Part shown: piece by piece, positions 1 to 64,000 of the stretch | Layout of the letters: each line of letters starts with the position of its first letter | Position numbering within the stretch: the first letter of the stretch is position 1 | Source of the DNA: Escherichia coli | Lineage (GTDB): Bacteria; Pseudomonadota; Gammaproteobacteria; Enterobacterales; Enterobacteriaceae | Assembly (NCBI RefSeq): GCF_003019035.1 | Contig: NZ_CP027447.1 | Direction: 5' to 3' (one strand) | Length of the DNA stretch: 64,000 nucleotides | Notes under the pieces: model-generated | The model's database searches: none | What the model was told of the DNA's origin: nothing | What the model saw: only the letters and a program-made list of their open reading frames with translations | Program-made: the position numbers and the translations under genes

Positions 1-807
1 GAGAATGGTACTGATAGCAGCTTCGACGATAACATCGTTGATGTGCGCCGGATCGTCTTTGCCAATCCGCCCGTTGGCATCAATTTGCAGTTCAATATGC
101 AGACCGTTATTTTTCAGCAAAATGCAGGTCGGCGCAGCGGCATCGCCACGGTAACCGACAAACTGCGCCGGGGTACGTAACGTGGTTTCTTTACCATTTT
201 TCAACTGGATGCGTAATTGTTTATCGACCACCTTAAACGCCACCACATCCTGATAGCTGCCGTTTTCCAGCGGTAGTGATTCATCGAGGAAACGCCGAAC
301 CCAGGCGATAACCTGCTCACCGCGCTGCGGATCGTAGCCGCTGACCATCGCCCCTTCCTGCGGGATGATGTCGCTGCCGTATAACGCATCGTACAGTGAG
401 CCCCAGCGAGCGTTCGCCGCGTTCAGCGCGTAGCGGGCGTTCATTGCCGGAACCACCAGCTGTGGCCCCGCCTGGCTGGTGATTTCGCTGTCAATGCCCG
501 TGGTTTCCACTGTCACGCGCTCCGGTTGTGGCACCAGGTAGCCCAGTTCACGCAGGAAAGATTTATAGGCCGCTTTATCTTTAACCGGCCCCGGATTGCT
601 GCGATGCCACTCATCAAGCGCCGCCTGAATGCGATCGCGTTCTGCCAGCAACTGACGATTTTCTGGTGCCAGATCGTGAACGATCTCATCAAAATTGCGC
701 CAGAACGCCGCAGTGTCCAACCCTGTTCCCGGTAAAACTTCTTCATCCACAAAACGTTTAAAATTGGCGTTAATGCGTAAACGGCCCTGGGTTATGGTTT
801 GACTCAT
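1..807 (-). CDS. glcB: malate synthase G, 5' portion (gene continues past window start)
   Basis: Reverse complement of 781-807 reads ATG AGT CAA ACC ATA ACC CAG GGC CGT = MSQTITQGR, the GlcB N-terminus; frame stays open to position 1 (269 codons); last gene of glcDEFGB order. Confidence 0.85.
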
Positions 808-828
808 TGTTTATCTCCTCGTTTTCGC

Positions 829-1233
829 TTATTTCGCCAACACCGCTGCTGCCGCTTTCGCGACCTGCGCATCCTGTGCTCCGGTTAAACCAGAAACGCC
901 CACGGCACCAATAATTTGCCCATCCACAACAACCGGTACGCCACCTTCCAGCGACGTCAGTAACGGCGCAGTCACGAACGCGGTACGTCCGTTGTTCACC
1001 ATCTCTTCATAGCCCTTAGTTTCACGACGCCCCAGCGCGGCGGTACGCGCTTTCTCCTGGGAGATGTAAGCCGCAATCGGCGCGCAATCGTCCATGCGAC
1101 TTAACGCCAGCAGATGACCGCCGTCATCGGCAACAGCAATGGAAACAGACCAGTTGTTTTTCTGCGCCTCTTCCTGACCTGCGGCAATAATTGCACTCGC
1201 CATTTGCTGGCTAAGAATGACTTTAGTTTTCAT
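829..1233 (-). CDS. glcG: GlcG (heme-binding DUF336-family protein)
   Basis: 140-aa ORF; start moved to MKTKVIL to give 134 aa; position between glcF and glcB. Confidence 0.85.
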   Translation of the reverse strand: MKTKVILSQQMASAIIAAGQEEAQKNNWSVSIAVADDGGHLLALSRMDDCAPIAAYISQEKARTAALGRRETKGYEEMVNNGRTAFVTAPLLTSLEGGVPVVVDGQIIGAVGVSGLTGAQDAQVAKAAAAVLAK

Positions 1234-1237
1234 TTTG

Positions 1238-2461
1238 TTATTCCTTTTCAAGGGCTTGTTCTACAATTTCAATCCAGTGACGCACAGAGGTACGACCGGC
1301 GCTCGCCAGATGCGTCTGGCAACCAATGTTGGCGGTGACGATCATTTCCGGTTTGCCGCTTTCCAGCGCATTCATTTTGTTATCCCGCAGCTGGCGCGCC
1401 AGATCGGGATGCGTTAACGCATATGTTCCCGCCGACCCGCAGCACAGATGGCTGTCGGGAACGTCCGTTAAGGTAAATCCAAGACGAAGCAACACTTTTT
1501 CCACTTCGCCGTTCAGCTTTTGCGCATGTTGTAGGGTACACGGGCAGTGGAAGGCCAGTTTTTTATCGCCGCGAATTGCCAGTTTTTCCAGCGGTTCCTC
1601 GCGCAGAAGTTCGACTAAATCGACCGCCAGCTCACTGACCTGACGCGCTTTATCGGCATACAACGCATCGTTTTTCAGCATCTGCCCATACTCTTTGACA
1701 AACGCGCCACAACCGCTGGCGGTTTGCAAAATTGCCTCGGCACCTGCTTCAATCGCGGGCCACCAGGCATCAATATTATTGCGCGCCCGCGCCAGCCCTT
1801 TCTCTTGCGCATTAAGATGATAGTCCACCGCGCCACAACAGCCTGCTTCGTTAGCTGGCATGACGCTGATCCCCAGACGATCCAGCACTCGCGCAGTTGC
1901 CGCGTTGGTGTTGGGCGAAAGCGTAGGCTGGGCGCAGCCTTCCAGCATTAAAACCCGACGCTTATGGCGCAGCGGTGGACGCGGTTTAGCTTTCACGGTT
2001 TCAGCAGGCAGTTTTGCTCTGACCTGTTCCGGTAAAAACGGTCGCAGCACCAGCCCTACCTGCGTCAGCGCACGGAAGACCGCCGGACGCGGCACTACCT
2101 GGCGCAATCCTTCGCGCAGCATTCGCTCCGGCAGTGGGCGTTTCACTTTCTGCTCGACAATATCACGCCCGATATCCAGCAAATTGTGATAGCGCACACC
2201 AGAAGGACAGGTGGTTTCACAATTACGGCAAGTGAGACAGCGATCGAGATGTTCCTGCGTTTTAAGCGTGACGTCGTTGCCTTCCAGCACCTGTTTAATC
2301 AGATAGATGCGCCCGCGCGGCCCGTCCAGTTCATCGCCCAGAAGCTGATAGGTTGGGCAGGTTGCGGTACAAAATCCGCAGTGAACACAGGCGCGCAGGA
2401 TGCTGTCGGCTTCCAGCGCGCGCGCGTTCTGCCGCATCTCTTCAGTTAATTGGGTTTGCAT
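1238..2461 (-). CDS. glcF: glycolate oxidase iron-sulfur subunit
   Basis: Cys-rich ferredoxin-type motifs (CxxCxxCxxxCP) in translation; start set at MQTQLTEEMRQ giving 407 aa. Confidence 0.9.
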   Translation of the reverse strand: MQTQLTEEMRQNARALEADSILRACVHCGFCTATCPTYQLLGDELDGPRGRIYLIKQVLEGNDVTLKTQEHLDRCLTCRNCETTCPSGVRYHNLLDIGRDIVEQKVKRPLPERMLREGLRQVVPRPAVFRALTQVGLVLRPFLPEQVRAKLPAETVKAKPRPPLRHKRRVLMLEGCAQPTLSPNTNAATARVLDRLGISVMPANEAGCCGAVDYHLNAQEKGLARARNNIDAWWPAIEAGAEAILQTASGCGAFVKEYGQMLKNDALYADKARQVSELAVDLVELLREEPLEKLAIRGDKKLAFHCPCTLQHAQKLNGEVEKVLLRLGFTLTDVPDSHLCCGSAGTYALTHPDLARQLRDNKMNALESGKPEMIVTANIGCQTHLASAGRTSVRHWIEIVEQALEKE

Positions 2462-2471
2462 AGCCTGCTCC

Positions 2472-3524
2472 TCAAAGTTCCGCGTACATGCGACCGGGGT
2501 TAAACACGCCGCAAGGGTCGAGCTGCTGTTTAAGCTGCTGGTGATAGCGGAATAAAGGAGCCGGTAGCGGGGCAAAGCCACCATCTCCGGCACTAAAGCG
2601 GGTCGCATGACCGCCCGCGTTGCGGGCGATGCGATGGATTTGATTGTCATCGGCTGTCGATTTCAGCCAGCGTAGCGCCCCGCCCCAGTCGATCAGTTGC
2701 TCGCCGGGTAAATCTATCATCGGCGCATCGCTGGGTAAGGAAATGCGCCATAAGGTACCTGGTAACGAGAAGAACGGCAGTTGTTGTTCACGCAATTGCT
2801 GCCAGAACTGACCCGCAACCTCTTCGCCCCCCAGCAGTTCACGCGCTGCTTTTACCGATCCTTCGCCGCCCTCAAGGCGGATCCACAACGCATTGTCGAA
2901 GTAACATAAGCCACTAATGGGTAATGGCTGGAGTTGCCACTGGGCGATTTCATTCATGGCTTCTTGCAGGCTGATTTCCCGACGCAGGCTCAGGGAGGCG
3001 CGCGGTCGCGGTAACACTTTCATCGAGATTTCAGTGAGCACGCCAAGACAACCGTAGCTTCCGGCCATTAACCGTGAGAGATCGTATCCGGCAACGTTTT
3101 TCATCACTTCACCACCAAAACGCAGATGTTTTCCAGTGCCGGTAATGATGCGCGTGCCGAGGACAAAATCGCGGACCGAACCGCTCCACGGGCGACGCGG
3201 CCCCGCCAGCCCGCAGGCGACCATCCCGCCCCAGGTGGCTTCTTCACCATAATGTGGCGGCTCGCAGGGGAGCATTTGCCCGGCGCTCTCCAGCGCCGCT
3301 TCAATCGCCACCAGCGGCGTTCCGGCACGAGCGGTTATCACCAGCTCGGTCGGGTCGTAATTAACAATGCCGCGATGACAACGCACATCCAGCGTTTGCC
3401 CGGTGACAGGACGACCTAAAAAGGCTTTGCTATTGCTGCCCTGAATCACCAGCGGCGTTTTATCGCTAATCGCCTGATTCACCTGCTCCAGCAGCGCCTG
3501 GCTGTAATCACACTCGCGTAGCAT
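2472..3524 (-). CDS. glcE: glycolate oxidase FAD-binding subunit
   Basis: 350-aa ORF, FAD-binding PCMH-type domain; 1-nt overlap with glcD stop. Confidence 0.9.
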   Translation of the reverse strand: MLRECDYSQALLEQVNQAISDKTPLVIQGSNSKAFLGRPVTGQTLDVRCHRGIVNYDPTELVITARAGTPLVAIEAALESAGQMLPCEPPHYGEEATWGGMVACGLAGPRRPWSGSVRDFVLGTRIITGTGKHLRFGGEVMKNVAGYDLSRLMAGSYGCLGVLTEISMKVLPRPRASLSLRREISLQEAMNEIAQWQLQPLPISGLCYFDNALWIRLEGGEGSVKAARELLGGEEVAGQFWQQLREQQLPFFSLPGTLWRISLPSDAPMIDLPGEQLIDWGGALRWLKSTADDNQIHRIARNAGGHATRFSAGDGGFAPLPAPLFRYHQQLKQQLDPCGVFNPGRMYAEL

Positions 3525-5023
3525 CAGAAACGCTCCAGTTCAGGGAAAGGTAAATGACCGTGATGCACATGCATGGCACCAAATTCAGCACAGCGGTGTA
3601 GCGTGGGAATGTTTTTCCCAGGGTTCAGCAAACCATCGGGGTCAAACGCCGCCTTGACCGCATGGAAGGTCGTGATTTCATCGCTGTTGAACTGGGCGCA
3701 CATTTGATTGATTTTTTCGCGCCCAATGCCATGTTCCCCACTGATGCTGCCGCCAACTTCAACGCAAAGTTCGAGGATCTTCCCGCCCAGCTCTTCCGCG
3801 CGGGCAAATTCACCGGGTTCGTTGGCATCGAAAAGGATTAACGGGTGCATGTTGCCGTCTCCGGCATGAAAGACGTTGGCAACGCGTAAATCATATTGCT
3901 GCGATAAACGGGCAATGCCTTCCAGTACGCCAGGCAGCGCGCGGCGTGGGATGGTGCCATCCATACAGTAGTAATCCGGGGAAATGCGCCCCACTGCCGG
4001 GAATGCGTTCTTGCGGCCGGCCCAGAAACGTACGCGCTCTGCTTCGTCCTGTGCCAGACGGACGTCAGTCGCGCCCGCTTTCAACAAGATGTCGTTAACC
4101 CGCTCGCAGTCTTCCTGTACGTCAGACTCCACGCCGTCCAGCTCGCACAATAAAATCGCTTCGGCATCGACGGGATAACCGGCATGTATAAAATCTTCCG
4201 CCGCGCGGATCGACAGGTTATCCATCATCTCCAGCCCGCCGGGGATAATGCCATTGGCGATGATGTCACCAACCGCAAGTCCGGCTTTTTCTACCGAGTC
4301 AAAGCTGGCTAACAGCACCCGCGCCACGGGCGGCTTCGGCAGCAGTTTTACCGTCACTTCGGTGGTCACGCCGAGCATACCTTCCGATCCGGTAAACAGC
4401 GCCAGCAGGTCAAAACCAGGCGAATCCAGCGCGTCCGATCCCAGCGTCAGCGCCTCGCCATCCAGCGTTTGCACTTCAATTTTCAGCAGGTTATGTACGG
4501 TTAGACCATATTTCAGGCAGTGAACGCCACCGGCATTTTCCGCCACATTGCCGCCAATCGAACAGGCGATTTGTGAGGACGGATCCGGCGCGTAATAGAG
4601 ATTATGCGGCGCAACGGCCTGGGAGATCGCCAGGTTACGCACGCCCGGCTGCACGCGCGCACGGCGACCAACGGGGTTAATGTCGAGGATCTCTTTAAAG
4701 CGCGCCATCACCAACAACACACCTTTTTCCAGCGGCAGCGCGCCACCAGAAAGCCCGGTGCCTGCGCCACGGGTCACCACCGGCACACGCAGGCGGTGGC
4801 AGACAGCCAGAATCGCCGTCACCTGTTCCATCTGCTTAGGCAGAACAACCAGTAATGGACGCGTGCGATACGCGCTCAACCCGTCACACTCGTAAGGAAT
4901 GATCTCCTCATCGGTATGCAGGATCTCCAGTCCAGGGACATGCTCACGCAGTGCCATCAGTACCGATGTGCGGTCGACATCGGGTAAAGCGCCATCAAGA
5001 CGCTCTTCGTACAAGATGCTCAT
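3524..5023 (-). CDS. glcD: glycolate oxidase subunit GlcD (FAD-linked oxidase)
   Basis: 499-aa ORF, FAD-linked oxidase family; first gene of the minus-strand glc operon. Confidence 0.9.
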   Translation of the reverse strand: MSILYEERLDGALPDVDRTSVLMALREHVPGLEILHTDEEIIPYECDGLSAYRTRPLLVVLPKQMEQVTAILAVCHRLRVPVVTRGAGTGLSGGALPLEKGVLLVMARFKEILDINPVGRRARVQPGVRNLAISQAVAPHNLYYAPDPSSQIACSIGGNVAENAGGVHCLKYGLTVHNLLKIEVQTLDGEALTLGSDALDSPGFDLLALFTGSEGMLGVTTEVTVKLLPKPPVARVLLASFDSVEKAGLAVGDIIANGIIPGGLEMMDNLSIRAAEDFIHAGYPVDAEAILLCELDGVESDVQEDCERVNDILLKAGATDVRLAQDEAERVRFWAGRKNAFPAVGRISPDYYCMDGTIPRRALPGVLEGIARLSQQYDLRVANVFHAGDGNMHPLILFDANEPGEFARAEELGGKILELCVEVGGSISGEHGIGREKINQMCAQFNSDEITTFHAVKAAFDPDGLLNPGKNIPTLHRCAEFGAMHVHHGHLPFPELERF

Positions 5024-5273
5024 GAGTAGGCTTCGCTTTGTTGTGTTGTGTGGCAGCTGATTTTTGCGCGCTGCTTCTGTGAACAGTTATTAAGCGGGCT
5101 TTTCGTTTTCGTCTATCTCTTTAGCTACCGGTCAGACCATTTTTTTTCCAGCTCTGTGACCTTGTCTTGGTTAACTTAATGTTAAATTGATGTAACATAA
5201 TCACTTACGTGATGTGCGTGTTTTGCGAGTTAAGAACAGAAAAATTGGTCCTACCTGTGCACGAGGTCCGGGA
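5024..5273. promoter_or_regulatory. glcD / glcC divergent promoter-operator region
   Basis: 250-bp non-coding interval between divergently oriented glcD and glcC; regulatory role inferred from position. Confidence 0.5.
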
Positions 5274-6038
5274 ATGAAAGATGAACGTCGCCCTATTTGC
5301 GAAGTGGTTGCAGAGAGTATCGAACGGTTAATTATCGACGGCGTACTGAAGGTCGGTCAGCCGCTTCCCTCGGAACGTCGACTGTGTGAAAAGCTCGGCT
5401 TCTCACGCTCCGCACTGCGTGAAGGGCTGACCGTGCTGCGCGGGCGCGGGATTATTGAAACGGCGCAGGGTCGCGATTCTCGTGTCGCACGGCTTAATCG
5501 GGTGCAGGACACCAGCCCGCTGATCCATCTGTTCAGTACGCAGCCGCGAACGCTGTACGATCTGCTCGACGTTCGCGCATTACTGGAGGGCGAATCGGCA
5601 AGGCTGGCGGCAACGCTGGGAACCCAGGCTGATTTTGTTGTGATAACCCGCTGTTATGAAAAAATGCTCGCCGCCAGTGAGAACAACAAAGAGATTTCGC
5701 TGATCGAACATGCGCAGTTGGATCACGCTTTCCATCTCGCCATTTGTCAGGCTTCTCACAATCAGGTGCTGGAGTTTACGCTGCAATCATTGACCGACCT
5801 GATGTTTAATTCGGTGTTTGCCAGCGTAAATAATCTCTACCATCGACCACAGCAAAAAAAGCAGATCGATCGCCAGCATGCGCGGATCTACAACGCGGTG
5901 TTGCAGCGGCTGCCGCACGTCGCCCAGCGCGCAGCACGCGATCATGTGCGGACCGTGAAAAAGAATCTCCACGATATCGAGCTGGAAGGCCACCATTTGA
6001 TTCGCTCGGCGGTGCCGCTGGAGATGAAGCAGGGGTGA
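5274..6038 (+). CDS. glcC: GntR/FadR-family transcriptional activator of the glc operon
   Basis: 274-aa ORF trimmed to MKDERRP start (254 aa); N-terminal GntR winged-helix region. Confidence 0.9.
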   Translation: MKDERRPICEVVAESIERLIIDGVLKVGQPLPSERRLCEKLGFSRSALREGLTVLRGRGIIETAQGRDSRVARLNRVQDTSPLIHLFSTQPRTLYDLLDVRALLEGESARLAATLGTQADFVVITRCYEKMLAASENNKEISLIEHAQLDHAFHLAICQASHNQVLEFTLQSLTDLMFNSVFASVNNLYHRPQQKKQIDRQHARIYNAVLQRLPHVAQRAARDHVRTVKKNLHDIELEGHHLIRSAVPLEMKQG

Positions 6039-6044
6039 CTGCCA

Positions 6045-7187
6045 TCAAATCTGCTTTTCATACAATCGGTAACGCTTGTACGGCTCCGCCCCAATGCGTT
6101 CCAGCATGTTATTCATGCCTGTATTGGTTTCGAGGATCCATGACATCTCCAGCGCATCGATCTTCCGGCGGGCAAACGGATCGCGTAAGGCTTCAATCAA
6201 TAACAACGCAATCACCGGGCCGATGCGGCTGAACTGATACTCGTCCCGCACGCCCATCAGCGGTACTCGCGCAGTTCGCACACCGCTGACTTTTAAACGC
6301 CACAGCAATTTTGCCCAGCCGAAGGGAAAGAGCGATCCGTTCAGATCGGCAATCGCCTCGTTGATGTTTGGCAAGCCGACAATAAACGCGCAGGGTGCAG
6401 AATCAATCTCAGCGATGTAGATCATATCGTCCGGCACCAGATATTTAAGTTGGTCGCCCATGGTCGCGAATTCATGTTCGGTAAACGGCACAAATCCCCA
6501 GTTGTGCTGCCAGCCAGAATTGAAAATCTCACGCAGGATCTGCATCTCTTCGGCAAACCGCTGGCGATTGATGCAGCGAATGGTCACCTTCTTACGCACC
6601 TGATCCATCAGTTTTTTTAGCGCCGGAGAGAAAGTGAGATCGGTTCGCTGCATCCACCACGCCAGTAAATCAATGCCTTTGTGATAACCCAATTGTTCAA
6701 TATGCGCGGCATACCACGGTTTACCGTGCGGCATCATCGCACAGGGTGGTGTATCGAAACCTTCAATCAGTAATCCGCTTTCCTGATTGATATTCAGGCT
6801 GAAAGGCCCGCTGATCTTACTTGCACCTTGTGACTTCAACCACGCTTCCGCTGCGCCAAACAACGCGGCAAAAACCTGCGGATCATCAATGGCGTCAATC
6901 ATGCCGAAATGACCGGTATCTTTGCCGTAACGCTCGCGGTGCAAGGTATCTATTTGCGCGGTAATACGCCCAACTATCTGCCCCGCTTTTTTTGCCACCC
7001 ACGCCTGCCAGATGATATGGTCCGTCCCCGGATTTTTCGCAGACAAATGCTCGTTGCGTTCAATGAATAAAGGGGGTATCCAGTTTGGATCGTCGGGATA
7101 AAGTGATGACGGAAAAGCGATAAATGCCTTAAGGTCATTTTTATTAATTACTTTTTCAATTTTAATCATCAGCAGATCGCATTCCAT
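6045..7187 (-). CDS. yghO: GNAT-like N-acyltransferase, candidate amine N-acylating enzyme (possible ceramide-synthase analogue)
   Basis: 380-aa ORF recognised as YghO; acyl-CoA N-acyltransferase-like fold assignment is from memory of the family, not a motif I can point to; start could be 7169 (MIKIEKV). Confidence 0.7.
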   Translation of the reverse strand: MECDLLMIKIEKVINKNDLKAFIAFPSSLYPDDPNWIPPLFIERNEHLSAKNPGTDHIIWQAWVAKKAGQIVGRITAQIDTLHRERYGKDTGHFGMIDAIDDPQVFAALFGAAEAWLKSQGASKISGPFSLNINQESGLLIEGFDTPPCAMMPHGKPWYAAHIEQLGYHKGIDLLAWWMQRTDLTFSPALKKLMDQVRKKVTIRCINRQRFAEEMQILREIFNSGWQHNWGFVPFTEHEFATMGDQLKYLVPDDMIYIAEIDSAPCAFIVGLPNINEAIADLNGSLFPFGWAKLLWRLKVSGVRTARVPLMGVRDEYQFSRIGPVIALLLIEALRDPFARRKIDALEMSWILETNTGMNNMLERIGAEPYKRYRLYEKQI

Positions 7188-7530
7188 AGTTCTGTGGGTA
7201 ACAAATAATTAACGGTGACAAACAGGTTGCAACAGCAACGAACGGCACCTTAATAATCAACCCAATGAATACAAACGACGAATAAATAGTATTTATTAAT
7301 GATTACGATAAGGTCAGAGACTACACAGAAGCGCCACAATGCCTTTTGTCGATTTAAGGCGACCGGACAAGGCTCCTTCTTAATATATTCATAAATTAAA
7401 TATCATTCACAATAAAAACAAAAAACTCAAATTCATTATTTAAATCAATGTTCATTTTCACACTGATGAAAATACTATCTCATTTATCTTTTATGCCTAT
7501 ATAATCCACCGCATTATTGTCATTTTATTT
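7188..7530. promoter_or_regulatory. AT-rich divergent control region between yghO and the lipid-synthesis operon
   Basis: 343-bp strongly AT-rich non-coding interval (runs such as aataaatagtatttattaatgatta) between divergent genes. Confidence 0.45.
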
Positions 7531-9282
7531 TTGATATCCAATTTTTTCGTGGTGTATATGTCTAATAAAATCTTTACGCATTCCCTACCTATGCGCTATG
7601 CCGATTTTCCAACGCTGGTTGATGCTTTGGACTATGCCGCTCTGAGTAGCGCTGGAATGAATTTTTATGACAGACGTTGCCAACTTGAAGATCAACTGGA
7701 ATATCAGACGTTAAAAGCGCGTGCCGAAGCTGGTGCGAAGCGGTTGTTATCGCTGAACCTGAAAAAAGGCGATCGCGTGGCACTGATTGCCGAAACCAGT
7801 AGCGGGTTCGTAGAGGCTTTTTTTGCCTGCCAGTATGCCGGCTTAGTCGCCGTCCCGTTGGCGATTCCCATGGGCGTCGGTCAGCGGGATTCCTGGAGCG
7901 CCAAGCTGCAGGGTTTACTGGCAAGTTGCCAGCCCGCAGCCATTATCACTGGTGATGAGTGGTTGCCACTGGTCAATGCCGCGACGCATAACAACAACCC
8001 CGAATTACATGTTTTAAGCCACGCCTGGTTTAAGGCATTACCGGAAGCCGATGTTGCGCTCCAGCGTCCAGTTCCGAACGATATCGCCTACCTCCAGTAC
8101 ACCTCCGGCAGCACCCGTTTTCCCCGTGGCGTCATTATCACCCATCGCGAAGTGATGGCTAATCTACGTGCTATAAGCCACGATGGCATAAAATTACGCC
8201 CTGGCGACCGCTGCGTCTCCTGGCTGCCTTTCTACCATGATATGGGACTGGTCGGCTTTCTCCTGACCCCCGTCGCCACGCAGCTTTCAGTAGATTATTT
8301 GCGCACTCAGGATTTTGCCATGCGTCCTCTGCAATGGCTTAAATTGATCAGTAAAAATCGCGGCACCGTTTCCGTTGCGCCGCCGTTTGGCTATGAATTG
8401 TGCCAGCGCCGCGTGAATGAAAAAGATCTCGCTGAACTGGATCTTTCCTGCTGGCGCGTCGCTGGTATTGGTGCAGAACCCATCTCCGCAGAACAACTCC
8501 ATCAATTCGCTGAATGTTTCCGTCAGGTCAACTTTGACGATAAAACTTTCATGCCGTGCTACGGACTGGCAGAAAATGCGCTGGCTGTCAGCTTCTCTGA
8601 TGAAGCTTCCGGGGTTGTGGTTAACGAAGTGGATCGCGACATCCTCGAATATCAGGGCAAAGCCGTCGCGCCGGATGCTGAAACACGCGCCGTATCGACT
8701 TTCGTCAACTGCGGTAAAGCGTTGCCGGAACATGGCATTGAAATCCGCAATGAAGCAGGTATACCTGTCGCGGAACGTGTGGTAGGCCATATTTGCATCT
8801 CCGGCCCTAGCCTGATGAGCGGTTACTTTGGCGACCAGATTTCACAAGACGAGATTGCCGCGACGGGCTGGTTAGACACCGGCGACCTCGGTTATCTGCT
8901 GGACGGTTATCTGTATGTCACCGGACGCATTAAAGATCTGATTATTATTCGTGGCCGTAATATCTGGCCGCAGGATATTGAATATATTGCGGAACAGGAA
9001 CCGGAAATTCATTCTGGCGATGCGATTGCTTTTGTTACCGCCCAGGAAAAAATCATTTTGCAGATCCAGTGTCGGATCAGCGATGAAGAACGTCGCGGGC
9101 AGCTTATCCACGCGCTGGCAGCACGGATCCAAAGCGAATTTGGTGTGACCGCGGCTATCGATCTGTTGCCGCCCCACAGTATTCCCCGAACGTCCTCCGG
9201 CAAGCCTGCCCGTGCGGAAGCGAAAAAACGTTATCAGAAGGCTTATGCTGCAAGCCTTCATGTGCAGGAATCCCTGGCATGA
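7531..9282 (+). CDS. fatty acyl-AMP ligase / acyl-ACP synthetase (AMP-binding superfamily)
   Basis: 583-aa ORF with adenylation motif YTSGSTRFPRGV and C-terminal SSGKPAR-type motif; start may be 7558 or 7591; stop overlaps next start (ATGA). Confidence 0.8.
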   Translation: MISNFFVVYMSNKIFTHSLPMRYADFPTLVDALDYAALSSAGMNFYDRRCQLEDQLEYQTLKARAEAGAKRLLSLNLKKGDRVALIAETSSGFVEAFFACQYAGLVAVPLAIPMGVGQRDSWSAKLQGLLASCQPAAIITGDEWLPLVNAATHNNNPELHVLSHAWFKALPEADVALQRPVPNDIAYLQYTSGSTRFPRGVIITHREVMANLRAISHDGIKLRPGDRCVSWLPFYHDMGLVGFLLTPVATQLSVDYLRTQDFAMRPLQWLKLISKNRGTVSVAPPFGYELCQRRVNEKDLAELDLSCWRVAGIGAEPISAEQLHQFAECFRQVNFDDKTFMPCYGLAENALAVSFSDEASGVVVNEVDRDILEYQGKAVAPDAETRAVSTFVNCGKALPEHGIEIRNEAGIPVAERVVGHICISGPSLMSGYFGDQISQDEIAATGWLDTGDLGYLLDGYLYVTGRIKDLIIIRGRNIWPQDIEYIAEQEPEIHSGDAIAFVTAQEKIILQIQCRISDEERRGQLIHALAARIQSEFGVTAAIDLLPPHSIPRTSSGKPARAEAKKRYQKAYAASLHVQESLA

Positions 9283-10193
9283 ATCAAACTGTCGCGGTGA
9301 CGGGCGCTACCGGGTTTATCGGTAAATATATTATCGATAACCTGCTCGCCCGCGGCTTTCACGTTCGCGCATTGACGCGTACTGCCCGTGCTCACGTCAA
9401 TGACAATCTCATCTGGGTGCGCGGTTCTCTGGAAGATACTCATTCACTTAGCGAACTGGTTGCCGGAGCCAGCGTGGTGGTCCATTGCGCCGGGCAAGTG
9501 CGCGGGCACAAAGAAGAGATTTTTACCCGCTGTAACGTTGACGGCAGCCTGCGACTGATGCAAGCGGCAAAAGAGAGCGGCTTTTGCCAACGTTTTCTGT
9601 TTATCTCTTCGCTGGCGGCGCGCCATCCCGAACTCTCCTGGTACGCAAATTCCAAACACGTCGCCGAACAACGGCTGACTGCAATGGCTGATGAAATTAC
9701 GCTGGGCGTTTTTCGCCCGACAGCCGTGTATGGTCCCGGCGATAAAGAGTTAAAACCGCTGTTTGACTGGATGCTGCGCGGCCTGCTGCCACGACTTGGT
9801 GCGCCAGATACACAACTCTCTTTCCTGCACGTCACCGATTTTGCGCAAGCAGTGGGTCAGTGGTTAAGCGCCGAAACTGTACAGACGCAAACCTATGAAT
9901 TATGCGATGGCGTCGCTGGCGGCTATGACTGGCAACGCGTACGACAGCTTGCCGCCGAAGCCCGTTGTGGTTCTGTGCAGATGGTTGGCATTCCTCTGCC
10001 GGTACTCACCTGCCTTGCGGATATCAGTACTGCGTTGAGTCGCCTGGCAGGTAAAGAACCTATGCTGACCCGCTCGAAAATTCGTGAATTAACCCACGCC
10101 GACTGGTCGGCAAATAATAACCGTATTTCTGAAGATATTAATTGGTTTCCCGGGATTAGCCTGGAACACGCATTACGCAACGGGCTATTTTGA
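9279..10193 (+). CDS. NAD(P)-dependent epimerase/dehydratase-fold reductase
   Basis: 304-aa ORF; N-terminal Rossmann motif VTGATGFIGKYI; translationally coupled to upstream ligase. Confidence 0.8.
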   Translation: MNQTVAVTGATGFIGKYIIDNLLARGFHVRALTRTARAHVNDNLIWVRGSLEDTHSLSELVAGASVVVHCAGQVRGHKEEIFTRCNVDGSLRLMQAAKESGFCQRFLFISSLAARHPELSWYANSKHVAEQRLTAMADEITLGVFRPTAVYGPGDKELKPLFDWMLRGLLPRLGAPDTQLSFLHVTDFAQAVGQWLSAETVQTQTYELCDGVAGGYDWQRVRQLAAEARCGSVQMVGIPLPVLTCLADISTALSRLAGKEPMLTRSKIRELTHADWSANNNRISEDINWFPGISLEHALRNGLF

Positions 10194-10224
10194 TTGTCTT
10201 GTTTAAAGGTGTGTTAACGTTTCT

Positions 10225-10473
10225 ATGGTAAATCGTGAAATAGTAATGGATTACATCCTTTCCTGTTTACAGGATTTGGTCGAAAACGGTGTGGAAATTA
10301 AGCCCAACAGCGATCTCGTCAACGATCTTGGCCTGGAGTCGATCAAAGTGATGGATCTCTTAATGATGCTGGAAGACAGATTCGATATTTCCATTCCTAT
10401 TAATATTCTGCTGGATGTCAAAACCCCTGTGCAATTAATGGAAACTCTACTTCCATGGCTGGAGAATAAATAA
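10225..10473 (+). CDS. acyl carrier protein (dedicated)
   Basis: 82-aa acidic ORF with phosphopantetheine-attachment-type motif DLGLESIKVMDL; stop overlaps next start (TAATG); start may be 10246. Confidence 0.75.
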   Translation: MVNREIVMDYILSCLQDLVENGVEIKPNSDLVNDLGLESIKVMDLLMMLEDRFDISIPINILLDVKTPVQLMETLLPWLENK

Positions 10474-11645
10474 TGGGGCTATACGATAAATATGCGCGCC
10501 TTGCTGGCGAGCGACTGCAATTTAGTGACAACGGGTTAACGCCGTTTGGTACCTGTATTGATGAAGTGTATTCCGCCACCGAAGGTCGGATCGGCAATAA
10601 AAAAGTGATTCTGGCCGGGACCAATAATTATCTCGGTTTAACCTTTAATCATGATGCCATCGCCGAAGGTCAGGCAGCGTTAGCGGCCCAAGGCACCGGC
10701 ACCACCGGTTCTCGTATGGCTAATGGCAGTTATGCGCCGCATCTGGCGTTAGAGAAAGAGATTGCCGAGTTTTTCAATCGCCCTACCGCTATCGTTTTTT
10801 CAACCGGTTATACCGCTAATTTAGGCGTCATCAGCGCACTTGCCGACCATAACGCCGTGGTGTTACTGGATGCCGACAGCCACGCCAGTATTTATGACGC
10901 CTGTTCTCTCGGTGGCGCGGAAATTATTCGTTTCCGCCATAACGATGCTAAAGATCTGGAACGGCGCATGGTTCGCCTCGGTGAACGGGCGAAAGAGGCG
11001 ATTATCATCGTTGAGGGCATCTACAGCATGCTCGGTGACGTTGCGCCGTTAGCGGAAATTGTTGATATCAAACGTCGTCTCGGTGGTTATTTGATTGTCG
11101 ATGAAGCGCATTCGTTTGGCGTGTTAGGCGCAACGGGGCGCGGACTGGCTGAAGCCGTTGGCGTTGAAGATGATGTGGATATTATCGTTGGTACTTTCAG
11201 TAAAAGTCTGGCCTCGATTGGCGGTTTTGCTGTCGGTTCGGAAGCGATGGAAGTGTTGCGCTACGGCAGCCGCCCGTATATTTTTACCGCCTCTCCTTCT
11301 CCGTCCTGCATTGCGACCGTGCGCTCGTCGTTAAGAACCATTGCCTCACAACCAGAGCTGCGGCAAAAGCTGATGGATAACGCCAACCATCTGTATGACG
11401 GTCTGCAAAAACTGGGTTATGAGTTAAGTTCACATATTAGCCCGGTAGTGCCGGTAATAATCGGTTCGAAAGAGGACGGTTTACGCATCTGGCGCGAGCT
11501 TATTTCGCTGGGCGTTTATGTGAATCTTATCCTGCCACCTGCCGCGCCTGCAGGCATCACTCTGCTGCGCTGTAGCGTAAACGCTGCCCACAGTCATGAG
11601 CAAATCGATGCCATCATTCAGGCATTTGCTACTCTGAAGCAGTAA
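10473..11645 (+). CDS. PLP-dependent alpha-oxoamine synthase (serine palmitoyltransferase / KBL / BioF family)
   Basis: 390-aa ORF; class-II aminotransferase fold with PLP-lysine motif GTFSKSLASIGGF; K-12 bioF and kbl are located elsewhere. Confidence 0.8.
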   Translation: MGLYDKYARLAGERLQFSDNGLTPFGTCIDEVYSATEGRIGNKKVILAGTNNYLGLTFNHDAIAEGQAALAAQGTGTTGSRMANGSYAPHLALEKEIAEFFNRPTAIVFSTGYTANLGVISALADHNAVVLLDADSHASIYDACSLGGAEIIRFRHNDAKDLERRMVRLGERAKEAIIIVEGIYSMLGDVAPLAEIVDIKRRLGGYLIVDEAHSFGVLGATGRGLAEAVGVEDDVDIIVGTFSKSLASIGGFAVGSEAMEVLRYGSRPYIFTASPSPSCIATVRSSLRTIASQPELRQKLMDNANHLYDGLQKLGYELSSHISPVVPVIIGSKEDGLRIWRELISLGVYVNLILPPAAPAGITLLRCSVNAAHSHEQIDAIIQAFATLKQ

Positions 11646-11679
11646 TGTGAGCCCGCCGTGGTGTTGCGCCACGGCGGGT

Positions 11680-12759
11680 TTAATGTTGTCTGTCATACCA
11701 ATACACCAGGCTCAACGCCATCAGGACAAACGCTACCGGTAAACCGAGCGCGGTAACAGGTGCACTCAACGCAAATAGCAACCCCAGATTGACCATGATT
11801 TGATAGCTGATCCAGGTGAGTAAGCCAACGATGACGCCTACAGCGAGACGGCTACCCATCCCTGGCGAGCGCGGGGCGCTAAAGGTGAACGGCACAGCCA
11901 GCAAAATCATCGCCAGGGTCAGGATCGGTTGCCCCAGTTTTTCCCACAGTGCAAGGCGGTATTCGCTGCTGGGTTGTCCGGTTTCCTGCAAATAATGGAT
12001 GTAATGATTAAGCTGACGGACAGAAAAAGTATTCCCCGGCATCGATAACTCTTCAAGATCCATACTGGTGAAGGCCGATTGCCAGGCAAGATTATCTGAT
12101 GTTTCCAGCGTTTCTTTGCCATTCAACCATTTTTTATGATTCACACCATGCAGGATCCACGTTTTGTCGTCTTCAATGGAGGCACTGCGTGCAAAAATGT
12201 AGGATTCGAGCGAGAGATCGTCGCGATAATGAAATATCTCCACGCCCACAGGCTGGCCCTGCTCGTTCAGCGATTTCACCGTCACAAATTCATTACCGCG
12301 CCTGGCCCAAAGCATATTGCCGGTAATGTCATCGTCCTCCCCCAACGCGGTGGCAGTCGATTTGATTTGCAGCGCCTGTTGCTGCAATGGCGACGCCACC
12401 CACTCATCTATCGCGCCTAACGAAACAGTCCACAATATCCCGGCAACCAGCGCCACCAGTGCAATACGGAAGATAGAAAACCCAGTGCTGCGAATGGCGG
12501 TAAGCTCACTGTTTTTCGATAACTGCCCCAGGCCAACAATCCCTCCCAATAATGCGATAAATGGCGAAAGTTCGACCAGTGTACGCGGTAAGGTCATCAG
12601 CACCACCAGCACCGCCTGAGTCCAGCGATAACCGCCCGGGCTGACATCATCCAGTTCGTTAATCAGGTTGAAGGTGGTAAAAAGCGGCAGCAATAGCCCT
12701 GCGGCGGCGGCAAAACCGAGAAAGAGATGACGGATTAAATAGCGACTGAAAACATTCAT
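11680..12759 (-). CDS. LptG-like permease (YjgP/YjgQ family)
   Basis: Multi-pass membrane ORF; start set at MNVFSRYLIRH so that it overlaps the upstream gene stop by 4 nt (longest ORF extends to 12840). Confidence 0.7.
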   Translation of the reverse strand: MNVFSRYLIRHLFLGFAAAAGLLLPLFTTFNLINELDDVSPGGYRWTQAVLVVLMTLPRTLVELSPFIALLGGIVGLGQLSKNSELTAIRSTGFSIFRIALVALVAGILWTVSLGAIDEWVASPLQQQALQIKSTATALGEDDDITGNMLWARRGNEFVTVKSLNEQGQPVGVEIFHYRDDLSLESYIFARSASIEDDKTWILHGVNHKKWLNGKETLETSDNLAWQSAFTSMDLEELSMPGNTFSVRQLNHYIHYLQETGQPSSEYRLALWEKLGQPILTLAMILLAVPFTFSAPRSPGMGSRLAVGVIVGLLTWISYQIMVNLGLLFALSAPVTALGLPVAFVLMALSLVYWYDRQH

Positions 12760-13826
12760 CGGGAAAATTTCTGCAGCAAAGAGAAGTCGCGTGCGACCAG
12801 CATCAGCAGGCCCATTAGCATGAGTCCGGGTACTAACCACAAACCAGGAATGAGGGGAATCGCACCGTTAGCCACCAGCGTACGGCAGACGTCGCCGCCA
12901 TAAAAAATGGCAACAAACAGCAACGTCAGTGGCAATAACGTTGAAAATCGCCCTTGCCGCGGTTTTACCCGACTTAATGAAATGGCCAGCAGCGCCATCA
13001 ACAATGCGGTCAGGCCACGGCTTTGTCGCCATTGCAGTTCGGCATGATCGGCTGGAAAGACGGAGCGCGCCAGCTCCGTGACCGATTTTGCTTTGCGTTT
13101 GACGTTAGGGCTTTGATCCAGCTGATTCAGATGTAATTGCAGATTACGGTAGATCTGTTCGTTGTCGTCACGCCCCTGATGATCGAGAAGATAGGCGGTC
13201 CCGTTATGCAACATAACGGTCGGTTTCTCAGGTGATGGGTCAACCACATCAACCGAACGGGCGCGGAAAATGCGGGTTCGATTGGCAGTAGAAGTATAAA
13301 TCAGCGCGTCAGTCAGGCGATTATTATCCTGATCAACCGTCTGCGAAAGGATCATTCGTCCGTTATCGTTAGTGTTAAATTTCTTTGCCCGCAACTGGCG
13401 AACATCCAGCTCCGACTGCGACTGTTGCTCCAGTTGATAAATCTGCGCATAAGCCCACGGCCGACCATACATCGACAGAAGGGTGACAAAAATACTTAGC
13501 GGTATCGCCAGATAAAGAACGGCTTTGTACAAGCGTCCCGGACTGCCCCCCGCCGCAGAGATAGCGGTAATTTCCGAGTCGGTATACATCTGCCCTAGCG
13601 TCACGCCAACTGACACATACAGACCAACAGGTAACAACATCTCCAGTGCAATCAGCACTTTGTAGAAAACGATATCCAGCACAACATCAAGAGCTAAGGT
13701 CCCATTTGCCGCTTCGGTCAGATAACGCTGTGCGGAGTAGCTGGCGAAAATAAAGATCAGAAAACCGACGATAATCAGCACCAGACGGCGCGTACCACGC
13801 ATGATGTAGTGTTCAACCAGCTTCAT
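12756..13826 (-). CDS. LptF-like permease (YjgP/YjgQ family)
   Basis: 356-aa ORF, N-terminal TM helices, large periplasmic loop, C-terminal TM helices; paired with LptG-like gene. Confidence 0.7.
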   Translation of the reverse strand: MKLVEHYIMRGTRRLVLIIVGFLIFIFASYSAQRYLTEAANGTLALDVVLDIVFYKVLIALEMLLPVGLYVSVGVTLGQMYTDSEITAISAAGGSPGRLYKAVLYLAIPLSIFVTLLSMYGRPWAYAQIYQLEQQSQSELDVRQLRAKKFNTNDNGRMILSQTVDQDNNRLTDALIYTSTANRTRIFRARSVDVVDPSPEKPTVMLHNGTAYLLDHQGRDDNEQIYRNLQLHLNQLDQSPNVKRKAKSVTELARSVFPADHAELQWRQSRGLTALLMALLAISLSRVKPRQGRFSTLLPLTLLFVAIFYGGDVCRTLVANGAIPLIPGLWLVPGLMLMGLLMLVARDFSLLQKFSR

Positions 13827-13856
13827 CTCACTAACACCCTCAATCCTTTGAATTTT

Positions 13857-14420
13857 TTATTCATTGATCAGTTTCTGCGCCAGCGCAATGACATGATCTA
13901 CCTCTTCCGGCGTCAGGCTGCCGTCCTTTGCCCACTGAATTTGCCCGTCTTTATTCAGCACCAGAATGGTTGAACTCTGCTCCGGCAACCGCCAGGCAAC
14001 GCGTCCCAGTCCATTGCCGTCAATAACGAATTGCGCCCACGGATAGCGGCGTTTATTTTTTTCGATTTTGCCAACGACAAAATAGCCAGTACCGAAGATG
14101 GCATCATCGGTGTTCACAATGGTGGTGGGCTGAAAACGATCCTGCGGAAAGTTTGCCGCTTCAACCGCTTTAATTAACAGTGAGTTCTTTTTCTTCGCCG
14201 ACTTACGCCCGGCGATATACTGAATAATGCGGACTTTTCCCGCCAGCTGTGTGCTGTTCCACTTTTGGTAGTGAATTTCGTCGTCGCTATTCAGAAGCAG
14301 CTCGCCGCCTTCCTGGATATAAACGGGGGTAACCGTTTTGCCAGTGACGAAATTGTGTGCCTGCACACCCTGGGCTAAGAGCATGATAATCAGCGCAATA
14401 ATCAAACGAGATGACATCAT
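13857..14420 (-). CDS. secreted/periplasmic protein of unknown function (possibly thioredoxin-like fold)
   Basis: 187-aa ORF with N-terminal signal peptide MMSSRLIIALIIMLLAQGVQA; fold assignment is a guess. Confidence 0.55.
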   Translation of the reverse strand: MMSSRLIIALIIMLLAQGVQAHNFVTGKTVTPVYIQEGGELLLNSDDEIHYQKWNSTQLAGKVRIIQYIAGRKSAKKKNSLLIKAVEAANFPQDRFQPTTIVNTDDAIFGTGYFVVGKIEKNKRRYPWAQFVIDGNGLGRVAWRLPEQSSTILVLNKDGQIQWAKDGSLTPEEVDHVIALAQKLINE

Positions 14421-14428
14421 TGCTCCGG

Positions 14429-15253
14429 TTATAGCGGAAAACGCGAAATCAGCAGCTCTAAGCGCTGGCGAATATCGCTATCCAGCGCCACCGGTGCATC
14501 ATACGACTGGCGGTTTTCCATATCATCCGCCACCATGTCGTCGTGTTTATCCCCCATCAGGCCATTAATGGCGGCGAGGAAGCGGGAAATCTGTAACGCC
14601 TCTTTATTTTCAGGATCAAGCGATCTTAAGGTGTCGTAATAAGAAACCTGCTGGCTGATGATTTTTCGCACATCATGAAATTCCCTGCCGGTGAGTCGCG
14701 GTTTGGCAATTATCTCTTTCAGGGTATGCATTTGCTTTTGCCGATAGGCAATAAAACCGCTTACGCTTTCTAACTGGCTATGGCGTAATGAATAGTTCAC
14801 CAACGACCAGACCGGAGAGCTTAAATAAACCCGTAACAGGTTGCCGTAATACGACACAATATTTTTCTTACCGTTACGAAAACCGTCCTGAAAACGCCCC
14901 AAAAAAACGGTCGTTTTGCCGAATAAAAATCCGGCCTGATGCTTCTTTAAATACAGCCGTTGCGCAAAACGCAGGTGCTTGTAGCGCGCTCGCATGTATT
15001 TATACTTTTTGCGCTCATCGTCGGTAAGTATTTTGCCTTTTGCTTGTTTCAGCGTTAAGCGAAGTAACTCTTTGCGATTTACACCATCCAGCCAGAATCT
15101 CAAACATAAGGCATAATTGTCATGAATAATCTCCGGTGAACAGCGCAAAGTGATCGTTGGCGGCAAGCTAACCTGTGTGTCAATAACATCATTATCATCA
15201 ACAGCAATAAATAAACGCTCAATGACCTCAAGTGGAAAGTATTTTCTCATCAT
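14429..15253 (-). CDS. hypothetical basic protein, no recognisable domain
   Basis: 274-aa ORF; start overlaps yghQ stop (ATGA coupling) so likely translated. Confidence 0.55.
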   Translation of the reverse strand: MMRKYFPLEVIERLFIAVDDNDVIDTQVSLPPTITLRCSPEIIHDNYALCLRFWLDGVNRKELLRLTLKQAKGKILTDDERKKYKYMRARYKHLRFAQRLYLKKHQAGFLFGKTTVFLGRFQDGFRNGKKNIVSYYGNLLRVYLSSPVWSLVNYSLRHSQLESVSGFIAYRQKQMHTLKEIIAKPRLTGREFHDVRKIISQQVSYYDTLRSLDPENKEALQISRFLAAINGLMGDKHDDMVADDMENRQSYDAPVALDSDIRQRLELLISRFPL

Positions 15254-16602
15254 TGGAATTTTTCTCCGACTCCGTTATAGACCAATAAATGGCGACGGAG
15301 AAAAGTCCTTAATGTCGGTGCTAACGACAGGATCACATCCAGACATTGACCACCGAAATAAGCAAATGCAGCCCCCATTACGCCAAACAGATGACAAAAC
15401 ATAAACAACAAAATAACGTAAGCTAACGATGCAATAGTTTGTGCTATCAAAAAAGCGCGCTGTTTTCCCGCCATCAATAGCAATGACTCCTGAGGGAAGC
15501 CCAGCATCGAGATCACAATTGCGCCCAGCATCACCTGAATCAGGTCATACGCTTCGAGATACTTAACGCCAAACACCAGCGAAATAAGCGGCTTGCCGAC
15601 GATCAACACCGCGAGCGCCACCAGAATTCCGATTCCGCCCGCCAGTAAACCTGACTTCACGCCTAACAACCACGGTCTGGTGGTGCGCGGATCTAAACGC
15701 ATCACCTCTGGGTAAAAACTTTTGCCCAGTAAACCCGCTGGCGTTCCGGCGGCGTCGAAGAATGTCATGGCGATTTTAAATAACCCGGCGGCAGCGGGTC
15801 CTAACACGATCCCCACCAGCACTGTGCTGCACGAGTTACGCGCCGACCAGATGGAGTGGGCAATGTTGGTTGACCAGACAAAACTCCACGCGCCTTTGAT
15901 GTGTCGGGCAGACTCAAACAGATTCAATTTGAACGCGTTATGGATATTTCTGCGGCGTAATTCGCGCGCGGCAAACCACCAGTACATGGTGCCGCCAACC
16001 AGATTCGACACGTACCAGGCAATAACAAAGCCCGCAAAACCAAAGTCAAAATACCAGGCTACGACGCTCCCCGCTGCGCGCAGAAAAGGTTTCGTCGCTT
16101 GCTGTACAGCAATTAGATCGAAGCGATCTACCGCACGCAGAATGCCGGTCGGCGTGGAGGAAGCCATTGAAGGAATGAGCGTGCAATACAGCGCTGCCAG
16201 CCAAAAGCTTTGGTCATCCAGACCTAATGAATGGGAAAGAAAAGGGAGTAAGGCAATGCCGCCGACAATCGCCACCGCGCCGCTGACGATATCCAGCGAG
16301 AAGGAAAATGAGACGACATTGCGGAATTGCTGCGGATTATTGTTGGTTAATGCTGGTGTTCCGTACTGAACCACCAGCTGCCATGTCTGAAACTTAATAA
16401 AATCGCTGATCGACTTGGCGTACGATTGTACAATCACCAGTACGCCAAACATGGCGGGCGTCATCCCTTTACCGGCACACGAGAGCGCCAACAGACCCAG
16501 TAAAGCGCTCACGACATTACTGGAGCCTAACCAGGCGCTATTGCGAATAATGGTGCGAAACGCGCCATCTGCAAACCAATGTTTGATGTTAAAACCCGCC
16601 AA
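15250..16602 (-). CDS. yghQ: MOP-superfamily (Wzx/MurJ-like) flippase, full length
   Basis: 450-aa polytopic membrane ORF; recognised as YghQ but longer than the 355 aa I recall for K-12; start uncertain. Confidence 0.75.
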   Translation of the reverse strand: MAGFNIKHWFADGAFRTIIRNSAWLGSSNVVSALLGLLALSCAGKGMTPAMFGVLVIVQSYAKSISDFIKFQTWQLVVQYGTPALTNNNPQQFRNVVSFSFSLDIVSGAVAIVGGIALLPFLSHSLGLDDQSFWLAALYCTLIPSMASSTPTGILRAVDRFDLIAVQQATKPFLRAAGSVVAWYFDFGFAGFVIAWYVSNLVGGTMYWWFAARELRRRNIHNAFKLNLFESARHIKGAWSFVWSTNIAHSIWSARNSCSTVLVGIVLGPAAAGLFKIAMTFFDAAGTPAGLLGKSFYPEVMRLDPRTTRPWLLGVKSGLLAGGIGILVALAVLIVGKPLISLVFGVKYLEAYDLIQVMLGAIVISMLGFPQESLLLMAGKQRAFLIAQTIASLAYVILLFMFCHLFGVMGAAFAYFGGQCLDVILSLAPTLRTFLRRHLLVYNGVGEKFQ

Positions 16603-16647
16603 TTCAGCCTGACCTTATCGTTGATAGTAAAAAGTATCCCGCCAGCC

Positions 16648-17406
16648 TTAAGTTAAACTTCGGCGGTCAGAAACGATGGCAACCAGAGAAACCGCCTTCT
16701 GTGCCTGTTCCAGCACTTCGCTGTAAGGCGCTCTGGAATCAATCTCAAGAATTTTTGTGCCGTTATAGCCAATCGTCGACATGACGCCGATTTTGTCCTG
16801 CAGCTCGGCATAGTCATGGTCAGGCTTGCGGGAGATGGCAGTATCAATATCAATCCCCAAACGAATGATTAATTCAGGACGGTATTGCGCCATTTGTTGG
16901 TATAAACGCCGTTCGCGCTGCGCCAGAAACATGCTGATTTTCCCGGTCGCACGTTCGACGCCGATCCCCGGTCCGTCATAATAAAAGCCCGAAATTTCAG
17001 CCTGCGGGAAGCGATCGCTGACCACCAGAACGCCACTTTGCGCCAGTCGCTGAACCTTGCGTAGATTCGCCATTCTTCGCAGCGAGAAGCAGTACATAAT
17101 CACCGCCGCCCATACCGCCGGAGATTTGGTTTTCATGCTTTGGGTTTTCGAGGATTTGGCCGCCAGTCGCCGTTCGAGCCAGACGCCAACCAACGGCAAT
17201 CGTTTGATTTTGTCGCCGTCTTCGCCCGAGAGCAGCCCCAGATAGCGCCGCTCGGTTTGCCAGTGTTGTTGCAGCGATTTCACGAGGTCGGTGGTCAGTG
17301 TGGATTTACCGGTGCCATCACACCCGACCACCGCAATCAGCCCCGGAATGTAGTTGGGCTGCGGCGCGGTTGTACTATTAACAGTTTGTGTTTGTAGTGC
17401 GTCCAT
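16648..17406 (-). CDS. yghR: P-loop NTPase/kinase-like protein
   Basis: Walker A GCDGTGKST; conserved SDRFP and ARKPDH motifs shared with yghS and yghT; no ABC signature LSGGQ. Confidence 0.8.
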   Translation of the reverse strand: MDALQTQTVNSTTAPQPNYIPGLIAVVGCDGTGKSTLTTDLVKSLQQHWQTERRYLGLLSGEDGDKIKRLPLVGVWLERRLAAKSSKTQSMKTKSPAVWAAVIMYCFSLRRMANLRKVQRLAQSGVLVVSDRFPQAEISGFYYDGPGIGVERATGKISMFLAQRERRLYQQMAQYRPELIIRLGIDIDTAISRKPDHDYAELQDKIGVMSTIGYNGTKILEIDSRAPYSEVLEQAQKAVSLVAIVSDRRSLT

Positions 17407-17437
17407 TCGTTAAATCATCCCCTATCCATTTTGGTGA

Positions 17438-18151
17438 TCAGGAAAGCGCAGCGTGAATTGCGCGTAGTGACGCTTGCAGAATTTCATCGGCTGGTTGCCG
17501 ACCATCCAGTTCAAGGATCTTTGCGCCATTGAATGTCAGTTGCGGCGTAACGGCGATTTTTTCCTGTAACGCTGCCAGTTGGTGGTCAGGTTTACGCGCA
17601 AACGCGGTTTGTTCATCAATGCCAAGACGAATCAACAATACGGGCAAATAAGACGCCATCCATTGGTACAGCTTCAGCTCGCGCTGCCTTAACATTTTTA
17701 TCCAACCGTTACCGCCCGTGGTTTTTGCCAATTGCGGGCCATCAAAGCGAAAACCCGGCACTTCAACCTGCGGGTAGCGGTCGGTGATGAGCAGATAGCC
17801 TTGCTGGCTTTTACACAACATTTTGCGAAACTTGTACGCCCGCCAGCAGGAAAGCAGATAGATAACCAGCGCAGTAATATTGCCAGGCGGTGTGGAGGGC
17901 TTTTCGTGCACATGTGCCGCTTTACTTCGCAGATAACGCCCAAAAGGTGCGCCAATAACAGGGAGCTGTGAAATCCATTCGCCAATTCGCCCGGACGATT
18001 GCCCGAGATAAATGTGTTCTGTTGGCATTGTTGCTGCCAGTTCATTTACCAGGCTTGCCGTGAGGGTCGATTTACCTGAACCATCACATCCTACAATGGC
18101 AATAACACGCACTGGCGTGGAATTAATTATTGACATATTACGTTGATTCAC
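17438..18151 (-). CDS. yghS: P-loop NTPase/kinase-like protein (paralogue of yghR)
   Basis: Walker A GCDGSGKST; TDRYP and ARKPDH motifs. Confidence 0.8.
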   Translation of the reverse strand: MNQRNMSIINSTPVRVIAIVGCDGSGKSTLTASLVNELAATMPTEHIYLGQSSGRIGEWISQLPVIGAPFGRYLRSKAAHVHEKPSTPPGNITALVIYLLSCWRAYKFRKMLCKSQQGYLLITDRYPQVEVPGFRFDGPQLAKTTGGNGWIKMLRQRELKLYQWMASYLPVLLIRLGIDEQTAFARKPDHQLAALQEKIAVTPQLTFNGAKILELDGRQPADEILQASLRAIHAALS

Positions 18152-18324
18152 GAAAAACCCGGCAGCAAATAATGTATTGAATATTACGTGGTCCGTGCTC
18201 AGAATATCCGTTCAACCTTATTGTGACAATGGTTAATTGTGACATTGACCTGAATTACGCTTTCATAAAAACATATTAACCAAATAAATATTTTTAATGG
18301 ATATTTAAATTAAAGGATATATTC

Positions 18325-19017
18325 ATGCAGTCAATAACACCTCCATTAATTGCCGTTATTGGTAGCGATGGTTCAGGCAAGTCAACGGTGTGTGAACATC
18401 TCATTACCGTTGTCGAAAAATATGGTGCTGCCGAAAGAGTTCATTTAGGAAAACAGGCCGGAAATGTCGGTCGTGCAGTGACAAAATTACCGTTGATGGG
18501 AAAATCCTTACATAAAACAATTGAACGAAATCAGGTGAAAACAGCAAAAAAATTGCCAGGACCAGTTCCGGCGCTGGTAATTACAGCGTTTGTCGCCCGT
18601 CGCTTACTGCGCTTTCGTCATATGCTTGCCTGTCGTCGTCGCGGGTTAATTGTTCTAACCGACCGTTATCCTCAGGACCAAATTCCTGGCGCTTACGATG
18701 GTACAGTGTTCCCACCTAACATTGAAGGTGGTCGTTTTGTCTCATGGCTGGCAAGCTAGGAACGTAAAGCGTTTCACTGGATGGCGAGCCATAAACCGGA
18801 TCTGGTCATCAAACTCAATGTTGACCTTGAAGTTGCCTGCGCGCGTAAACCCGACCATAAACGGGAATCGCTGGCGAGGAAGATTGCCATAACGCCACAG
18901 TTAACCTTTGGCGGTGCACAACTGGTTGATATCGATGCTAATCAGCCACTGGAAAAGGTGCTGATTGATGCAGAAAAAGCGATTACGGATTTTATGACCG
19001 CGCGTGGTTATCACTAG
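18325..19017 (+). pseudogene. yghT: P-loop NTPase/kinase-like protein interrupted by an in-frame TAG at 18757-18759
   Basis: 144-aa and 78-aa ORFs are in the same frame; the 693-nt span is 231 codons (230 aa plus stop) with one internal TAG; Walker [10 protein letters not shown]. Confidence 0.6.
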
Positions 19018-19027
19018 TCAAAAATGG

Positions 19028-19058
19028 AAATGCCCGATCGCCAGGACCGGGCATTTTC
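19028..19058. terminator. stem-loop terminator between convergent yghT and pitB
   Basis: aaatgcccg / cgggcattt inverted repeat with 11-nt loop followed by TTTTC. Confidence 0.5.
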
Positions 19059-19065
19059 AGGAAGG

Positions 19066-20565
19066 TTAAATCAACTGCAATGCTATCCAGTACAACCCAC
19101 CAGAAAGAAAAATCGCCGCCGGTAAAGTAAACACCCACGCCATCAGGATGCTGGTTACCGTTTTACGCTGTAACCCACCGCCGTCCACCACCATCGTCCC
19201 TGCTACCGCAGACGAGAGGACGTGTGTTGTGGAGACGGGCATCCCAATATAACTGGCAAGGCCGATAGACACTGCCGCCGTCATTTGTGCCGCCATGCCT
19301 TGCGCATACGTCATGCCGCGCTTACCAATCTTCTCACCGATGGTCATCGCTACACGACGCCAGCCAATCATGGTGCCGATGCCGAGCGCCAGTGCTACCG
19401 CCATGATGATCCACACCGGTGCGTACTCAATGGTGCTTAACATATCGCTGCGCAGTTTTTTCAGCAGGTTCTGGTCTTCTTTACTGACGCCTGGCAGTTT
19501 CGCCAGCTTCGCGGAGGTATCAGAGATGCACAGCATAATGCGGCGCAGCTGGCTGCGCTGACTCACGCTTAACGGCTCGTAACTTTCCATATTGCCTGGC
19601 AGCATCGTTTTAACGCGCGCAATCGCATCAAAGGTATTTGCCGGATGACAGTGAAACTCTGTTACTTGCGTGCCATCAGTCGATGTCGCAGGCAATGGAG
19701 GTTCCATCGTAATCAACTTCTGCGGCAGTTCAGGATGCTGTTGCAGGTAGTGTTCGAAGTTGGTGACGGCATCGCGGGTACGGGTAATTTCATAGCCGGA
19801 CGCGTTCATATTGACGACGAAGCCAGCAGGGGCAATCCCCACCAGTACCAGCATCACCAGGCCGATCCCTTTCTGCCCGTCGTTCGCGCCGTGCGAAAAC
19901 GCCACGCCCGCAGCGGAAACAATCAGCGCAATACGCGTCCAGAATGGCGGCTTACGTTTGCCTTTTTTCTTTTTGCGATCTTCCGGAATGCGGTGAATAC
20001 GGTCACGCTTTTTCGTCCCGCTCCAGAAACGGCGCAGCAGGAAAATCAGACCACCCGCAATGACCAGGCCGACGATAGGGGAAACAATCAGCGAGGAGAA
20101 AATTTTGGTCACTTCACGCAGGTTTAACGCATCCATCACCGATGAGCCGGTTAACAGCGCGTTGGTTAAACCGATGCCGATAATCGCACCAATCAAGGTA
20201 TGCGAACTGGAGGCCGGTAAACCAAAGAACCACGTTCCCAGGTTCCAGATAATCGCCGCCAGCAGCATGGAAAAGACCATCGCCAGGCCGTGAGTTGACC
20301 CCATATTCAGCAACAAATCGGTTGGCAACATATGGACAATGGCATAGGCAACGCTAAGTCCGCCTAGCAATACGCCAAAAAAGTTAAAAAATGCCGCCAT
20401 CACCACAGCAAGTTGTGGTTGCATGGCACGAGTATAAATAACGGTTGCCACCGCATTCGCCGTGTCATGAAAACCATTGATTGCTTCGTAGAACAACACA
20501 AATGCCAGAGCAAGTAATAACAAAAGCCCTGTGTATATATCAAGGCCAACAAATAAATTTAGCAT
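19066..20565 (-). CDS. pitB: low-affinity inorganic phosphate transporter
   Basis: 499-aa ORF with PitA/PitB-type sequence ([35 protein letters not shown]); position next to yghT. Confidence 0.9.
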
Positions 20566-20806
20566 ATATTAGATTACGCCATTTTGAATTTACGAACGGA
20601 CGCATTATCAGTGACTTTAACGGCATGGGCAAAGTGAAATATCATTTTTTAACGATAAAAAGCGTGTTATTTCTTGTGTATCAGACAATAAGCATTCATT
20701 CAAAATCTTTAGAAATAATCAAAACACAAGTATTCCACTGGTTAATATATTCATATATTAAATAAATAAATATTGGAATATATAAATGTTGAATGTTTTG
20801 ATTAAT

Positions 20807-20841
20807 CCCCGAACTGATTATTCTTCATAATCAGTACGGGG
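20807..20841 (-). terminator. imperfect stem-loop downstream of gss
   Basis: ccccgaactgattat / ataatcagtacgggg inverted repeat just 3' of the gss stop. Confidence 0.35.
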
Positions 20842-20856
20842 TTGCTACAACATGTA

Positions 20857-22716
20857 TTACTCTTTCACCACAATTAGCGGTTCAATATCACTCTCTTTTT
20901 TGATGACCAGTGATTCATCACCGCGCAAACACGTCCCACCGTAGTTGCCGCCAACGGTGAAGGTACATACCTGAATGTATTTACCGTCCACTTTCGGCAA
21001 ACACCACAGTTGCTGATAGATGTTTTTCTGCTCGGCAAATTTACCGCTGGTTTTGTCCAGCACCTCTTCATGATGGCTGACCAGGTCGATATTGCTACCA
21101 CAGCGACCGGCGATCGGTTTCACTGCGTAACCTGTTTTTACCAGTTCATCATTAACAGTGAAATCGGTATCCAGCAGGTAACGATGGTGCGGGAACAGCG
21201 ACCAGAGGATCGGCAGAATCGCTTTGTTGCCGGGGATCACAGTCCACAGAGGTTCAAAGACCAGCACTTCCGGGCGCAGCAATACGTCGATAAGACGCAC
21301 TTCATTTTGCGGATGACCGGTACGGATCGGCACCGCAGCAAACTCACGGTCGCTGACTTCACGAATCTGATCAAACGCGGTTTCCCACGCCCAGGTTTTC
21401 CACACGCAGTTAACCAGTCGCCCTTCCCCATCAATCAGTTGCCCGGCAGCATCCCAGCCCAGTTCATCCAACCCACGCAAGATACGCGTTTCAAAGCCCG
21501 CCTGGTGCAGCGCCTGCTCCATAAACTGCGCGTGATAGTTTTCCTCGATATCTTTGTCCTGCATGATATGGACAAACGGACGTGCACGACTGTGTTTCCA
21601 GGCACCAGCCAGTTCGTTAATCAGCCCTTCCGCAGGATTGAAGCCGTTGCCTTTATAGCCCTGCTCCGCCCAACGTTCGAGGATCAAGCCCGCTTCGGTA
21701 TGACAGGAGGCGGAATCGGCGTTGTATTCGTAGACCTTCAGGCCACGTTCGTCCATGCAGAAATCCATACGACCGGTGATCATATGGTGACGGCGACGCT
21801 GCCAGGAGAGACGCAAACGTGGCCAGAGGATTTTCGGAATGTCGAACAGCGCCAGCAGGTTGTCATCTTTTAGCACCTTGTCGGTGGCGTGAAGATACAT
21901 CAGGTGCAGCTCGTTGGTGGCTTTAATCAGCTCCTGCTCTGCGCTCTCGGTAATGGTGTAGTAATGATACGGATCCTGATTGATCACCTGACCGTTGGCC
22001 TGCACGTAGGCATTTTGTAGCGGATCTTTTTCATCCAGCCATTTACCGTCAAACTGACCTTTGTTTTCCAGACGCGCTCCGCTGATTTTCAGCAGCTCGC
22101 CTGCAATTTCCGGCTGCGGTAAGCTGTAGTCGGTATCTTCCGTCTGGATCATCCAGCCCAGAATGGTGGTGTCATCAAACGTGTCTTTAAGGGTATAGCA
22201 GCCGTTTTCGACCACCATCTCCAGCTCGCGTGTCCACTGTTGCCCTTGCGGCAACGGGGAATGAATCACGTTCTGTTCCGCAATACGGACTTTGTTGCCA
22301 TGCAATTGAGTAATGATGGCGACATGGCCAGTGTCTTTAAATTCACCGCCTTTATCCCAGATAAGAAGCGCGCCCGCGACCGGTGCACGCGGCGAGCCAT
22401 TAGGAAATGCCTGCAATGGCAGGATGTTGTCATTAACCACTTCACGCAGGAAGCGCAGCGAGAAAATCTCCCACGCCATACCCACGTCAGTGAAGACCAC
22501 ACCGTAATTCAGAAAGAGAAAACGGCGAGCAAATTCAACGCATTGCCATTTGTGGCCCATATATTCGTCGTCGATATAGCTACGGAATACGGCGTCATCT
22601 TCGTATTCCTGCGGATCGAGAGAACTGTAATCTGAAGAGTAGATTGCTACCCCACCTGGGGCGTAGCCCAATAATGTCCCGAACGGGGCATCCTGGCTGG
22701 TCGTTCCTTTGCTCAT
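20857..22716 (-). CDS. gss: bifunctional glutathionylspermidine synthetase/amidase
   Basis: ORF begins MMSKGTTSQDAPFG; start placed at second Met to give 619 aa. Confidence 0.9.
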   Translation of the reverse strand: MSKGTTSQDAPFGTLLGYAPGGVAIYSSDYSSLDPQEYEDDAVFRSYIDDEYMGHKWQCVEFARRFLFLNYGVVFTDVGMAWEIFSLRFLREVVNDNILPLQAFPNGSPRAPVAGALLIWDKGGEFKDTGHVAIITQLHGNKVRIAEQNVIHSPLPQGQQWTRELEMVVENGCYTLKDTFDDTTILGWMIQTEDTDYSLPQPEIAGELLKISGARLENKGQFDGKWLDEKDPLQNAYVQANGQVINQDPYHYYTITESAEQELIKATNELHLMYLHATDKVLKDDNLLALFDIPKILWPRLRLSWQRRRHHMITGRMDFCMDERGLKVYEYNADSASCHTEAGLILERWAEQGYKGNGFNPAEGLINELAGAWKHSRARPFVHIMQDKDIEENYHAQFMEQALHQAGFETRILRGLDELGWDAAGQLIDGEGRLVNCVWKTWAWETAFDQIREVSDREFAAVPIRTGHPQNEVRLIDVLLRPEVLVFEPLWTVIPGNKAILPILWSLFPHHRYLLDTDFTVNDELVKTGYAVKPIAGRCGSNIDLVSHHEEVLDKTSGKFAEQKNIYQQLWCLPKVDGKYIQVCTFTVGGNYGGTCLRGDESLVIKKESDIEPLIVVKE

Positions 22717-22920
22717 CACTTTACCTTTAACAATACAACCTAAGCAGTTGGCGTAATTGTTGTGCTCTGATTACCTGCTCAGCGACATTAACCGGACAGA
22801 GGTCAGACTAATCATACACCTCATCGCAGCGGCTGGCGCAAAGGGTTAAAAAATTCACATTCTGTACAGCAAGTGACCTGCTACACTGCTTCAACACTAC
22901 CACTCAGAAGGCAACTCACT

Positions 22921-23787
22921 ATGACAGACAATACTTATCAGCCCGCGAAAGTCTGGACGTGGGATAAATCCGCTGGCGGCGCGTTCGCCAATATCAATCG
23001 CCCGGTTTCTGGTCCGACGCATGAAAAAACGCTGCCCGTTGGCAAACACCCATTACAACTTTATTCGCTGGGAACGCCGAACGGTCAGAAAGTAACGATT
23101 ATGCTTGAGGAGCTGCTGGCGCTGGGCGTTACTGGTGCAGAGTACGATGCCTGGCTGATACGCATAGGCGATGGCGATCAATTCTCCAGCGGCTTTGTCG
23201 AAGTGAACCCAAACTCGAAGATCCCGGCATTGCGCGACCATACCCATAATCCACCGATCCGCGTGTTTGAATCTGGTTCGATCCTGCTTTATCTGGCGGA
23301 GAAATTTGGCTATTTCCTGCCGCAGGATTTGGCAAAGCGTACTGAAACGATGAACTGGCTGTTCTGGTTACAGGGCGCGGCACCGTTCCTCGGCGGTGGT
23401 TTTGGTCACTTTTACCATTACGCGCCGGTGAAAATTGAGTACGCCATCAACCGCTTTACCATGGAAGCCAAGCGCCTGCTCGACGTGCTGGATAAGCAAC
23501 TGGCGCAGCACAAGTTTGTTGCGGGCGATGAGTACACCATTGCGGATATGGCGATCTGGCCGTGGTTTGGCAATGTGGTGTTAGGCGGCGTATATGATGC
23601 CGCAGAGTTTCTTGATGCGGGCAGTTATAAGCATGTACAACGCTGGGCGAAAGAAGTGGGCGAACGTCCGGCGGTGAAGCGTGGGCGTATTGTTAACCGC
23701 ATCAACGGACCGCTGAACGAGCAGTTGCATGAGCGCCATGACGCCAGTGATTTCGAGACGAATACGGAAGATAAGCGTCAGGGGTAA
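22921..23787 (+). CDS. yghU: glutathione S-transferase-like disulfide-bond reductase
   Basis: ORF trimmed to MTDNTYQPAKVW start (288 aa); GST fold. Confidence 0.9.
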   Translation: MTDNTYQPAKVWTWDKSAGGAFANINRPVSGPTHEKTLPVGKHPLQLYSLGTPNGQKVTIMLEELLALGVTGAEYDAWLIRIGDGDQFSSGFVEVNPNSKIPALRDHTHNPPIRVFESGSILLYLAEKFGYFLPQDLAKRTETMNWLFWLQGAAPFLGGGFGHFYHYAPVKIEYAINRFTMEAKRLLDVLDKQLAQHKFVAGDEYTIADMAIWPWFGNVVLGGVYDAAEFLDAGSYKHVQRWAKEVGERPAVKRGRIVNRINGPLNEQLHERHDASDFETNTEDKRQG

Positions 23788-23818
23788 GTCGCAACATTGG
23801 CAGGCTTATCGCTATGTA

Positions 23819-23848
23819 GCCGGATAAAGCATTTACGCCGCATCCGGC
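23819..23848. repeat. REP (repetitive extragenic palindromic) element
   Basis: gccggataaagcatttacgccgcatccggc between convergent yghU and hybG; matches enterobacterial REP pattern. Confidence 0.7.
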
Positions 23849-23856
23849 TTTAATCA

Positions 23857-24105
23857 TCACGCGCTGGTAATGTCGTAATCCATTTGGCGCAGCGCGTCTA
23901 ATGTGGCTTTGGCTTCATCTTCGTCGATGATGCTCATGGCAAATCCGACGTGTACCAGCACCCACTGGCCCAGCAGATCGGCAGGGTTACCTTCACAAAT
24001 CAGGGCGATATTCACGTCGCGCTTGATACCACATACTTCAACCTGCGCAAGCTGGTGAATATCCTCACCGACAGCCAGCACCTGGCCTGGAACGCCAATA
24101 CACAT
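23857..24105 (-). CDS. hybG: hydrogenase maturation chaperone (HypC family)
   Basis: 82-aa ORF starting MCIGVPGQV. Confidence 0.9.
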
Positions 24106-24117
24106 TGTTAACTCCGG

Positions 24118-24459
24118 TTATTCAACTTCAATACTTTTGACGATCAGCGAATCGCCGGTATCGACACGCAACCGCTCGCCATGACAGAGCGGACACTGCG
24201 CATCGTGCTGATGAATCTCCACCACCTGGCTGCAATCCCAGCACCAGGCCTGGGCGGGTTTATAGACGATATGTAAATCGCACCCTTGCGCCACCGTTCC
24301 GTGGCAGACAATTTCAAAACTAAAACGGACGGCGCTCTCCTCAACGCAGGAGAGCGCGCCAATTTCCAGCCACACGGCGGTGACGCGCTTAACATCGTGC
24401 TGCTCCGCCTGCCGTTGGATAATTTCAACGGCGCTCTGGCAAAGCGACAACTCATGCAT
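24118..24459 (-). CDS. hybF: hydrogenase nickel-incorporation protein (HypA family)
   Basis: Start set at MHELSLCQ (113 aa); CxxC zinc motifs. Confidence 0.9.
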   Translation of the reverse strand: MHELSLCQSAVEIIQRQAEQHDVKRVTAVWLEIGALSCVEESAVRFSFEIVCHGTVAQGCDLHIVYKPAQAWCWDCSQVVEIHQHDAQCPLCHGERLRVDTGDSLIVKSIEVE

Positions 24460-24940
24460 TTTCGCCACTCCTGCGGCCAAACAGCAGGGCGCGACGCCCT
24501 GCGTGTGGTACATCCGGATTCGTGACTGGCAGCGAAAGGATCATTCGTGCGCAGTCATCCGTCAGGCGTTGGCCCTCTTCAATCGACATGCTGTGCGAAA
24601 GCGGCGACATCAGCGAGCAGGAGAGGTATTGCGAAACACCGTCCAGTTCACCAACAGTAAAGGTCATAGTGCCATACGGCAGTTGCAGACCAATTTTTTC
24701 ACTCACTTTGCGCAGCGGCCAGAGTTGATCCGGGCCGGGGAAGATAACCGCACTCAGCATCCACGGGGTGATCACACACCCCGTCCACTGACCTTCGAAC
24801 AGCGTAAAGTCAGAAACATACACCGGCATTGAAGGATGCAGAAAAGAGAGATCGTGCATCGAACGCCGGGCAATTTCTTCAAACGCTGCCTGTACTTGCG
24901 CCTTCGGGGAGGTCTGGAAACCTGCTATCTCTTCAGTCAT
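24452..24940 (-). CDS. hybE: hydrogenase-2 operon chaperone
   Basis: Start set at MTEEIAGFQ (162 aa); overlaps hybF start and hybD stop. Confidence 0.85.
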   Translation of the reverse strand: MTEEIAGFQTSPKAQVQAAFEEIARRSMHDLSFLHPSMPVYVSDFTLFEGQWTGCVITPWMLSAVIFPGPDQLWPLRKVSEKIGLQLPYGTMTFTVGELDGVSQYLSCSLMSPLSHSMSIEEGQRLTDDCARMILSLPVTNPDVPHAGRRALLFGRRSGENA

Positions 24941-25427
24941 GAATCGCCTCCCGTGGGATAGCTTCCACGCCTGATTCGCGCAGCGCAGCCAGAACCTGCT
25001 CAAGCGCAGGTTCAATCATCGCTTCGACCGTCGGCGTTAAGCCGATGTGTGGCTCCAGTGATTCCGGGATCACGCCGACCAGGGTCAGCTTTTTCGGAAA
25101 CTCGCCGGTGAAGCGCAGGGCCGACAATACGTCGGCCAGGCCAAGCTGATGCGGAGAGATTTTGTTGGTAAACAACGCCGGAACTTCTTCATCCCGCAGG
25201 ATCATCATCGTTCCCGGCGCATTCTTTTTCGACACAATGGCATCCGCAATAATCAGATGATCGCGATTTGCCATGTCGCCAAGCAGCTCCATTCCCGCCG
25301 TGCCGCCATCGAGGATCTCAACATAATCCGGCAGAATGTATCGTTGCTCTAACGCTTCGACAATCCGCACACCGATAGCTTCATCGGTCAGCAAAATATT
25401 GCCGACCCCTAAGACTAAAATACGCAT
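24933..25427 (-). CDS. hybD: hydrogenase-2 maturation endopeptidase
   Basis: Start set at MRILVLGVGN (164 aa). Confidence 0.9.
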   Translation of the reverse strand: MRILVLGVGNILLTDEAIGVRIVEALEQRYILPDYVEILDGGTAGMELLGDMANRDHLIIADAIVSKKNAPGTMMILRDEEVPALFTNKISPHQLGLADVLSALRFTGEFPKKLTLVGVIPESLEPHIGLTPTVEAMIEPALEQVLAALRESGVEAIPREAIHD

Positions 25428-27130
25428 TACAGAACCTTCACTGAAACCACTTCGTTGCCGTCGGCATCCACTACGTGTACCGCACAGGCCATGCACGGGT
25501 CGAAGGAGTGAATGGTACGCACCACTTCCAGCGGTTTATTCGGATCGGCAACCGGTGTACCCACCAGCGACTGCTCGTAAGGACCGACGTCATCATTGAA
25601 GTTACGCGGACCAGAGTTCCAGGTTGATGGAACAACCGCCTGGTAGTTGCTGATGATACCGTCTTTAATAACCATCCAGTGAGACAGCATACCGCGCGGT
25701 GCTTCGAGGAAACCTACGCCTTTGAACTCACCCGTTGCCGGAATGTTCGGCTTCACAAAGGTGGTGTGATCGCCTTTGCCGATATTGGTGATCAGTGCAC
25801 TGTATTGATTTTGCAGGATATCCTGCAATTCGCAGCAGTGAACGGTACGACCAATAATACGGCCCAGCGTGGAGTGCAGTTGCGCCACTTCCAGCGTGTT
25901 GCCAGTCAGTTTCTGATAAATCGCAACGATTTCATTCAGTTTGTTCTGGGTAGACTCGCGTCCTGCCGCCAGTTTCACCAGCATGTTAGCCAGCGGACCC
26001 ACTTCTACCGTTTTGCCGTAGAAAGTCGGTGATTTCACCCAGGAGTATTTACCGTCGTCAGACCAACCATCATAAGCCGGAATGGTGGTACCTTCCCACG
26101 GTGCCTGCGGCGCTTCGTCTTTATACCAGGAGTGCTTCGCGCTCTCCTGAATGCCTTTAATCAGGTATTCATCGGAGTGGGAAGTGATCGGGCGATACGA
26201 GGACAGATCCGCATTCTCAATGTAGCCGCCCGGGAACAGGAAGCTGCCGTTTTTGCTGTCGGTCGGGAATTCCGGCACGCTCAGGTAGTTCACCGCACCT
26301 TTACCGCGCGTCAGCCATTCCGGGTAGAACGCGGCGATAACCGCGGTATCAACCTTATAAACCTGCTCAACAAAGTCGCTCAGTTTATCGATGAAAGACT
26401 TGATGTACATCAGGCGCTCAAGGTTCAGCACGCCCAGACCGTCGAGGTTGATTGGGTTAGCGACCCCACCTACCGCCAGGTTCTGAATGTGCGGCGTTTT
26501 ACCGCCCAGCAGCGCCACGACGCGGTTAGCGTCACGCTGGCACTCCAGCGCCTGCAGGTAGTGCGCTACCGCAATCAGGTTCACTTCCGGCGGCAGTTTC
26601 ATCGCCGGGTGACCCCAGTAGCCATTGGCGAAAATACCCAACTGACCGCTGGCAACCAGATCTTTGATCTTGTTCTGAACTTTGGTGAACTCTTCCGGGC
26701 TGTTCAGGTGCCAGGTCGAAACACCTTTCAGCATTTCGGAGGCTTTGGTTGGGTCAGCTTGCAGTGCAGAAGTGATGTCCACCCAGTCCAGCGCCGAGAG
26801 CTGATAGAAATGAACGATATGGTCATGCGTGGTGTGCGCAGCCAGAATGATGTTACGGATGTATTGCGCGTTAACCGGAACGTCGATATTCAGTGCACTT
26901 TCTGCCGCACGAACGGAAGACAGCGCGTGAGTGGTAGTACATACGCCACAGATACGTTGCACAATCATCCATGCATCGCGCGGATCGCGGTTTTTCACGA
27001 TCTCTTCCATGCCGCGCCACATGGTACCGGAAGCCCATGCTTTCGAAACGACGCCATTTTCGATTTCGCAATCGATGCGTAAATGCCCCTCAATACGGGT
27101 TACCGGATCAATAGTAATTCTCTGGCTCAT
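25427..27130 (-). CDS. hybC: [NiFe] hydrogenase-2 large subunit
   Basis: 567-aa ORF; N-terminal RxEGH and C-terminal DPCxxCxxH nickel-ligand motifs. Confidence 0.95.
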   Translation of the reverse strand: MSQRITIDPVTRIEGHLRIDCEIENGVVSKAWASGTMWRGMEEIVKNRDPRDAWMIVQRICGVCTTTHALSSVRAAESALNIDVPVNAQYIRNIILAAHTTHDHIVHFYQLSALDWVDITSALQADPTKASEMLKGVSTWHLNSPEEFTKVQNKIKDLVASGQLGIFANGYWGHPAMKLPPEVNLIAVAHYLQALECQRDANRVVALLGGKTPHIQNLAVGGVANPINLDGLGVLNLERLMYIKSFIDKLSDFVEQVYKVDTAVIAAFYPEWLTRGKGAVNYLSVPEFPTDSKNGSFLFPGGYIENADLSSYRPITSHSDEYLIKGIQESAKHSWYKDEAPQAPWEGTTIPAYDGWSDDGKYSWVKSPTFYGKTVEVGPLANMLVKLAAGRESTQNKLNEIVAIYQKLTGNTLEVAQLHSTLGRIIGRTVHCCELQDILQNQYSALITNIGKGDHTTFVKPNIPATGEFKGVGFLEAPRGMLSHWMVIKDGIISNYQAVVPSTWNSGPRNFNDDVGPYEQSLVGTPVADPNKPLEVVRTIHSFDPCMACAVHVVDADGNEVVSVKVL

Positions 27131-28305
27131 GCTTTGCTCGCCTCATGACGATTATGATCGTTTTGTTTTAAAGGAGGAAGTATCGGCAGTAGACGAATGA
27201 GTACGATGTAAGCGCAAATCTCAATAGCCACAAAACCAATAGAAATCAACAGTTCTTCCCAGGTCGGGAAGTAGGCGTAACCGCCGCCCGGGTTGAATGC
27301 CACCAGCGAATAGGTCAGACGCCAGGTTGCACAACCTAACAGCGCGCTCAGTGCTGACAGGAACAGCATGCGGGAATCATTACGCAGCTTCGCCACACGC
27401 AGAACGACCAGCGGGAAGAGCATCAGCAGGACTTCAATCCAGAACATCACGGAGTAGAAGTCACCGGCAAACGCTAACGACAGCTTGTCGCGATAGATAA
27501 GCTCGCCAAAGCGCAGCACGATGAAAATCGCCAGCAACACACTGATGGTGTTGGTCAGCTTAACGAACAGACTCTTTTCATCCGGACCGTTGCCACGCAG
27601 ACCCGCCTGCACCAGCGAACCTTCAAAGATGACAATTGAGAAGCCCATGATGAACGCCGTCAGCAGCGAGAACAGCGGCAACATTTCATAGCTTTGCCAC
27701 AGCGGATGCACCTTGTAGCCCGCCGAGATCATCAGCGACCCCATTGAAGACTGGTGCATGGTCGGCAGCAGCGCGCCAAGTGCAATGATGAAGAACATCA
27801 CCTTGTTCAGACGCTGTAGCGATACCTTCCAGCCCAGACGTTCAAACAGTGCCGGAGCAAACTCCAGTGCCATCACGCCGATATAGATGGTCATACAGAC
27901 CGCCGTCTCGAACAGTACCGAGTTCACGTTGAAGTGACCCGGAATGTAGAAGTACGGCAGGTTCCAGTAGCGACCCACGTCGATGGTGATCGACAAGCCA
28001 CCCAAGGAGTAACCGAACAGACTCGCCAACAGCGCCGGACGCACCAGCGGATGGTATTGCCCACGGTTAAAGACGTATACTGCCCACGCCAGCGCCCAGC
28101 CGCCACAGGCAAAGCCGGTACCGATCAACAGGTCAAACGCGATCCACACGCCCCACGGGAAGCCGCCGTTCAGGTCAGAGACAGAGCCAAGACCGAACAC
28201 CAGACGCTTCACAATCAGGAGCATACAGATGACGATTAACGGTCCAAAAATCATGACCGGTTTACTGATGATTTTGCCGCCCAGCGGTTGTGGATCATGA
28301 CTCAT
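27127..28305 (-). CDS. hybB: hydrogenase-2 integral membrane subunit
   Basis: 392-aa polytopic membrane ORF between hybA and hybC. Confidence 0.9.
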
Positions 28306-29281
28306 GATCGTCTCCTCCGTCGTGATGGTCGTTTTTGGTGTTGCGACGAACCAGCACGGTTAAGCCCGCCAGCACAGCCAGTGGTAGCATCATGCCTTTA
28401 TACAGGGTGTGTTGAATATTTTCGGAACGCGCACCGGTAGAAAGATCGTCCAGTTTCGGCAGGTCGAGATTTTCATAAGGCACACCCGTCAGTACCAGAA
28501 CCTGAGTACCGCCGCCCTCTTTCTCGCCGTACAGATGCGGATAATATTTCGGCACCGTATGCAGGTAAGTGTCGCCAGATTTCAGCGTCTGACGCGGATA
28601 GTGGTATTCGCTGCCAGGCTTCAGCGCCAGACGTTTTTTCGCCTCCGCCATCAGCTCTTCACGCGTACCGAAAATCACCGCGCCCGCCGGGCACACTTCT
28701 ACGCAGCCAGGCAGACCGCCTTTATCGAGACGTTCCACACCTTTCTGGTTGCACAGCTCGCACTTATGCAGCGCACCAAACGGGTTGTTGTAGTCGTACT
28801 TCGGCACATTGTATGGGCAGGCGACCATGCAGTAACGGCAGCCGGTGCACACATCTTTGTCGTAATGGACAATGCCGGTTTTCGGATCTTTTTTCAGTGC
28901 AGAGACCGGGCACACAGAGACACAGTTCGGATCGACGCAGTGCATACACTGTTTCTTAATGTACGCGTAGCCGTTCTCTTCCTGGTCTTTGTTGACACCC
29001 GTGCCGCTGGTCCACACCTGAATGATGTTATTGGTATACGGCGACAGTTTGTCGTTGTTCGACCAGGTCTGTTCCCCTTGCGGGTTACGTTCAGGGAAGT
29101 TGATATCCTGACACTTGGTGACGCAAGCCTGGCAGCCTACGCACAAGGTCGAGTCGTACAACATCCCCAGCGATCCCGGAATTGGCGGGCGGTTTTCAGC
29201 AGCCGCATGACTGACAGACGGCAACGCGCCCGTCAGCAATGCCCCGCAGGAGGCTGCTTTAATAAAATTACGTCTGTTCAC
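28295..29281 (-). CDS. hybA: hydrogenase-2 ferredoxin-type Fe-S subunit
   Basis: 328-aa ORF with twin-arginine signal ([15 protein letters not shown]) and multiple CxxCxxCxxxCP clusters. Confidence 0.9.
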
Positions 29282-29283
29282 GG

Positions 29284-30402
29284 TTATTCTCCCCGTGAGT
29301 CAGCGTTATCTTTCTTTTGCTGACGACCCAGTTCACGCACCGCCATCACGCTGACACCGGCAACCAGCCCAACCACACCGCCGAGCAAACCAATAGCGCC
29401 CGCAGAGACGTTGCCGCCTTCTTTAGCGTTAACGTCCGGTTTCTGTGAACGCGGAGTCTGATTTTCGACGTTGGCAAGCTGATGGATGCCTTTATGGAAG
29501 CCGATACCTTCTTCGTTACAGCCATAGCACGGGTGACCAATCGCCACCGGCCACACGCCGCCAACGTCGCAGAATTGCAGCGTTGAGCAGTTGCCGTAAG
29601 TTTCTGGCCCTTTACAGCCGAGGTGGTACAGGCACCAGCCTTCACGGTGGCCTTCGTCGCCGAACTCTTTCGCAAAGCGACCAGCATCGAAGTGCGGGCG
29701 ACGTTCACAGTGTTCGTGAATCAGACGGCCATAGGCGAAGGTCGGACGGTTTTTGTCATCCAGTTTCGGCGGCTTGCCGTAAGTGATAATGTGCGCAACG
29801 GTCGCGAGGAAGTTGTGCGGGTTCGGCGGGCAGCCCGGAATGTTGATAACGGTTTTGCCAGGCAGAACTTCTTGCAGGCTGACTGCGCCAGTTGGGTTAA
29901 CCCCAGCCGCGGCAACACCGCCCCACGCAGAGCAGGAACCGATAGCGATAATGGCTGCTGCGCCTTCCGCCGCTTTGCGGATGTGATCCACAATCGGCTC
30001 ACCGGCAACCATGCAATAAATACCATTATCTTTTAATGGGATGGAACCATCCACCACTAACACATACTGCCCTTTGTACTTCTCGAGAGCGTTATGTTTG
30101 TTCTCTTCGACCTGATGACCGAAGGCGGCGGAAAGCACTTCGTGATATTCCAGAGAGATAGTCTCCAGCACGAGGTTTTCTACCGTTGGATGCGTTGCAC
30201 GAAGCAGAGATTCCGTACAACCGGTACACTCCTGCGCGCCAATCCAGATAACTGGCGGACGCTGCGGGTTAGTAACCGATTCGGCCATCTCTGCCGCGGC
30301 TTTGCTACTTAACCCCATGGTGGCGGCTAATGCTGCACAAAGCTTCATGAAATCACGACGGTTAATGCCGTGAGAATGGATGAGGGTGTTATCTCCAGTC
30401 AT
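29284..30402 (-). CDS. hybO: [NiFe] hydrogenase-2 small subunit
   Basis: 372-aa ORF with Tat signal ([13 protein letters not shown]) and Fe-S cysteine ligands. Confidence 0.9.
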
Positions 30403-30590
30403 TTATAGTTATTCCGTTGCGAAGACCTGGCATATATTTTGCCTCAATCGCAAAATCAATAATGCGATCGATGCGCCATTTACCACACATTTATTATGGT
30501 TATCGATATCATGATACTGCGGCGGGGCGCTAAAACGAAGGGAAGAAGCATTAGTGTAATTAATTAAAGCAAGATAATACGTATGTTTGA
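30403..30590 (-). promoter_or_regulatory. hyb operon promoter region
   Basis: 188-bp AT-rich non-coding interval immediately upstream of hybO; regulatory role inferred from position. Confidence 0.4.
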
Positions 30591-30878
30591 TCAATTTTCG
30601 AGGCGATAACCGGCCATAAAAAAGCGCAACGTAGAACAGGAATTATTCTCACGAAAGAAATCCATTACCATCTCTTTATCCAGTCCATAGCGGCGCGTCA
30701 GAATACCCGCTTCCCAGGCGCTAAGCTGGCGATCTCCGGTCTTTTCGTACATCCGGTGTGAGTAGCCTAATACAAAACCGCGTTTATAATCGGCACAGTA
30801 TTTTGTCACATTAACCGCACTGTCGGCATGCGTTGCTTTTAATCCCGCCATTAAGCCTTTACCAAAATGGTTATTCAT
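30591..30878 (-). CDS. yghW: DUF2623-family small protein
   Basis: 95-aa ORF upstream of hyb operon. Confidence 0.8.
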
Positions 30879-30996
30879 CGTTCACCTCATTCGCTATATA
30901 TTGTCATATATAGCGATATTTTAGGCAAAGAACGACTTTTGCGCACGCTATTTTTTCATGCTTGTTTAAGACGTAATCCCGTAAGAGATAAACCTA

Positions 30997-31887
30997 TCAG
31001 GAGAGATATTTATCGAACCATTTCAGCGTCCTTTGCCAGGCAAGATCGGCGGCAGATTTGTCATAACGGGGCGTGGAATCATTATGGAATCCGTGATTAA
31101 CCCCCGGATAGATATACGCCTCATAGACCTTATTATTGGCTTTCAACGCCGCCTCGTAAGCAGGCCAGCCCTCGTTGATTCGGGTGTCCAGTTCCGCGTA
31201 GTGGAGTAGTAAAGGCGCTTCAATCTTCGCCACATCGGCAGTGGGTGCCTGTCGACCATAAAACGGCACCGCGCAGGCCAGTTCCGGATACGCGACAGCC
31301 GCCGCGTTCGATACGCCACCGCCATAGCAAAATCCGGTAATACCCACTTTGCCTGTCGCTTGCGGATAGCGTTGCATAAACTCAATTGCGGCAAAGAAAT
31401 CATTCATCAGTTTGGTTGGATCAACCTGCTGTTGCAGCTCACGACCTTTATCATCATTACCCGGATAACCTCCAACGGAACTTAAGCCGTCAGGTGCCAG
31501 GGCGATATACCCCGCCTTCGCCACTCGCCGTGCCACATCTTCGATATACGGATTCAGTCCACGATTCTCATGCACCACCACTACGGCTGGCGTTTTGCCG
31601 CTCATCTTTGCGGGCTTCACCAGATAACCCCGCACCTCGCCGTGACCATTTGGCGAAGGATACGTGATGTACTCAGCAACAATTTCCGGGTCGGTAAACT
31701 CTACCTGAGTCGCCAGCGCATAATTTGGCTTGAGCAAATCAAACAACGCTAATGCCGTCATCCCGCCTACCGCATACTTCGCCGCAAGGTTGAGGAACTC
31801 ACGTTTCGAGATTTTCCCGTGAGCGTAATAGTCGTAGTAATCCAGCAACTCTTGTGGGAAATCTTTGGCGGTTAAACGCGGCATCAT
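30997..31887 (-). CDS. yghX: dienelactone hydrolase-family protein, apparently intact
   Basis: Continuous ORF (310 aa from first Met, about 296 aa from MMPRL) with alpha/beta-hydrolase nucleophile elbow GFCYGG. Confidence 0.75.
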   Translation of the reverse strand: MMPRLTAKDFPQELLDYYDYYAHGKISKREFLNLAAKYAVGGMTALALFDLLKPNYALATQVEFTDPEIVAEYITYPSPNGHGEVRGYLVKPAKMSGKTPAVVVVHENRGLNPYIEDVARRVAKAGYIALAPDGLSSVGGYPGNDDKGRELQQQVDPTKLMNDFFAAIEFMQRYPQATGKVGITGFCYGGGVSNAAAVAYPELACAVPFYGRQAPTADVAKIEAPLLLHYAELDTRINEGWPAYEAALKANNKVYEAYIYPGVNHGFHNDSTPRYDKSAADLAWQRTLKWFDKYLS

Positions 31888-32040
31888 TGCACTCCTCAGT
31901 TGGTGTTTTTTTAAGCAAAGCATAAGCACGTGTTTTTGCCCAGTTTTTCGTCACTCTGTGAGCCAGACTACGGGATACGCGCTGGCGAATCGCTAAACTA
32001 GAAACATTGTTTCGAAATTGAACGGTGGAAAGGAGAGGTC

Positions 32041-33081
32041 ATGGTCTGGTTAGCGAATCCCGAACGTTACGGGCAGATGCAGTACCGCTATTGCGGAAAA
32101 AGTGGTTTGCGCCTGCCCGCGTTATCGCTCGGTTTATGGCACAATTTCGGTCACGTTAACGCGCTGGAATCACAGCGTGCGATCCTGCGTAAAGCGTTTG
32201 ATTTGGGCATTACGCACTTTGATTTAGCCAATAATTACGGGCCGCCTCCAGGAAGCGCAGAAGAGAACTTTGGTCGCCTGCTGCGCGAGGATTTTGCCGC
32301 TTATCGCGATGAACTGATTATCTCTACCAAGGCTGGCTACGATATGTGGCCCGGCCCTTACGGCTCTGGCGGTTCACGTAAATACCTGCTCGCCAGCCTC
32401 GACCAAAGCCTGAAGCGTATGGGGCTTGAGTATGTCGATATCTTTTACTCTCATCGCGTCGATGAAAATACGCCGATGGAAGAAACCGCCTCTGCGCTGG
32501 CTCATGCGGTACAAAGCGGTAAGGCGCTGTATGTCGGGATCTCCTCTTACTCGCCAGAGCGGACGCAAAAAATGGTCGAGTTACTGCGCGAGTGGAAAAT
32601 TCCGCTGTTAATTCATCAACCTTCGTACAATTTACTGAACCGCTGGGTGGATAAAAGCGGCCTGCTGAATACCCTGCAACATAACGGCGTGGGCTGCATT
32701 GCCTTTACTCCTCTGGCTCAGGGATTGCTGACCGGAAAATATCTCAACGGCATTCCGCAAGATTCACGGATGCATCGTGAAGGGAATAAAGTTCGTGGTC
32801 TGACGCCGAAAATGCTCACCGAAGCCAACCTCAACAGCCTGCGCTTATTGAATGAAATGGCACAGCAGCGTGGACAATCAATGGCGCAAATGGCGTTAAG
32901 CTGGTTGCTGAAAGATGAGCGAGTGACGTCGGTATTGATTGGTGCCAGCCGCGCGGAGCAACTTGAGGAGAACGTGCAGGCGCTGAATAATCTGACATTT
33001 AGCACCGAGGAGCTGGCGCAGATTGATCAGCATATCGCCGATGGCGAGCTGAATCTGTGGCAGGCGTCTTCCGATAAATGA
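32041..33081 (+). CDS. yghZ: aldo-keto reductase (L-glyceraldehyde 3-phosphate reductase)
   Basis: 346-aa AKR-family ORF. Confidence 0.9.
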   Translation: MVWLANPERYGQMQYRYCGKSGLRLPALSLGLWHNFGHVNALESQRAILRKAFDLGITHFDLANNYGPPPGSAEENFGRLLREDFAAYRDELIISTKAGYDMWPGPYGSGGSRKYLLASLDQSLKRMGLEYVDIFYSHRVDENTPMEETASALAHAVQSGKALYVGISSYSPERTQKMVELLREWKIPLLIHQPSYNLLNRWVDKSGLLNTLQHNGVGCIAFTPLAQGLLTGKYLNGIPQDSRMHREGNKVRGLTPKMLTEANLNSLRLLNEMAQQRGQSMAQMALSWLLKDERVTSVLIGASRAEQLEENVQALNNLTFSTEELAQIDQHIADGELNLWQASSDK

Positions 33082-33092
33082 CCTGTTAATAA

Positions 33093-33113
33093 CGGGCGCG
33101 AGAACCGCGCCCG
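33093..33113. terminator. bidirectional stem-loop between yghZ and yqhA
   Basis: GC-rich inverted repeat gggcgcg / cgcgccc with short loop. Confidence 0.5.
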
Positions 33114-33120
33114 AATCAGA

Positions 33121-33684
<564 letters not shown>

Positions 33685-33805
33685 TCAACATATACGTTAA
33701 ACCTTTGTCGCATGATGCTGAGGTTTAGGGATTTTCCTGGTTCCCTTATCAACGCATCGAGAGCGTCTACCCTTAAAGGACGTTGAACCTGAAGGGAGAA
33801 AAACG

Positions 33806-34690
33806 ATGTCTCATTTAAAAGACCCGACCACGCAGTATTACACTGGTGAATATCCCAAACAGAAACAACCGACGCCAGGCATCCAGGCGAAGATGACACC
33901 GGTACCGGATTGCGGCGAGAAAACCTATGTTGGTAGCGGTCGCCTGAAAGATCGTAAGGCACTGGTGACAGGGGGCGATTCCGGAATCGGTCGCGCTGCC
34001 GCCATCGCTTACGCGCGTGAAGGGGCTGACGTGGCGATCAGTTATCTTCCCGTGGAAGAAGAAGACGCTCAGGATGTGAAAAAGATCATTGAAGAATGCG
34101 GACGCAAAGCCGTTCTGCTGCCAGGCGATTTAAGCGATGAGAAATTTGCCCGTTCGCTGGTTCACGAAGCGCATAAGGCCTTAGGCGGGCTGGATATTAT
34201 GGCGCTGGTCGCCGGGAAACAGGTTGCCATTCCTGATATTGCAGACCTCACCAGCGAACAGTTTCAAAAGACCTTTGCCATTAACGTTTTCGCGCTATTC
34301 TGGCTAACCCAGGAAGCGATCCCCCTGCTACCGAAAGGTGCAAGTATTATCACCACTTCGTCAATCCAGGCATACCAGCCAAGCCCGCATTTACTGGACT
34401 ATGCGGCTACGAAGGCGGCGATTCTGAACTACAGCCGAGGCCTGGCAAAACAGGTCGCGGAGAAAGGTATTCGGGTGAATATTGTCGCGCCAGGCCCGAT
34501 CTGGACAGCACTGCAAATTTCCGGCGGGCAAACGCAGGATAAGATCCCGCAGTTTGGTCAGCAAACGCCGATGAAACGTGCGGGGCAACCGGCGGAACTG
34601 GCCCCTGTATATGTTTATCTGGCAAGTCAGGAATCGAGCTACGTCACCGCAGAAGTGCACGGCGTGTGCGGCGGCGAGCATTTAGGTTAA
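33806..34690 (+). CDS. yghA: short-chain dehydrogenase/reductase
   Basis: 294-aa ORF; SDR motif [10 protein letters not shown]. Confidence 0.9.
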
Positions 34691-34694
34691 AAAA

Positions 34695-34731
34695 ATGCCC
34701 GGTTGTGAAAAGCAACCGGGCATCATTTTTA
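34695..34731. terminator. bidirectional rho-independent terminator between yghA and exbD
   Basis: atgcccggttg / caaccgggcat 11-bp stem flanked by A-run upstream and T-run downstream. Confidence 0.65.
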
Positions 34732-35154
34732 TTTCGCTTTGGCAGTTTCTTCGCCAACCAGACCTATCTTCAGGTAACCCGCCTGATGCAGCGTATCCAT
34801 TACCTTCATCAACGTCTCGTAATCGACGGTTTTGTCCGCTCGGAAGAAGATGGTGGTGTCTTTCTTGCCTTCGGTTAACGCATTCAACGCCGTAATCATT
34901 GTTTCATCGGTGACCGGATCGTTACCGATAAACATCGAGTTGTCTGCCTTCACCGACAGATAAACCGGTTTTTCCGGGCGCGGCTGCGGCGTGCTGGTAG
35001 AAGCAGGCAAGTTCACCTTCACATCTACCGTCGCTAACGGTGCCGCCACCATAAAGATAATCAGCAGAACCAACATCACGTCGATAAACGGCGTCACGTT
35101 GATATCATGCATTTCGCCGTTATCGTCGAGGTTTTCGTTAAGATGCATTGCCAT
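34729..35154 (-). CDS. exbD: TonB-system energising protein ExbD
   Basis: 141-aa ORF. Confidence 0.9.
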   Translation of the reverse strand: MAMHLNENLDDNGEMHDINVTPFIDVMLVLLIIFMVAAPLATVDVKVNLPASTSTPQPRPEKPVYLSVKADNSMFIGNDPVTDETMITALNALTEGKKDTTIFFRADKTVDYETLMKVMDTLHQAGYLKIGLVGEETAKAK

Positions 35155-35160
35155 CGGACA

Positions 35161-35895
35161 TTATCCTGCGCGTAATTTTTGTGCAACACGAACCGGATGC
35201 GCAGCGGCGCTGGCTTCCAGATCCAGGTCACGGCTTTGCAGCAACAATACCTGCGCTGCAACATCACCCAGCATCGCTTTAAAGCCGCCAATCTGGCGTG
35301 CAAATACGTTATAGATAACGACCGCCGGAATCGCTGCCACGAGGCCGATTGCCGTTGCTAACAGAGCTTCTGCGATACCCGGCGCAACGACTGCCAGGTT
35401 AGTGGTCTGCGTTTGCGCGATACCAATAAAGCTGTTCATGATGCCCCAGACCGTACCAAACAGACCAACGAACGGCGAAATCGCGCCGATGGTTGCCAGA
35501 TAGCCGTTACCGCGGCCCATTTGACGACCTACTGCGGCGACCCGACGCTCCAGACGGAAGCTGGTACGTTCTTTAATACCTTCGTTATCGTCGCTGCCTT
35601 CTGACAGTTCCAGCTCATTCTGCGCTTCATTGAGCAAATGCAGGCTTAAGCTTTTGCTACCAAAATCAGCGGCGATATCGTTGGCCTGGTTTAAGGAACG
35701 CGCTTCAGCCAGCAGTTGCTGCTCGCGCTTAAGGCGACGCTTCTGATTGAAGAACTCTACGCTCTTACTGAAGAAGATTGCCCAGGTGACTACGGAGGCC
35801 AAAATAAGCCCAATCATCACGCACTTAACGACAATATCGGCGTGCTGATACATACCCCAGACGGAAAGGTCCGTCTGCATTAAATTATTACCCAC
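35161..35895 (-). CDS. exbB: TonB-system proton channel ExbB
   Basis: 244-aa ORF, MotA/TolQ/ExbB family. Confidence 0.9.
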   Translation of the reverse strand: MGNNLMQTDLSVWGMYQHADIVVKCVMIGLILASVVTWAIFFSKSVEFFNQKRRLKREQQLLAEARSLNQANDIAADFGSKSLSLHLLNEAQNELELSEGSDDNEGIKERTSFRLERRVAAVGRQMGRGNGYLATIGAISPFVGLFGTVWGIMNSFIGIAQTQTTNLAVVAPGIAEALLATAIGLVAAIPAVVIYNVFARQIGGFKAMLGDVAAQVLLLQSRDLDLEASAAAHPVRVAQKLRAG

Positions 35896-36113
35896 TGTGT
35901 ATCTCCAGGACGCAAGTCACAAAATCTGCGCATAATAATATCAAAACGACGTCGAATTGATAGTCGTTCTCATTACTATTTGCATACTGCCGTACCTTTG
36001 CTTTCTTTTCCTTGCGTTTACGCAGTAAAAAAGTCACCAGCACGCCATTTGCGAAAATTTTCTGCTTTATGCCAATTCTTCAGGATGCGCCCGCGAATAT
36101 TCATGCTAGTTTA

Positions 36114-36129
36114 GACATCCAGACGTATA
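36114..36129 (+). promoter_or_regulatory. tandem MetJ boxes upstream of metC
   Basis: agacatcc agacgtat, two 8-bp repeats resembling met-box consensus AGACGTCT, about 18 bp upstream of the metC start. Confidence 0.55.
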
Positions 36130-36146
36130 AAAACAGGAATCCCGAC

Positions 36147-37334
36147 ATGGCGGACAAAAAGCTTGATACTCAACTGGTGAATGCAGGACGCAGCAAAAAA
36201 TACACTCTCGGCGCGGTAAATAGCGTGATTCAGCGCGCTTCTTCGCTGGTCTTTGACAGTGTGGCAGCCAAAAAGCACGCGACGCGCAATCGCGCCAATG
36301 GCGAGTTGTTCTATGGACGGCGCGGAACGTTAACCCATTTTTCCTTACAACAAGCGATGTGTGAACTGGAAGGTGGCGCAGGCTGCGTGCTGTTCCCCTG
36401 CGGGGCGGCGGCGGTTGCTAATTCTATTCTTGCTTTTGTCGAACAGGGCGATCATGTGTTGATGACCAACACCGCCTATGAACCGAGTCAGGATTTCTGT
36501 AGCAAAATCCTCAGCAAACTGGGCGTAACGACATCGTGGTTTGATCCGCTGATTGGCGCAGATATCGTTAAACATGTGCAGCCAAACACTAAAATCGTGT
36601 TTCTGGAATCCCCAGGCTCCATCACCATGGAAGTCCACGACGTTCCGGCGATTGTTGCCGCCGTGCGCAGTGTGGTGCCGGATGCCATCATTATGATCGA
36701 TAACACCTGGGCGGCCGGTGTGCTGTTTAAGGCGCTGGATTTTGGCATCGATGTTTCCATTCAGGCCGCTACCAAATATCTGGTTGGGCATTCAGATGCG
36801 ATGATTGGTACTGCCGTATGCAATGCCCGTTGCTGGGAGCAGCTGCGGGAGAATGCCTATCTGATGGGCCAGATGGTCGATGCCGATACCGCTTATATAA
36901 CCAGCCGTGGCCTGCGCACTTTGGGTGTTCGCCTGCGTCAACATCATGAAAGCAGTCTGAAAGTGGCTGAGTGGCTGGCAGAACATCCGCAAGTAGCGCG
37001 AGTTAACCACCCTGCTCTGCCTGGCAGTAAAGGCCACGAATTCTGGAAACGAGACTTTACAGGTAGCAGCGGGCTATTTTCCTTTGTGCTTAAGAAAAAA
37101 CTCAATGATGAAGAGCTGGCGAACTATCTGGATAACTTCAGTTTATTCAGCATGGCCTACTCGTGGGGCGGGTATGAATCGTTGATCCTGGCAAATCAAC
37201 CAGAACATATCGCCGCCATTCGTCCACAAGGCGAGATCGATTTTAGCGGGACCTTGATTCGCCTGCATATTGGTCTGGAAGATGTCGACGATCTGATTGC
37301 CGATCTGGACGCCGGTTTTGCGCGAATTGTATAA
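36147..37334 (+). CDS. metC: cystathionine beta-lyase
   Basis: 440-aa ORF trimmed to [15 protein letters not shown] start (395 aa); PLP fold. Confidence 0.9.
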
Positions 37335-37473
37335 CATTGCCACTTTTGGACAATTTTGCAGACATTTTATTGTGAAAAGTCTTAAATTGTTGCGTCCGGG
37401 ATCAAGGCGTCCCGGACGATTCAGGAGTACAATAGGCAGATAAAGGCTTAAACGCTGTTCCACAGGAAAGTCC

Positions 37474-38133
37474 ATGGCTGTTATTCAAGATATCATCGCT
37501 GCGCTCTGGCAACACGACTTTGCCGCGCTGGCGGATCCTCATATTGTTAGCGTTGTTTACTTTGTCATGTTTGCCACGCTGTTTTTAGAAAACGGCCTGC
37601 TGCCCGCCTCATTTTTGCCAGGCGACAGCTTGTTGATATTGGCTGGCGCATTGATTGCCCAGGGGGTTATGGATTTTCTGCCTACGATTGCGATTCTGAC
37701 CGCCGCAGCAAGTCTGGGCTGCTGGTTAAGTTATATTCAGGGGCGCTGGTTAGGGAATACCAAAACGGTGAAAGGCTGGCTGGCACAGCTTCCTGCTAAA
37801 TATCACCAGCGCGCCACCTGCATGTTTGACCGCCACGGTCTGCTGGCGCTGCTGGCTGGACGTTTTCTTGCATTTGTCCGTACGTTGCTGCCAACCATGG
37901 CGGGAATTTCCGGTCTGCCAAACCGCCGCTTCCAGTTTTTCAACTGGTTAAGCGGATTGCTGTGGGTCAGCGTGGTAACCAGTTTCGGCTATGCATTAAG
38001 TATGATTCCGTTCGTTAAACGCCATGAAGATCAGGTAATGACGTTCCTGATGATCCTGCCAATTGCCTTGTTAACCGCTGGCTTGTTAGGCACGCTGTTT
38101 GTGGTGATTAAAAAAAAATACTGTAACGCCTGA
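37474..38133 (+). CDS. yghB: DedA-family inner membrane protein
   Basis: 219-aa ORF. Confidence 0.9.
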
Positions 38134-38143
38134 CGATTTTCCC

Positions 38144-38175
38144 CGTTCCCGGTTGCTGCACCGGGAACGTATTTA
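38144..38175. terminator. stem-loop terminator between yghB and yqhC
   Basis: cgttcccggt / accgggaacg 10-bp perfect stem, 6-nt loop, followed by tatttaatt. Confidence 0.6.
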
Positions 38176-39129
38176 ATTCCCCTGCATCGCCCGCATTCTT
38201 GCCGCATCTTCCCCCGGCGTCACACCAAAGTAACGTTTAAACTCACGGCTAAATTGCGATGCGCTTTCGTAACCGACGCGCATCGCTGCCGCACTGGCTT
38301 TCATGCCGTCGTGGATGATCATCATCCGCGCCTTATGCAGACGGTAATTCTTCAAATACTGCAACGGCGAGGTGCTGGTGACAGACTTAAAATTATGGTG
38401 GAACGCCGATACGCTCATGTTGGCTTCTGCCGCCAGTTGCTCGACGCTCAGGTTTTCGGTGTATTTATTCTCAATCCGTTTCAGCACGCGGCTAATCAGG
38501 CTGAAGTGAGTCTGGCGACTGACCAGCGCCAGTAACGCGCCGCCGCAAGGTCCGGTCAGCACGTAGTACAGAATTTCGCGGATGATCTGTTTGCCGAGAA
38601 TACGCGCATCCAGTGGTCGCTCCATCACGTCGAGTAACCGCTCCGCCGCGCATAAAATCTCTTCTGATAACGTGGCAGAGTTAATCCCGCTGGCTGCCAT
38701 CGACGGCTGGAAATGCTCATCTTCGCCAATGTCCATCAACAGTTCCTGTAACTGCAAAATATCGACATTGAGACGCAACCCTGCCAGCGGCACCTCTGAC
38801 GTGGCATAGGTTTCGCACTCAAACGGCAACGGCACCGTCAGCAGCAGGTATTCATTGGCATCATAACGAAACACGCGTTCATTGATATAACCGATTTTAT
38901 GCCCGGAAAAGAGAATTATGATGCCAGGCTCGTACATCACCGGTGTGCGTGCGAAGGGCGTCTCGCCATACAACAAACGCACATCGGGCAACAGCTCTGA
39001 CAAACTATTTTCTTTATTTTTCAGTTTATTAACTTTATCCGCCAGCAAGCGGCAAATCTCTTCACGTTTCATATCGCGTAATTTCTTAGGAATAATGCGG
39101 CAATTTGATTGTGCGCAATTTTGTAGCAT
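38173..39129 (-). CDS. yqhC: AraC-family transcriptional activator of yqhD-dkgA
   Basis: 375-aa ORF trimmed to [10 protein letters not shown] start (318 aa); C-terminal AraC HTH. Confidence 0.85.
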
Positions 39130-39265
39130 TTCTCCAGCACTCTGGAGAAATAGGCAAGACATTGGCAGAAATGAGCATTGAGAGGTACGGCGCTGGCGAC
39201 CACAATGAAAAACATCAGGCAGACCGATCTCTGCCCTCATATTGGCCCAGCAAAGGGAGCAAGTA

Positions 39266-40429
39266 ATGAACAACTTTAATCTGCACACCCCAACCCGCAT
39301 TCTGTTTGGTAAAGGCGCTATCGCTGGTTTACGCGAGCAAATTCCTCATGGCGCCCGCGTATTGATTACCTACGGCGGCGGCAGCGTGAAAAAAACCGGC
39401 GTTCTCGATCAAGTTCTGGATGCCCTGAAAGGCATGGACGTGCTGGAATTTGGCGGTATTGAGCCAAACCCGGCTTATGAAACGCTGATGAACGCCGTGA
39501 AACTGGTTCGCGAACAGAAAGTGACCTTCCTGCTGGCGGTTGGCGGCGGTTCTGTACTGGACGGCACCAAATTTATCGCCGCAGCGGCTAACTATCCGGA
39601 AAATATCGATCCGTGGCACATTCTGCAAACGGGCGGCAAAGAGATTAAAAGCGCCATCCCGATGGGCTGTGTGCTGACGCTGCCAGCAACCGGTTCAGAA
39701 TCCAACGCAGGCGCGGTGATCTCCCGTAAAACCACAGGCGACAAGCAGGCATTCCATTCTGCCCATGTTCAACCCGTATTTGCCGTGCTCGATCCGGTTT
39801 ATACCTACACTCTGCCGCCGCGTCAGGTGGCTAACGGTGTAGTGGATGCCTTTGTGCACACCGTGGAACAGTATGTTACCAAACCGGTTGATGCCAAAAT
39901 TCAGGACCGTTTCGCAGAAGGCATTTTGTTGACGCTGATCGAAGATGGTCCGAAAGCCCTGAAAGAGCCAGAAAACTACGATGTGCGCGCCAACGTCATG
40001 TGGGCGGCGACGCAGGCGCTGAACGGTTTGATTGGCGCTGGCGTACCGCAGGACTGGGCAACGCATATGCTGGGCCACGAACTGACTGCGATGCACGGTC
40101 TGGATCACGCGCAAACACTGGCTATCGTCCTGCCTGCACTGTGGAATGAAAAACGCGATACCAAGCGCGCTAAGCTGCTGCAATATGCTGAACGCGTCTG
40201 GAACATCACTGAAGGTTCCGACGATGAGCGTATTGACGCCGCGATTGCCGCAACCCGCAATTTCTTTGAGCAATTAGGCGTGCCTACCCACCTCTCCGAC
40301 TACGGTCTGGACGGCAGCTCCATCCCGGCTTTGCTGAAAAAACTGGAAGAGCACGGCATGACCCAACTGGGCGAAAATCATGACATTACGCTGGATGTCA
40401 GCCGCCGTATATACGAAGCCGCCCGCTAA
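39266..40429 (+). CDS. yqhD: NADPH-dependent aldehyde reductase (iron-type alcohol dehydrogenase)
   Basis: Start set at [17 protein letters not shown] (387 aa). Confidence 0.95.
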
Positions 40430-40533
40430 GCTTTTTACGCCTCAAACTTTCGTTTTCGGGCATTTCGTCCAGACTTAAGTTCACAACACCTCACCGGAGC
40501 CTGCTCCGGTGAGTTCATATAAAGGAGGAACGT

Positions 40534-41361
40534 ATGGCTAATCCAACCGTTATTAAGCTACAGGATGGCAATGTCATGCCCCAGCTGGGACTGGGCGTCT
40601 GGCAAGCAAGTAATGAGGAAGTAATCACCGCCATTCAAAAAGCGTTAGACGTGGGTTATCGCTCGATTGATACCGCCGCGGCCTACAAGAACGAAGAAGG
40701 TGTCGGCAAAGCCCTGAAAAATGCCTCAGTCAACAGAGAAGAACTGTTCATCACCACGAAACTGTGGAACGACGACCACAAGCGCCCCCGCGAAGCCCTG
40801 CTCGACAGCCTGAAAAAACTCCAGCTTGATTATATCGACCTCTACTTAATGCACTGGCCCGTTCCCGCTATCGACCATTATGTCGAAGCATGGAAAGGCA
40901 TGATCGAATTGCAAAAAGAGGGATTAATCAAAAGCATCGGCGTGTGCAACTTCCAGATCCATCACCTGCAACGCCTGATTGATGAAACTGGCGTGACGCC
41001 TGTTATTAATCAGATCGAACTTCACCCGCTGATGCAACAACGCCAGCTACATGCCTGGAACGCGACACACAAAATCCAGACCGAATCCTGGAGCCCATTA
41101 GCGCAAGGAGGGAAAGGCGTTTTCGATCAGAAAGTCATTCGCGATCTGGCAGATAAATACGGCAAAACCCCGGCGCAGATTGTTATCCGCTGGCATCTGG
41201 ATAGCGGCCTGGTGGTGATCCCGAAATCGGTCACACCTTCACGTATTGCCGAAAACTTTGATGTCTGGGATTTCCGTCTCGACAAAGACGAACTCGGCGA
41301 AATTGCAAAACTCGATCAGGGCAAGCGTCTCGGTCCCGATCCTGACCAGTTTGGCGGCTAA
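40534..41361 (+). CDS. dkgA: 2,5-diketo-D-gluconate reductase A / methylglyoxal reductase
   Basis: 275-aa AKR-family ORF starting MANPTVIKLQDGNVMPQLGLG. Confidence 0.95.
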   Translation: MANPTVIKLQDGNVMPQLGLGVWQASNEEVITAIQKALDVGYRSIDTAAAYKNEEGVGKALKNASVNREELFITTKLWNDDHKRPREALLDSLKKLQLDYIDLYLMHWPVPAIDHYVEAWKGMIELQKEGLIKSIGVCNFQIHHLQRLIDETGVTPVINQIELHPLMQQRQLHAWNATHKIQTESWSPLAQGGKGVFDQKVIRDLADKYGKTPAQIVIRWHLDSGLVVIPKSVTPSRIAENFDVWDFRLDKDELGEIAKLDQGKRLGPDPDQFGG

Positions 41362-41560
41362 CGTGCAAATTCTCCCGGTGGCGGTAATGTTCCGCTACCG
41401 GACTTTTCAGAAATCATTTATTCCCCTCGCGTCCCGCCCGTTGCTACTCTTCCTTGTTCAGGAATGCCAAATATAAGGACATCATCATGCAGAGCCGGAA
41501 GCTCTTAAAGGAACAACTCATCTACACCCGGGATAAACGCAACGGAGAGGTGAAAAACAG

Positions 41561-42487
41561 ATGAAAATAATACTTCTGTTTTTAGCAGCCCTGGCAAGTT
41601 TTACCGTACACGCGCAGCCTCCTTCACAGACCGTAGAACAAACAGTCCGGCAGATTTATCAGAACTATAAATCAGATGCCAGTACGCCTTATTTCGGTGA
41701 AACCGGAGAGCGGGCGATAACTTCTGCGCGTATTCAACAGGCGCTTACCCTGAACGACAATCTTACACTACCGGGCAATATTGGCTGGCTGGATTATGAT
41801 CCGGTTTGTGATTGTCAGGATTTTGGCGATCTGGTGTTAGAAAGCGTAGCGATAACCCAACCTGACGCCGATCATGCCGATGCCGTTGTGCGCTTTCGTA
41901 TCTTTAAAGACGATAAAGAAAAGACCACGCAGACACTGAAAATGGTGGCGGAAAATGGTCGTTGGGTCATTGACGATATTGTCAGCAATCATGGCAGCGT
42001 CTTACAAGCGGTTAATAGCGAGAATGAAAAAACGCTGGCCGCTATAGCTTCGTTGCAAAAAGAACAGCCGGAAGCCTTTGTTGCCGAACTCTTTGAACAT
42101 ATTGCTGATTATAGCTGGCCGTGGACGTGGGTGGTTTCCGACTCTTACCGCCAGGCGGTCAATGCCTTCTATAAAACCACCTTCAAGACTACCAACAATC
42201 CCGATGAAGATATGCAAATAGAACGGCAATTTATTTACGACAATCCGATCTGTTTTGGCGAAGAGTCGCTATTTTCACGCGTTGATGAAATCCGTGTCCT
42301 GGAGAAAACCGCCGATTCCGCCCGCATTCATGTTCGTTTTACGCTGACCAATGGCAACAACGAAGAGCAAGAACTGGTTTTACAGCGGCGCGAAGGTAAG
42401 TGGAAAATCGCTGATTTTATCCGCCCGAACAGCGGCAGCCTACTTAAGCAGATTGAGGCAAAAACCGCCGCCAGATTAAAACAATGA
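41561..42487 (+). CDS. yqhG: DUF3828-family periplasmic protein
   Basis: 308-aa ORF with signal peptide MKIILLFLAALASFTVHA. Confidence 0.85.
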   Translation: MKIILLFLAALASFTVHAQPPSQTVEQTVRQIYQNYKSDASTPYFGETGERAITSARIQQALTLNDNLTLPGNIGWLDYDPVCDCQDFGDLVLESVAITQPDADHADAVVRFRIFKDDKEKTTQTLKMVAENGRWVIDDIVSNHGSVLQAVNSENEKTLAAIASLQKEQPEAFVAELFEHIADYSWPWTWVVSDSYRQAVNAFYKTTFKTTNNPDEDMQIERQFIYDNPICFGEESLFSRVDEIRVLEKTADSARIHVRFTLTNGNNEEQELVLQRREGKWKIADFIRPNSGSLLKQIEAKTAARLKQ

Positions 42488-42537
42488 GCTGAATTAAATA
42501 ACAATTAGCCGGAACAATAAATAAAAGGGAACACTAT

Positions 42538-42795
42538 ATGAAAACGATTTTCACCGTGGGAGCTGTTGTTCTGGCAACCTGCTTGCTCAGTGGCTGCGTC
42601 AATGAGCAAAAGGTCAATCAGCTGGCGAGCAATGTGCAAACATTAAATGCCAAAATCGCCCGGCTTGAGCAGGATATGAAAGCATTACGCCCACAAATCT
42701 ATGCTGCCAAATCCGACGCTAACAGAGCCAATACGCGTCTTGATGCCCAGGACTATTTCGATTGCCTGCGCTGCTTGCGTATGTACGCAGAATGA
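42538..42795 (+). CDS. yqhH: Lpp-like outer membrane lipoprotein
   Basis: 85-aa ORF with lipobox LLSGC and coiled-coil body. Confidence 0.85.
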
Positions 42796-42803
42796 TAAAA
42801 AAA

Positions 42804-42838
42804 TTCCCGGCAGCATTCTGTTACCGGGGATATTTTTT
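42804..42838 (+). terminator. stem-loop with T-tract downstream of yqhH
   Basis: ttcccggcagcattctgttaccgggga followed by tatttttt. Confidence 0.5.
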
Positions 42839-45056
42839 AACGTCCAACCGCCGCTTTAGGGCGTTTCTTCGCACCAGCATTCTGCAGGCGAGATTGCGTA
42901 GACGACGCTTTTTTTGCCGTAGCAGGCGTCTGACGCTGGGTCGCCATCGGCGTATGTTTAGTCAACGCCGGACGGGTATTGCGGTTCTGGCGACGAGCCT
43001 CACGCATCTCTTCAATGGTTGGCGCAGGCACTAAGCAATCGCGACGGCTGCCAATCAGATGCTTTTTGCCCATCGCTTCCAGCGCCTGGCGGATTAACGG
43101 CCAGTTTGCCGGATCGTGGTAACGCAACAACGCTTTATGCAGACGACGCTGTTTGTCGCCCTTCGGCACGAAGACGTCTTCACTCTTATAACCAATCTTC
43201 GCCAGCGGGTTTTTGCCGGTGTAATACATGGTGGTCGAGTTAGCCAGCGGCGACGGATAGAAGTTCTGCACCTGGTCGAGGCGGAAACGATGCTTTTTCA
43301 GCCACAGCGCCAGATTCACCATATCTTCATCACGCGTACCCGGGTGCGCGGAGATGAAATACGGGATCAGATACTGTTCTTTACCTGCCTGTTTCGAGTA
43401 AGTATCGAACAGCTCTTTAAAGCGGTCATAGCTGCCCATGCCCGGCTTCATCATCTTCGATAACGGCCCTTCTTCGGTATGTTCCGGGGCAATCTTCAGA
43501 TAACCGCCAACGTGATGGGTCGCCAGCTCTTTGATATAGCGCGGATCTTCCACGGCGATGTCATAACGTACGCCGGAAGCGATCAGGATCTTTTTAATGC
43601 CTTTCAGATCACGAGCGCGGCGATAGAGGTTGATCGTCGGTTCGTGGTTAGTGTCCATGTGCGGACAAATATCCGGATAAACGCACGACAAACGACGGCA
43701 GGTTTGCTCAGCGCGTGGCGATTTGCAGCGCAACATATACATGTTGGCAGTTGGCCCACCGAGATCGGAAATTACGCCTGTAAAACCTGGAACGGTGTCG
43801 CGGATCGCTTCGATCTCATTAATGATCGAATCTTCCGAACGGCTCTGAATAATGCGCCCTTCGTGCTCGGTAATAGAACAGAAAGAGCAGCCGCCAAAGC
43901 AGCCACGCATAATGTTGACCGAGAAACGAATCATTTCGTAAGCCGGAATTCGGGCATTACCGTAAGCCGGATGCGGCACGCGCTTGTACGGCAGCGCAAA
44001 GACGCTATCCATCTCTTCGGTAGAAAGCGGAATAGCAGGCGGGTTGATCCATACATAGCGGTCGCCATGTTTTTGCATCAATGCGCGGGCGCAGCCTGGG
44101 TTAGTTTCGTGGTGCAGAATGCGCGAAGCATGGGCGTACAGCACTTTATCGCCCTTCACTTTCTCGAAAGAAGGCAGCAACACGTAGGTTTTTTCCCACG
44201 GTTTCGGGCGTGGTGGCTGCACGGTTACAGCTTTGGCTTCCTGCTTTTTCGGAGCTACCGGTTTGTTATCCGCGCACGGCAAATCTTCGCCATACGGATG
44301 CGGGATTGGGTCGATTTTCCCTGGGGTATCAAGACGGGTGGAATCCACACCGCTCCAGCCTGGCAACGCCTCTTTTACGATAATCGCGGTATTACGCACA
44401 TCGCGGATTTCACTAATCGGCTCGCCCATCGCCAGACGGTGCGCCACTTCCACCAGCGGACGCTCACCGTTACCAAACATCAGCATGTCGGCTTTCGAAT
44501 CCACCAACACGGAACGGCGCACGGTATCGGACCAGTAATCATAATGCGCGGTACGGCGCAGGCTGGCCTCAATACCGCCGAGGATCACCGGCACATCTTT
44601 CCACGCCTCTTTACAACGTTGGGTATAAACCAGTGTGGCGCGATCCGGACGCTTACCCGCGACATTATCTGGCGTGTAGGCATCGTCATGACGTAAACGG
44701 CGATCGGCGGTATAGCGGTTGATCATCGAGTCCATGTTGCCAGCAGTAACGCCGAAAAACAGATTCGGTTTACCCAGACGCATGAAATCGTCTTTACTGC
44801 TCCAGTCTGGCTGAGCGATGATCCCAACGCGAAAGCCCTGCGCTTCCAGCATACGACCGCAAATCGCCATCCCGAAGCTTGGGTGATCGACATACGCGTC
44901 GCCAGTAACCAAAATGATGTCGCAGCTATCCCAGCCAAGTTGATCCATCTCTTCACGTGACATCGGCAAAAACGGTGCCGGTCCAAAACAGGCGGCCCAG
45001 TACTGCGGCCAGGAGAACAGGTCGCGATCCGGTTGGATCAGGGAGATAGAGCTCAT
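42837..45056 (-). CDS. ygiQ: radical SAM-superfamily protein (UPF0313)
   Basis: 739-aa ORF; radical-SAM cysteine motif CFGGCSFC. Confidence 0.9.
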
Positions 45057-45307
45057 TTTGCTTCCAGAAATGATAAAAAAATAATCAAAGGCCGGGGATT
45101 ATACGCTGTATCACGCGCGGAAATGAAGTGATGTTGATGAACGGTGGCGAAATACCCTGGTGAGGTTTTTCACTGCCCGACTTGGGCAAGCACATTTAAG
45201 GCTGGCGGTATCGTGGCAACTGCCGCTACTATTTATGCCGATCAGCAACGTTCAAATCATATTGCACGACGATCGGCTATCCGAGGACACCCACAGTAAG
45301 GCAAGGT

Positions 45308-46057
45308 ATGGAACAGGTTATTACAAAGCGCCGCTATTACGATATTGGTCTACAGATTGAAGAGCTGCTGTATTCAGGCGTATTTAAGGCCGGAGAACGC
45401 TTACCTTCAGAACGTGAACTGAGCGAGCGGTTTAATACCAGCCGAACTACCATTCGTGAAGCCATCATTATGCTGGAACTGAAAGGCGTATTGAATGTGA
45501 AGCAAGGGTCAGGGATTTTCTTTGTCGACTCCACCGATAAGCTCAACCAGAAATCATTAATGCCCTATTCAGAAATTGGCCCGTTTGAACTGTTGCAGGC
45601 GCGTCAGGTGATTGAGAGCAATATTACTGGTTTTGCAGCCAGCCAGATTAGCTTTAACGAGTTACAAGAGTTAAAGAAAATCATTAGCTTGCAGGAAAAC
45701 GCTATCGCTGCGGAAAGTGATAAATTTGAAGACCTGGATCACCGATTTCATAGCATTATTGCCGAAGCGACGCAAAATCGGGTACTCATCAAACAAGCCG
45801 CTGAATTATGGCGGGCAGTGCGCACAGAAAACCCCCGCTGGAAGAAACTTAACTACAAGTACCTGCATGAAAAGCATTTGCGTCTGCAATGGCTGGAAGA
45901 TCACCGGGCTATTTTCCTGGCTCTGCAACAGAAAGATTCAGAGCTCGCCAGGGAAGCGTCCTGGAGACATCTGGAAAACAGCAAAAATGAACTGATCAAA
46001 ATCTTCAAACAAGACGCTTCCATCAGCGATTTTGATGACTTTTTCTTCGCTCGTTAA
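45308..46057 (+). CDS. GntR/FadR-family transcriptional regulator
   Basis: 249-aa ORF; N-terminal winged HTH (ERLPSERELSERFNTSRTTIREA), FCD-type C-terminal domain. Confidence 0.8.
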   Translation: MEQVITKRRYYDIGLQIEELLYSGVFKAGERLPSERELSERFNTSRTTIREAIIMLELKGVLNVKQGSGIFFVDSTDKLNQKSLMPYSEIGPFELLQARQVIESNITGFAASQISFNELQELKKIISLQENAIAAESDKFEDLDHRFHSIIAEATQNRVLIKQAAELWRAVRTENPRWKKLNYKYLHEKHLRLQWLEDHRAIFLALQQKDSELAREASWRHLENSKNELIKIFKQDASISDFDDFFFAR

Positions 46058-46379
46058 CCTTCATTAGTCCAGAGCTGGCGTGAAAAATGACGCTGGCTCT
46101 GCGTTGCACCCTCCACTGGTATACGCTCTCTTCTCAATTGGTCTAATAAATCGATTATCATCAGATATCTTAGATTAGCGGCAATTATCCCAAAAACTGA
46201 CTTCTAAAAAACTTTCCTTTCATTTTATTCATATAACTCATTGATACAGATATAAATAACGCCTTGTTGTTCTGTTTCGTACTTTTACCTTTCTCTGCAA
46301 GCGTGATGCATCTCTCTGTTTTTGGTCTAGTGAATTATGTAAATTGGTATACACACAAGCCACCAGGAGTAAGAGCATA

Positions 46380-47852
46380 ATGTCAGGGAACGAAAGTATC
46401 GATGCCGCCCACTATGATCAGGTAACCACCTGGCCTCGGGGCGGGTTACAGGCAGATATTGTCCATATTGGTTTTGGCGCTTTTCATCGCGGACACCAGG
46501 CTGTCTACACGGATCTCACTAATCAACTTTCGGACACCCGCTGGGGGATCTTTGAGATCAACCTGTTTGGTGATGCTCAACTGATCGAAAACTTAAATGC
46601 GCAAAATGGGCTGTTTTCGGTTGTGGAAACATCTGCATCGCAATCTACCTCACGCCTTGTGCGTTCGGTGGCTGGCGGTATTCATACCCCCAGAGATGGC
46701 ATTGCCGCAGCAATCCATAAACTGGCTGAACCTCAGGTAAAAATCGTTTCATTAACCATCACCGAGAAAGGTTATTGCCTCGATCCGCAAACACGTTCAC
46801 TTGATCTCACCAATGGATTAATCCAACACGATCTACAAAACCCGGATGCGCCTCTGTCAGCTATTGGCGTGATCGTCTGTGCTTTGCAACAACGTAAAGC
46901 GACAGGACTCGCCGCTTTTAGTGTGCTCTCCTGTGACAACTTGCCAGACAATGGGCATCTGACGCGCAATGCCGTTCTCGGTTTTGCCCGACAACTGGAC
47001 CAGCCCCTGGCTCAGTGGATCGAAGAAAATGTCTCATTTCCAGGCACGATGGTAGATCGCATTGTTCCGGCAATGACTGAATCGCAATTCGCCTTACTGG
47101 AAACGAAAACCGGTTATGCCGATCCCTGCGGGATCGTCTGCGAATCATTTCGTCAGTGGGTGATCGAAGATAATTTTGTGCGCGGACGACCACAATGGGA
47201 TAAAGCCGGCGCGATGTTTGTCAGCAATGTTCAGCCTTATGAAGAGATGAAGTTACGCATGTTAAATGGTAGCCATTCATTTCTGGCTTATAACGGCTCG
47301 CTGGCAGGCTATGAGTTTATCTGGCAATGCATGGAAGACGCTAATTTTCGTTCCATTACCCACCAACTGATGATTAATGAACAAGCCCGAACACTTAATC
47401 CAGACTTAAATATCAACATCCAGGAATACGCCGACCTGTTAATTGAACGCTTTAGCAACCGTAACGTTGCACACCGTACCGGGCAAATAGCCATGGACGG
47501 TTCACAAAAGCTTCCCCAGCGTGCACTGACGCCCTGGCTGAAATTACATCAGCAAAAGCAAAACAATGCTGTTCTGTCACTGCTCGTTGCTGGTTGGTTG
47601 CATTATGTCATTGATGCTGTTGAGAAAAGCCAGTCTGTCGCTGATCCAATGAATGACCAATTTCAGGCGCTAATAAAGGAACAACAAGACGCATGGCAAC
47701 AGGCGCTCGCATTACTGCACCTTAGCGCCATATTTGGTGATTTAAGCAACCATCAGCCATTTATAAATGAAATAAAAATCGCCTTTGCGAATATAAAAAA
47801 CAAAGGCATCAAGGCCACCATCAGCCAATTATTATCGGATGAGCAGAAATGA
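46380..47852 (+). CDS. mannitol-dehydrogenase-family oxidoreductase (fructuronate/mannonate-reductase-like)
   Basis: Start moved from TTG at 46344 to ATG at 46380 preceded by aggag RBS (MSGNESIDAAHY); long-chain mannitol DH family features. Confidence 0.75.
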   Translation: MSGNESIDAAHYDQVTTWPRGGLQADIVHIGFGAFHRGHQAVYTDLTNQLSDTRWGIFEINLFGDAQLIENLNAQNGLFSVVETSASQSTSRLVRSVAGGIHTPRDGIAAAIHKLAEPQVKIVSLTITEKGYCLDPQTRSLDLTNGLIQHDLQNPDAPLSAIGVIVCALQQRKATGLAAFSVLSCDNLPDNGHLTRNAVLGFARQLDQPLAQWIEENVSFPGTMVDRIVPAMTESQFALLETKTGYADPCGIVCESFRQWVIEDNFVRGRPQWDKAGAMFVSNVQPYEEMKLRMLNGSHSFLAYNGSLAGYEFIWQCMEDANFRSITHQLMINEQARTLNPDLNINIQEYADLLIERFSNRNVAHRTGQIAMDGSQKLPQRALTPWLKLHQQKQNNAVLSLLVAGWLHYVIDAVEKSQSVADPMNDQFQALIKEQQDAWQQALALLHLSAIFGDLSNHQPFINEIKIAFANIKNKGIKATISQLLSDEQK

Positions 47853-48865
47853 AAACATTAATTTGTCAGCAGCCTGGCGTTATGGAATATGTGGAAAAGG
47901 ATATTCCCACACCAGCAGATAATGAAGTGCTGTTAAAAATCAAAGCTGTGGGTATTTGTGGTACTGATATTCACGCTTTTGCCGGCAGACAGCCTTTTTT
48001 TAGCTACCCACGTGTATTAGGTCATGAAATATGCGCCGAAGCGGTTTCGCGAGGCAGCCAGTGCCAAACAGCACAATCAGGCCAGCGCTATTCCGTCATC
48101 CCATGCATTCCGTGTGGCGAGTGCGCAGCCTGTCGGGAAGAGAAAACGAACTGCTGCGAACGTGTTTCGCTGTATGGCGTGCATCAGGATGGGGGTTTTA
48201 GTGAGTACCTTGCGGTACGTGAAGACAACCTTGTGCCTCTCCCTGACGAGGTCAGCGACAGTGCCGGAGCATTGGTTGAATGTTTCGCCATTGGTGCACA
48301 TGCCGTTCGTCGGGCAGAGATCAAGGCTGAACAAAACGTACTGGTGGTTGGCGCTGGGCCAATCGGTCTGGCTACCGCGGCCATCGCCAGGGCTAAAGGG
48401 GCGCATGTTGTTGTTGCTGATATTGATTGTCAACGTCGCCAGCACGTTGTGGATCATCTGGCAATTAATGTCTTCGACCCAACACAGGAAGGTTTTATTG
48501 CCGCGCTTAGTGAAGTATTTGGCGGCGAACTGGCTTGCGTAGTCCTGGATGCGACGGGAAATAAAGCTTCAATGAGTCATGATGTAAATCTTATTCGTCA
48601 TGGCGGCAAAATTGTTTTCATCGGTTTGTACATTGGTGAACTTGTTATTGACGATCCGACCTTCCATAAAAAAGAGACAACGTTACTCAGCAGCCGCAAT
48701 GCCACACGGGAAGATTTTGCGTTGGTGATTGAACTGATGCGCAGCAATAAAATTCACGAAAATTTAATGAAAAACCAGGCGTTCAATTTCTTTAGTGTTG
48801 GCGAAGATTACCAGCGTAACGTTGTAGAAAATAAAAATATGGTCAAGGGTGTGATCACTTTTTAA
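47849..48865 (+). CDS. Zn-dependent medium-chain alcohol/polyol dehydrogenase
   Basis: 338-aa ORF; catalytic GHE motif, structural-zinc Cys cluster CGECAACREEKTNCC, Rossmann GAGPIG; ATGA overlap with upstream gene. Confidence 0.8.
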   Translation: MKTLICQQPGVMEYVEKDIPTPADNEVLLKIKAVGICGTDIHAFAGRQPFFSYPRVLGHEICAEAVSRGSQCQTAQSGQRYSVIPCIPCGECAACREEKTNCCERVSLYGVHQDGGFSEYLAVREDNLVPLPDEVSDSAGALVECFAIGAHAVRRAEIKAEQNVLVVGAGPIGLATAAIARAKGAHVVVADIDCQRRQHVVDHLAINVFDPTQEGFIAALSEVFGGELACVVLDATGNKASMSHDVNLIRHGGKIVFIGLYIGELVIDDPTFHKKETTLLSSRNATREDFALVIELMRSNKIHENLMKNQAFNFFSVGEDYQRNVVENKNMVKGVITF

Positions 48866-48875
48866 GGGAACAAAT

Positions 48876-49886
48876 ATGACAACTGTTTATGTCAGTGAAG
48901 AAAATTTAAAATCACTGGTGCACCACAAATTACATACCGCCGGGCTGGATACCGACACCACACAACAGGTGACAGATGTTTTAGTACATGCCGATATTAC
49001 AGGTGTGCATTCACATGGTGTTATGCGTGTCGAACATTATTGCACCCGCCTTGCTGCCGGAGGGTTAAATAAAGCCCCGCAGTTTAGCATTGAGCAAATT
49101 TCACCGTCAGTGGCCATTCTCGACTCTGACGACGGAATGGGGCATTCCGCATTAATTAGCGCCACTGAGCACGCTATTAAACTGGCCCAGCAAGAGGGCC
49201 TCGGTTTTGTTAGCGTTAAAAACACGTCTCACTGTGGTGCGTTATCTTATTTTGCAGAGATGATCACCAACAAAGGGTTGGTTGCTATCGTAATGACGCA
49301 AACCGATACCTGTGTGGCTCCCCATGGCGGCGCCGAGCGCTTTTTGGGAACTAACCCCATCGCCTTTGGTTTCCCGGTGGAAAACAGCCATCCGATGATT
49401 GTTGATATGGCGACCAGTGCCACGGCTTTCGGCAAAATACTTCATGCAAAGGAAACCGGAAAACATATTGGTGAAGGGCTGGCGATAGATAAAAACGGTT
49501 ATGGCACCACTGATCCGTATAAGATTGAAAACCTGCTACCTTTCGGCCAACACAAAGGTTCAGGCATTGCACTGGCTATTGATGCACTGACTGGCGTGCT
49601 GATGAATGCGAATTTTGGCAACCATATTGTTCGCATGTATGGTGATTATGACAAGATGCGTAAGCTGGCAAGTTTGGTTATTGCCATCGATCCGAAAAAG
49701 CTCGGCAATCCTGTTTTTGCAAAAACCATGGCGCAAATGGTCACGGAGTTGCATGCCGTTAAACCGGCTCCCGGTATCGAAAAAGTGTTAGCGCCGAACG
49801 ATCCGCAAATGCACTACAAAGAAAAATGCCAACAGGAAGGTATTCCGGTTCCGGCAGGAATATTCCATTATCTGGCAGAGAATTAA
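48876..49886 (+). CDS. Ldh2-family (malate/L-lactate dehydrogenase 2-type) oxidoreductase
   Basis: 336-aa ORF with Ldh2-family features (HSHGVMRVEHY, GTNPIAFG). Confidence 0.75.
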   Translation: MTTVYVSEENLKSLVHHKLHTAGLDTDTTQQVTDVLVHADITGVHSHGVMRVEHYCTRLAAGGLNKAPQFSIEQISPSVAILDSDDGMGHSALISATEHAIKLAQQEGLGFVSVKNTSHCGALSYFAEMITNKGLVAIVMTQTDTCVAPHGGAERFLGTNPIAFGFPVENSHPMIVDMATSATAFGKILHAKETGKHIGEGLAIDKNGYGTTDPYKIENLLPFGQHKGSGIALAIDALTGVLMNANFGNHIVRMYGDYDKMRKLASLVIAIDPKKLGNPVFAKTMAQMVTELHAVKPAPGIEKVLAPNDPQMHYKEKCQQEGIPVPAGIFHYLAEN

Positions 49887-49958
49887 TCACTACTTTTTAT
49901 TATAACGATAGAAAAGCGCTGTATTTATCGTTTCTGTTATATTAACCAGGAGCAAGAT

Positions 49959-50942
49959 ATGAAAGCACTTCGTCCTCTGACGGCATCGCTTATGCTGTTA
50001 ACCAGTTGTTTTTTAGTTTCCAATACCACACTGGCAAAAACAACATTAAAACTCAGTCATAATCAGGATAAAAGCCATGCTGTCCATAAAGCATTAAGCT
50101 ATTTAGCGGATAAAACCAAAGAGTATTCTAATGGTGAATTAGTTATTCGCATTTACCCAAATGCGACATTAGGTAATGAGCGTGAATCACTGGAATTAAT
50201 GAACTCCGGTGCATTACAGATGGTTAAGGTTAATGCTGCATCACTAGAATCATTTGCCCCGGATTACAGCCTTTTCAGTCTGCCGTTCTTATTTCGCGAC
50301 CGTGATCACTATTATCGTGTTCTGCAAAGTGATTTAGGTAAAAAAATACTTAAGTCATCAGAAAGCAAAGGTTTTGTTGGTATTACGTACTATGACGGCG
50401 GTGCGAGAAGTTTTTATTCCAATAAACCGATTACAAAACCTGAAGATTTAGCGGGAATGAAAATCAGGGTTCAACAAAGCCCCAGCGCCATTGCAATGAT
50501 GAAAGCACTCGGTGGTGTCGCTACCCCGATGGCGCAAGGCGAACTCTACACCGCACTTCAGCAAGGTGTGGTTGATGGCGGAGAGAACAATACCGTTGTC
50601 TATTCCGATATGCGTCACGCCGAAGTCGCAAAAGTCTATTCACGTGATGAACACACCATGGTACCTGATGTGTTAATTATCAGCACCGACGTGTTGAATA
50701 AACTTGGTGATAAAGAGCGCACGGCATTATTAAAAGCAGCCGATGAGTCAATGATGCAGATGAAGGACGTCATCTGGCCTGCGGCTGAAAAAGAAGCCTA
50801 CGACAAAATGAAAGGGATGAACGCAACAGTTGTTGATGTTGATAAATCCGCTTTCAAAGAACGCGTCAAACCGTTATACGATGAATTCAAGGCGAAAGAT
50901 GCACAATCCGCCAAAAACCTTGAGCAAGTAGAAAGTATGTAA
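49959..50942 (+). CDS. TRAP transporter substrate-binding protein (DctP family)
   Basis: 327-aa ORF with signal peptide and DctP-type sequence. Confidence 0.8.
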   Translation: MKALRPLTASLMLLTSCFLVSNTTLAKTTLKLSHNQDKSHAVHKALSYLADKTKEYSNGELVIRIYPNATLGNERESLELMNSGALQMVKVNAASLESFAPDYSLFSLPFLFRDRDHYYRVLQSDLGKKILKSSESKGFVGITYYDGGARSFYSNKPITKPEDLAGMKIRVQQSPSAIAMMKALGGVATPMAQGELYTALQQGVVDGGENNTVVYSDMRHAEVAKVYSRDEHTMVPDVLIISTDVLNKLGDKERTALLKAADESMMQMKDVIWPAAEKEAYDKMKGMNATVVDVDKSAFKERVKPLYDEFKAKDAQSAKNLEQVESM

Positions 50943-50983
50943 CCCTAATGGGCAGGTAATTCCTGCCTTTTCATGGAAGACTT

Positions 50984-51466
50984 ATGCGAACACTCACTCA
51001 TATTCTTAATAAGATCCTTGCCGGATGTTGCCGCATTATTCTCGCCATTATGGTGTTCTGCGTAACCTGGCAAGTTATTGCACGTTTTATTTTTAACGCT
51101 CCCAGCACTGTGCTTGATGAGTTCACCCAGATTTTATTTATGTGGATGATTTTACTTGGTGGTGTATATACTGCGGGGTTAAAAAAACATCTGGCCATTG
51201 ATTTGTTGGCTCAAAAACTTCCGGCTGCATCTGTTCTGACGCTTGACTGTTTTATCCAAATTATTATTACGGTCTTTGCGGTTATTTTCATGATCTATGG
51301 CGGGAATATTGTTGTTGAAAAAGCACAACATGTTGGACAAATCTCTCCTGTATTAAAATGGCCGATGGATAAGGTTTATTGGGTTATGCCTGCCAGTGGG
51401 CTTATTCTGGTCTGGTATTCAGTGATGAATATCATCGACAACTATCGCAAATGGAATTCTCATTAA
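50984..51466 (+). CDS. TRAP transporter small permease (DctQ family)
   Basis: 160-aa ORF with four predicted TM helices. Confidence 0.75.
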   Translation: MRTLTHILNKILAGCCRIILAIMVFCVTWQVIARFIFNAPSTVLDEFTQILFMWMILLGGVYTAGLKKHLAIDLLAQKLPAASVLTLDCFIQIIITVFAVIFMIYGGNIVVEKAQHVGQISPVLKWPMDKVYWVMPASGLILVWYSVMNIIDNYRKWNSH

Positions 51467-51476
51467 CGAGGGAAGT

Positions 51477-52781
51477 ATGGACATTGAATATATCTACCCC
51501 GTCTTAATTTTATTTGGCAGTTTTGCCGTCATGCTGGCAATCGGTGTGCCAATTACTTTTGCGATTGGTCTTTCTTCGCTGTTATCTATTATTACTGCCT
51601 TACCACCCGATGCCGCCATTTCTGTGATTTCGCAAAAGATGACTGTGGGGCTGGATGGCTTTACGCTATTAGCCATTCCCTTCTTCGTGTTAGCCGGAAA
51701 CATTATGAATACCGGTGGTATAGCCAGACGACTGGTTAACCTGGCGCAAGCATTAGTTGGGCGTCTTCCTGGCTCACTGGCTCATTGTAATATCCTCGCG
51801 AATACACTGTTTGGTGCGATTTCAGGTTCAGCCGTTGCGTCAGCCGCAGCGGTAGGTGGGATTATGTCACCACTGCAAGAAAAAGAGGGCTATGATCCGG
51901 CGTTCTCTGCGGCGGTTAATATTGCCTCTGCCCCCATTGGCCTGATGATCCCACCGAGCAATGTGTTGATTGTTTATTCCCTCGCCAGTGGCGGGACTTC
52001 TGTCGCTGCGTTGTTCTTAGCTGGATATCTGCCGGGCATCCTCACCGCTGTTGCCTTAATGTTTGTAGCTGCACTTTATGCCCGACGTCACCATTACCCA
52101 GTGGCCGAACGCATCAATTACCGTCAGTTTTTACAGGTATTCCGCGAATCAATTCCTAGCCTGATGCTTATTTTTATCATTATTGGCGGTATTATCGCAG
52201 GGGTATTTACGCCCACAGAAGCATCAGCAATAGCGGTAATTTATAGTTTAGCCCTGGCGATGATTTACCGGGAAATCACCATCAAGAAACTCAATGACAT
52301 CCTGTTAGACTCCGTAGTAACCAGTTCAATTGTTCTGTTGCTGGTAGGCTGCTCGATGGGGATGTCATGGGCCATGACGAATGCTGATGTTCCTGAGTTG
52401 ATCAACGAACTGATTACCCGCGTTTCGGATAACAAATGGGTCATTCTATTTATTATTAATATCATTCTGTTGATCGTCGGTACCTTTATGGATATCACGC
52501 CGGCGATCCTGATATTTACACCTATTTTCCTGCCGATCGCCCAGCATCTGGGGATTGATCCGATTCACTTCGGCATCATTATGGTTTTCAACTTAACCAT
52601 TGGCCTTTGCACACCACCTGTCGGCACCATTCTGTTTGTGGGGTGCAGCATTGGTAAGGTCAGTATCGACAGGGCAATAAAACCATTACTGCCGATGTTT
52701 CTGGCATTGTTTGTAGTAATGGCAATTATTTGTTATTTCCCGCAGCTTAGTCTGATGCTGCCAGGATTATTTTCGACCTGA
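51477..52781 (+). CDS. TRAP transporter large permease (DctM family)
   Basis: 434-aa polytopic ORF. Confidence 0.8.
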   Translation: MDIEYIYPVLILFGSFAVMLAIGVPITFAIGLSSLLSIITALPPDAAISVISQKMTVGLDGFTLLAIPFFVLAGNIMNTGGIARRLVNLAQALVGRLPGSLAHCNILANTLFGAISGSAVASAAAVGGIMSPLQEKEGYDPAFSAAVNIASAPIGLMIPPSNVLIVYSLASGGTSVAALFLAGYLPGILTAVALMFVAALYARRHHYPVAERINYRQFLQVFRESIPSLMLIFIIIGGIIAGVFTPTEASAIAVIYSLALAMIYREITIKKLNDILLDSVVTSSIVLLLVGCSMGMSWAMTNADVPELINELITRVSDNKWVILFIINIILLIVGTFMDITPAILIFTPIFLPIAQHLGIDPIHFGIIMVFNLTIGLCTPPVGTILFVGCSIGKVSIDRAIKPLLPMFLALFVVMAIICYFPQLSLMLPGLFST

Positions 52782-52814
52782 TACACAATGAAGACTGCAT
52801 ACTGAGTAATTTTC

Positions 52815-52840
52815 AATGCCCCACCACTCTGTGGGGCATT
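52815..52840. terminator. stem-loop between convergent TRAP permease gene and ftsP
   Basis: aatgccccac / gtggggcatt 10-bp perfect stem with 6-nt loop. Confidence 0.5.
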
Positions 52841-52851
52841 GAATTGGTCCA

Positions 52852-54264
52852 TTACGGTACCGGATTGACCAACAGTTGCCCAATCGAACCACGGTCCGCC
52901 ATTTCCAGCGTCTGACTGTTGAAGTAGAACGGGAAGTGCGCCCAGGAAGGCTGACCGAAATAAACAAGCAGCTCCACTTGTCCGTCAACCCAAACGGTAT
53001 CTTTCCAGCCTCTGTCTTCCGGGAACGGCATCGCGCCATTCACGTTACGGATCTGGAACATCACGCCTTCAATATGGAACGCTTGCGGCTCGTCCGCGCG
53101 TACCGTCCAGCGTTCCCACGTTCCTTGCTGCGCGGTGACATCAATACGGTTGACGTCCCACAGCTGTCCATTAATCCCCGGGTCATCACCCAGACTGATA
53201 TCGCGACTGCGAATCGGCGAACCAGCCATGATTTCAGTTGGCAGCAGGCGCATCGGAAGACTGTCTGTGACCAGCGGCAGAAGGCCGGTTGGGCGCAGCG
53301 TTAGCACCAGGGTAGAAACCAGAATACTGGATGGCTCAAAGAAGCCGCGAATACGATCAACAATGCTCGCCGCTTCACCACAGGTGATCGACACTTCATC
53401 ACCGTTGCTCATATCCACCAGAATCTCGCGGCGCTCGCCCGGTGCCAGCGAAAGTTGCTTCACCGATACAGGAGCGGGCAGGAATCCCTGATCGCCAGAA
53501 ATCACATGTAACGGGCGACCATCGCTCATCTGTAGTTGATAGCGACGAGAGTTCGACGCGTTCAACAGACGCAAGCGCACCCAGCCACGCGAGACTTCAA
53601 CGTACGGGCTTTGTACACCGTTAACCAGCAGCGTATCGCCAACAAAGCCGCCGCTTCCCGGTTCGTTATATTCCGGCGTACCAAAGTTATCCAGCCGTTT
53701 ATCCTGAATAATGACCGGAAAATCATCCACACCATAATGGTTGGGGATAGGCAGCGATTTGCTGACTTCATCTTCCACCAGCCACATTCCGGCAAGGCCG
53801 TTATAGACCTGCTGAGCCGTGCGGTTGGGAGTATTGGCGTGATACCACAGAGTAGCTGCGTTCTGGCGAATGGGCAGTACGGGTGCCCAGTCAGCGTTTG
53901 GCGACATCATCCGTGCCGGACCGCCCATCAGCGGGCCTGGTACCTGTAGCCCGGCCACCGTCATTGAGACATTTTCTGTCAGGCGGTTGCTGTAAATAAG
54001 CTTAACATCGTCGCCCTTCCAGACGCGGATAGTCGGCCCCAGGTAACGACCATTGATTCCCCAAACCGACGCGCGTGTCCCTGGCGTAAATGACCAGTGC
54101 GCACGTTGTACAGTCATAAACAGCGGTTGCCCACGGCGAGATTCAAGCAGCGGCGGAACGGGTAGCGGTTGCTGTTGCCCGGCTGCGCTGGCCTTCAGGG
54201 GAACAGCGCCTGCACAAAGTGCAATCCCCGATGCCTGAATGAACTGACGCCGACTGAGTGACAT
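52852..54264 (-). CDS. ftsP: cell division protein FtsP (SufI), multicopper-oxidase fold
   Basis: 470-aa ORF with Tat signal MSLSRRQFIQASG. Confidence 0.9.
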   Translation of the reverse strand: MSLSRRQFIQASGIALCAGAVPLKASAAGQQQPLPVPPLLESRRGQPLFMTVQRAHWSFTPGTRASVWGINGRYLGPTIRVWKGDDVKLIYSNRLTENVSMTVAGLQVPGPLMGGPARMMSPNADWAPVLPIRQNAATLWYHANTPNRTAQQVYNGLAGMWLVEDEVSKSLPIPNHYGVDDFPVIIQDKRLDNFGTPEYNEPGSGGFVGDTLLVNGVQSPYVEVSRGWVRLRLLNASNSRRYQLQMSDGRPLHVISGDQGFLPAPVSVKQLSLAPGERREILVDMSNGDEVSITCGEAASIVDRIRGFFEPSSILVSTLVLTLRPTGLLPLVTDSLPMRLLPTEIMAGSPIRSRDISLGDDPGINGQLWDVNRIDVTAQQGTWERWTVRADEPQAFHIEGVMFQIRNVNGAMPFPEDRGWKDTVWVDGQVELLVYFGQPSWAHFPFYFNSQTLEMADRGSIGQLLVNPVP

Positions 54265-54338
54265 ATTTGCTCCATGTAAAACTGGCTAAAGTAATACCGT
54301 GCAGGAAAGTGTTCCCCGCAAAAATACAGATTGCCGAC

Positions 54339-55076
54339 TTAAACTTTTCCGGCGGCTTCGCGCTCTGCGACTTCTTTATCGAGCTCGGCGATTTTTTGTT
54401 CCATTATCGAACGACAATGGGCAGCCAGCTCACGAACCTGATCTTTGCCATACTGACTGACGTCAATTGGCGGCAGCATTTCGACAATCACCAGACCGTT
54501 GTGCAGTCGATTAAGATTAATCTTATTCGAAGTTGTAGAGACGCACACGGGAATAATCGGGACGCCCGCCGCAATTGCCGCGTGAAATGCCCCGGTCTTG
54601 AACGGCAGCAGGCCGCGACCACGGCTGCGGGTTCCTTCCGGGAACATCCAGATGGAAATACGGCGTTTTTTGAAGTGATTCACGACTTCCGCAATAGTGC
54701 CGTGAGCTTTAGTGCGATTGTTTCTGTCGATCAATAAGTTGCCGGTTAACCAGTACAACTGCCCGAAGAAGGGGATCCACAGCAAGCTCTTTTTACCTAC
54801 CGTCACCGTCGGCGGTTGCACAATGTTCGATGCTGTGACCATGTCATAGTTGTTCTGGTGGTTAGCGATATAGATAGCATTGCCGTAGCTTTCAGCATCC
54901 GCAGGTTTGCGGCACTCAACTTTCAGGCCGAACAGCGGTGCAAGACGACCAAACATATGCCCAAAGGTGGCCACATGTTTCGGGTTACGCGGGCTGAAAA
55001 GGCAGTAAATGGAGCCGAATACACAGACTAAGATGCTGTAAATCACGGTAATAATAAGACGAAAGATATATAGCAT
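54339..55076 (-). CDS. plsC: 1-acyl-sn-glycerol-3-phosphate acyltransferase
   Basis: 245-aa ORF; acyltransferase HxxxxD motif (NHQNNYD). Confidence 0.9.
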   Translation of the reverse strand: MLYIFRLIITVIYSILVCVFGSIYCLFSPRNPKHVATFGHMFGRLAPLFGLKVECRKPADAESYGNAIYIANHQNNYDMVTASNIVQPPTVTVGKKSLLWIPFFGQLYWLTGNLLIDRNNRTKAHGTIAEVVNHFKKRRISIWMFPEGTRSRGRGLLPFKTGAFHAAIAAGVPIIPVCVSTTSNKINLNRLHNGLVIVEMLPPIDVSQYGKDQVRELAAHCRSIMEQKIAELDKEVAEREAAGKV

Positions 55077-55238
55077 AACACCCTCTGAAGGTCTGAGAGA
55101 CTGGCATTGTACGTCACCTGAAATCAGGTTAGGGCATTGTTAAAAGCCGCTCTCTGGAAAAGCGTATTGTTAATCGCAACGCATGAATAAACAACGGTTT
55201 CAAGGGAATTTTTATCGTTTCCGGGGGTAGAATACGCT

Positions 55239-55268
55239 GCCGGATGACGACTTAACGTTTCATCCGGC
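55239..55268. repeat. REP-like palindromic element between parC and plsC
   Basis: gccggatgacgacttaacgtttcatccggc. Confidence 0.55.
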
Positions 55269-55309
55269 GTTCCTTGCAAGCGGGAGGAAACAGCGCCCTC
55301 CCCGGCATA

Positions 55310-57568
55310 TTACTCTTCGCTATCACCGCTGCTGGCACGGCGAGGAGAGTCGATCTCAACACGATCGATACGCTGCAAACCGCGCATCAACGTACCGCGG
55401 CGTCCACGTTCGCCAGTGACTTTCTGTAGCTCTTCCGGACGCAGTTTAATTTTGCGTTTCCCAACATGAATGGTCAGCGTGCTTTGCGGCGGCAGAACGT
55501 ACAGTTGCGCCAGACCATCTTCTCCACGCGCGGCTTCTGCCGATGGAATGTTGATAATCTTGTTGCCTTTGCCCTTCGACAGCTGCGGCAGATCGCTTAC
55601 CGGGAACATCAACATACGGCCTGCCTGAGTGATTGCCAGCAGCATATCGGAAGCATCTTCAATCACCACCGGCGGCATAACATGGGCATTTTCCGGTAAG
55701 GTGATCAAAGCCTTACCTGCACGGTTACGCGCCACCAGATCGTTAAAGGTGCAGACGAAACCGTAACCCGCATCGGAAGCCATCAGCAGTTTCTGATCGT
55801 CGCTTTCCATCAGCATATGGTCAACGGTCGCTCCAGGCGGCAACGTTAATTTGCCGGTGAGCGGTTCGCCCTGACCACGCGCCGACGGCAGCGTAATCGG
55901 GTCGATGGCATAGCTACGACCGGTGGAATCAACAAACACTACCGGTTGGTTGCTCTTACCTTTCACCGCCGCTTTGAAGCTATCGCCCGCTTTATAATTC
56001 AGGCCCGGCGCGTCGATATCATGGCCTTTAGCGCTGCGTACCCAGCCCATCTGCGACAGCACAATGGTGACAGGTTCAGACGGCAGCATGTCGTGCTCGC
56101 TCATCGCTTTCGCTTCTTCGCGTTCCTGCAACGGCGAACGACGTTCGTCACCGTAGGCTTGCGCGTCTGCCTGCAGTTCTTTCTTCAGCAGGTTATTCAT
56201 TTTACGCTCGGAAGCCAAAATGCCCTGCAACTGGTCGCGCTCTTTTTCCAGCTCACTCTGCTCACCGCGAATCTTCATCTCTTCCAGTTTGGCAAGATGA
56301 CGCAGTTTCAGTTCGAGGATCGCTTCCGCCTGGGTTTCCGTAAGGCCAAACCGCGACATCAGCGCCGGTTTCGGTTCATCTTCATTACGAATGATCTCAA
56401 TCACTTCGTCGATATTGAGAAACGCCACCAGCAAACCTTCGAGGATATGCAGGCGCTTGAGGACTTTCTCCAGACGATAGTTCAGTCGGCGGCGCACGGT
56501 ATCGCGGCGGAACACCAGCCATTCGGAGAGGATTTCCAGCAGGTTTTTCACCGCCGGACGACCATCCAGACCGATCATATTGAGGTTAATGCGATAGCTC
56601 TTTTCCAGATCGGTGGTAGCGAAGAGGTGGTTCATCACCTGATCCATATCCACGCGGTTGGAACGCGGCACAATCACCAGACGGGTCGGGTTCTCGTGGT
56701 CAGATTCATCGCGCAGATCGTCAACCATCGGCAGCTTTTTGTTGCGCATTTGCGCAGCAATTTGCTCCAGTACGCGCGCACCTGAAACCTGATGCGGCAA
56801 TGCGCTGATAACCACCGCGCCATCTTCTTTCTTCCAAACCGCGCGCATACGCACTGAACCACGTCCGTTCTCGTAGATTTTACGAATCTCGGCGCGCGAA
56901 GTGATAATTTCCGCTTCAGTCGGATAATCCGGCCCCTGCACGATATCCAGCAGCTGATCGAGCGTGGTTTTCGGCTGGTCGATTAATGCGATTGCCGCCT
57001 GAGCCACTTCACGCAGGTTATGCGGTGGAATATCGGTCGCCATGCCGACGGCAATACCGGTGGTGCCGTTAAGCAAAATGTTTGGCAGACGGGCAGGCAG
57101 CATTTTCGGCTCCTGCAAAGTGCCGTCGAAGTTTGGCACCCAGTCAGCCGTCCCCTGCCCCAGCTCGCTCAATAGCAGCTCGGAATATTTCGACAACCGG
57201 GATTCGGTGTAACGCATTGCCGCGAACGATTTCGGATCGTCCGGCGCACCCCAGTTCCCCTGACCATCAACCAGCGGATAACGGTAAGAGAACGGCTGCG
57301 CCATCAGGACCATCGCTTCATAACAGGCACTATCGCCGTGCGGATGGTATTTACCCAGTACGTCACCGACGGTACGGGCCGATTTTTTAAATTTGGCGCT
57401 GGCATTCAGGCCCAGCTCAGACATCGCATACACAATGCGGCGCTGAACAGGTTTCAGACCATCACCAATAAACGGCAACGCACGGTCCATGATCACGTAC
57501 ATGGAGTAGTTTAAGTAGGCGTTTTCCGTAAATTCATGTAGCGCAAGGCGCTCTGCCATATCGCTCAT
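55310..57568 (-). CDS. parC: DNA topoisomerase IV subunit A
   Basis: 752-aa ORF; GyrA/ParC family with active-site region AMRYTE. Confidence 0.95.
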
Positions 57569-57705
57569 TAATTCTGATTCCTCAACTTATTCGCCAGCCT
57601 TCAAAGGGGCAATATTGCCGGAGATACTACATTATCTGCCGCGTCGAGTCACAGGAGATCAGCGTGAATAGCGCCGCCAGACGTGCTCCGACGGCGATAA
57701 AGGCA

Positions 57706-59313
57706 TCAATGTGCCTTGATATACAACTCTTTGCTGTAGACATAATCCTGGGGATTATGCAGCGGAAAACCGCCAACGTAGGGTTTAAGCAGTTTGATTA
57801 ACGGCTGATAGTAGATAGGAATCAGCGGTGCCTGCTGGTTGATGATCACTTCTGCCTGCTGATACAACGCATTACGCTTTGTTGCATCAGCCGTTTGTGC
57901 CGCCTGGTTTAGTAAGGCGTCATACTGCGCGTTTTTCCAGTGGCCGACATTTTCCTCGCTATCGCTCTTAAGCGTGTTCAGAAAGGTGGAGGCATCATTG
58001 TACGTCGCATCCCACGACTGCCGAGACAACATGAAATCACCGGCTCGTCGGGCATCAAGATAAGTTTTCCACTCCATTGTGCGCAGCGTCACCTGTGCAC
58101 CCAGCCATTTTTTCCATTCGGAAGACAACGCTATCGCGGTCTTTTCATGCAGATCGTACTTGTTGTAGAACAGCTCAAAGCGTAGCGGATGAGAGGCGTC
58201 GTATCCCGCCTGTTTCAGCAAGACTTTTGCCATCGCGACGCGCTCACTCATTGGCTTTTGCAGTTCATCGAACGTCGTCGCGCTAAAGCCTTTTACCTCT
58301 GGCGGCGTCAGCGTGGTTGCGGGCGTTCTCAACCCCAGTACCTTTTGCGCAATAAGCTGTCGATCAACCGTAAGATATAGCGCCCGACGCACCCGCACAT
58401 CGTTAAATGGCGGTTTCTCAAGGTTAAAGTTGTAATATTCGCTGTTCAGACGCGGGATAATTCGTAGCTCGCCAGGCAGTGATTTTTCAATGGCGGGAAT
58501 TTGCTGCGCCGGAACCCAGGTGAGATCGACCTCTCCCGCGCGATAGCGGTTATAGCCGGTGACCGAATTATCCAGCGCCAGATACTCAACCTGTTGCAAT
58601 ACTGTATGTTGCGCATCGCGGTACTTTGGATTTTTGCGTGCAGTAATCTTTTCGTTAACTACCCACTGATCAAGCACAAAGGCACCGTTGTAAACCATGT
58701 TCCCTGGCTTACTCCAGCTATCGCCATGTTTAGCGATGACATGATGAGGAACCGGGAACAGCGTCGGCCAGGCGAGCATCGTCGTGAACCAAGGAACCGG
58801 CTGCTCAAGCGTAACTTCAAGAGTACGATCATCCATCGCTTTGACACCCAGCGATGTAACATCTGCTTTACCCGCAACAATAGCCGCGGCATTGTTAATG
58901 TGCGCCTGTGCCAGATAGCCAGCAAAAGGGCTTGCCGTTTTCGGGTCAACCGCACGTTGCCAGCCGAGGACAAAATCCTCTGCCGTCAGAGGCTGACCGT
59001 CTGACCACTGCAAACCGCTACGCAGATGGAAAATATAGCGCTTGCCGCCGTCCAGTATCTCCCAGCGTTCAGCCTGAGCGGGCTGCACCTGGCCTTCACC
59101 GTCCATCCATACCAGACCTTCAAACAGATCCAGCACAATCTGCGCGGCAGTATTCTCCTCTACCTTTTGCGGGTCGAGCGTGCCTGGGTCGCTATGATTG
59201 TTGTAACGAAAGACTTGTTGCGGGGCGAGCGGTGTGTTGGCGGGAACGTCAGCAGCGTAGAGAGGAGCCGCACTTACCAGGCTGACCAGCCATAATAAAT
59301 TTCGCGTATACAT
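57706..59313 (-). CDS. ygiS: periplasmic solute-binding protein of an oligopeptide-type ABC system
   Basis: 556-aa ORF trimmed to MYTRNLLWLVSL start (535 aa); SBP family 5. Confidence 0.85.
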   Translation of the reverse strand: MYTRNLLWLVSLVSAAPLYAADVPANTPLAPQQVFRYNNHSDPGTLDPQKVEENTAAQIVLDLFEGLVWMDGEGQVQPAQAERWEILDGGKRYIFHLRSGLQWSDGQPLTAEDFVLGWQRAVDPKTASPFAGYLAQAHINNAAAIVAGKADVTSLGVKAMDDRTLEVTLEQPVPWFTTMLAWPTLFPVPHHVIAKHGDSWSKPGNMVYNGAFVLDQWVVNEKITARKNPKYRDAQHTVLQQVEYLALDNSVTGYNRYRAGEVDLTWVPAQQIPAIEKSLPGELRIIPRLNSEYYNFNLEKPPFNDVRVRRALYLTVDRQLIAQKVLGLRTPATTLTPPEVKGFSATTFDELQKPMSERVAMAKVLLKQAGYDASHPLRFELFYNKYDLHEKTAIALSSEWKKWLGAQVTLRTMEWKTYLDARRAGDFMLSRQSWDATYNDASTFLNTLKSDSEENVGHWKNAQYDALLNQAAQTADATKRNALYQQAEVIINQQAPLIPIYYQPLIKLLKPYVGGFPLHNPQDYVYSKELYIKAH

Positions 59314-59421
59314 GGTATTCCTTACCGGAGAAATTATAAGCCCAACAACAATACGCCTGTGGCATTGTTCGCTCAAACTTATCGCGAGTGATTTGGCTCA
59401 CACTCCGGTAAAGATTCCCCA

Positions 59422-59904
59422 TCACGCTAACGGTACATAAACATCCGTTTCCAGTCGCTGCTCTGTCATCCCTTCGGCAAGATTGGTGTAGTGAAACAGG
59501 ATCGGGGCTTTGCGCATTTTTTCGCCGCTTGCTGGAAGCCAGTGGCGAATGATGCCCCATATCGTGTGTGAAATATCGTCCAGCTCGCCAACATGGCGGG
59601 CCACAGCATAACGTCCACCGGTAAGTTCACCATTACTTACGCCATAACGATTATCGGGGATCGGTTCGCTAACGCTGCCGCAGATATCAAAGCGAAACGC
59701 TTCTGGTGCGGTGGTGGCAGGGTCGTCCCAGGCGACGCCAAAAGTCTGGCTTTGGTTAACAGGAGAAAGCCCCGTCTCTTTACGCCACATGATAAATTTC
59801 GCCACGCTGTAGTTGAGCAACTCAGGGCTACAGCGGTGCGGCAACATCGCCACAGGGATTGATGGGAAATCGATAATATTTACATCCAGTGTCAGGTTTG
59901 TCAT
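59422..59904 (-). CDS. ygiV: GyrI-like small-molecule-binding domain protein
   Basis: 160-aa ORF. Confidence 0.8.
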   Translation of the reverse strand: MTNLTLDVNIIDFPSIPVAMLPHRCSPELLNYSVAKFIMWRKETGLSPVNQSQTFGVAWDDPATTAPEAFRFDICGSVSEPIPDNRYGVSNGELTGGRYAVARHVGELDDISHTIWGIIRHWLPASGEKMRKAPILFHYTNLAEGMTEQRLETDVYVPLA

Positions 59905-59956
59905 TTTGCCTCCCTGCGAAATTATTCCCGGGAACGCGTCCCGGGAGCGGTAACAA

Positions 59957-60349
59957 TTACGGATTTACTTTGCGGATCTGTTTGACGTCAATTTCAACAG
60001 AGTTCCAGTCTTTATCGACTTCACCCTGAATCTCAACCGTATCTTTCGGCGTCACCGTCACGCCGTTCCAGCGTTTGTGGTCGATATCAACATTGATAGT
60101 ACCGCTGGCATCTTTGAACACGTAGAGATCGTCAGAGATGCGTTCAACGATATTGCCGCGTAGGGTTACCCAGGTGTCGTCACGCAGGGATTTTGCGCTT
60201 TCTACGGTCGTTACGCTGCCGTTCGGCCCCTGGAATCCTCCGGCCTGACTTTGCGTTGCCGATGGGCCAGAAAAACCTCCCTGCTCTGCTGCCATAACCG
60301 GTGCACTGCACAGGGCCATTACTGCGATTACTGCTGCGAATTTTTTCAT
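59957..60349 (-). CDS. ygiW: BOF/OB-fold periplasmic stress protein (VisP)
   Basis: Start set at MKKFAAVIAVMALCSAPVMA (130 aa); signal peptide. Confidence 0.85.
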   Translation of the reverse strand: MKKFAAVIAVMALCSAPVMAAEQGGFSGPSATQSQAGGFQGPNGSVTTVESAKSLRDDTWVTLRGNIVERISDDLYVFKDASGTINVDIDHKRWNGVTVTPKDTVEIQGEVDKDWNSVEIDVKQIRKVNP

Positions 60350-60500
60350 GTTTATTACTCCCTTTAATGTCTGTTTCCGAGCATTTAACAAGATAGTCCT
60401 TAACAACTTCTTAAGGGAAAAAAATAAAATTTAATGCTGTACAGAGCGCGTTACAACACGGTTTACTGGCAGCAAATACGGTTATCGCAGGGATGAAAAA

Positions 60501-61160
60501 ATGCGAATTTTACTGATAGAAGATGACATGCTGATTGGCGACGGCATCAAAACGGGCCTTAGTAAAATGGGTTTTAGCGTCGACTGGTTTACACAAGGTC
60601 GTCAGGGAAAAGAGGCGCTATATAGCGCGCCTTATGATGCGGTGATCCTGGATTTAACCTTACCGGGCATGGATGGTCGCGATATTTTGCGCGAATGGCG
60701 AGAAAAAGGTCAGCGTGAGCCGGTTTTGATCCTGACCGCGCGCGATGCGCTGGCGGAACGTGTAGAAGGGCTGCGTCTGGGAGCTGACGATTATCTGTGT
60801 AAACCTTTTGCGTTGATAGAAGTCGCCGCCAGGCTGGAAGCTCTGATGCGCCGAACCAACGGCCAGGCCAGCAACGAGCTGCGCCACGGCAACGTCATGC
60901 TCGACCCCGGCAAACGTATCGCCACGCTGGCTGGCGAACCCTTAACGCTGAAGCCAAAAGAATTTGCCCTGCTGGAATTACTGATGCGTAACGCTGGTCG
61001 GGTACTGCCGCGCAAACTGATTGAAGAGAAACTGTATACCTGGGACGAAGAGGTCACCAGTAATGCCGTTGAAGTGCATGTGCATCATCTGCGACGCAAA
61101 CTCGGCAGTGATTTTATTCGTACCGTTCATGGTATTGGCTACACATTAGGTGAGAAATGA
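60501..61160 (+). CDS. qseB: OmpR-family response regulator
   Basis: 219-aa ORF; receiver domain plus winged-helix; 4-nt overlap with qseC. Confidence 0.9.
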
Positions 61161-62506
61161 AATTTACCCAACGTCTTAGTCTGCGAGTCAGGCTGACGCT
61201 AATCTTTTTAATTCTGGCCTCAGTGACCTGGCTGCTTTCCAGCTTTGTCGCCTGGAAACAAACAACGGATAACGTCGATGAGTTGTTCGACACCCAACTG
61301 ATGCTGTTTGCCAAGCGGTTAAGTACGCTCGATCTCAACGAAATCAACGCGGCAGATCGCATGGCACAGACGCCAAATAAATTAAAACACGGTCATGTTG
61401 ATGACGATGCGCTGACCTTTGCCATCTTTACCCACGACGGCAGAATGGTCCTTAACGATGGCGATAACGGAGAAGATATTCCCTATAGCTATCAACGGGA
61501 AGGTTTTGCTGACGGGCAACTGGTCGGTGAAGACGATCCCTGGCGTTTTGTCTGGATGACCTCACCTGATGGCAAATATCGCATCGTTGTTGGTCAGGAA
61601 TGGGAATACCGTGAAGACATGGCGCTGGCGATTGTTGCCGGGCAATTGATCCCGTGGCTTGTCGCACTGCCGATTATGTTAATCATCATGATGGTACTAC
61701 TGGGTCGTGAACTCGCGCCGCTGAACAAACTGGCGCTGGCACTACGTATGCGTGACCCTGACTCGGAAAAACCACTAAACGCGACGGGCGTACCCAGCGA
61801 AGTGCGTCCACTGGTTGAGTCGTTGAATCAACTGTTCGCCCGCACACATGCGATGATGGTTCGTGAACGACGCTTTACCTCCGACGCAGCTCACGAACTT
61901 CGTAGCCCGTTAACGGCGCTGAAAGTGCAAACCGAAGTTGCGCAGCTCTCTGACGATGATCCGCAGGCGCGGAAAAAAGCGCTGCTTCAATTACATTCCG
62001 GAATCGATCGTGCTACTCGTCTGGTTGATCAACTGCTCACGCTATCGCGGCTGGACTCACTGGATAACCTTCAGGACGTCGCGGAGATCCCGCTTGAAGA
62101 TCTCCTGCAATCGTCGGTGATGGATATTTACCACACGGCGCAGCAGGCGAAAATTGACGTGCGACTGACACTCAATGCCCACGGCATCAAACGCACCGGA
62201 CAACCGCTATTGCTAAGTTTGTTGGTGCGAAATTTGCTGGATAACGCCGTGCGCTACAGTCCACAGGGCAGCGTGGTGGACGTCACGCTGAATGCCGATA
62301 ATTTCATCGTGAGGGATAACGGCCCCGGTGTGACACCAGAGGCACTGGCGAGAATTGGCGAACGCTTCTATCGCCCACCCGGACAAACCGCTACCGGCAG
62401 TGGACTTGGGCTATCGATTGTCCAGCGAATCGCCAAATTGCATGGCATGAATGTTGAGTTTGGGAATGCGGAACAAGGTGGATTTGAGGCGAAGGTAAGC
62501 TGGTAA
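61157..62506 (+). CDS. qseC: sensor histidine kinase
   Basis: 449-aa ORF; two TM helices, H-box AAHELRSPL, ATPase domain. Confidence 0.9.
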
Positions 62507-62513
62507 CTTCTCT

Positions 62514-62550
62514 GTCTATGAGAGCCGTTAAAACGACTCTCATAGACTTT
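62514..62550 (+). terminator. rho-independent terminator downstream of qseC
   Basis: gtctatgagag / ctctcatagac 11-bp perfect stem followed by ttt. Confidence 0.6.
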
Positions 62551-62551
62551 A

Positions 62552-62884
62552 CTAATAGCAAAATATAAACCGTCCCCCAAAAAGCCACCAACCACAACCC
62601 AGACAAATAACGAGCGAGAATACATATAGCCAAAACTCGAACATTTCCCGCATAAAGAGTTTTCTTAAGATAAGAATAATAAGTGGCGTCAGAAGAAAAA
62701 ATGCTGCAATCATTGCTTGCAATATACGATCTTCGCCTGAAACGGAAGGTATACTGCAAATATTGTCTCCCGACTCAAGCATCCAGTCATACTTATTGAA
62801 AGCAAAAAAAGCATCTATTAACCAATAAGTAAGCATTATGTATAACAGAGCTTCAAATATTGTTTGAATTTTATGCTTTAACAT
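62552..62884 (-). CDS. ygiZ: small inner membrane protein
   Basis: 110-aa hydrophobic ORF. Confidence 0.8.
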   Translation of the reverse strand: MLKHKIQTIFEALLYIMLTYWLIDAFFAFNKYDWMLESGDNICSIPSVSGEDRILQAMIAAFFLLTPLIILILRKLFMREMFEFWLYVFSLVICLGCGWWLFGGRFIFCY

Positions 62885-63241
62885 ATGTTAGCACTCTCTA
62901 AAAAAGTCCAGTCGGAGATCTGGTTTTCGATACCCTCCAGTAAATCTATTTAAAATAATCTGCGTAACACGCTGATATTTTCATTTTTAGTTATTCAACA
63001 CCACAATTATCAACTCGCAGAAAGTCCACACCAACGTTGTAAATTAACCCTGTGCTAGTTGGAATGATGAGAAATTGCTATCAGTATTGTCATTTTCAGA
63101 AAATATTTATCCCGCATCGGTGAATCAGAGCAAGATCAGACTTTTGCTAAATTCGCAAAAGACTTTGCACATTTTGCTAATTTCACCGTACCGCTCTGTG
63201 ACGTACTATAGTCGGTAAACGTCTCACCTTGAGGTTAAAAA

Positions 63242-63823
63242 ATGAGCAACATCCTGATTATCAACGGCGCGAAAAAATTCGCCCACTCCAATGGTCAACT
63301 GAACGACACCCTGACCGAAGTCGCGGATGGCACACTGCGCGACCTCGGGCATGATGTCCGCATCGTTCGCGCCGACAGCGACTACGATGTCAAAGCGGAA
63401 GTACAAAACTTTCTCTGGGCTGATGTGGTGATCTGGCAGATGCCAGGCTGGTGGATGGGCGCGCCGTGGACAGTGAAAAAATACATTGATGATGTATTCA
63501 CCGAAGGTCACGGGACGCTGTATGCCAGCGATGGTCGTACCCGCAAAGATCCGTCGAAAAAATACGGCTCCGGCGGCCTGGTACAGGGCAAAAAATATAT
63601 GCTTTCTCTGACCTGGAACGCACCAATGGAAGCCTTCACCGAAAAAGATCAGTTCTTCCACGGCGTTGGTGTTGACGGTGTGTACCTGCCGTTCCATAAA
63701 GCAAACCAATTCCTTGGCATGGAACCGCTGCCGACATTTATCGCTAATGACGTGATAAAAATGCCTGATGTTCCCCGCTATACTGAAGAATATCGCAAGC
63801 ATCTTGTGGAAATTTTTGGTTAA
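63242..63823 (+). CDS. mdaB: NADPH:quinone oxidoreductase
   Basis: 193-aa ORF MSNILIINGAKKFAHSNGQLN. Confidence 0.95.
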   Translation: MSNILIINGAKKFAHSNGQLNDTLTEVADGTLRDLGHDVRIVRADSDYDVKAEVQNFLWADVVIWQMPGWWMGAPWTVKKYIDDVFTEGHGTLYASDGRTRKDPSKKYGSGGLVQGKKYMLSLTWNAPMEAFTEKDQFFHGVGVDGVYLPFHKANQFLGMEPLPTFIANDVIKMPDVPRYTEEYRKHLVEIFG

Positions 63824-63853
63824 CTAGAGCTCTGGCTTTAGAAGGAGTTAACC

Positions 63854-64000
63854 ATGATTACAGTAATCGCAGAAATCCGTACTCGTCCTGGTCAACATCA
63901 CCGTCAGGCAGTGTTGGATCAGTTTGCTAAAATCGTTCCAACCGTACTGAAAGAAGAAGGTTGCCACGGCTATGCGCCAATGGTGGATTGCGCTGCTGGC
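63854..64000 (+). CDS. ygiN: quinol monooxygenase, 5' portion (gene continues past window end)
   Basis: ATG at 63854 preceded by ggagtt RBS; translation MITVIAEIRTRPGQHHRQAVLDQF. Confidence 0.85.
   Translation, partial: MITVIAEIRTRPGQHHRQAVLDQFAKIVPTVLKEEGCHGYAPMVDCAAG

Follow-up and report, generated by a model that had tools for sequence, protein, structure and literature searches.

The yqhD-dkgA spacer and its hairpin

The window, by which we mean the whole 64-kb stretch of Escherichia coli DNA that was analysed, carries on its plus strand the upstream cistron yqhD (39266-40429) and the downstream cistron dkgA (40534-41361), and the identity of both genes was confirmed. Their products are the NADPH-dependent aldehyde reductases that count most in tolerance of furfural, glyoxal and glutaraldehyde and in the engineered production of alcohols, and the two genes are usually treated as a single operon controlled by YqhC. 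Levels of dkgA rise alongside those of yqhD in YqhC gain-of-function strains or upon YqhC activation (PMC8262776). The 104-nt spacer between the two genes matches MG1655 3156519-3156622 exactly, and 5408 complete E. coli genomes share it at 99% identity or more. The translation start region of dkgA (40522-40536, plus strand) comprises a Shine-Dalgarno sequence, AAGGAGG, at 40522-40528 and an ATG at 40534.

Several features around the pair deserve mention in their own right. A perfect 10 bp palindrome, ATTTCTCCAG-CACT-CTGGAGAAAT (39128-39151), lies in the divergent yqhC/yqhD promoter region, where it probably serves YqhC as operator. In one E. coli database entry (P0113, 443 aa) a DUF3828 (YqhG-like) domain is attached to the aldo-keto reductase domain of DkgA, probably because a frameshift or an annotation error has fused dkgA with yqhG. 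A 502-aa plus-strand ORF (46344-47852) beyond the dkgA region is at odds with the gene order of MG1655, which has ygiQ, ftsP and plsC on the opposite strand at this place; the window carries a different segment there and so stems from an E. coli other than K-12.

Within the spacer, at 40490-40513 on the plus strand, is a palindrome that by sequence and predicted fold forms an RNA stem-loop of 10-11 bp with a loop of CCUG or CU. Its arms, CTCACCGGAGC (40490-40500) and GCTCCGGTGAG (40503-40513), are 100% complementary with CT between them according to a repeat finder (11+2+11); RNAfold opens the closing G-C pair, leaving a 10 bp stem with a 4 nt CCUG loop at -18.8 kcal/mol. Eight of these 10 pairs are G-C, and the fold has a z-score of -6.1 against dinucleotide shuffles. 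An earlier, sequence-only reading of this DNA had described a perfect 11 bp hairpin with a 2 nt loop and without a U-run, and both descriptions hold, given the arms returned by the repeat finder (10 bp and CCUG in RNAfold) and a tail 3' of the hairpin, UUCAUAUAAA, in which the longest U-run is 2. That reading had also placed the hairpin about 20 bp before the dkgA ribosome binding site, which needs correction: from the end of the hairpin it is 8 nt to the Shine-Dalgarno sequence and 20 nt to the ATG.

The window as a whole holds 8 distinct perfect hairpins with a stem of at least 10 bp, versus 0.5 expected from dinucleotide shuffles. Further hairpins of this kind occur at 38144-38169, 52812-52843, 34695-34723, 30891-30916, 24332-24357 and 11652-11678. 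One hairpin among these others lies between the convergent genes yghB and yqhC, the one at 52812 has a 13 bp stem, a T-run comes after the one at 34695, and that at 30891 is an AT-rich palindrome.

Conservation of the hairpin and of the sequence upstream of it

Orthologous spacers were taken from 80 Enterobacteriaceae loci found via DkgA and from 5 further genera reached by exact-protein look-ups. In all 85 genomes yqhD precedes dkgA, and all 64 distinct metagenome contexts contain both genes. The hairpin is found at the same place in 78 of 80 orthologous spacers, with a median stem of 11 bp, a median energy of -17.8 kcal/mol and 59 distinct 5' arms, and it is kept with differing sequences in approximately 85 Enterobacteriaceae species and in the 64 distinct metagenome contexts. 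Arm pairs include CATCGTCGGAGG/CCTCCGGCGATG in Enterobacter, CTTACCGGGAC/GTCCCGGTAAG in Phytobacter, TACCCCGCAG/TTGCGGGGTA in Atlantibacter and, in another orthologue, CCATCGGGGGT/GCCCCCGATGG; the loop varies from 2 to 12 nt.

RNAalifold applied to a plain MAFFT alignment of the spacers recovered the hairpin as the sole helix. On this sequence-only alignment both partners have changed in 8 of the 9 outer pairs, and pairing holds in 89% of cells. The covariation score of the hairpin, 0.229, compares with 0.03-0.08 for slid registers and was reached in 0 of 500 shuffles. Anchoring on the frequent CCGG core gave the pair types AT32/GC10, CG35/TA10 and GC23/AT18. Nearly all of the 75 distinct hairpin segments (96%) fold with z < -2, and the 64 distinct metagenome variants repeat the same covariation pattern, the hairpin being the only strongly covarying structure in the spacer. 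The hairpin is thus strongly supported as an RNA structure under selection, which compensatory mutations have preserved across enteric bacteria; chance is excluded because of the excess of perfect hairpins in the window together with the compensatory change in orthologues. Membership in a REP/BIME or ERIC repeat family was considered and ruled out, the hairpin occurring at a single site in each of 5412 E. coli genomes, and the ERIC-like elements present in some genera are separate insertions beside it.

A second conserved element lies just upstream, at 40447-40478 on the plus strand. This block is conserved in primary sequence, as CTTTCGTTTT-N6-TTTnGnCCAGACTTAA, with 10 columns invariant in 70 species. 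It is single-copy in E. coli, and its occurrences in metagenomes (104 stretches, 64 distinct) all lie between yqhD and dkgA; a search for the block apart from the yqhD/dkgA pair among the 85 genomes and 64 distinct metagenome contexts found no natural uncoupling. The hairpin starts 8-13 nt past the TTAA of the block in nearly all species. Hairpin and block are one conserved module, of which the hairpin is the 3' half.

The block forms the core of a match to the Rfam family RF02753, 'ES173 sRNA', which extends over 40432-40495 on the plus strand and scores 99 bits, the gathering score being 90. Neither this overlapping family nor the invariant block figured in the sequence-only reading. At its 5' end (40432) the match begins on an RNase E-type motif, GC↓UUU, just past the yqhD stop codon. 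Its 3' end lies 6 nt inside the 5' arm of the hairpin, those 6 nt being annotated as unpaired, so that the stem-loop itself is outside the model. The model instead has a weak upstream hairpin (40445-40481, plus strand; -9 kcal/mol, z -2.1) whose helix is mostly invariant sequence, with one-sided changes only and many unpaired cells. Zero double compensatory changes leave this helix unsupported as a selected structure and, because it is mostly invariant without such changes, the block is conserved as sequence rather than as structure. Inspection of both strands also led us to reject small ORFs in the block, since no start codon is conserved and the CAT at 40461-63 is variable.

Palindromic repeat insertions, ERIC-like elements or other inverted-repeat units, recur in the orthologous spacers before, after or inside the block, the spacers concerned also including loci L087, L136 and L153. 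An ERIC-like element lies between hairpin and ribosome binding site in L035, L037, L046 and L076, and inside the conserved block in L080. Other palindromic repeats lie between block and hairpin in L084 and L085, putting more than 60 nt between the block and a CCGG hairpin. The hairpin is replaced by another palindrome in L072 and L073, and in L061 it stands on either side of a 160 nt insert, as if duplicated upon insertion. A stem-loop is retained in all of these loci, even in the several lineages where ERIC-type insertions place the hairpin 97-146 nt from the Shine-Dalgarno sequence. These natural insertions show that neither neighbour of the hairpin is strictly needed at a fixed distance.

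Termination and other candidate roles

RNA polymerase reads through the hairpin, which is not a conserved intrinsic terminator. Its GC-rich stem-loop is of the terminator kind; a conserved U-tract is absent (the tail is UUCAUAUA), as are RNA 3' ends 7-9 nt after the stem among those listed by Term-seq. Among the entries listed in the Term-seq data of Adams 2021 (PMC7815308), none falls at MG1655 3156400-3156699 across the spacer, under conditions where yqhD was perhaps poorly expressed. The same data list a dkgA 3' end at MG1655 3157494 (window position 41405), which matches the 3' end of the operon at 41375-41408 on the plus strand, a 10 bp hairpin (41375-41401) followed by ACUUUUC. We used the d'Aubenton-Carafa discriminant comparatively only, as this mapped dkgA terminator is itself negative (-28.5, with 4 T in 8) and scores lower than the E. 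coli spacer hairpin (-6.8); over 76 orthologues the spacer hairpin has a median of -35.7, with 4 of 76 above zero. A consensus scan called no terminator at the spacer hairpin and missed the dkgA terminator as well. Because the scan misses that terminator, which also scores below the spacer hairpin, sequence rules alone are unreliable at this locus. Orthologue tails are mostly T-poor, with T counts mostly 1-3 of 8, and in many the proximal positions contain no T at all, as in AGCACCTG, ACACATGA and ATGGCAAA.

The sequence-only reading had judged the hairpin not to be a full terminator, and in this it is borne out by the co-induction of dkgA with yqhD (PMC8262776), by the Term-seq entries listed for the spacer and by the T-poor tails of orthologues. 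Of its two proposals, an mRNA-stabilising or processing structure would agree with the observations and is the most promising kind of explanation. The other, a partial terminator setting the yqhD:dkgA ratio, finds no support as a conserved function, most orthologue tails (such as AGCACCUG and ACACAUGA) being without proximal U; indeed termination cannot be the conserved function, because the orthologue tails score low and many are without proximal U. For E. coli itself, a weak or partial intrinsic terminator that reduces read-through into dkgA could point to a tail with UU at its start and 4 T in 8, and to a mapped dkgA terminator that is equally T-poor and scores worse. Against this stand the orthologue discriminants, the spacer without a 3' end among the Term-seq entries listed, the co-induction of dkgA, and a consensus scan that calls nothing at the hairpin, and we regard such a role as very improbable, although a small amount of termination may occur in E. 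coli. A role on the yqhD side, the main rival to the reading favoured below, fares better, while still being rather unlikely: the hairpin would be a 3' exonuclease barrier of the malE-malF type, at which PNPase and RNase II stall after a downstream endonucleolytic cut, so that yqhD mRNA and a 3'-UTR fragment (ES173) outlive dkgA and the yqhD:dkgA ratio rises. The stem downstream of yqhD is stable and GC-rich (-18.8 kcal/mol), the catalogued ES173 RNA spans the distance from the yqhD stop codon to the hairpin with its 5' end on an RNase E motif, the hairpin is kept whether insertions fall before or after it, as fits a position-tolerant barrier, and E. coli operons offer well-documented instances of the mechanism (PMC5927463). 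A barrier should nevertheless leave a 3'-end peak at the base of the stem, where none is listed (3156400-3156699) even though the dkgA 3' end is; the ES173 model stops inside the 5' arm and not 3' of the stem; and it gives no reason why the hairpin keeps so closely to 8-13 nt from the invariant block.

The hairpin might also leave decay unaffected and act as a translational insulator, sequestering GGAG/CUCC so that the dkgA Shine-Dalgarno sequence folds alike in long and short transcripts. The arms of E. coli and of many orthologues do carry GGAG (5') and CUCC (3'), and the Shine-Dalgarno sequence is unpaired once the hairpin forms. We consider this improbable, however, given that the hairpin is maintained 97-146 nt from the Shine-Dalgarno sequence in the lineages with ERIC-type insertions, and that long-range anti-Shine-Dalgarno pairing was no better than in shuffled controls. 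In the minimum free energy fold of E. coli, UACGCCUC (40437-40444), just past the yqhD stop, pairs with the dkgA Shine-Dalgarno region (40523-40532) and encloses both hairpins. As a conserved feature, such pairing or the translational coupling it could give was rejected: in 73 species the pairing probability of the Shine-Dalgarno sequence with the first 24 nt of the spacer was 0.50 versus 0.47 when shuffled, and 36 of the 73 lay above their control. Selection at the level of DNA, for an operator palindrome of a dimeric regulator, a cruciform or an insertion target, would be in keeping with a perfect palindrome that has a widely kept CCGG core and with a spacer that repeatedly gains palindromic repeats. 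Arm mismatches do not tell the strands apart, G.U and A.C being about equally frequent (42 vs 34); assignment of the strand by wobble pairs was therefore abandoned as uninformative, and the transcribed strand was inferred from context. Yet the arms change freely while pairing is kept, the 59 distinct arms including CCCCGC/GCGGGG without CCGG, and the loop ranges from 2 to 12 nt. A sequence-specific protein site is disfavoured because arm sequences vary in this way while pairing stays, and we give a DNA-level role hardly any credence.

A proposed dkgA-only mRNA and comparison with known systems

The reading that we favour, tentatively and with rather less than even confidence, is that the hairpin serves as a protective or insulating stem-loop close to the 5' end of a dkgA-only mRNA. 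Such an RNA would arise from an internal promoter in the block, starting at approximately 40482-83, or alternatively from an endonucleolytic cut in the CACAACAC stretch that leaves a 5' end at approximately 40487, and either way the hairpin would lie 3-7 nt from the 5' end. There it would hinder attack by RNase E, whether 5'-end-dependent or scanning, and by locking its own GGAG and CUCC arms it would keep the dkgA Shine-Dalgarno sequence, 8 nt downstream, open. The outcome would be that dkgA is expressed and stabilised independently of yqhD. What we infer in this reading is the promoter or 5' end, together with any influence on stability; demonstrated are the structure and its conservation, its tie to the block, the want of a conserved U-tract and, in the short-RNA fold, the open Shine-Dalgarno sequence.

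Published data sets offer several indirect observations. The single-stranded CACAACAC stretch (40482-40489, plus strand) directly 5' of the hairpin has ACA sites at 40483-85 and 40486-88, and a study of the MazF regulon reports cleavage of dkgA mRNA at an ACA lying 47 nt ahead of the start codon (PMC5001579, Table 1), a call made by inspection of coverage under mazF overexpression and not individually validated by primer extension. By computed distance this cut puts the 5' end at 40487, 3 nt ahead of the stem. RN↓WU motifs are found at 40474↓75 and 40479↓80. A region of rifampicin RNAP ChIP-chip signal, RNAP_1462 (3154447-3154797 in U00096.2; PMC3923258), corresponds to 40336-40686 in the window and is centred on the spacer; it is 350 bp wide, without a sigma-70 or sigma-S peak, and implies a promoter nearby. 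At entry of O157 Sakai into stationary phase, yqhE (dkgA) is listed as induced and yqhD is not (PMC2241611). In a fold of the RNA model 40483-40533, the hairpin follows a 7 nt leader and the Shine-Dalgarno sequence is fully unpaired.

A sigma-S-type -10 element has the consensus TCTATACTTAA, with -13C, -11A and -7T as its features. The TCCAGACTTAA sequence in the block can be read as a putative sigma-S-like extended -10, with C-13 at 40469, A-11 at 40471, T-7 at 40475 and TAA at 40476-78; across 70 species C40469, A40471 and T40475 never change, unlike the other positions of the hexamer. The proposed -10, CAGACT (40470-75), has both A-11 and T-7 and agrees with the consensus at 4 of 6 positions, with C at -12, and a conserved C/A dinucleotide follows 6-8 nt downstream of it. 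At a spacing of 16-18 bp there is no convincing -35 hexamer (CTTTCG or TTTCGT, 2 of 6), and a consensus scan of the spacer found no sigma-70-like promoter. Nor is dkgA among the entries listed in the Peano sigma-S ChIP-seq table, or a start or processing site in the spacer among those listed in the SMRT-Cappable-seq, Cappable-seq, Cho 2014 and Kim 2012 tables, which is weak evidence. The text of Dar & Sorek contains no information on the spacer, and a search of the searchable literature other than the primary yqhC/yqhD papers found no description of the spacer hairpin or of a dkgA promoter. A second exact copy of TCCAGACTTAA, at 47399, was dismissed as a chance occurrence inside the 502-aa ORF.

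Protection of 5' ends usually needs an unpaired leader of 2-4 nt, and the 6-7 nt here is longer. Nearness to the putative start is not obligatory, because the insertion in L084 and L085 separates block and hairpin by more than 60 nt. We counted the ES173 boundary, which falls at the stem, in favour of a 5' end just upstream, and the lack of a listed Term-seq 3' end at the hairpin in favour of a role on the 5' side. Although roles as 5'-side protection and as a 3' barrier are not mutually exclusive, the indirect evidence leans to 5'-side protection of dkgA over the yqhD side.

A broader reading, possible and more doubtful than the 5'-proximal role of the hairpin, is that block and hairpin constitute a dedicated and previously undescribed cis-regulatory module of the Enterobacteriaceae that uncouples dkgA from the control of YqhC and yqhD. 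Such a module could be a non-canonical internal promoter, sigma-S-like or activator-dependent, whose transcript begins with the hairpin. It could alternatively take the form of a regulatory RNA, an 'extended ES173', with the invariant single strand bound by a protein or sRNA and the hairpin as its anchor. The mechanisms of the hairpin are likely textbook ones; what is striking is its conservation, and the invariant block is unexplained.

Were dkgA to have its own start or stability, the modelling of the expression of both enzymes and the engineering of the locus would change, and deleting or keeping the spacer during over-expression of yqhD could differ in outcome. A conserved dkgA-specific start or stability element would, if true, also correct the boundary of Rfam ES173. 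Beyond the locus it would be a further example of a well-known principle, and its general impact would be modest.

Four known systems invite comparison. ES173, a candidate sRNA from E. coli RNA-seq, has the same locus and strand and its model includes the conserved block, but the model ends within the 5' arm of the hairpin, and the covarying structure is the hairpin rather than the model's own helix. Intrinsic terminators share the GC-rich 10 bp stem and short loop; the hairpin differs in having neither a conserved U-tract nor a listed 3' end, and in that the downstream gene is co-expressed. The stabilisers of the malE-malF/REP type are likewise GC-rich stem-loops without a U-tract that lie between co-transcribed cistrons and are read through, whereas the hairpin is single-copy, unrelated in sequence to REP/BIME, and without a 3' end listed at its base. 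In 5' stabilisers of the papBA/ompA type the downstream cistron gains protection when RNase E cuts, or a transcript starts, just before a hairpin (PMC5927463). The present case differs from these in that its 5' end is coverage-based, its leader would be 3-7 nt, and its hairpin is intergenic as opposed to inside the upstream ORF (PMC5927463). It resembles them in having a stable hairpin a few nt past a reported 5' end, an unstructured A/C/U stretch, a position before the downstream ribosome binding site, and conservation in related genera.

Follow-up and report, generated by a model that had tools for sequence, protein, structure and literature searches.

A composite, probable sugar-acid TRAP importer and dehydrogenase operon in the ygiQ-ftsP interval of Escherichia coli

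It is already known that STM3169, the solute-binding protein of the Salmonella Typhimurium TRAP transporter STM3169-STM3171, binds D-glucuronate with a Kd of 0.17-0.25 µM, in a test of six compounds only (Herman et al. 2020, PMC7660916). The E. coli locus described here shares with it the ygiQ|ftsP interval, the P-Q-M gene order and a DctP that is 83% identical, whereas the Salmonella genes have no adjacent regulator or dehydrogenases, possess their own 487-bp upstream region and show a native-like GC3 of 0.59-0.62, compared with 0.39-0.49 in the island. The L-gulonate cluster of H. influenzae, GulPQM-GulD-UxuB-UxuA (PMC5788505), is alike in having a TRAP importer, a Zn-dependent L-aldonate 5-dehydrogenase, a fructuronate reductase and a UxuR-type regulator, the common logic being C5 inversion via a 5-keto acid; unlike it, the island has a DctP of the hexuronate and not the L-gulonate group, has an extra Ldh2 enzyme, and is without dehydratase, kinase and aldolase.

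In E. coli K-12, lgoRTD (yjjMLN) places a GntR/FCD regulator beside a transporter and the dehydrogenase LgoD (56% identical to the island enzyme), but the transporter is of the MFS type, there is no dedicated reductase or Ldh2 enzyme, and this core locus lies elsewhere on the chromosome. The 3,6-anhydro-L-galactose loci of agarolytic Vibrio and Agarivorans, together with a rare enterobacterial gyrB-yidB locus, carry an orthologous regulator (63-79%) and dehydrogenase cassette (60-78%) in the same order; they differ by the presence of a cycloisomerase and by MFS or unrelated TRAP transporters, and the marine ones additionally have KDG kinase, KDPG aldolase, aldehyde dehydrogenase and agarases. 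E. coli rspAB-ydfIJ also combines a Zn dehydrogenase (RspB), a reductase (YdfI) and a transporter, and these two enzymes are the best solved structures for their island counterparts (RspB, 4ILK, for the Zn dehydrogenase; YdfI, 4IM7, 476 bits, for the reductase), yet it has an enolase-superfamily dehydratase, an MFS transporter, no Ldh2 enzyme and a Zn dehydrogenase of low similarity (165 bits).

Layout, borders and history of the locus

In the window, which is the whole 64-kb stretch of DNA that was analysed, seven intact plus-strand genes form a sugar-acid uptake and conversion operon of about 7.7 kb in the ygiQ|ftsP interval. They encode a FadR/GntR regulator, a mannitol-dehydrogenase-family reductase, a Zn dehydrogenase, an Ldh2 oxidoreductase and DctPQM. 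The open reading frame coordinates, NCBIfam matches and RefSeq annotation (taken from strain SCU-301, in which this region is identical) agree with the seven genes and family calls of the initial annotation, and its description of a GntR-linked accessory sugar-acid dehydrogenase/TRAP operon stands. The features are as follows.

42837..45056, minus strand: ygiQ (radical SAM), left core flank (TIGR03904, 883 bits; RefSeq annotation)
45104..45307, plus strand: non-coding left island end containing a degenerate hairpin (about 45176-45198); identity to the K-12-type spacer ends at 45103
45308..46057, plus strand: FadR/GntR-family regulator, UxuR/ExuR-like but distinct (UxuR and ExuR models, below cut-off)
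46342..46357, no strand: candidate operator AATTGGTATACACACA, a position weight matrix (PWM) match some 10 nt ahead of the ribosome-binding site of the reductase gene
46380..47852, plus strand (RefSeq ATG; the open reading frame is 46344-47852): long-chain mannitol-dehydrogenase-family reductase, UxuB/YdfI-like
47849..48865, plus strand: Zn-dependent dehydrogenase, LgoD-like (56% identity to YjjN/LgoD)
48876..49886, plus strand: Ldh2-family (L-2-hydroxy acid / 2-oxo acid) oxidoreductase (AllD models, below cut-off)
49959..50942, plus strand: DctP, TRAP solute-binding protein, STM3169 orthologue (83.2% identity to the Salmonella protein)
50984..51466, plus strand: DctQ, TRAP small membrane subunit (weak YiaM match; RefSeq TRAP small permease)
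51477..52781, plus strand: DctM, TRAP large permease (TIGR00786, 513 bits, cut-off 268)
52814..52841, no strand: strong hairpin CAATGCCCCAC-CACTCT-GTGGGGCATTG between the convergent dctM and ftsP
52852..54264, minus strand: ftsP, right core flank (PRK10883, 1004 bits)

The GC content is 0.41-0.48 within the island and 0.52-0.56 in the flanks, and GC3 is 0.39-0.50 compared with 0.58-0.62, the same low GC3 being common to all seven genes; these calculations support the earlier impression, gained by eye, that the island is AT-richer than its surroundings. K-12-type genomes are without the island, and ygiQ is directly followed there by ftsP across a 110-bp spacer, as the initial annotation had it. 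Judged by strict identity, the indel covers about 45104-52850, although some 95 nt at its start (45104-45198, including the degenerate hairpin) still correspond to a diverged stretch of the K-12 spacer, and the degenerate left hairpin aligns with the K-12 hairpin CTCGCCCTCCTCGGGCGAG. On the right, K-12 homology restarts at 52851, right at the ftsP stop codon. The hairpin at 52814..52841 is a probable bidirectional terminator; a 50-nt stretch around it folds at -24.7 kcal/mol, K-12-type strains have a different hairpin at this position, and the two end hairpins are linked only by a resemblance over 13 of 15 nt. The ygiQ gene itself is 95.8-96.2% identical to that of K-12-type strains, compared with about 98% for the remaining window.

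No tRNA and no long flanking repeats were found at the island, and no integrase or transposase among its open reading frames or in the RefSeq annotation, in line with the unmarked borders noted initially. A mobile genomic island, understood as an integrative element with integrase or transposase, tRNA/att target and flanking direct repeats, was thus rejected as a description. The full island is present in 1201 of the 5426 complete E. coli genomes (about a fifth), CFT073, 536, Nissle 1917, ST131 and E2348/69 among them, and the same seven genes occupy the same site in E. albertii, E. whittamii, a divergent Escherichia and Klebsiella spallanzanii. A gap-free alignment of 25.6 kb between the window and CFT073 shows 98.3% identity, both within the island and beyond it. 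Third-codon-position identity to E. albertii is 73-87% for the island genes and 79% for ygiQ, with a similar pattern in other species. The divergence of the island therefore equals that of its flanks against CFT073, E. albertii, E. whittamii and K. spallanzanii, and the phylogenetic discordance of a mobile island was not seen. In addition, two E. coli genomes, HH45 and HH97, hold decayed remains of the genes for the reductase and the Zn dehydrogenase between K-12-type flanks, which makes a deletion the most likely origin of the K-12 state.

Taken together, the common site across species, the flank-like divergence and the decayed remnant point to ancient presence with later deletion, and the island is best read as an old Escherichia feature that most E. 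coli lineages, K-12 among them, have lost by deletion. That it was recently acquired and is specific to pathogenic strains is hardly credible: low GC and presence in phylogroup B2 ExPEC, AIEC and EPEC strains (in part from PMC12928451) would fit, but mobility genes, tRNA and long repeats are lacking, commensal/probiotic SCU-301 and Nissle 1917 are carriers too, and divergence that matches the flanks, both within E. coli (the CFT073 alignment) and at third positions across Escherichia species, contradicts it. The horizontal acquisition suggested by the initial annotation thus holds as an ancient event only and not as a gain in this strain or lineage, given the flank-like divergence and the same site in other species. 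The low GC3 of the Escherichia/Klebsiella version, set against Salmonella TRAP genes whose GC3 is native-like, shows that this version came from outside at some earlier time. The region is already in the literature as GR21, which the initial annotation had not noted.

Transporter and dehydrogenase cassette as two modules

DctP is 83.2% identical, gap-free over 327 aa, to its Salmonella orthologue STM3169, which exceeds the approx. 60% taken as the isofunctional level for TRAP binding-protein clusters (PMC5788505, citing Vetting 2015). All seven ligand residues listed in PMC7660916 (N35, Q36, E74, R150, R170, N210, D237) are identical; R170 is the carboxylate-binding arginine, and a signal-like sequence is present at the N-terminus. 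The protein matches NF037995 (240 bits, cut-off 50) and TIGR00787 (221 bits, cut-off 175), its best solved structures are hexuronate-group TRAP solute-binding proteins, and it scores 233 bits to this group compared with 104 bits to the L-gulonate-binding 4PBQ. Its TRAP membership is borne out by the adjoining DctQ and DctM subunit genes, although DctQ matches YiaM weakly (E = 1e-7); its Salmonella orthologue carries Pfam DctQ. The Salmonella ygiQ-ftsP interval contains dctPQM only, and the next DctP relatives (54-58% identical) lie in Vibrio uxaC-uxuB-uxuA-kdgK-eda clusters. From the orthology to STM3169-71, a characterised D-glucuronate-binding system that the initial annotation had missed, high-affinity uptake of D-glucuronate is predicted as the most likely role of dctPQM.

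The resemblance of the enzyme set to aldonate or uronate pathways, proposed earlier, is supported by the Zn enzyme and the UxuB/YdfI-like reductase. Over 338 aa the Zn dehydrogenase has 56% identity with YjjN/LgoD, the L-galactonate 5-dehydrogenase of E. coli; this is below the isofunctional rule of thumb of approx. 60%, and the GHE motif and Cys cluster are aligned; the identity of YjjN/LgoD, which has no equivalog model, was confirmed by its yjjL-yjjM-yjjN-opgB context. The reductase scores 509.7 bits to the fructuronate reductase model and 157 bits to tagaturonate reductase, and is 60-64% identical to cassette copies elsewhere. It was not accepted as UxuB proper, as the PRK15037 cut-off is 603 and a genuine Vibrio UxuB reaches 701. 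Similarly, AllD is the best solved structure for the Ldh2 enzyme (73-78% identical to cassette copies elsewhere), but ureidoglycolate dehydrogenase was rejected on PRK15025 (342.5, cut-off 356), TIGR03175 (320, cut-off 496) and neighbours that belong to sugar-acid, not allantoin, metabolism, and we assign it to the Ldh2 family only.

This TRAP transporter is missing from the loci that carry orthologues (60-79% identical) of the regulator and the three dehydrogenases in Salmonella, another E. coli, K. quasipneumoniae, Vibrio agarivorans and Agarivorans, and Marinomonas has the three dehydrogenases with no regulator match nearby. Most of these loci adjoin a protein with 672 bits to 3,6-anhydro-L-galactonate cycloisomerase (5XD7), the marine ones also KDG kinase and KDPG aldolase, and the Salmonella locus has cycloisomerase pseudogene fragments. 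The island is therefore two modules joined, a transporter and a regulator/dehydrogenase cassette, a point absent from the initial annotation. Among 80 loci with DctP homologues, the combination is found only in Escherichia and Klebsiella, where adjacency, order and a short spacer (72-96 bp, no terminator) are kept from E. coli to K. spallanzanii. No cycloisomerase was detected in the 64-kb window by tblastn, so the island is not part of a 3,6-anhydro-L-galactose cluster, and the cycloisomerase locus occurs in one of the 5426 E. coli genomes; there is thus no obvious internal source of 2-keto-3-deoxy-L-galactonate (L-KDGal).

The regulator scores 192 bits to the UxuR model (cut-off 442) and 185 bits to ExuR (cut-off 396). 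Among the cassette regulators, those of Salmonella, another E. coli and K. quasipneumoniae have 78-79% identity with it, and the Vibrio agarivorans and Agarivorans ones 63-65%. A PWM derived from the cassette promoters of other loci (consensus AATTGGTATACCAATT, training sites 14.7-20.3 bits) has its best intergenic match of the window at 46342..46357, where 11.0 bits are below the training range; sites at the equivalent position reach 18.2 bits in Salmonella, 15.8 at the second E. coli locus and 10.4 in K. spallanzanii, and five of the ten hits of at least 9 bits in the 64-kb window are within the island. The low score of the site in the window and the likeness of the consensus to the UxuR/ExuR box count against it. 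The repressor probably binds an operator of the AATTGGT-NN-ACCAATT type immediately before the reductase gene. The PWM found no match in the 72-bp spacer before dctP, and this terminator-free gap suggests that the island is one transcript.

Possible functions of the operon

We lean, by a small degree, towards reading the island as a composite, old sugar-acid operon that joins a D-glucuronate-type TRAP importer to a C5-inverting dehydrogenase cassette and was deleted in most E. coli. Against this reading, the reductase and the Ldh2 enzyme fall short of the curated cut-offs for the named families nearest to them, and D-glucuronate can be used without the three dehydrogenases, as the genes for UxaC, UxuB and UxuA lie elsewhere, so that the functional tie between the modules is left unexplained.

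A dedicated operon for L-gulonate (with 2-keto-L-gulonate) and D-glucuronate, near to what was first suggested, is an unlikely though serious alternative. The TRAP transporter would import L-gulonate and D-glucuronate, the Ldh2 enzyme would reduce 2-keto-L-gulonate to L-gulonate, the Zn dehydrogenase would yield D-fructuronate and the reductase D-mannonate for UxuA. The preference of the reductase for the fructuronate over the tagaturonate model, its YdfI structure match and the 56% identity to LgoD agree with this, as LgoD is usable to quantify both L-galactonate and L-gulonate, going by a title of Kuivanen and Richard cited in PMC12928451; H. influenzae gives a precedent for joining GulPQM, GulD and UxuB (PMC5788505), and the Ldh2-family YiaK acts on keto-L-gulonate according to its NCBIfam name. 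However, DctP is much nearer to the hexuronate group than to 4PBQ, and it is left unexplained why, in six other contexts, the cassette lies beside cycloisomerase, KDG kinase and KDPG aldolase without UxuA.

That linkage to an L-KDGal-making cycloisomerase is what favours salvage of L-KDGal (a 2-keto-3-deoxy-L-hexonate), which we consider doubtful: L-KDGal or a similar keto-deoxy acid, freed by other gut microbes from agar or pectin, would be imported by the TRAP transporter and converted by the cassette to KDG via 2,5-diketo-3-deoxygluconate. A P. atlantica route from L-KDGal through L-DDGal to KDG is known, and what becomes of L-KDGal in Vibrio and E. coli is described in the literature as unresolved. 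Here the transporter is the difficulty, with an orthologue that binds D-glucuronate, every ligand residue kept, and only 30-33% identity between DctP and the TRAP binding proteins of cycloisomerase loci; moreover, two dehydrogenases would do, with the Ldh2 enzyme left over. It is quite improbable that the modules are functionally unrelated neighbours, an ancestral glucuronate transporter alongside which a dehydrogenase cassette landed. Salmonella, with the transporter alone here and the cassette elsewhere, the restriction of the combination to Escherichia and Klebsiella and the spacer without an operator match speak for it, but the conserved adjacency, order and terminator-free spacer and the low GC3 common to all seven genes speak against it.

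In the favoured composite operon, uronate uptake would be coupled with C5 inversion of L-configured hexonates. The LgoD-like Zn dehydrogenase may act on an L-configured C6 acid by oxidising its C5 hydroxyl, with L-gulonate, L-galactonate and L-KDGal, which have the C4/C5 configuration in common, as candidates; the UxuB-like reductase would then turn the 5-keto acid into the D-epimer (D-mannonate, D-altronate or KDG), and the Ldh2 enzyme may interconvert the 2-oxo and 2-hydroxy forms at C2 of this scaffold. The products would pass to the chromosomal UxuA/UxaA, KdgK and Eda route, so that the operon may feed the KDG pathway of those E. coli that have kept it.

Gene content, composition and regulation

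The region between ygiQ and ftsP is a well-delimited accessory operon of a familiar kind, and its gene set, order and position are as the initial annotation had described them, since ORF calls, NCBIfam models and the RefSeq annotation of an identical region in SCU-301 all agree, the latter placing the start of the reductase gene at ATG 46380.

Table. The operon and the NCBIfam evidence for its genes.
45308-52781, plus strand: seven ORFs, flanked by ygiQ (42837-45056, minus strand) and ftsP (52852-54264, minus strand)
Plus strand: FadR/GntR regulator; nearest models UxuR (192 bits) and ExuR (185 bits), both far under their cut-offs
Plus strand: mannitol-dehydrogenase-family enzyme (the reductase); fructuronate reductase model, 509.7 bits (cut-off 603)
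Plus strand: Zn-dependent dehydrogenase; NCBIfam
Plus strand: Ldh2-family oxidoreductase; AllD models, 342.5 and 320 bits, each under its cut-off
Plus strand: DctP, DctQ and DctM (TRAP transporter); NCBIfam

The named models matched by the Ldh2 enzyme are AllD, sulfolactate dehydrogenase, malate/lactate dehydrogenase and 3-dehydro-L-gulonate 2-dehydrogenase, and an AllD function is rejected on the score cut-offs together with the gene context. The island had been described by eye as AT-richer than its flanks, and this is confirmed by both GC (0.41–0.48 vs. 0.52–0.56 in the flanks) and GC3 (0.39–0.50 vs. 0.58–0.62). As also described, no tRNA, integrase or long flanking repeat was found at the island.

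An operator weight matrix (PWM, consensus AATTGGTATACCAATT) was built from the promoters of the cassette (the regulator and the three dehydrogenase genes) in other genomes; we take its motif to be indistinguishable from the UxuR/ExuR box. A candidate operator at 46342-46357 (11 bits) precedes the reductase ribosome-binding site by about 10 nt; Salmonella, a second E. coli locus and K. quasipneumoniae have stronger sites at the equivalent position, and half of all matches of at least 9 bits in the 64-kb window fall within the island. The Salmonella ygiQ-dctP spacer carries AATTGGTATGCAATTA (locus L083, 9685-9700), which scores 13.2 bits about 300 nt upstream of stm3169 and may serve either UxuR/ExuR or the cassette regulator. 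An operator-like site at 45343 (13.2 bits, conserved in relatives) is not claimed, being regulator coding sequence, and no claim is made for a sigma-70 promoter, because the scan gave fewer matches than in shuffled sequence. No terminator was found in the 72-bp spacer between the Ldh2 gene and dctP, which suggests co-transcription across it.

Distribution, age and probable loss of the island

The whole island is present in 1201 of the 5426 complete E. coli genomes, including CFT073, UPEC 536, Nissle 1917, ST131 and E2348/69 (among the approximately 1200 matches to the island across the E. coli collection, one is on a plasmid-labelled record). In nearly all of the other complete genomes ygiQ and ftsP stand 110 bp apart, and the K-12 order given in the initial annotation, with ygiQ directly followed by ftsP, is correct. 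The region is catalogued as “GR 21, ygiQ..ftsP” in a 2026 paper, being complete in seven of seven compared B2 ExPEC/AIEC strains and treated as uncharacterised sugar metabolism (PMC12928451); the island itself was thus on record before, and a literature search for a functional study of it gave this entry only.

The low GC had been read as a sign of horizontal acquisition, and for the present lineage this reading did not hold up, given the flank-like divergence of the island, its shared site across species and a remnant left in two genomes. E. albertii, E. whittamii, a divergent Escherichia genome and Klebsiella spallanzanii carry the identical seven-gene order at the identical site, and protein searches added K. 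huaxiensis and Pseudocitrobacter cyperus. In every comparison made, the divergence of the island parallels that of the flanks. Against E. albertii, island genes show 88–94% nucleotide identity (73–87% at third codon positions) and ygiQ 92% (79%), the pattern is alike in E. whittamii and the divergent Escherichia, and in K. spallanzanii third positions are saturated (island 41–53%, flanks 50–62%). Amino-acid identity of the island proteins within Escherichia is 93–98%, and the genes are therefore under purifying selection.

The window aligns with CFT073 without gaps over 25.6 kb at 98.3% identity, equal inside and outside the island, and it is about as distant from a K-12-like genome (approximately 98.1%), so that no fewer than two E. 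coli lineages with a deep split between them carry the island, its divergence again being flank-like. As separate observations, ygiQ (43000-45000) is 95.8–96.2% identical to the K-12-like genome, where the remainder of the window reaches about 98%, and this raised divergence directly adjoins the island presence/absence polymorphism; further along, at 59415-59419, the window lacks the mqsR-mqsA toxin-antitoxin pair (approximately 0.93 kb), which lies between ygiS and ygiV in the K-12-like genome and is absent in CFT073 too.

Two of the 5426 genomes, HH45 and HH97, have a 1.5-kb remnant of the island between K-12-type ygiQ and ftsP (in HH45, locus L093, 7858-9560), in which a 3' portion of the reductase gene and a 5' portion of the Zn dehydrogenase gene survive, each with its frame disrupted by frameshift and together 96.3% identical to 47121-48640 of the window. 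HH45 and the K-12-like genome encode one and the same YgiQ protein, and a perfect copy of the K-12 spacer hairpin CTCGCCCTCCTCGGGCGAGTATGAAG stands on either side of the HH45 remnant. The K-12 spacer is identical to the window through 45103 and continues as a diverged, shortened copy of the left end of the island, its hairpin aligning with the degenerate left-end hairpin at 45176-45198. A flanking direct repeat was also considered; the two end hairpins share just 13 of 15 nt, too weak for an att-like repeat.

The simplest account of these comparisons is that the island is older than E. coli and that K-12-type strains probably lost it by deletion. Low GC3 is common to the K. spallanzanii copy (0.34–0.52), in contrast to the native-like Salmonella TRAP genes (0.59–0.62), which indicates that the island came from a foreign source in the far more distant past. 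In some E. coli or metagenome records, fusion or truncation variants were met (clusters P0236, P0125 and P0275), including a 544-aa Ldh2-DctM protein and a 482-aa Zn-dehydrogenase-Ldh2 protein; they suggest that some strains have undergone additional deletions within the island, or else that the assembly or annotation is at fault.

Two modules: cassette and transporter

The reductase, Zn dehydrogenase and Ldh2 genes with their own regulator occur elsewhere as a cassette without the island transporter, with identities to the window proteins of 63–79% (regulator), 60–64% (reductase), 69–73% (Zn dehydrogenase) and 73–78% (Ldh2).

Table. Loci holding the cassette or part of it.
Salmonella: between speA and speB, followed by a YhcH/YiaL-family gene
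Another E. coli (L088) and K. quasipneumoniae (L089): between gyrB and yidB/yidA, together with an MFS transporter of the aldonate type
Vibrio agarivorans and Agarivorans: transcribed divergently from the genes for KDG kinase and KDPG aldolase, agarases adjoining
Marinomonas: followed by an aldehyde dehydrogenase
A Rhodobacteraceae genome: Zn dehydrogenase and Ldh2 pair only, with an unrelated TRAP system, KduI and a kinase

In enterobacterial and marine loci alike, the cassette neighbours an enolase-superfamily protein, 76–88% identical among loci, that scores 672 bits against the 3,6-anhydro-L-galactonate cycloisomerase of Vibrio sp. EJY3 (5XD7). The gyrB-yidB/yidA loci (approximately 5270-12360 in L088 and L089) hold regulator, cycloisomerase orthologue, three-dehydrogenase cassette and MFS transporter. 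The Salmonella speA-speB locus (L085, 6358-6931 and 11734-12690) has cycloisomerase pseudogene fragments and, downstream of the YhcH/YiaL-family gene, a neighbouring pair of short ORFs on the plus strand (190 and 125 aa), of which the former matches alpha/beta-hydrolase families and the latter nothing. No cycloisomerase was found in the window, and the idea of one elsewhere in island-bearing E. coli is rejected, since the cycloisomerase locus occurs in only one of the 5426 complete E. coli genomes, that of the crow isolate RM9088. The Zn dehydrogenase is 56% identical to the L-galactonate 5-dehydrogenase YjjN/LgoD of E. coli, whose identity is confirmed by its yjjL-yjjM-yjjN-opgB context.

The Salmonella ygiQ-ftsP interval holds dctPQM alone (stm3169-71). 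Salmonella DctP has N35, Q36, E74, R150, R170, N210 and D237 at exactly the published positions, and the window DctP aligns with it ungapped at 83.2% identity, with all seven ligand residues identical. Its next relatives (54–58%) come from Vibrio, Serratia and Cedecea, those of Vibrio belonging to canonical uxaC-uxuB-uxuA-kdgK-eda clusters that also encode a UxuR-like regulator. A divergent Escherichia genome, SCPM-O-B-8794, has a second TRAP system on a different contig (L009 8123-10966), arranged Q-M-P, whose binding protein shares 53% identity with the island DctP. Among solved structures, the best matches are TRAP binding proteins, 4N91, 4MHF and 4N15 among them, which are reported to bind glucuronate or galacturonate (PMC7660916). 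The L-gulonate binder 4PBQ scores 104 bits against 233 bits, and L-gulonate specificity of the H. influenzae type is unlikely for DctP, judged by relative similarity to the solved binding proteins. The best prediction for the DctP ligand is D-glucuronate, the ligand of STM3169, whose testing covered six compounds only.

Proposed chemistry and significance

Zn dehydrogenases paired with ketoreductases are known to invert C5, as in GulD/UxuB, LgoD/UxaB and IdnD/IdnO, and from these precedents we attribute such an inversion to the Zn dehydrogenase together with the UxuB-like reductase. By our own stereochemical reasoning, L-gulonate, L-galactonate and 2-keto-3-deoxy-L-galactonate (L-KDGal) would have a common C4/C5 configuration, and passage through a 5-keto acid would turn them into D-mannonate, D-altronate and KDG, respectively. 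The substrates of Ldh2-family enzymes are 2-oxo and L-2-hydroxy acids, and the Ldh2 enzyme would perform C2 redox on the same scaffold.

The cycloisomerase product is L-KDGal, which in P. atlantica is converted via 2,5-diketo-3-deoxy-L-galactonate to KDG; its fate in Vibrio and E. coli is yet to be elucidated, according to a 2024 review. We tentatively propose, with more doubt than confidence, that the cassette is the module turning L-KDGal into KDG in the Vibrio-type 3,6-anhydro-L-galactose pathway. D-glucuronate needs none of the three dehydrogenases, and hence the pairing of the modules has three readings: either the transporter also imports an L-configured acid, or the two modules feed the KDG pathway with related but separate inputs, or transporter and cassette are merely adjacent.

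The listing of the island in the literature and the characterisation of the transporter orthologue, which in Salmonella is required for macrophage survival, are already known; the points added are that the operon appears to be an ancestral locus deleted in K-12-type strains, a composite of two modules, with the cassette associated with the anhydrogalactonate pathway. The cassette-cycloisomerase link supplies a candidate that can be tested for an unassigned step in the breakdown of red-algal sugar and also yields a short substrate list for the E. coli operon. If the cassette does turn L-KDGal into KDG in that pathway, Escherichia would re-use it without the cycloisomerase, and by coupling it to a glucuronate-type TRAP importer B2 and related E. 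coli could scavenge, in the gut or urinary tract, C6 sugar acids of L configuration (L-KDGal, L-gulonate, L-galactonate). The island is among the metabolic loci setting B2 and related E. coli (ExPEC, AIEC, Nissle 1917) apart from K-12-like strains, and its association with virulence reads differently once it is seen as an ancestral trait that was deleted and not as a gain specific to pathogens.

Follow-up and report, generated by a model that had tools for sequence, protein, structure and literature searches.

Which sites control the operon of an accessory sugar-acid island in Escherichia coli, and which regulator reads them? The stretch of DNA analyzed here (64,000 nucleotides, hereafter the window) carries such an island, headed by a GntR/FadR-subfamily (FCD) regulator gene (45308-46057, + strand; Pfam GntR and FCD) that encodes a UxuR/ExuR paralogue and presumed repressor. 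A 322-bp non-coding spacer (46058-46379) runs from the regulator stop codon at 46057 to an ATG at 46380. A first-pass annotation had proposed that an 8-mer repeated in this spacer, built on the palindrome GTATAC, is a candidate operator for a GntR-family regulator that recognizes a GT..AC core. Here we compare the spacer with its orthologues, weigh the candidate binders, and set the result beside known sugar-acid systems.

According to Pfam and NCBIfam matches, the operon downstream of the spacer encodes, all on the + strand, a mannitol-dehydrogenase-family (UxuB-like) enzyme near fructuronate reductase (46380-47852), a Zn-dependent alcohol dehydrogenase (Zn-ADH) of the LgoD/RspB-like type (47849-48865), an Ldh_2 oxidoreductase (48876-49886), and a TRAP transporter, DctP/Q/M (49959-52781). 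RefSeq annotates the same island in strain SMS-3-5, where the TRAP small-permease (DctQ) gene (L001 17785-18267) is an annotated pseudogene with an internal stop; the transporter may therefore be inactive in some carriers. The island lies between ygiQ and ftsP in 1,204 of 5,426 complete E. coli genomes (~22%), including ExPEC/APEC strains. The window itself matches strain SCU-301 at 100% identity. A single one of the 1,207 places that match the regulator/dehydrogenase junction is plasmid-borne. A 2026 genome paper lists the locus as “GR 21 ygiQ..ftsP” from homology annotation only, with the dehydrogenase 49% identical to UxuB and the Zn-ADH 55% identical to YjjN/LgoD (PMC12928451). Our literature search returned no functional work on either the island or its regulator, although earlier site lists for the hexuronate regulon may include island sites. 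Judging from the enzyme families, an imported hexonate of the L-gulonate/L-galactonate type would be converted to a keto-uronate by the Zn-ADH, and the UxuB-like enzyme would then reduce the keto-uronate to D-mannonate or D-altronate, which would enter the core uxu/uxa pathway. On this pathway, the effector of the regulator is probably such an intermediate.

The ends of the spacer were placed as follows. The first-pass annotation had preferred the ATG at 46380 to a TTG at 46344 as the start of the dehydrogenase gene, and both RefSeq and the orthologues support that choice. The TTG was rejected as a start, being out of frame or meeting stop codons in three orthologues (L005, L006, L007). A ribosome-binding site, AGGAG (46365-46369, + strand), was read from the sequence 10 nt 5' of the ATG. 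At the other end, just 3' of the regulator stop codon, an inverted repeat forms a 12-bp hairpin without a T-run (46070-46101, + strand; fold −20.7 kcal/mol, z −3.3), a possible terminator, transcript-end, or transcript-stabilizing structure. Its G-U pairs become G-C or U-A at 46094 and 46095 in other E. coli alleles, changes that are consistent with a selected structure. A search of Rfam across 45900-46500 returned no match at E ≤ 1; the region is therefore not a known riboswitch or sRNA.

Repeated words in the spacer

The spacer holds two copies of the 8-mer TGGTATAC, at 46117-46124 and 46345-46352. The earlier coordinates were exact for the first copy and one base off for the second (given as 46346-46353), and the 27-nt gap reported between the second copy and the ATG is correct for the true position. 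In the whole 64-kb window, the word occurs three times against 1.1 expected, an unremarkable count that was equaled or exceeded in 10 of 100 shuffles. Two copies within 322 bp have a Poisson probability of ~1e-5, calculated post hoc from the frequency of the word elsewhere in the window. The third copy, at 29032-29039, was rejected as an operator and treated as a chance match: it lies inside a long open reading frame, its flanks are unlike the motif described below, and its matrix score is −2.3.

Further boxes overlooked by the first-pass annotation emerged from a repeat search. The word TTGGTCTA occurs at 46138 and 46322, and AATTGG at 46136 and 46342. Moreover, TGGT starts at 46117, 46139, 46323, and 46345, which gives two pairs with 22 nt between starts within each. 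Two of the window's eight copies of AATTGGT fall in the spacer (P = 4.5e-4).

Within E. coli, 25 of the 322 spacer positions vary among five alleles, and substitutions within the box cores fall only at the positions between half-sites. The distal site reads TGGTACAC (change at position 46122) in SMS-3-5, UTI89, isolate 538, and 1532MA, and the proximal site reads TGGTCTAC in UTI89 (position 46349). Because other E. coli alleles change the spacer bases at 46122 or 46349, the identity of the two 8-mers is strain-specific. On these alignments, we regard the exact 8-mer repeat and the GTATAC palindrome as accidents of this strain's alleles. Accordingly, the conservation among orthologues that the first-pass annotation had called for is absent for the literal 8-mer and present for a degenerate motif. 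More generally, a genuine, degenerate motif can underlie a word whose exact repetition is accidental and confined to one strain.

A degenerate motif in orthologous control regions

Orthologous cassettes were collected from another E. coli lineage, E. albertii, Klebsiella spallanzanii, Phytobacter, Budvicia, and Salmonella, together with a second E. coli cassette by gyrB and further cassettes from several Vibrio, Aliagarivorans, Neiella, Psychromonas, and Pseudovibrio loci. Words were counted in 11 divergent orthologous upstream regions, with the window and its two closest relatives left out. The most over-represented words were TTGGT (45 vs. 13.9 expected), ATTGGT (25 vs. 4.1), and AATTGGT (13 vs. 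1.4); ATTGGT was the most enriched 6-mer and was found in all 11 regions. When positions in the orthologues were anchored on TTGGT, two variable bases followed and then ACCAATT, giving the dyad AATTGGT-NN-ACCAATT. The form AATTGGT-NN-AC(CAATT) is shared by loci from E. coli to Vibrio.

A matrix built from the orthologous sites only was then scanned across the ~64,000 positions of the window; its scores within the orthologues are circular, given that those sites trained it. The matches at 46135 and 46341 ranked fourth and fifth of ~64,000, and both are inside the 322-bp spacer. Seven of the window's 25 best matrix matches lie within the 7.5-kb island (45300-52800), mostly in coding sequence (47646, 48630, 49611, 50332, 50408, and 51538), a clustering that may stem from a higher AT content or from weak internal sites. 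The seventh-best match in the window, ATATTGGTCTACAGATTG at 45342-45359, is in the regulator coding sequence and was rejected as an autoregulatory operator: its synonymous positions vary freely in distant orthologues. It covers the codons D-I-G-L-Q with a rare CTA and probably just reflects the encoded protein. Upstream of the regulator gene, the matrix scan found no convincing box.

Four boxes were defined in the spacer, none of them assigned a strand. The main candidate operator is the second proximal box, AAATTGGTATACACACAA (46341-46358), which holds the second TGGTATAC and has a matrix score of 11.66 (rank 5). Its center is ~30 nt 5' of the ATG, and it has ACAC where ACCA is expected. In an alignment of seven taxa, its AATTGGT..AC is invariant and variation is confined to the two spacer bases, which read AT, CT, CC, CT, TA, AA, and AA (AC also occurs among orthologues). 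The first proximal box, TTTTTGGTCTAGTGAATT (46319-46336), scores 5.3 (rank 80) and has kept its left half-site, with a right half that is not ACCA-like; TTTTGGT.T...TG is invariant in the seven taxa, and there are no substitutions among the five E. coli alleles. The proximal region as a whole is thus fixed at TTTTGGT, at AATTGGT, and at the AC two bases on. The strong distal candidate site is the second distal box, CAATTGGTCTAATAAATC (46135-46152; score 12.15, rank 4), in which AATTGGTCTAAT is invariant in the window, SMS-3-5, L005, and L006 amid diverged flanks. It lies 22 nt from the first distal box, CCACTGGTATACGCTCTC (46113-46130), which holds the first TGGTATAC and is a weak, core-only candidate site. 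The distal pair follows directly on the hairpin described above.

These boxes share two properties with UxuR-type operators: they lie between the regulator stop codon and the operon ATG, and in the orthologous control regions the informative positions are fixed and the spacer is free. From this comparison, we take the recognized unit to be TTGGT plus AC two bases later within AT-rich flanks, the central two bases being a free spacer. The proposal of a GntR-family operator with a GT..AC core therefore holds in kind on comparative evidence. However, the unit is AATTGGT plus AC rather than the 8-mer or GTATAC, and the two sites proposed become four boxes in two pairs, in which the distal TGGTATAC is the weakest and 46135-46152 is the strong distal site.

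Position and spacing recur across the cassettes. The triad of mannitol-family dehydrogenase, Zn-ADH, and Ldh_2 genes is linked to the regulator in the window and 13 further loci, 14 in all, from several orders, and in nearly all of these a box is centered 21-37 nt 5' of the dehydrogenase start codon. Box pairs 21-22 nt apart were counted nine times against 1.5 expected by random placement, a number not reached in any of 5,000 permutations; because the enteric loci have a common ancestry, these conserved positions, spacings, and pairs are not independent events. A secondary peak of spacing was seen at 32-33 nt. The 21-22 nt pairing points to two dimers that would bind on the same face of the DNA.

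A competing reading, possible but on balance doubtful, is that the distal TGGTATAC at 46117-46124 is a relic or chance match, with the operator consisting of the proximal pair, perhaps together with 46135-46152. The first distal box scores only −0.5 (rank 710 of ~64,000 window positions, which is background), has neither AT-rich flanks nor an ACCA half, and loses its 8-mer identity with the proximal copy in four other E. coli alleles. In related cassettes, the full palindromes TGGTATACCAAT and TGGTACACCAAT occupy the distal-equivalent position beside a divergent enolase-superfamily gene, and that gene has been lost from the window's island. Still, the TGGT-NN-AC of this box stands exactly 22 nt from the strong distal box and is kept in the E. 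coli alleles, E. albertii, and Phytobacter (AATTGGTACAC) despite spacer changes (46122 T>C), and such 21-22 nt pairing recurs. The distal boxes have been kept in Klebsiella, Phytobacter, E. albertii, and E. coli although the sequence around them has diverged, a pattern that favors a lasting auxiliary function.

The paralogous cassettes themselves sit elsewhere, by gyrB in E. coli (L003/L004 6001-12750) and by speA in Salmonella (L002 6001-12800), and their regulators are 78-80% identical to that of the island. Both carry the divergent enolase-superfamily (ManD-like) gene, and the gyrB cassette has an MFS transporter instead of TRAP. In the Salmonella cassette, the enolase-superfamily gene is a frameshifted, internally deleted pseudogene.

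Candidate repressor, promoter, and effector

The island regulator falls well below the NCBIfam equivalog cut-offs for both relatives (UxuR, NF007588: 192 bits vs. 442; ExuR, NF008571: 185 vs. 396), on models where genuine UxuR and ExuR proteins score 517-564. Its identity to UxuR and to ExuR is 40% in each case, and it is a paralogue outside both equivalogs. Two such paralogues occur within one genome in the marine gammaproteobacteria Vibrio ulleungensis (L010 and L017, ~23 kb apart) and Aliagarivorans taiwanensis (L014 and L016), which suggests that the regulator family was duplicated along with different sugar-acid modules. Residues D144, H148, H199, and H221 are invariant in 20 regulator orthologues and align with the Zn/effector ligands D148, H152, H201, and H223 of UxuR, so that the protein has the Asp and three His ligands of FCD metal-dependent effector-binding regulators. 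Mutagenesis of the four UxuR residues showed that they are needed for de-repression by D-fructuronate (PMC8092373).

The boxes, their conservation, spacing, and UxuR-type identity, and the family of the regulator were computed; from these we infer the binder, repression, the position of the promoter, and the effector. On this basis, the four UxuR-type boxes in two 22-nt pairs are likely repressor operators at a promoter that depends on CRP, with a sugar-acid effector lifting the repression, and the likeliest binder is the island's own regulator. A dimeric FadR-subfamily repressor, most likely this UxuR/ExuR paralogue, would bind the proximal pair, which overlaps the predicted −10/+1 region of the promoter, and the bound repressor would block RNA polymerase. 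The repressor would then be released when a sugar acid occupies the conserved Zn site in its FCD domain; candidates for this effector are the transported hexonate and pathway intermediates such as D-fructuronate. The distal pair is probably an auxiliary operator engaged in cooperative or looping contacts, and would descend from the promoter of the divergent enolase-superfamily (ManD-like) gene since lost. Distal-to-proximal distances range from 183 to 206 bp, with no clean helical register for DNA looping.

The promoter model rests on the orthologues because a sigma-70 promoter and intrinsic-terminator consensus scan of 45900-46500 gave no matches and the CRP-like site in the window, CGTGA-TGCATC-TCTCT (46302-46317, no strand assigned), matches TGTGA-N6-TCACA at only 7 of 10 positions. 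Sites of this 7/10 class number 176 in the 64-kb window, and only two CRP-like sites in the whole window reach at least 9/10. In the same alignment columns, Klebsiella, Phytobacter, Budvicia, Salmonella, Vibrio, and Aliagarivorans have 8-9 of 10 CRP matches, and the distance from the center of the CRP-like site to the center of the proximal box is 40-41 nt in five enteric loci. The CRP-like site lies immediately 5' of the proximal pair, and these orthologous copies suggest that the promoter is CRP-dependent and of class II. If the CRP-like site acts at −41.5, the start of transcription is predicted near 46351, which would place the proximal box over −10 to ~+8. An operator over −10 to ~+8 is in the classic position for steric repression.

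The identity of the binder is less straightforward than its position. Cross-recognition by UxuR is possible because the island motif is indistinguishable from the UxuR motif, and the genomic linkage across the 14 loci favors the island's own regulator. An intermediate arrangement, in which the island regulator and core UxuR/ExuR cross-bind each other's sites or form mixed dimers, may occur because the operators are indistinguishable and recognition-helix chemistry is common to the regulators. We consider this unlikely, though not negligibly so; it would amount to a rewired hexuronate regulon in about one-fifth of E. coli strains, ExPEC lineages such as UTI89 among them. If true, the acquired regulator would modulate uxuAB/uxuR, and the core repressor would gate the acquired operon.

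It is more improbable that the boxes are read mainly by core UxuR, perhaps with ExuR or as heterodimers, which would make the island operon just one more member of the UxuR regulon. Several similarities speak for this reading. Twelve consecutive nucleotides of the 18 in the proximal box are common to the E. coli uxuR operator, and the best matches of the island matrix in other genera are UxuR operators, namely, the gntP/uxuA and uxuR promoter sites of Citrobacter and Salmonella arizonae (scores 19-22). The recognition helices are also alike (TSRTTIRE in the island regulator, VTRTVVRE in UxuR, and VSRTVVRE in ExuR), and in K-12 the lgoR/lgoD genes are listed in the UxuR regulon despite having their own GntR regulator (PMC5934670). 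However, the boxes accompany the island regulator in 14 loci from several orders, including loci with differing gene order, and the right halves of the window boxes are poor UxuR sites. The wing residues also differ (VKQGSG vs. VRRGAG), and genomic SELEX recovered a single UxuR target in K-12, suggesting narrow specificity in vitro (PMC5934670). We therefore retain the island's own paralogue as the likeliest binder.

That the AATTGGT and TTTTGGT blocks are instead core promoter elements (−10, spacer, UP-like) and not repressor sites is very improbable: the invariant AAT would sit at the −10 hexamer (TAAATT or GTAAAT) if the CRP-like site is at −41.5, and part of the AAT-TGGT conservation could come from a −10 element rather than an operator, but the half-site recurs two to six times per control region on both strands, in ACCAA-partnered dyads and far from any single promoter, the blocks match a known operator family, and a repeat 200 bp upstream by the terminator hairpin would be unexpected.

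Repressor operators read most likely by the island's own regulator thus remain our preferred reading, and they provide a concrete regulatory model for an uncharacterized sugar-acid island, with operator positions, a likely CRP dependence, and a likely class of inducer. The model also flags possible cross-talk between the island and the core UxuR/ExuR hexuronate regulon.

Relation to known sugar-acid switches

The closest known counterpart is the operator of UxuR at the uxuR/uxuAB promoters of E. coli. Sites of the FadR subfamily consist of TKGT/ACMA boxes that are 2 nt apart for UxuR and 3 nt apart for ExuR (PMC4494728), and the sequence published for UxuR, from the E. coli uxuR promoter, is AAATTGGTATACCAATTT (PMC8092373). 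The first 12 of the 18 nt of the proximal box AAATTGGTATACACACAA are identical to this operator. The two share the left half and center AAATTGGTATAC, the TKGT-N2-AC spacing, and the AT-rich flank, and the dyad learned from the orthologues, AAATTGGTTAACCAATTT, has the same architecture. The setting is shared as well, a sugar-acid operon promoter beside a regulator gene of the same subfamily. By contrast, the right halves in the window are degenerate (ACACACAA, AATAAATC, AGTGAATT, and ACGCTCTC), the window boxes form two 22-nt tandem pairs, and the neighboring regulator is a 40%-identical paralogue rather than UxuR itself.

The degree of imperfection can be stated more exactly. A strict TKGT-N2/3-ACMA search of 46058-46379 found no site. 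Against TKGT-N2-ACMA, the proximal TGGT-AT-ACAC matches at 9 of 10 positions and the distal TGGT-AT-ACGC at 8 of 10. Against AAAT...ATTT flanks, 46341 has a perfect left flank (AAAT) and 46135 a near-perfect one (CAAT), and the right flanks are poor. Orthologous proximal boxes match TKGT-N2-ACMA fully (TGGTTAACCA, TGGTAAACAA, and TGGTACACAA).

ExuR operators (uxaC/exuT and exuR, of the AAGTTGTATGACAACTT type) share with the island the regulator subfamily, the TKGT/ACMA logic, and a hexuronate/hexonate physiology, but they have a 3-nt spacer and AAGT/ACTT flanks. An ExuR-type reading of the island boxes was rejected on their 2-nt spacer and AATT flanks. With the island matrix, the 3-nt-spaced ExuR sites score lower, the best uxaC/exuT site reaching 10.6.

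In gene content, the island resembles the K-12 L-galactonate module lgoR-lgoT/lgoD (yjjM-yjjL/yjjN), in which a local GntR/FCD regulator likewise accompanies a Zn-dependent hexonate dehydrogenase that feeds the uxu/uxa pathway. The lgo module differs in having another regulator and an MFS transporter where the island has TRAP, and the island adds UxuB-like and Ldh_2 enzymes. In promoter layout, the island resembles class II CRP-dependent, repressor-controlled sugar-acid promoters in its CRP-like site ~40 nt 5' of the candidate operator, and differs in that this site matches at 7 of 10 positions in the window and the position of the island promoter is a predicted one. Overall, the island boxes appear to be an ordinary case: an unstudied example of the well-known UxuR-type switch, with no new regulatory principle.

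Follow-up and report, generated by a model that had tools for sequence, protein, structure and literature searches.

In E. coli K-12, the mqsR-mqsA pair (ygiU-ygiT, b3022-b3021), a type II toxin-antitoxin (TA) module, lies between the genes ygiS and ygiV. In the strain studied here, ygiS and ygiV are immediate neighbours. This raises the question of whether the module is really missing from the strain and, if so, whether its lineage lost the module or never received it, an alternative that the initial annotation of this DNA had left standing. Hereafter, "the window" is the whole stretch of DNA that was analysed, 64 kb long.

The ygiS-ygiV spacer and its K-12 counterpart

In the window, 108 bp (59314-59421) lie between ygiS and ygiV; the minus-strand ATG start codon of ygiS is at 59313-59311 and the minus-strand TGA stop codon of ygiV at 59424-59422. 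Coordinates and open reading frame (ORF) listing agree that this spacer, which comprises the unoccupied mqsRA site and the region upstream of ygiS, is gene-free. Two mechanically called ORFs touch it, one of 42 aa (plus strand, 59312-59440) and one of 103 aa (minus strand, 59249-59560); they run out of frame into ygiS or ygiV, and are not genes.

Both neighbours are intact and lie on the minus strand. The ygiS gene (57706-59313) encodes a periplasmic substrate-binding protein of 535 aa, whose amino acid identity to K-12 YgiS is 98.7% over residues 1-535 (tblastn); the K-12 product is a putative deoxycholate-binding protein. The ygiV gene (59422-59904) encodes a GyrI-like / AraC-family effector-binding-domain regulator of 160 aa, 98.75% identical to its K-12 counterpart. 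On one side the locus continues with parC (55310-57568, minus strand), and beyond ygiV with ygiW, qseB, qseC, ygiZ, and mdaB.

The gene assignments rest on the ORF listing and on the annotation of E. coli SCU-301 (NZ_CP051751), the sole record identical to the window (100% over 24 kb; next best record, 99.0%). SCU-301 is a commensal of phylogroup F, ST967, isolated from a healthy student (PMC11251922). In its RefSeq annotation ygiS and ygiV are adjacent, with zero intervening features. The gap of about 108 bp devoid of genes, as first described, is thus exact on the basis of codon positions, ORF listing, and annotation of the identical sequence.

The gene order in MG1655 is parC-ygiS-mqsA-mqsR-ygiV-ygiW-qseBC-ygiZ-mdaB, and the initial annotation was correct in placing mqsRA between ygiS and ygiV. 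The window has the same neighbourhood, and the alignment to the K-12 region that had been proposed as a check returned a single point of difference between otherwise collinear flanks of ~97.5% nucleotide identity. At this point the window carries TTCCC (59415-59419; GGGAA in the ygiV sense) and K-12 carries 927 bp (NC_000913 3167820-3168746). The junction reads GGTAAAGA, 927 bp, CATCACGC in K-12, and GGTAAAGA, TTCCC, CATCACGC in the window. The right edge of the K-12 cassette is 2 bp past the ygiV stop codon and the left edge 101 bp upstream of the ygiS start codon; these 101 bp (59314-59414) are identical in the window and in K-12. The five bases serve to mark the pre-insertion allele.

In transcriptional order, the K-12 cassette consists of a promoter region of ~200 bp with two copies of the MqsA operator palindrome ACCTAAAAGGT, then mqsR, mqsA, and a GC-rich terminator-like hairpin with a T run. 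Relative to this locus, the window is without the entire cassette, i.e., promoter, operators, genes, and hairpin. The GC content of the cassette is 41.1%, versus ~52% in the flanks and 52-55% in ygiS, ygiV, and parC. No target-site duplication and no terminal direct or inverted repeats were found at the K-12 cassette ends, and the 927 bp contain no recombinase gene, nor room for one. Chromosomal TA modules have been described as minimal units of horizontal transfer that settle between core genes (PMC5120126), and the features of the mqsRA cassette fit this description.

Search for mqsRA elsewhere in the strain

An empty site between ygiS and ygiV does not by itself make the strain mqsRA-free, as a pair of the MqsR/MqsA family might reside at another chromosomal site, in a prophage, or on a plasmid, or might have diverged, in which case the function would not be missing. 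In the 64-kb window, tblastn with the K-12 proteins gave best E values of 0.63 for MqsR and 4.0 for MqsA. Indeed, the window contains neither a toxin gene for an mRNA interferase of ~98 aa nor, downstream of one, a gene for an antitoxin of ~131 aa with a zinc-binding N-terminal domain and an HTH domain. A promoter with MqsA operator palindromes (ACCT-N2-4-AGGT) is likewise missing at the locus, where the 108-bp spacer holds no palindrome of the type seen in the K-12 cassette. A blastn search of the window with the 927 bp (word size 7) returned only chance matches (E >= 0.6) and thus revealed neither remnant nor scar of the cassette.

The sole MqsA-operator-like pattern match in the 64-kb window is ACCTTGAGGT at 63226-63235. 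It is located just upstream of mdaB, occurs in the same place in K-12, and compares with a chance expectation of ~1 per 64 kb.

Outside the window, the search was carried out at the nucleotide level (blastn, which reaches matches of roughly 65-70% identity or more, with distant MqsR-family paralogues below its reach). A chimeric query, composed of 1.5 kb of the window (yqhD-dkgA) and the K-12 mqsRA cassette, was run with E values up to 1e-5. The SCU-301 chromosome ranked first and was matched in a single place, so the cassette part of the query is unmatched on that chromosome. Among the 5,426 complete E. coli genomes of our collection, mqsRA DNA was found on chromosomes only and on none of the plasmid records, and no more than 4 of the 2,299 genomes that contain mqsRA DNA can be without it at ygiS-ygiV.

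The possibility of a pair elsewhere draws on the MqsR-family plasmid pairs of many Proteobacteria, which share 35-67% protein identity and are too diverged for nucleotide searches. Against it stand the negative tblastn across the window, the single place matched in SCU-301, the empty plasmid records, and the rarity of copies away from ygiS-ygiV; furthermore, no MqsRA homologue was found in NRG857c, another E. coli strain that is mqsRA-less (PMC7232551). We therefore regard a functional pair elsewhere as extremely unlikely. The absence of the module from the strain, as claimed from the window alone, holds up: the copy at another locus that could have contradicted it was not found by tblastn in the window, nor by blastn with the chimeric query on SCU-301 and across the plasmid records.

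Distribution and origin of the empty site

The frequency of the different states of the locus was evaluated with junction-specific queries on the 5,426 complete genomes. Cassette DNA was present in 2,299 of them, and in 2,295 (42.3%) it was found at the locus with both flanks; among the partial cassette matches listed, one spans 63 bp only. A 106-bp query across the empty junction was contiguous in 3,122 genomes (57.5%), and a 306-bp query that also covers the ygiS 5' end, i.e., the configuration of the window, in 1,754 (32.3%). In a third haplotype, found in ~1,357 genomes (~25%), the junction is empty and ygiS is replaced. The three haplotypes total ~5,406 of the 5,426 genomes. Since the empty state is present in 3,122 of them, the K-12 arrangement is the minority state, and it is K-12, not this strain, that is unusual.

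The strains with an empty junction include O157:H7, O55:H7, APEC strains, and SCU-301. The empty allele of O157:H7, O55:H7, and APEC O2-211 has the same contiguous ygiV-spacer-ygiS arrangement as the window, with the junction 5-mer or a near copy of it; the empty alleles of other E. coli, E. albertii, and E. whittamii differ from the window by point substitutions only. A record of 4.83 Mb named DH5alpha (NZ_CP026085.1) has the ygiS-less and mqsRA-less haplotype, which is at odds with a K-12 derivative.

The third haplotype is exemplified by strain A1, in which the empty junction TTCCC is intact and nearly all of ygiS is swapped for a single-copy filler of ~246 bp (L002:5750-5995), the window counterpart (57745-59291) being absent. 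In one genome, BLAST placed the filler, at 92% identity, within a gene annotated as a group II intron maturase; an Rfam scan of the 246 bp gave a chance match only. Because the match lies inside a maturase gene, the filler is probably the remnant of a group II intron insertion that was followed by a deletion. Differing, internally deleted ygiS remnants are also present in Escherichia sp. MOD1-EC7003 (L004:5553-5922) and Escherichia sp. E1V33 (L006:3713-4140). These distinct remnants indicate at least three separate losses of ygiS within the genus.

The direction of change at the mqsRA site was assessed on other Escherichia species. A scan with YgiV, one genome per species, recovered five non-coli Escherichia loci: E. 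albertii, E. whittamii, Escherichia sp. MOD1-EC7003, Escherichia sp. E1V33, and one entry that carries the name E. coli but has a YgiV of only 94% identity (E. fergusonii was not among them). All five are arranged as qseB-ygiW-ygiV-(ygiS or remnant)-parC, collinear with the empty allele, and in none (0/5) is MqsR or MqsA present at the locus. In three of the five loci ygiS is intact and the spacer measures 108-110 bp, and the other two retain ygiS remnants only. Next to ygiV, the sequence of four of these loci can be aligned to the window base by base, and it contains the 5-mer GGGAA or a slight variant of it; in Escherichia sp. E1V33 the similarity to the window stops shortly after the 5-mer. 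The GGGAA 5-mer is missing from K-12 and is present in E. coli strain A1.

As the outgroups are empty and share the 5-mer or a slight variant of it, the empty site is the ancestral state and the K-12 state the derived one. On this basis, we read the spacer as the ancestral, never-occupied ygiV-ygiS region of Escherichia, with a lineage that never received mqsRA and a K-12 state produced by one horizontal insertion, and we assign this reading a probability of roughly 0.9. The alternative left by the initial annotation, never acquired or lost, is thus resolved towards the former by the comparison with the other Escherichia species.

A secondary loss of mqsRA from this strain would have occurred either by deletion or, more plausibly, by homologous replacement with the empty allele of another E. 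coli. The five bases argue against the first route: TTCCC is common to other Escherichia species and would not be restored by simply deleting the cassette, and blastn found no cassette remnant in the window. The second route is conceivable, given that recombination is frequent in E. coli, and the replacement of an ancestral mqsRA with an empty allele by homologous recombination would leave an identical sequence. Furthermore, alleles with and without the cassette coexist in strains with close flanks (those of the ygiS-less empty-allele genomes are 98.9-99.2% identical to K-12), and TA loci are known to decay (literature cited in PMC7167474). However, the flanks of the window, at ~97.5% to K-12, are not K-12-like and bear no sign of a past K-12-type allele, and the five other Escherichia species are all empty. 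Never acquired is thus strongly favoured over lost, and we consider a loss by either route very unlikely.

Under the favoured reading, in which the strain never acquired mqsRA, one horizontal transfer into an ancestor of K-12 and its relatives would have delivered a self-contained, AT-rich cassette of 927 bp, inserted 2 bp after the ygiV stop in place of 5 bp (GGGAA when read with ygiV). This insertion allele is now carried by ~42% of the complete E. coli genomes, and in the window the ygiS leader comes directly after ygiV.

Coherently with this scenario, the low GC content of the cassette (41.1%) is as expected of foreign DNA. The cassette is >=99% identical in 2,296 of the 2,299 carriers, and in the full-length matches listed the insert plus 500 bp on each side forms one unbroken alignment, with the exception of a case interrupted by IS1. 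The near-invariant cassette and the unbroken alignments fit a single origin. The core DNA that flanks the cassette shows 95-99% identity across the species E. coli, and the contrast between the near-invariant cassette (K-12 L001:7821-8747) and its variable flanks suggests that the cassette was gained once, recently, and then spread.

IS1 was observed inside mqsR in several genomes, e.g., NZ_CP025913 and NZ_CP093317.

The occupied allele therefore presents foreign-looking DNA, apparently of a single origin, at one fixed junction, and the empty allele is collinear with the outgroup species and free of cassette remnants. A recognisable insertion mechanism was not found at the cassette ends, which does not affect the direction of change.

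A search of PLSDB identified MqsR-family toxins on 73 plasmid records from diverse Proteobacteria, which indicates that the family is mobile. The closest real plasmid copy of MqsR, from an Enterobacteriaceae isolate, is 67% identical. The only 100% MqsR match in PLSDB is NZ_CP141089.1, a 4.94-Mb E. coli record filed as a plasmid and evidently a chromosome. In the literature, chromosomal TA modules are treated as horizontally transferred accessory genes, and mqsRA is variably present (PMC7167474, PMC5120126, PMC7232551, PMC11390585).

The ygiS leader and the meaning of the absence

The spacer was also inspected as an RNA. Folding of the minus strand of 59305-59430 gave -43.4 kcal/mol (z = -3.84), and none of 200 shuffled sequences was equally stable. 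The predicted structure contains a 12-bp stem on the minus strand, in which the 5' arm UCUUUACCGGAG (59403-59414) pairs with the 3' arm CUCCGGUAAGGA (59319-59330). The 3' arm includes AAGGA (59319-59323), likely the ygiS Shine-Dalgarno sequence. The first base of the 5' arm, 59414, is the last base common with K-12 before the insertion point, and the mqsRA insertion point abuts the base of the predicted stem. Five Escherichia sequences, among them E. albertii, E. whittamii, and K-12, preserve the stem, with zero compensatory changes among sequences that are highly similar. No Rfam family was matched in 59000-59800 (E up to 1). A scan of 59150-59650 gave no sigma-70 consensus promoter, so that the ygiS promoter was not placed, and the one hairpin resembling a terminator, weak and on the minus strand (59365-59353), is at chance level.

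One could speculate that the spacer encodes a structured ygiS leader conserved in the genus, whose predicted stem hides the ribosome-binding site; we deem this unlikely. If true, ygiS would be under its own translational control, e.g., via bile salt, temperature, or a trans-acting factor, and in cassette-free strains such as this one the leader would most naturally arise by transcription running on from ygiV.

As for mqsRA itself, the strain lacks the MqsR mRNA interferase and the MqsA repressor, and neither MqsR-dependent mRNA cleavage nor MqsA-dependent repression can take place in it. The initial annotation had considered the absence relevant to the interpretation of stress, persistence, and biofilm phenotypes. 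This relevance stands in a weaker form than implied. Effects of mqsRA on biofilm, on rpoS/csgD regulation, and on deoxycholate tolerance were not reproduced independently, and polar effects on ygiS have been suggested (PMC6918082; PMC7167474). Because independent work did not reproduce the published phenotypes (PMC6918082), being without mqsRA probably has little effect on phenotype.

What does change is the set of expectations that can be carried over from K-12, which are inapplicable to this strain and to ~58% of the complete E. coli genomes. They include MqsR/MqsA-dependent regulation, the MqsR-GhoT hierarchy, the proposed cleavage of ygiS mRNA by MqsR under deoxycholate stress, and the persistence results obtained with the delta-10 TA deletion. 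The main value of the locus is in its correct annotation; otherwise, it is ordinary.

Fiedoruk et al. 2015 and Ramisetty and Santhosh 2016 reportedly described chromosomal type II TA modules as patchy among E. coli phylogroups. Both works are among those that PMC7167474 cites on uneven TA distribution. In a figure of the same review, no TA system is common to MG1655, W, EDL933, and UTI89 (PMC7167474). For this module in particular, a mastitis pan-genome found mqsR, mqsA, and ygiS to behave as accessory genes (PMC11390585), and a PCR survey of urinary isolates found mqsRA to be variably present (PMC11059956).

Compared with this known pattern, the window presents one more K-12 module that is missing outside K-12's phylogroup, at an intergenic site of the core genome, with no difference in kind. 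As one more instance of the uneven distribution of TA modules, the patchiness of mqsRA is already known, and what is added here is incremental: the exact junction, the frequencies among 5,426 genomes, and the polarity of the change as read from other Escherichia species.

Follow-up and report, generated by a model that had tools for sequence, protein, structure and literature searches.

We analysed the DNA upstream of mdaB in a stretch of 64,000 nucleotides from Escherichia coli (contig NZ_CP027447.1), which we call the window. The genes discussed here (qseC, ygiZ, mdaB, and ygiN) were identified from the RefSeq annotation of a strain that is 100% identical. The features of this region are:

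62507..63137, no strand: variable cassette with ygiZ (62552-62884, minus strand), outside the mdaB control element (megablast, 5426 genomes)
63140..63163, plus: upstream element ATTaTTGC-N7-GCAAAAGAC, with the dyad TTGC-N7-GCAA (column conservation in 81 sequences, best 80 loci; position weight matrix, or PWM)
63141..63161, no strand: perfect 7-bp inverted repeat CTTTTGC-TAAATTC-GCAAAAG (sequence reading, repeat search)
63142..63154, plus: distal direct-repeat copy TTTTGCTAAATTC (repeat search)
63164..63183, plus: putative main marbox, forward, tttGCACatTttGCTAATtt, with core 15-mer GCACATTTTGCTAAT at 63167-81 (consensus search, PWM, conservation)
63172..63184, plus: proximal direct-repeat copy TTTTGCTAATTTC, spanning the main marbox's spacer and RE2 and running into the predicted -35
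63175..63183, plus: extended -10-like TGCTAATTT, coinciding with RE2 of the marbox; possible promoter P2 (published K-12 start site 7 nt downstream, at 63190)
63182..63187, plus: predicted -35 of mdaB promoter P1, TTCACC (conservation of TT.ACC, 16-bp spacer, 2-bp overlap with the marbox)
63204..63209, plus: predicted -10, TACTAT, which is TAAAAT or TAGAAT in other genera (conservation)
63216..63217, plus: predicted P1 start, a conserved CA (TA in the window), 7-8 nt past the -10
63242..63823, plus: mdaB (NADPH:quinone oxidoreductase), the regulated gene, with ygiN next (list of open reading frames, RefSeq annotation of the identical strain)

The initial annotation described a 7-bp palindrome and a recurrence of its motif about 60 bp before the start of mdaB, and both are there. 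Reading the sequence and a repeat search confirmed perfect arms (CTTTTGC at 63141-47 and GCAAAAG at 63155-61) around the 7-nt spacer TAAATTC; at 85% identity, the arms can be extended to 13 nt (63138-50 and 63152-64). The two direct-repeat copies lie 30 bp apart and match at 12 of 13 positions with no indel, and 58 bp separate the end of the proximal copy from the mdaB ATG at 63242. To see how unusual this is, we shuffled the 357-bp spacer (62885-63241) 1000 times with its dinucleotides preserved. A perfect inverted repeat of at least 7 bp with a loop of 3-10 was present in 17% of the shuffles, a direct repeat of 13 nt (one mismatch or none, within 40 bp) in 0.8%, and both together in 0.1%. 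So the palindrome alone is unremarkable, but the combination is not. Overall, the observation is real but largely ordinary.

These features had been assigned to a ygiZ/mdaB divergent region, which does not hold across strains. The 104 bp from 63138 to 63241 accompany mdaB in 5425 of 5426 complete E. coli genomes (megablast, at least 95% identity), while the DNA to the left, on the ygiZ side, is polymorphic or absent. O157 and other strains are without the ygiZ cassette, and in DA61218 a segment with Hcp and type VI secretion (T6SS) genes takes its place. In the ygiZ-less strains, the 44 bp at 63140-83 are unchanged and begin 1-7 bp after the qseC stop codon. The same is true of the position of this block in about 72 of 80 genomes from other species (best 80 loci). 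Because the element is unchanged in strains without ygiZ, we conclude that it belongs to mdaB, not to ygiZ or qseC.

It is scarcely credible, then, that the element controls ygiZ, for instance as the BglJ-RcsB site of a divergent ygiZ promoter. According to PMC3950696, BglJ-RcsB does activate ygiZ via a site in this spacer, but the centre of that asymmetric motif is 65-68 bp upstream of the ygiZ start site, and the palindrome is 257 bp from the ygiZ ATG. Also, a core-motif scan found no exact wwTTCykA in 63138-63241; the sole copy in the spacer is at 63096-63103. And the block is identical in species that have no ygiZ.

A conserved 44-bp block

We aligned 81 sequences from Enterobacteriaceae, in which the other-species loci are the best 80 from a scan of genome contigs. 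The 44 bp at 63140-83, ATTaTTGC-N7-GCAAAAGACTTTGCACATTTTGCt.ATTT, are nearly invariant in the 81 sequences (best 80 loci). More precisely, positions 63140-47 and 63155-83, the predicted -35 and -10, and the CA are near-invariant, while neighbouring positions of the spacer are randomised. In these sequences, the two arms of the palindrome (TTGC and GCAAAAG) and, in the proximal copy, TTTTGC are invariant or almost so.

The perfect symmetry is another matter. Only about 7 of the 81 sequences (best 80 loci) have all 7 bp, with C at 63141 in 7 and T at 63143 in 8, and these are mainly Escherichia and Salmonella. Similarly, only in Escherichia does the distal repeat copy include TAAATTC; elsewhere in the alignment it keeps just its TTTTGC or TTATTGC part. 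Thus the features that were first noticed are present, but the 13-nt repeat and the 7-bp symmetry in its perfect form are specific to lineages (largely Escherichia and Salmonella). What is conserved is TTGC-N7-GCAA and the marbox. The main evidence for a functional element is this conservation, not the palindrome itself.

Could the palindrome instead act in RNA, as a hairpin that terminates or stabilises the 3' end of the qseBC transcript? The position is suggestive. In most species the hairpin is directly 3' of qseC (1-7 nt past the stop codon in ygiZ-less genomes; best 80 loci), and in Salmonella a preB-mdaB co-transcript was not detected by RT-PCR (PMC2653508). Folding gave inconsistent stabilities across six sequences. 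The S. diarizonae sequence folds better than its shuffles (z = -2.8), but z was between -1.3 and +0.6 in most species: the E. coli hairpin has a minimum free energy of -9.1 kcal/mol (z = -1.26), Enterobacter has z = +0.61, and the most stable Klebsiella fold ignores the arms. For most genera, an A.A mismatch interrupts the stem after 4 bp (best 80 loci). The arms never vary among the 81 sequences (best 80 loci), which leaves no compensatory changes, and the complementarity of the spacers is weak (1 of 3 pairs above shuffles). A terminator scan found no terminator-like site, and the stem is not followed by a U-tract. In E. coli with ygiZ, the element stays with mdaB, 630 bp from qseC, which has its own 11-bp hairpin. 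Finally, Rfam gave no significant match (a sub-threshold hit to MicA had 24.6 bits and E = 0.23). An RNA hairpin or terminator is therefore very unlikely, and we rejected it.

A second idea comes from the neighbouring qseBC genes. Over-expression of PreA (QseB) in Salmonella raises mdaB by 7-fold on arrays and up to 32-fold by qRT-PCR, and the authors hypothesised a PreA site (PMC2653508). The direct repeats, which lie near the promoter, might be that site. Direct repeats near a promoter are also what a QseB/PmrA box is, but its sequence and spacing (CTTAA-N6-CTTAA; PMC5053249) differ from those at mdaB. Our repeats are spaced by 30 bp, not 11 bp. No such box was found in 62885-63241 at up to 2 mismatches, although the positive control in the ygiW-qseB spacer (60399-60414) is perfect. 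Moreover, the 3' half of the distal copy is not conserved in the 81 sequences (best 80 loci). The strain used for the induction had preAB deleted but the preAB promoter intact, so read-through may be an alternative cause. We consider a QseB site behind the induction of mdaB-ygiN highly improbable.

The predicted promoter and a putative proximal marbox

From conservation, we infer a promoter (P1) with its start at 63216/17. The six columns of its -10 are T in 80, A in 81, variable, A in 54, A in 75, and T in 81 of the 81 sequences, and the columns of the start are C in 74 and A in all 81 (best 80 loci). A promoter consensus scan did not report P1, which scores just 8/12, as expected for an activator-dependent promoter. 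The nearest published K-12 start sites correspond to 63190 and 63142, not 63216/17. (The first is position 3170500 of U00096.2 in S2 Table of PMC12052159; we converted it with an offset of 3107310, checked against the mdaB start in NC_000913.3.) The site at 63190 would fit the TGCTAATTT motif as a second promoter, and from it the main marbox would be at -16. Within this motif, 63179 is A in 35 of the 81 sequences (best 80 loci).

We then compared the block to known binding sites. At 63164-83, GCAC-N5-TGCTAAT fits the marbox consensus AYnGCACnnWnnRYYAAAYn at 12 of 14 specified positions, and the proximal repeat copy is its RE2 half. A match to this degenerate consensus proves nothing by itself, because the window has 13 matches and 18 are expected, that is, no enrichment. 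Instead we relied on conservation and on a PWM built from 32 MarA ChIP-seq sites (PMC5684230 Table 1). With this PWM, 63167-81 on the plus strand scores 14.0 bits and ranks second among 127,972 positions (the median true site scores 13.2). The comparison to a matrix for MarA, one of the stress regulators that the initial annotation had suggested, gives a strong match at the proximal site. Within 45 bp, there are further matches among the top 45: 63163-77 (minus, 10.2 bits), 63142-56 (minus, 9.6), and 63146-60 (plus, 9.4).

The NsrR operator is reportedly an 11-1-11 inverted repeat of AAnATGCATTT, and no half-site with up to 2 mismatches to this consensus occurs in 63100-63241, which speaks against the suggestion of NsrR. 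The MarR-type consensus is TTGCC-N2-GGCAA and the soxbox consensus is AN2GCAYN7CWA; at the set thresholds neither of these has a match (the soxbox reaches 6/8). By eye, we saw no fit to the consensuses for sigma-54, CRP, FNR, Fis, IHF, PurR/CytR, SdiA, Ada, DnaA, or an UP-element.

The marbox core is separated from the conserved -10 by 22 bp, and its centre is at about -43 from the predicted start. A class I marbox has the reverse orientation and is about 20 bp further upstream. By the class II convention, a forward marbox overlaps the -35 (PMC12052159). The mdaB site resembles the class II promoters fumC, micF, nfo, sodA, and inaA (and lpxL P1 and rfaY P1 in PMC12052159) in several ways: it is asymmetric and 20 bp long, with GCAC one turn away from RYYAAAY, it is forward and would overlap a weak predicted -35, and the gene functions in redox or drug detoxification and is induced by MarA, SoxS, Rob, or RamA. 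But it differs from them in that another marbox-like element lies directly next to it, 21 bp upstream, and in that MarA ChIP-seq in ETEC did not detect it. Also, across the family, mdaB shows variation at RE2 positions 15-16 but none at the flanking and 'n' positions (best 80 loci). The marRAB marbox (ATGCCACGTTTTGCTAAATC; ChIP 15-mer ccacgttttgctaaa) is another useful comparison, as the mdaB repeat motif TTTTGCTAAAT is identical to its spacer and RE2 (PMC5684230 Table 1). However, the mar marbox is class I, reverse, and centred at about -62, whereas at mdaB the distal copy is without RE1 and the proximal copy reads GCTAAT.

Both 15-mers, GCTAAATTCGCAAAA of the distal element and GCACATTTTGCTAAT of the main marbox, are already known as predicted mdaB marboxes (S2 Table of a 2025 paper, PMC12052159), and mdaB is documented in the literature as a gene of the mar/sox/rob/RamA regulon. 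It is called a member of the mar regulon in PMC2989944, which cites Martin & Rosner 2002; over-expression of marA induces it (PMC9948449); deletion of ramA in Salmonella lowers it 3.2-fold (PMC3139621); and MdaB protein rises 8.4-fold under vanillin stress, which was attributed to MarR/MarA (PMC6561319). A caveat is that mdaB is absent from the 33 MarA ChIP-seq peaks in ETEC H10407; the authors state that most known marboxes favour SoxS or Rob (PMC5684230). The ChIP-seq paper on Salmonella says nothing of mdaB, in the main text or in the supplement.

The distal element and a possible second regulator

The second conserved element, 21 bp upstream, resembles a marbox and also a LysR-type dyad. 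Its dyad, TTGC-N7-GCAA (T-N11-A in form, with a variable N7), is centred at 63151, or about -66 from the predicted start. It is marbox-like in both orientations (GC-N7-GCAAAA): within the window, the palindrome (63143-62) scores 9.4 bits on the plus strand and 9.6 bits on the minus strand. The median of the plus frame is 9.5 bits across the 81 sequences (best 80 loci), and 0.04% of window positions attain this. The GC cores at 63146, 63155, 63167, and 63176 are spaced by 9, 12, and 9 bp, as in two abutting 20-bp marboxes. As a marbox, however, the palindrome has only GC for RE1; the A and C/T positions (63148-49) and the T ahead of RE2 (63154) are free to vary in the 81 sequences (best 80 loci). 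In the frame 63137-51, the distal copy scores merely 4.3 bits because RE1 is missing.

The initial annotation viewed the palindrome as the operator and the recurring motif as an additional half-site. It was right to see a regulatory region at the mdaB promoter, and the family that it named (MarA, SoxS, and Rob) gives the best match. The hierarchy is reversed, though: the proximal "half-site" belongs to a complete marbox that scores best, and the palindrome is the one without a proper RE1.

The main marbox itself is nearly invariant in the 81 sequences (best 80 loci), but not in the way that MarA binding predicts. The 'n' positions 63166, 63171-72, 63174-75, and 63183 are invariant, while the informative RE2 positions 63178-79 vary (A in 35 and C in 38; best 80 loci), and hence the median of the forward site across species is only 8.3 bits. 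The pattern of conservation does not fit a pure MarA-type constraint. Together with the dyad, which is conserved as strongly as the marbox, this suggests that mdaB may have a second input.

The upstream dyad, or perhaps the whole block, might be the operator of a different regulator with a LysR-type architecture, acting with or instead of MarA, SoxS, or Rob. We consider this unlikely on balance but plausible enough to set out. The idea follows from the dyad at -66 and from invariance across the block at positions that MarA-type proteins do not read. The layout would be TGC-N7-GCA (T-N11-A) at about -66 and, 21 bp from it, a weaker dyad at about -45, TTGC-N7-GCTA (63165-79). This is the textbook placement of a LysR-type RBS and ABS, as given in the introduction of PMC2724274, and the symmetric arms show no variation whereas the 7 nt between them are free (81 sequences, best 80 loci). 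MarA-critical positions of the upstream element vary in the same alignment. In addition, four TTGC/GCAA tetramers (at 63144, 63155, 63165, and 63174) are spaced by roughly a helical turn; at least four occur in 0.2% of 44-bp windows, a statistic that is post hoc. There is even a precedent, since Neisseria mdaB is activated by the LysR-type CrgA via two T-N11-A sites (PMC2724274).

The comparison goes only so far. Like LysR-type regions (a T-N11-A RBS at about -65 and an ABS at -45/-35) and CrgA at the Neisseria crgA-mdaB spacer, the E. coli locus has an interrupted dyad at about -66 (4-bp arms, 7 bp between them) and, 21 bp further downstream, another, imperfect copy of it; here too the regulated gene is mdaB. 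No cognate LysR gene lies adjacent or divergent: the neighbours qseC, ygiZ, ygiN, and parE include no LysR-type or other candidate regulator. The literature that we searched reports no such regulator of mdaB in enterobacteria, and the arms are unrelated to any site that we can name. Also, the dyad is just 5/8 symmetric in most genera (best 80 loci), and TTGC-N7-GCAA is not above chance in the window (3 observed, 2.9 expected). The likeness to LysR-type sites is a resemblance of form only.

Other than a LysR-type tetramer with RBS/ABS geometry, a second regulator could be an AraC/GyrI-type protein such as STM3175 (YgiV). STM3175 is encoded four genes away and is strongly induced by PreA/QseB.

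Proposed control of mdaB-ygiN

Our preferred reading, to which we give a probability of roughly 60%, is that the palindrome and the repeat both belong to a single cis-regulatory block for mdaB-ygiN, with a proximal class II marbox and a distal auxiliary site. The proximal half would be a forward marbox with GCAC (RE1) and GCTAAT (RE2) one helical turn apart. A monomer of MarA, SoxS, or Rob (in Salmonella and Klebsiella, RamA) would bind at the -35 and recruit or pre-recruit RNA polymerase, and mdaB would be switched on under redox-cycling, drug, or aromatic-acid stress. The distal half, TTGC-N7-GCAA(AAG), has its centre at about -66, two turns (exactly 21 bp) further upstream. It would combine a strong RE2-like GCAAAA and a truncated RE1 (GC only) with their mirror image on the other strand, and it may serve as an auxiliary site on the same face of the DNA that aids the complex of activator and polymerase. 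The 13-nt direct repeat would be a by-product of having RE2-type marbox sequence (tGCTAAAt) in both halves in Escherichia.

The mdaB-ygiN genes, for a pair of quinone reductase and quinol monooxygenase, belong to the MarA/SoxS/Rob/RamA programme of intrinsic stress and drug tolerance. The placement of the marbox, and a promoter that travels with mdaB across an insertion hot spot (for ygiZ or the Hcp/T6SS segment), tidy the annotation of the locus. The point of some value is the upstream dyad, which poses a modest question and is no surprise for the field. A second regulator of mdaB-ygiN on the 44-bp block, a rather doubtful prospect, could add a quinone or envelope signal to the input from MarA, SoxS, and Rob. 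If it exists, the overlap of TGCTAATTT (start at 63190) with the marbox could also give E. coli an activator-driven switch between promoters.

The repeats upstream of mdaB and the gene they belong to

According to the ORF list, the end of the window contains the E. coli genes qseB-qseC-ygiZ-mdaB-ygiN. The RefSeq-annotated strain SCU-301 is 100% identical to the window across the 357-bp ygiZ-mdaB spacer (62885-63241). The initial annotation described an inverted repeat and a direct repeat in this spacer, and both the sequence itself and a repeat search show that the description is accurate. The palindrome (63141-63161) and the DNA downstream read aga CTTTTGC TAAATTC GCAAAAG actttgcaca TTTTGCTAATTTC, and the arms extend to 13 nt at 85%. 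The copies of the direct repeat (63142-63154 and 63172-63184) are 30 bp apart and match at 12 of 13 positions. In 1,000 dinucleotide-preserving shuffles of the spacer, a perfect inverted repeat of at least 7 bp arose 17% of the time, a comparable direct repeat 0.8% of the time, and both together 0.1% of the time. So, the palindrome by itself is unremarkable, but its combination with the direct repeat is not.

We compared the spacer with 5,426 complete E. coli genomes by megablast. Its last 104 bp (63138-63241) are the sole universal part, found in 5,425 of these genomes at 95% identity or above. In K-12, O157, and the other strains examined, the 104 bp are the same as in the window, except for T vs. 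C at 63216. (The window strain has the T. K-12, O157, and 74 of 81 listed enterobacterial sequences have C, which is the first base of a conserved CA.) Left of 63138 is a variable cassette (62507-63137), which lies between the qseC stop codon and the mdaB promoter block and has three states in E. coli:

State 1: ygiZ, with two alleles that are about 87% identical to each other
State 2: an Hcp/type VI secretion segment in place of ygiZ
State 3: no cassette, as in O157:H7 and CFSAN018748, and also in E. albertii and Salmonella

The region 62507-63137 is thus a hot spot for insertions and ends abruptly on the right, at 63137/63138. In the cassette-less strains (O157:H7 and others), the qseC stop codon is 5 bp ahead of AGACTTTTGC. 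Similarly, among the best 80 mdaB loci from a scan of one genome per species, a long QseC reading frame ending in ...GGFEAKVSW stops 1-7 bp ahead of the conserved 44-bp block (63140-63183) in about 72 of 80 genomes. Because the constant segment starts at 63138 and the DNA to its left is variable, the palindrome lies at the far left of the constant promoter segment of mdaB. It is part of an mdaB control element, not of one that ygiZ and mdaB share.

We rejected several other explanations. An RNA hairpin or qseBC terminator does not fit: a terminator scan found no terminator-like site; in most species, the sequence folds no better than its shuffles do (z of -1.26 for E. coli and +0.61 for Enterobacter); the arms never vary among the listed sequences, with an A.A mismatch after 4 bp in most genera; and the element remains with mdaB despite the 630 bp inserted after qseC. 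Rfam gave only a sub-threshold match to the MicA sRNA at 63062-63145 (24.6 bits vs. a gathering score of 41; E = 0.23 for 851 bases), which is probably due to chance. (The match spans the whole model, and its end falls in the palindrome's left arm.) Separately, an 11-bp perfect inverted repeat with a 12-nt loop (GTCTATGAGAG / CTCTCATAGAC, 62514-62547) lies between the convergent genes qseC and ygiZ and may be a bidirectional terminator that arrived with the ygiZ cassette; its loop size kept it from being flagged by the scan.

In Salmonella, PreA over-expression induces mdaB, and a binding site was proposed (PMC2653508). We rejected a QseB/PreA site, as the QseB/PmrA box CTTAA-N6-CTTAA (PMC5053249) is absent from the spacer even with up to two mismatches. 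As a positive control, the ygiW-qseB spacer has a perfect direct repeat of this type (CTTAACAACTTCTTAA, 60399-60414). That experiment used a preAB deletion retaining the PreA-activated promoter (PMC2653508), so read-through is a simple alternative, and one that agrees with finding no terminator. BglJ-RcsB control of ygiZ was also rejected, as the published site is 65-68 bp from the ygiZ start (PMC3950696). The only exact match to the BglJ-RcsB core (wwTTCykA) in the spacer is in the variable cassette (63096-63103, minus strand) and is a candidate for that published site.

The predicted main marbox and the upstream dyad

The best 80 mdaB loci include Escherichia, Salmonella, Citrobacter, Klebsiella, Enterobacter, Kluyvera, Leclercia, Raoultella, Kosakonia, and other genera. 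With AAAAGACTTTGCAC as the anchor, no gaps are needed to align their upstream regions. The alignment of the 81 listed sequences gave this profile:

63140-63147: ATTaTTGC, then seven unconstrained positions (63148-63154)
63155-63177: GCAAAAGACTTTGCACATTTTGC, then t, A/C, and ATTT (63180-63183)
63182-63187: TT.ACC, then a 16-bp variable spacer, TAnaAT (63204-63209), and CA (63216-63217)

We interpret TT.ACC as the -35 of the predicted main promoter, P1, TAnaAT as its -10, and CA as its start. The E. coli hexamers (TTCACC and TACTAT) score 8/12, which is under the threshold of a consensus promoter scan, as expected if P1 depends on an activator.

The proximal half of the block contains the main marbox, a predicted binding site for MarA, SoxS, or Rob:

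63164-63183, same direction as mdaB: tttGCACatTttGCTAATtt, matching 12 of the 14 specified positions of AYnGCACnnWnnRYYAAAYn

With up to two mismatches, this degenerate consensus is not enriched in the window (13 matches vs. 18 expected). It is uninformative alone, so we built a matrix from 32 MarA ChIP-seq sites (Table 1 of PMC5684230). At 14.0 bits, 63167-63181 ranks second of 127,972 window positions and exceeds the median for true sites (13.2 bits). Of the regulators that the initial annotation suggested, the MarA/SoxS/Rob family was the best match, and NsrR was rejected because no half-site with up to two mismatches was found in 63100-63241. That annotation also proposed a regulator's operator with an additional half-site near the promoter. 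A putative regulator-binding region is there, but the promoter-proximal site is the complete one. It overlaps the predicted -35 by 2 bp, and its centre lies about 43 bp ahead of the predicted start, which gives a predicted class II arrangement (forward and over the -35, by the convention of PMC12052159).

The marbox and regulon membership are already in the literature. mdaB was named as a member of the mar regulon, citing Martin & Rosner 2002 (PMC2989944), and is induced by marA over-expression (PMC9948449). Deleting ramA in Salmonella lowers mdaB 3.2-fold (PMC3139621), and vanillin stress raises MdaB protein 8.4-fold (PMC6561319). GCACATTTTGCTAAT is one of the predicted mdaB marboxes in S2 Table of PMC12052159.

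Three more matches to the matrix, all within 45 bp, are among the window's top 45:

63163-63177, minus strand: 10.2 bits
63142-63156, minus strand: 9.6 bits
63146-63160, plus strand: GCTAAATTCGCAAAA, 9.4 bits (also in S2 Table of PMC12052159, so both 15-mers were already predicted)

The upstream forward frame has a median of 9.5 bits across the 81 listed sequences, which would place it among the highest 0.04% of positions in the window. GC cores are at 63146, 63155, 63167, and 63176. Their spacings (9, 12, and 9 bp) fit two abutting 20-bp marboxes 21 bp apart, which favours reading the upstream dyad as an auxiliary site that resembles a marbox, lies two helical turns upstream, and is centred around -66.

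Several observations argue against a purely MarA-type reading. In the upstream element, 63148-63149 (A, C/T in MarA sites) and 63154 (T) are unconstrained in the listed sequences. The "n" positions of the main marbox do not vary, but 63178-63179, in its second recognition element (RE2), do (A in 35, C in 38), so the median for this marbox across species is only 8.3 bits. And mdaB is not among the targets reported from MarA ChIP-seq in ETEC, although those authors state that most classical marboxes prefer SoxS or Rob (PMC5684230). The main rival explanation is that the dyad, and perhaps the whole block, binds a second regulator, distinct from MarA, SoxS, and Rob. Another way to view the block is as four TTGC/GCAA tetramers spaced by about one turn (just 0.2% of 44-bp windows have at least four), and the T-N11-A dyad (TGC-N7-GCA) at -66 with a weaker TTGC-N7-GCTA at -45 is a LysR-type layout. 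In Neisseria, mdaB is the target of a LysR-type activator, CrgA (PMC2724274). But no candidate regulator is encoded nearby or was found in the literature searched for enterobacterial mdaB, and we consider this explanation rather unlikely.

The perfect 7-bp symmetry (C at 63141 and T at 63143) is present in only 7-8 of the 81 listed sequences, mainly from Escherichia and Salmonella; TTATTGC is the left-arm form in most genera. As for the distal repeat copy, its TAAATTC portion shows no conservation among the listed sequences. The perfect symmetry and the 13-nt repeat are lineage-specific by-products of having RE2-like sequence in both halves of the block. In four Kluyvera loci (L048, L062, L072, and L082, around 1425-1445), RE2 of the marbox is replaced, so that GCACATTT is repeated in tandem and the sequence reads TTTGCACATTTTGCACATTTAA. 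Entomohabitans (L028) has an intact upstream dyad and a degraded marbox (GAAC, TTATTAGC). So the marbox and the dyad can change independently. What remains novel is the family-wide invariant dyad at -66.

Transcription starts and a possible second promoter

A palindrome, ACCT-TG-AGGT (63226-63235), overlaps the Shine-Dalgarno sequence of mdaB in Escherichia only, and its conserved part is the Shine-Dalgarno itself. It has the form of the MqsA palindrome, ACCT-N(2-4)-AGGT. Farther downstream, a published K-12 transcription start (U00096.2 3171102) falls at 63792, in the 3' end of mdaB, which runs to 63823. Two predicted marboxes lie directly downstream of it, which suggests an internal promoter for ygiN.

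In the list used by PMC12052159, the nearest K-12 starts are U00096.2 3170500 and 3170452, which correspond to 63190 and to 63142, within the palindrome's left arm. (The conversion offset is 3107310; both the NC_000913.3 mdaB start, minus 1978, and a second marbox row, for ygiN, confirm it.) These differ from the predicted start of P1, but the table gives only the start nearest each marbox, so a start at 63216/63217 is compatible with it. TGCTAATTT (63175-63183) reads as an extended -10, and 63190 is 7 nt after it. E. coli may therefore have a second promoter (P2) with a -10 that coincides with RE2 of the marbox and would be occluded by the activator. Position 63179, the critical -11, is an A in just 35 of the 81 listed sequences, so P2 cannot be the conserved promoter. 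In E. coli, the overlap of P2 with RE2 would make promoter switching possible.
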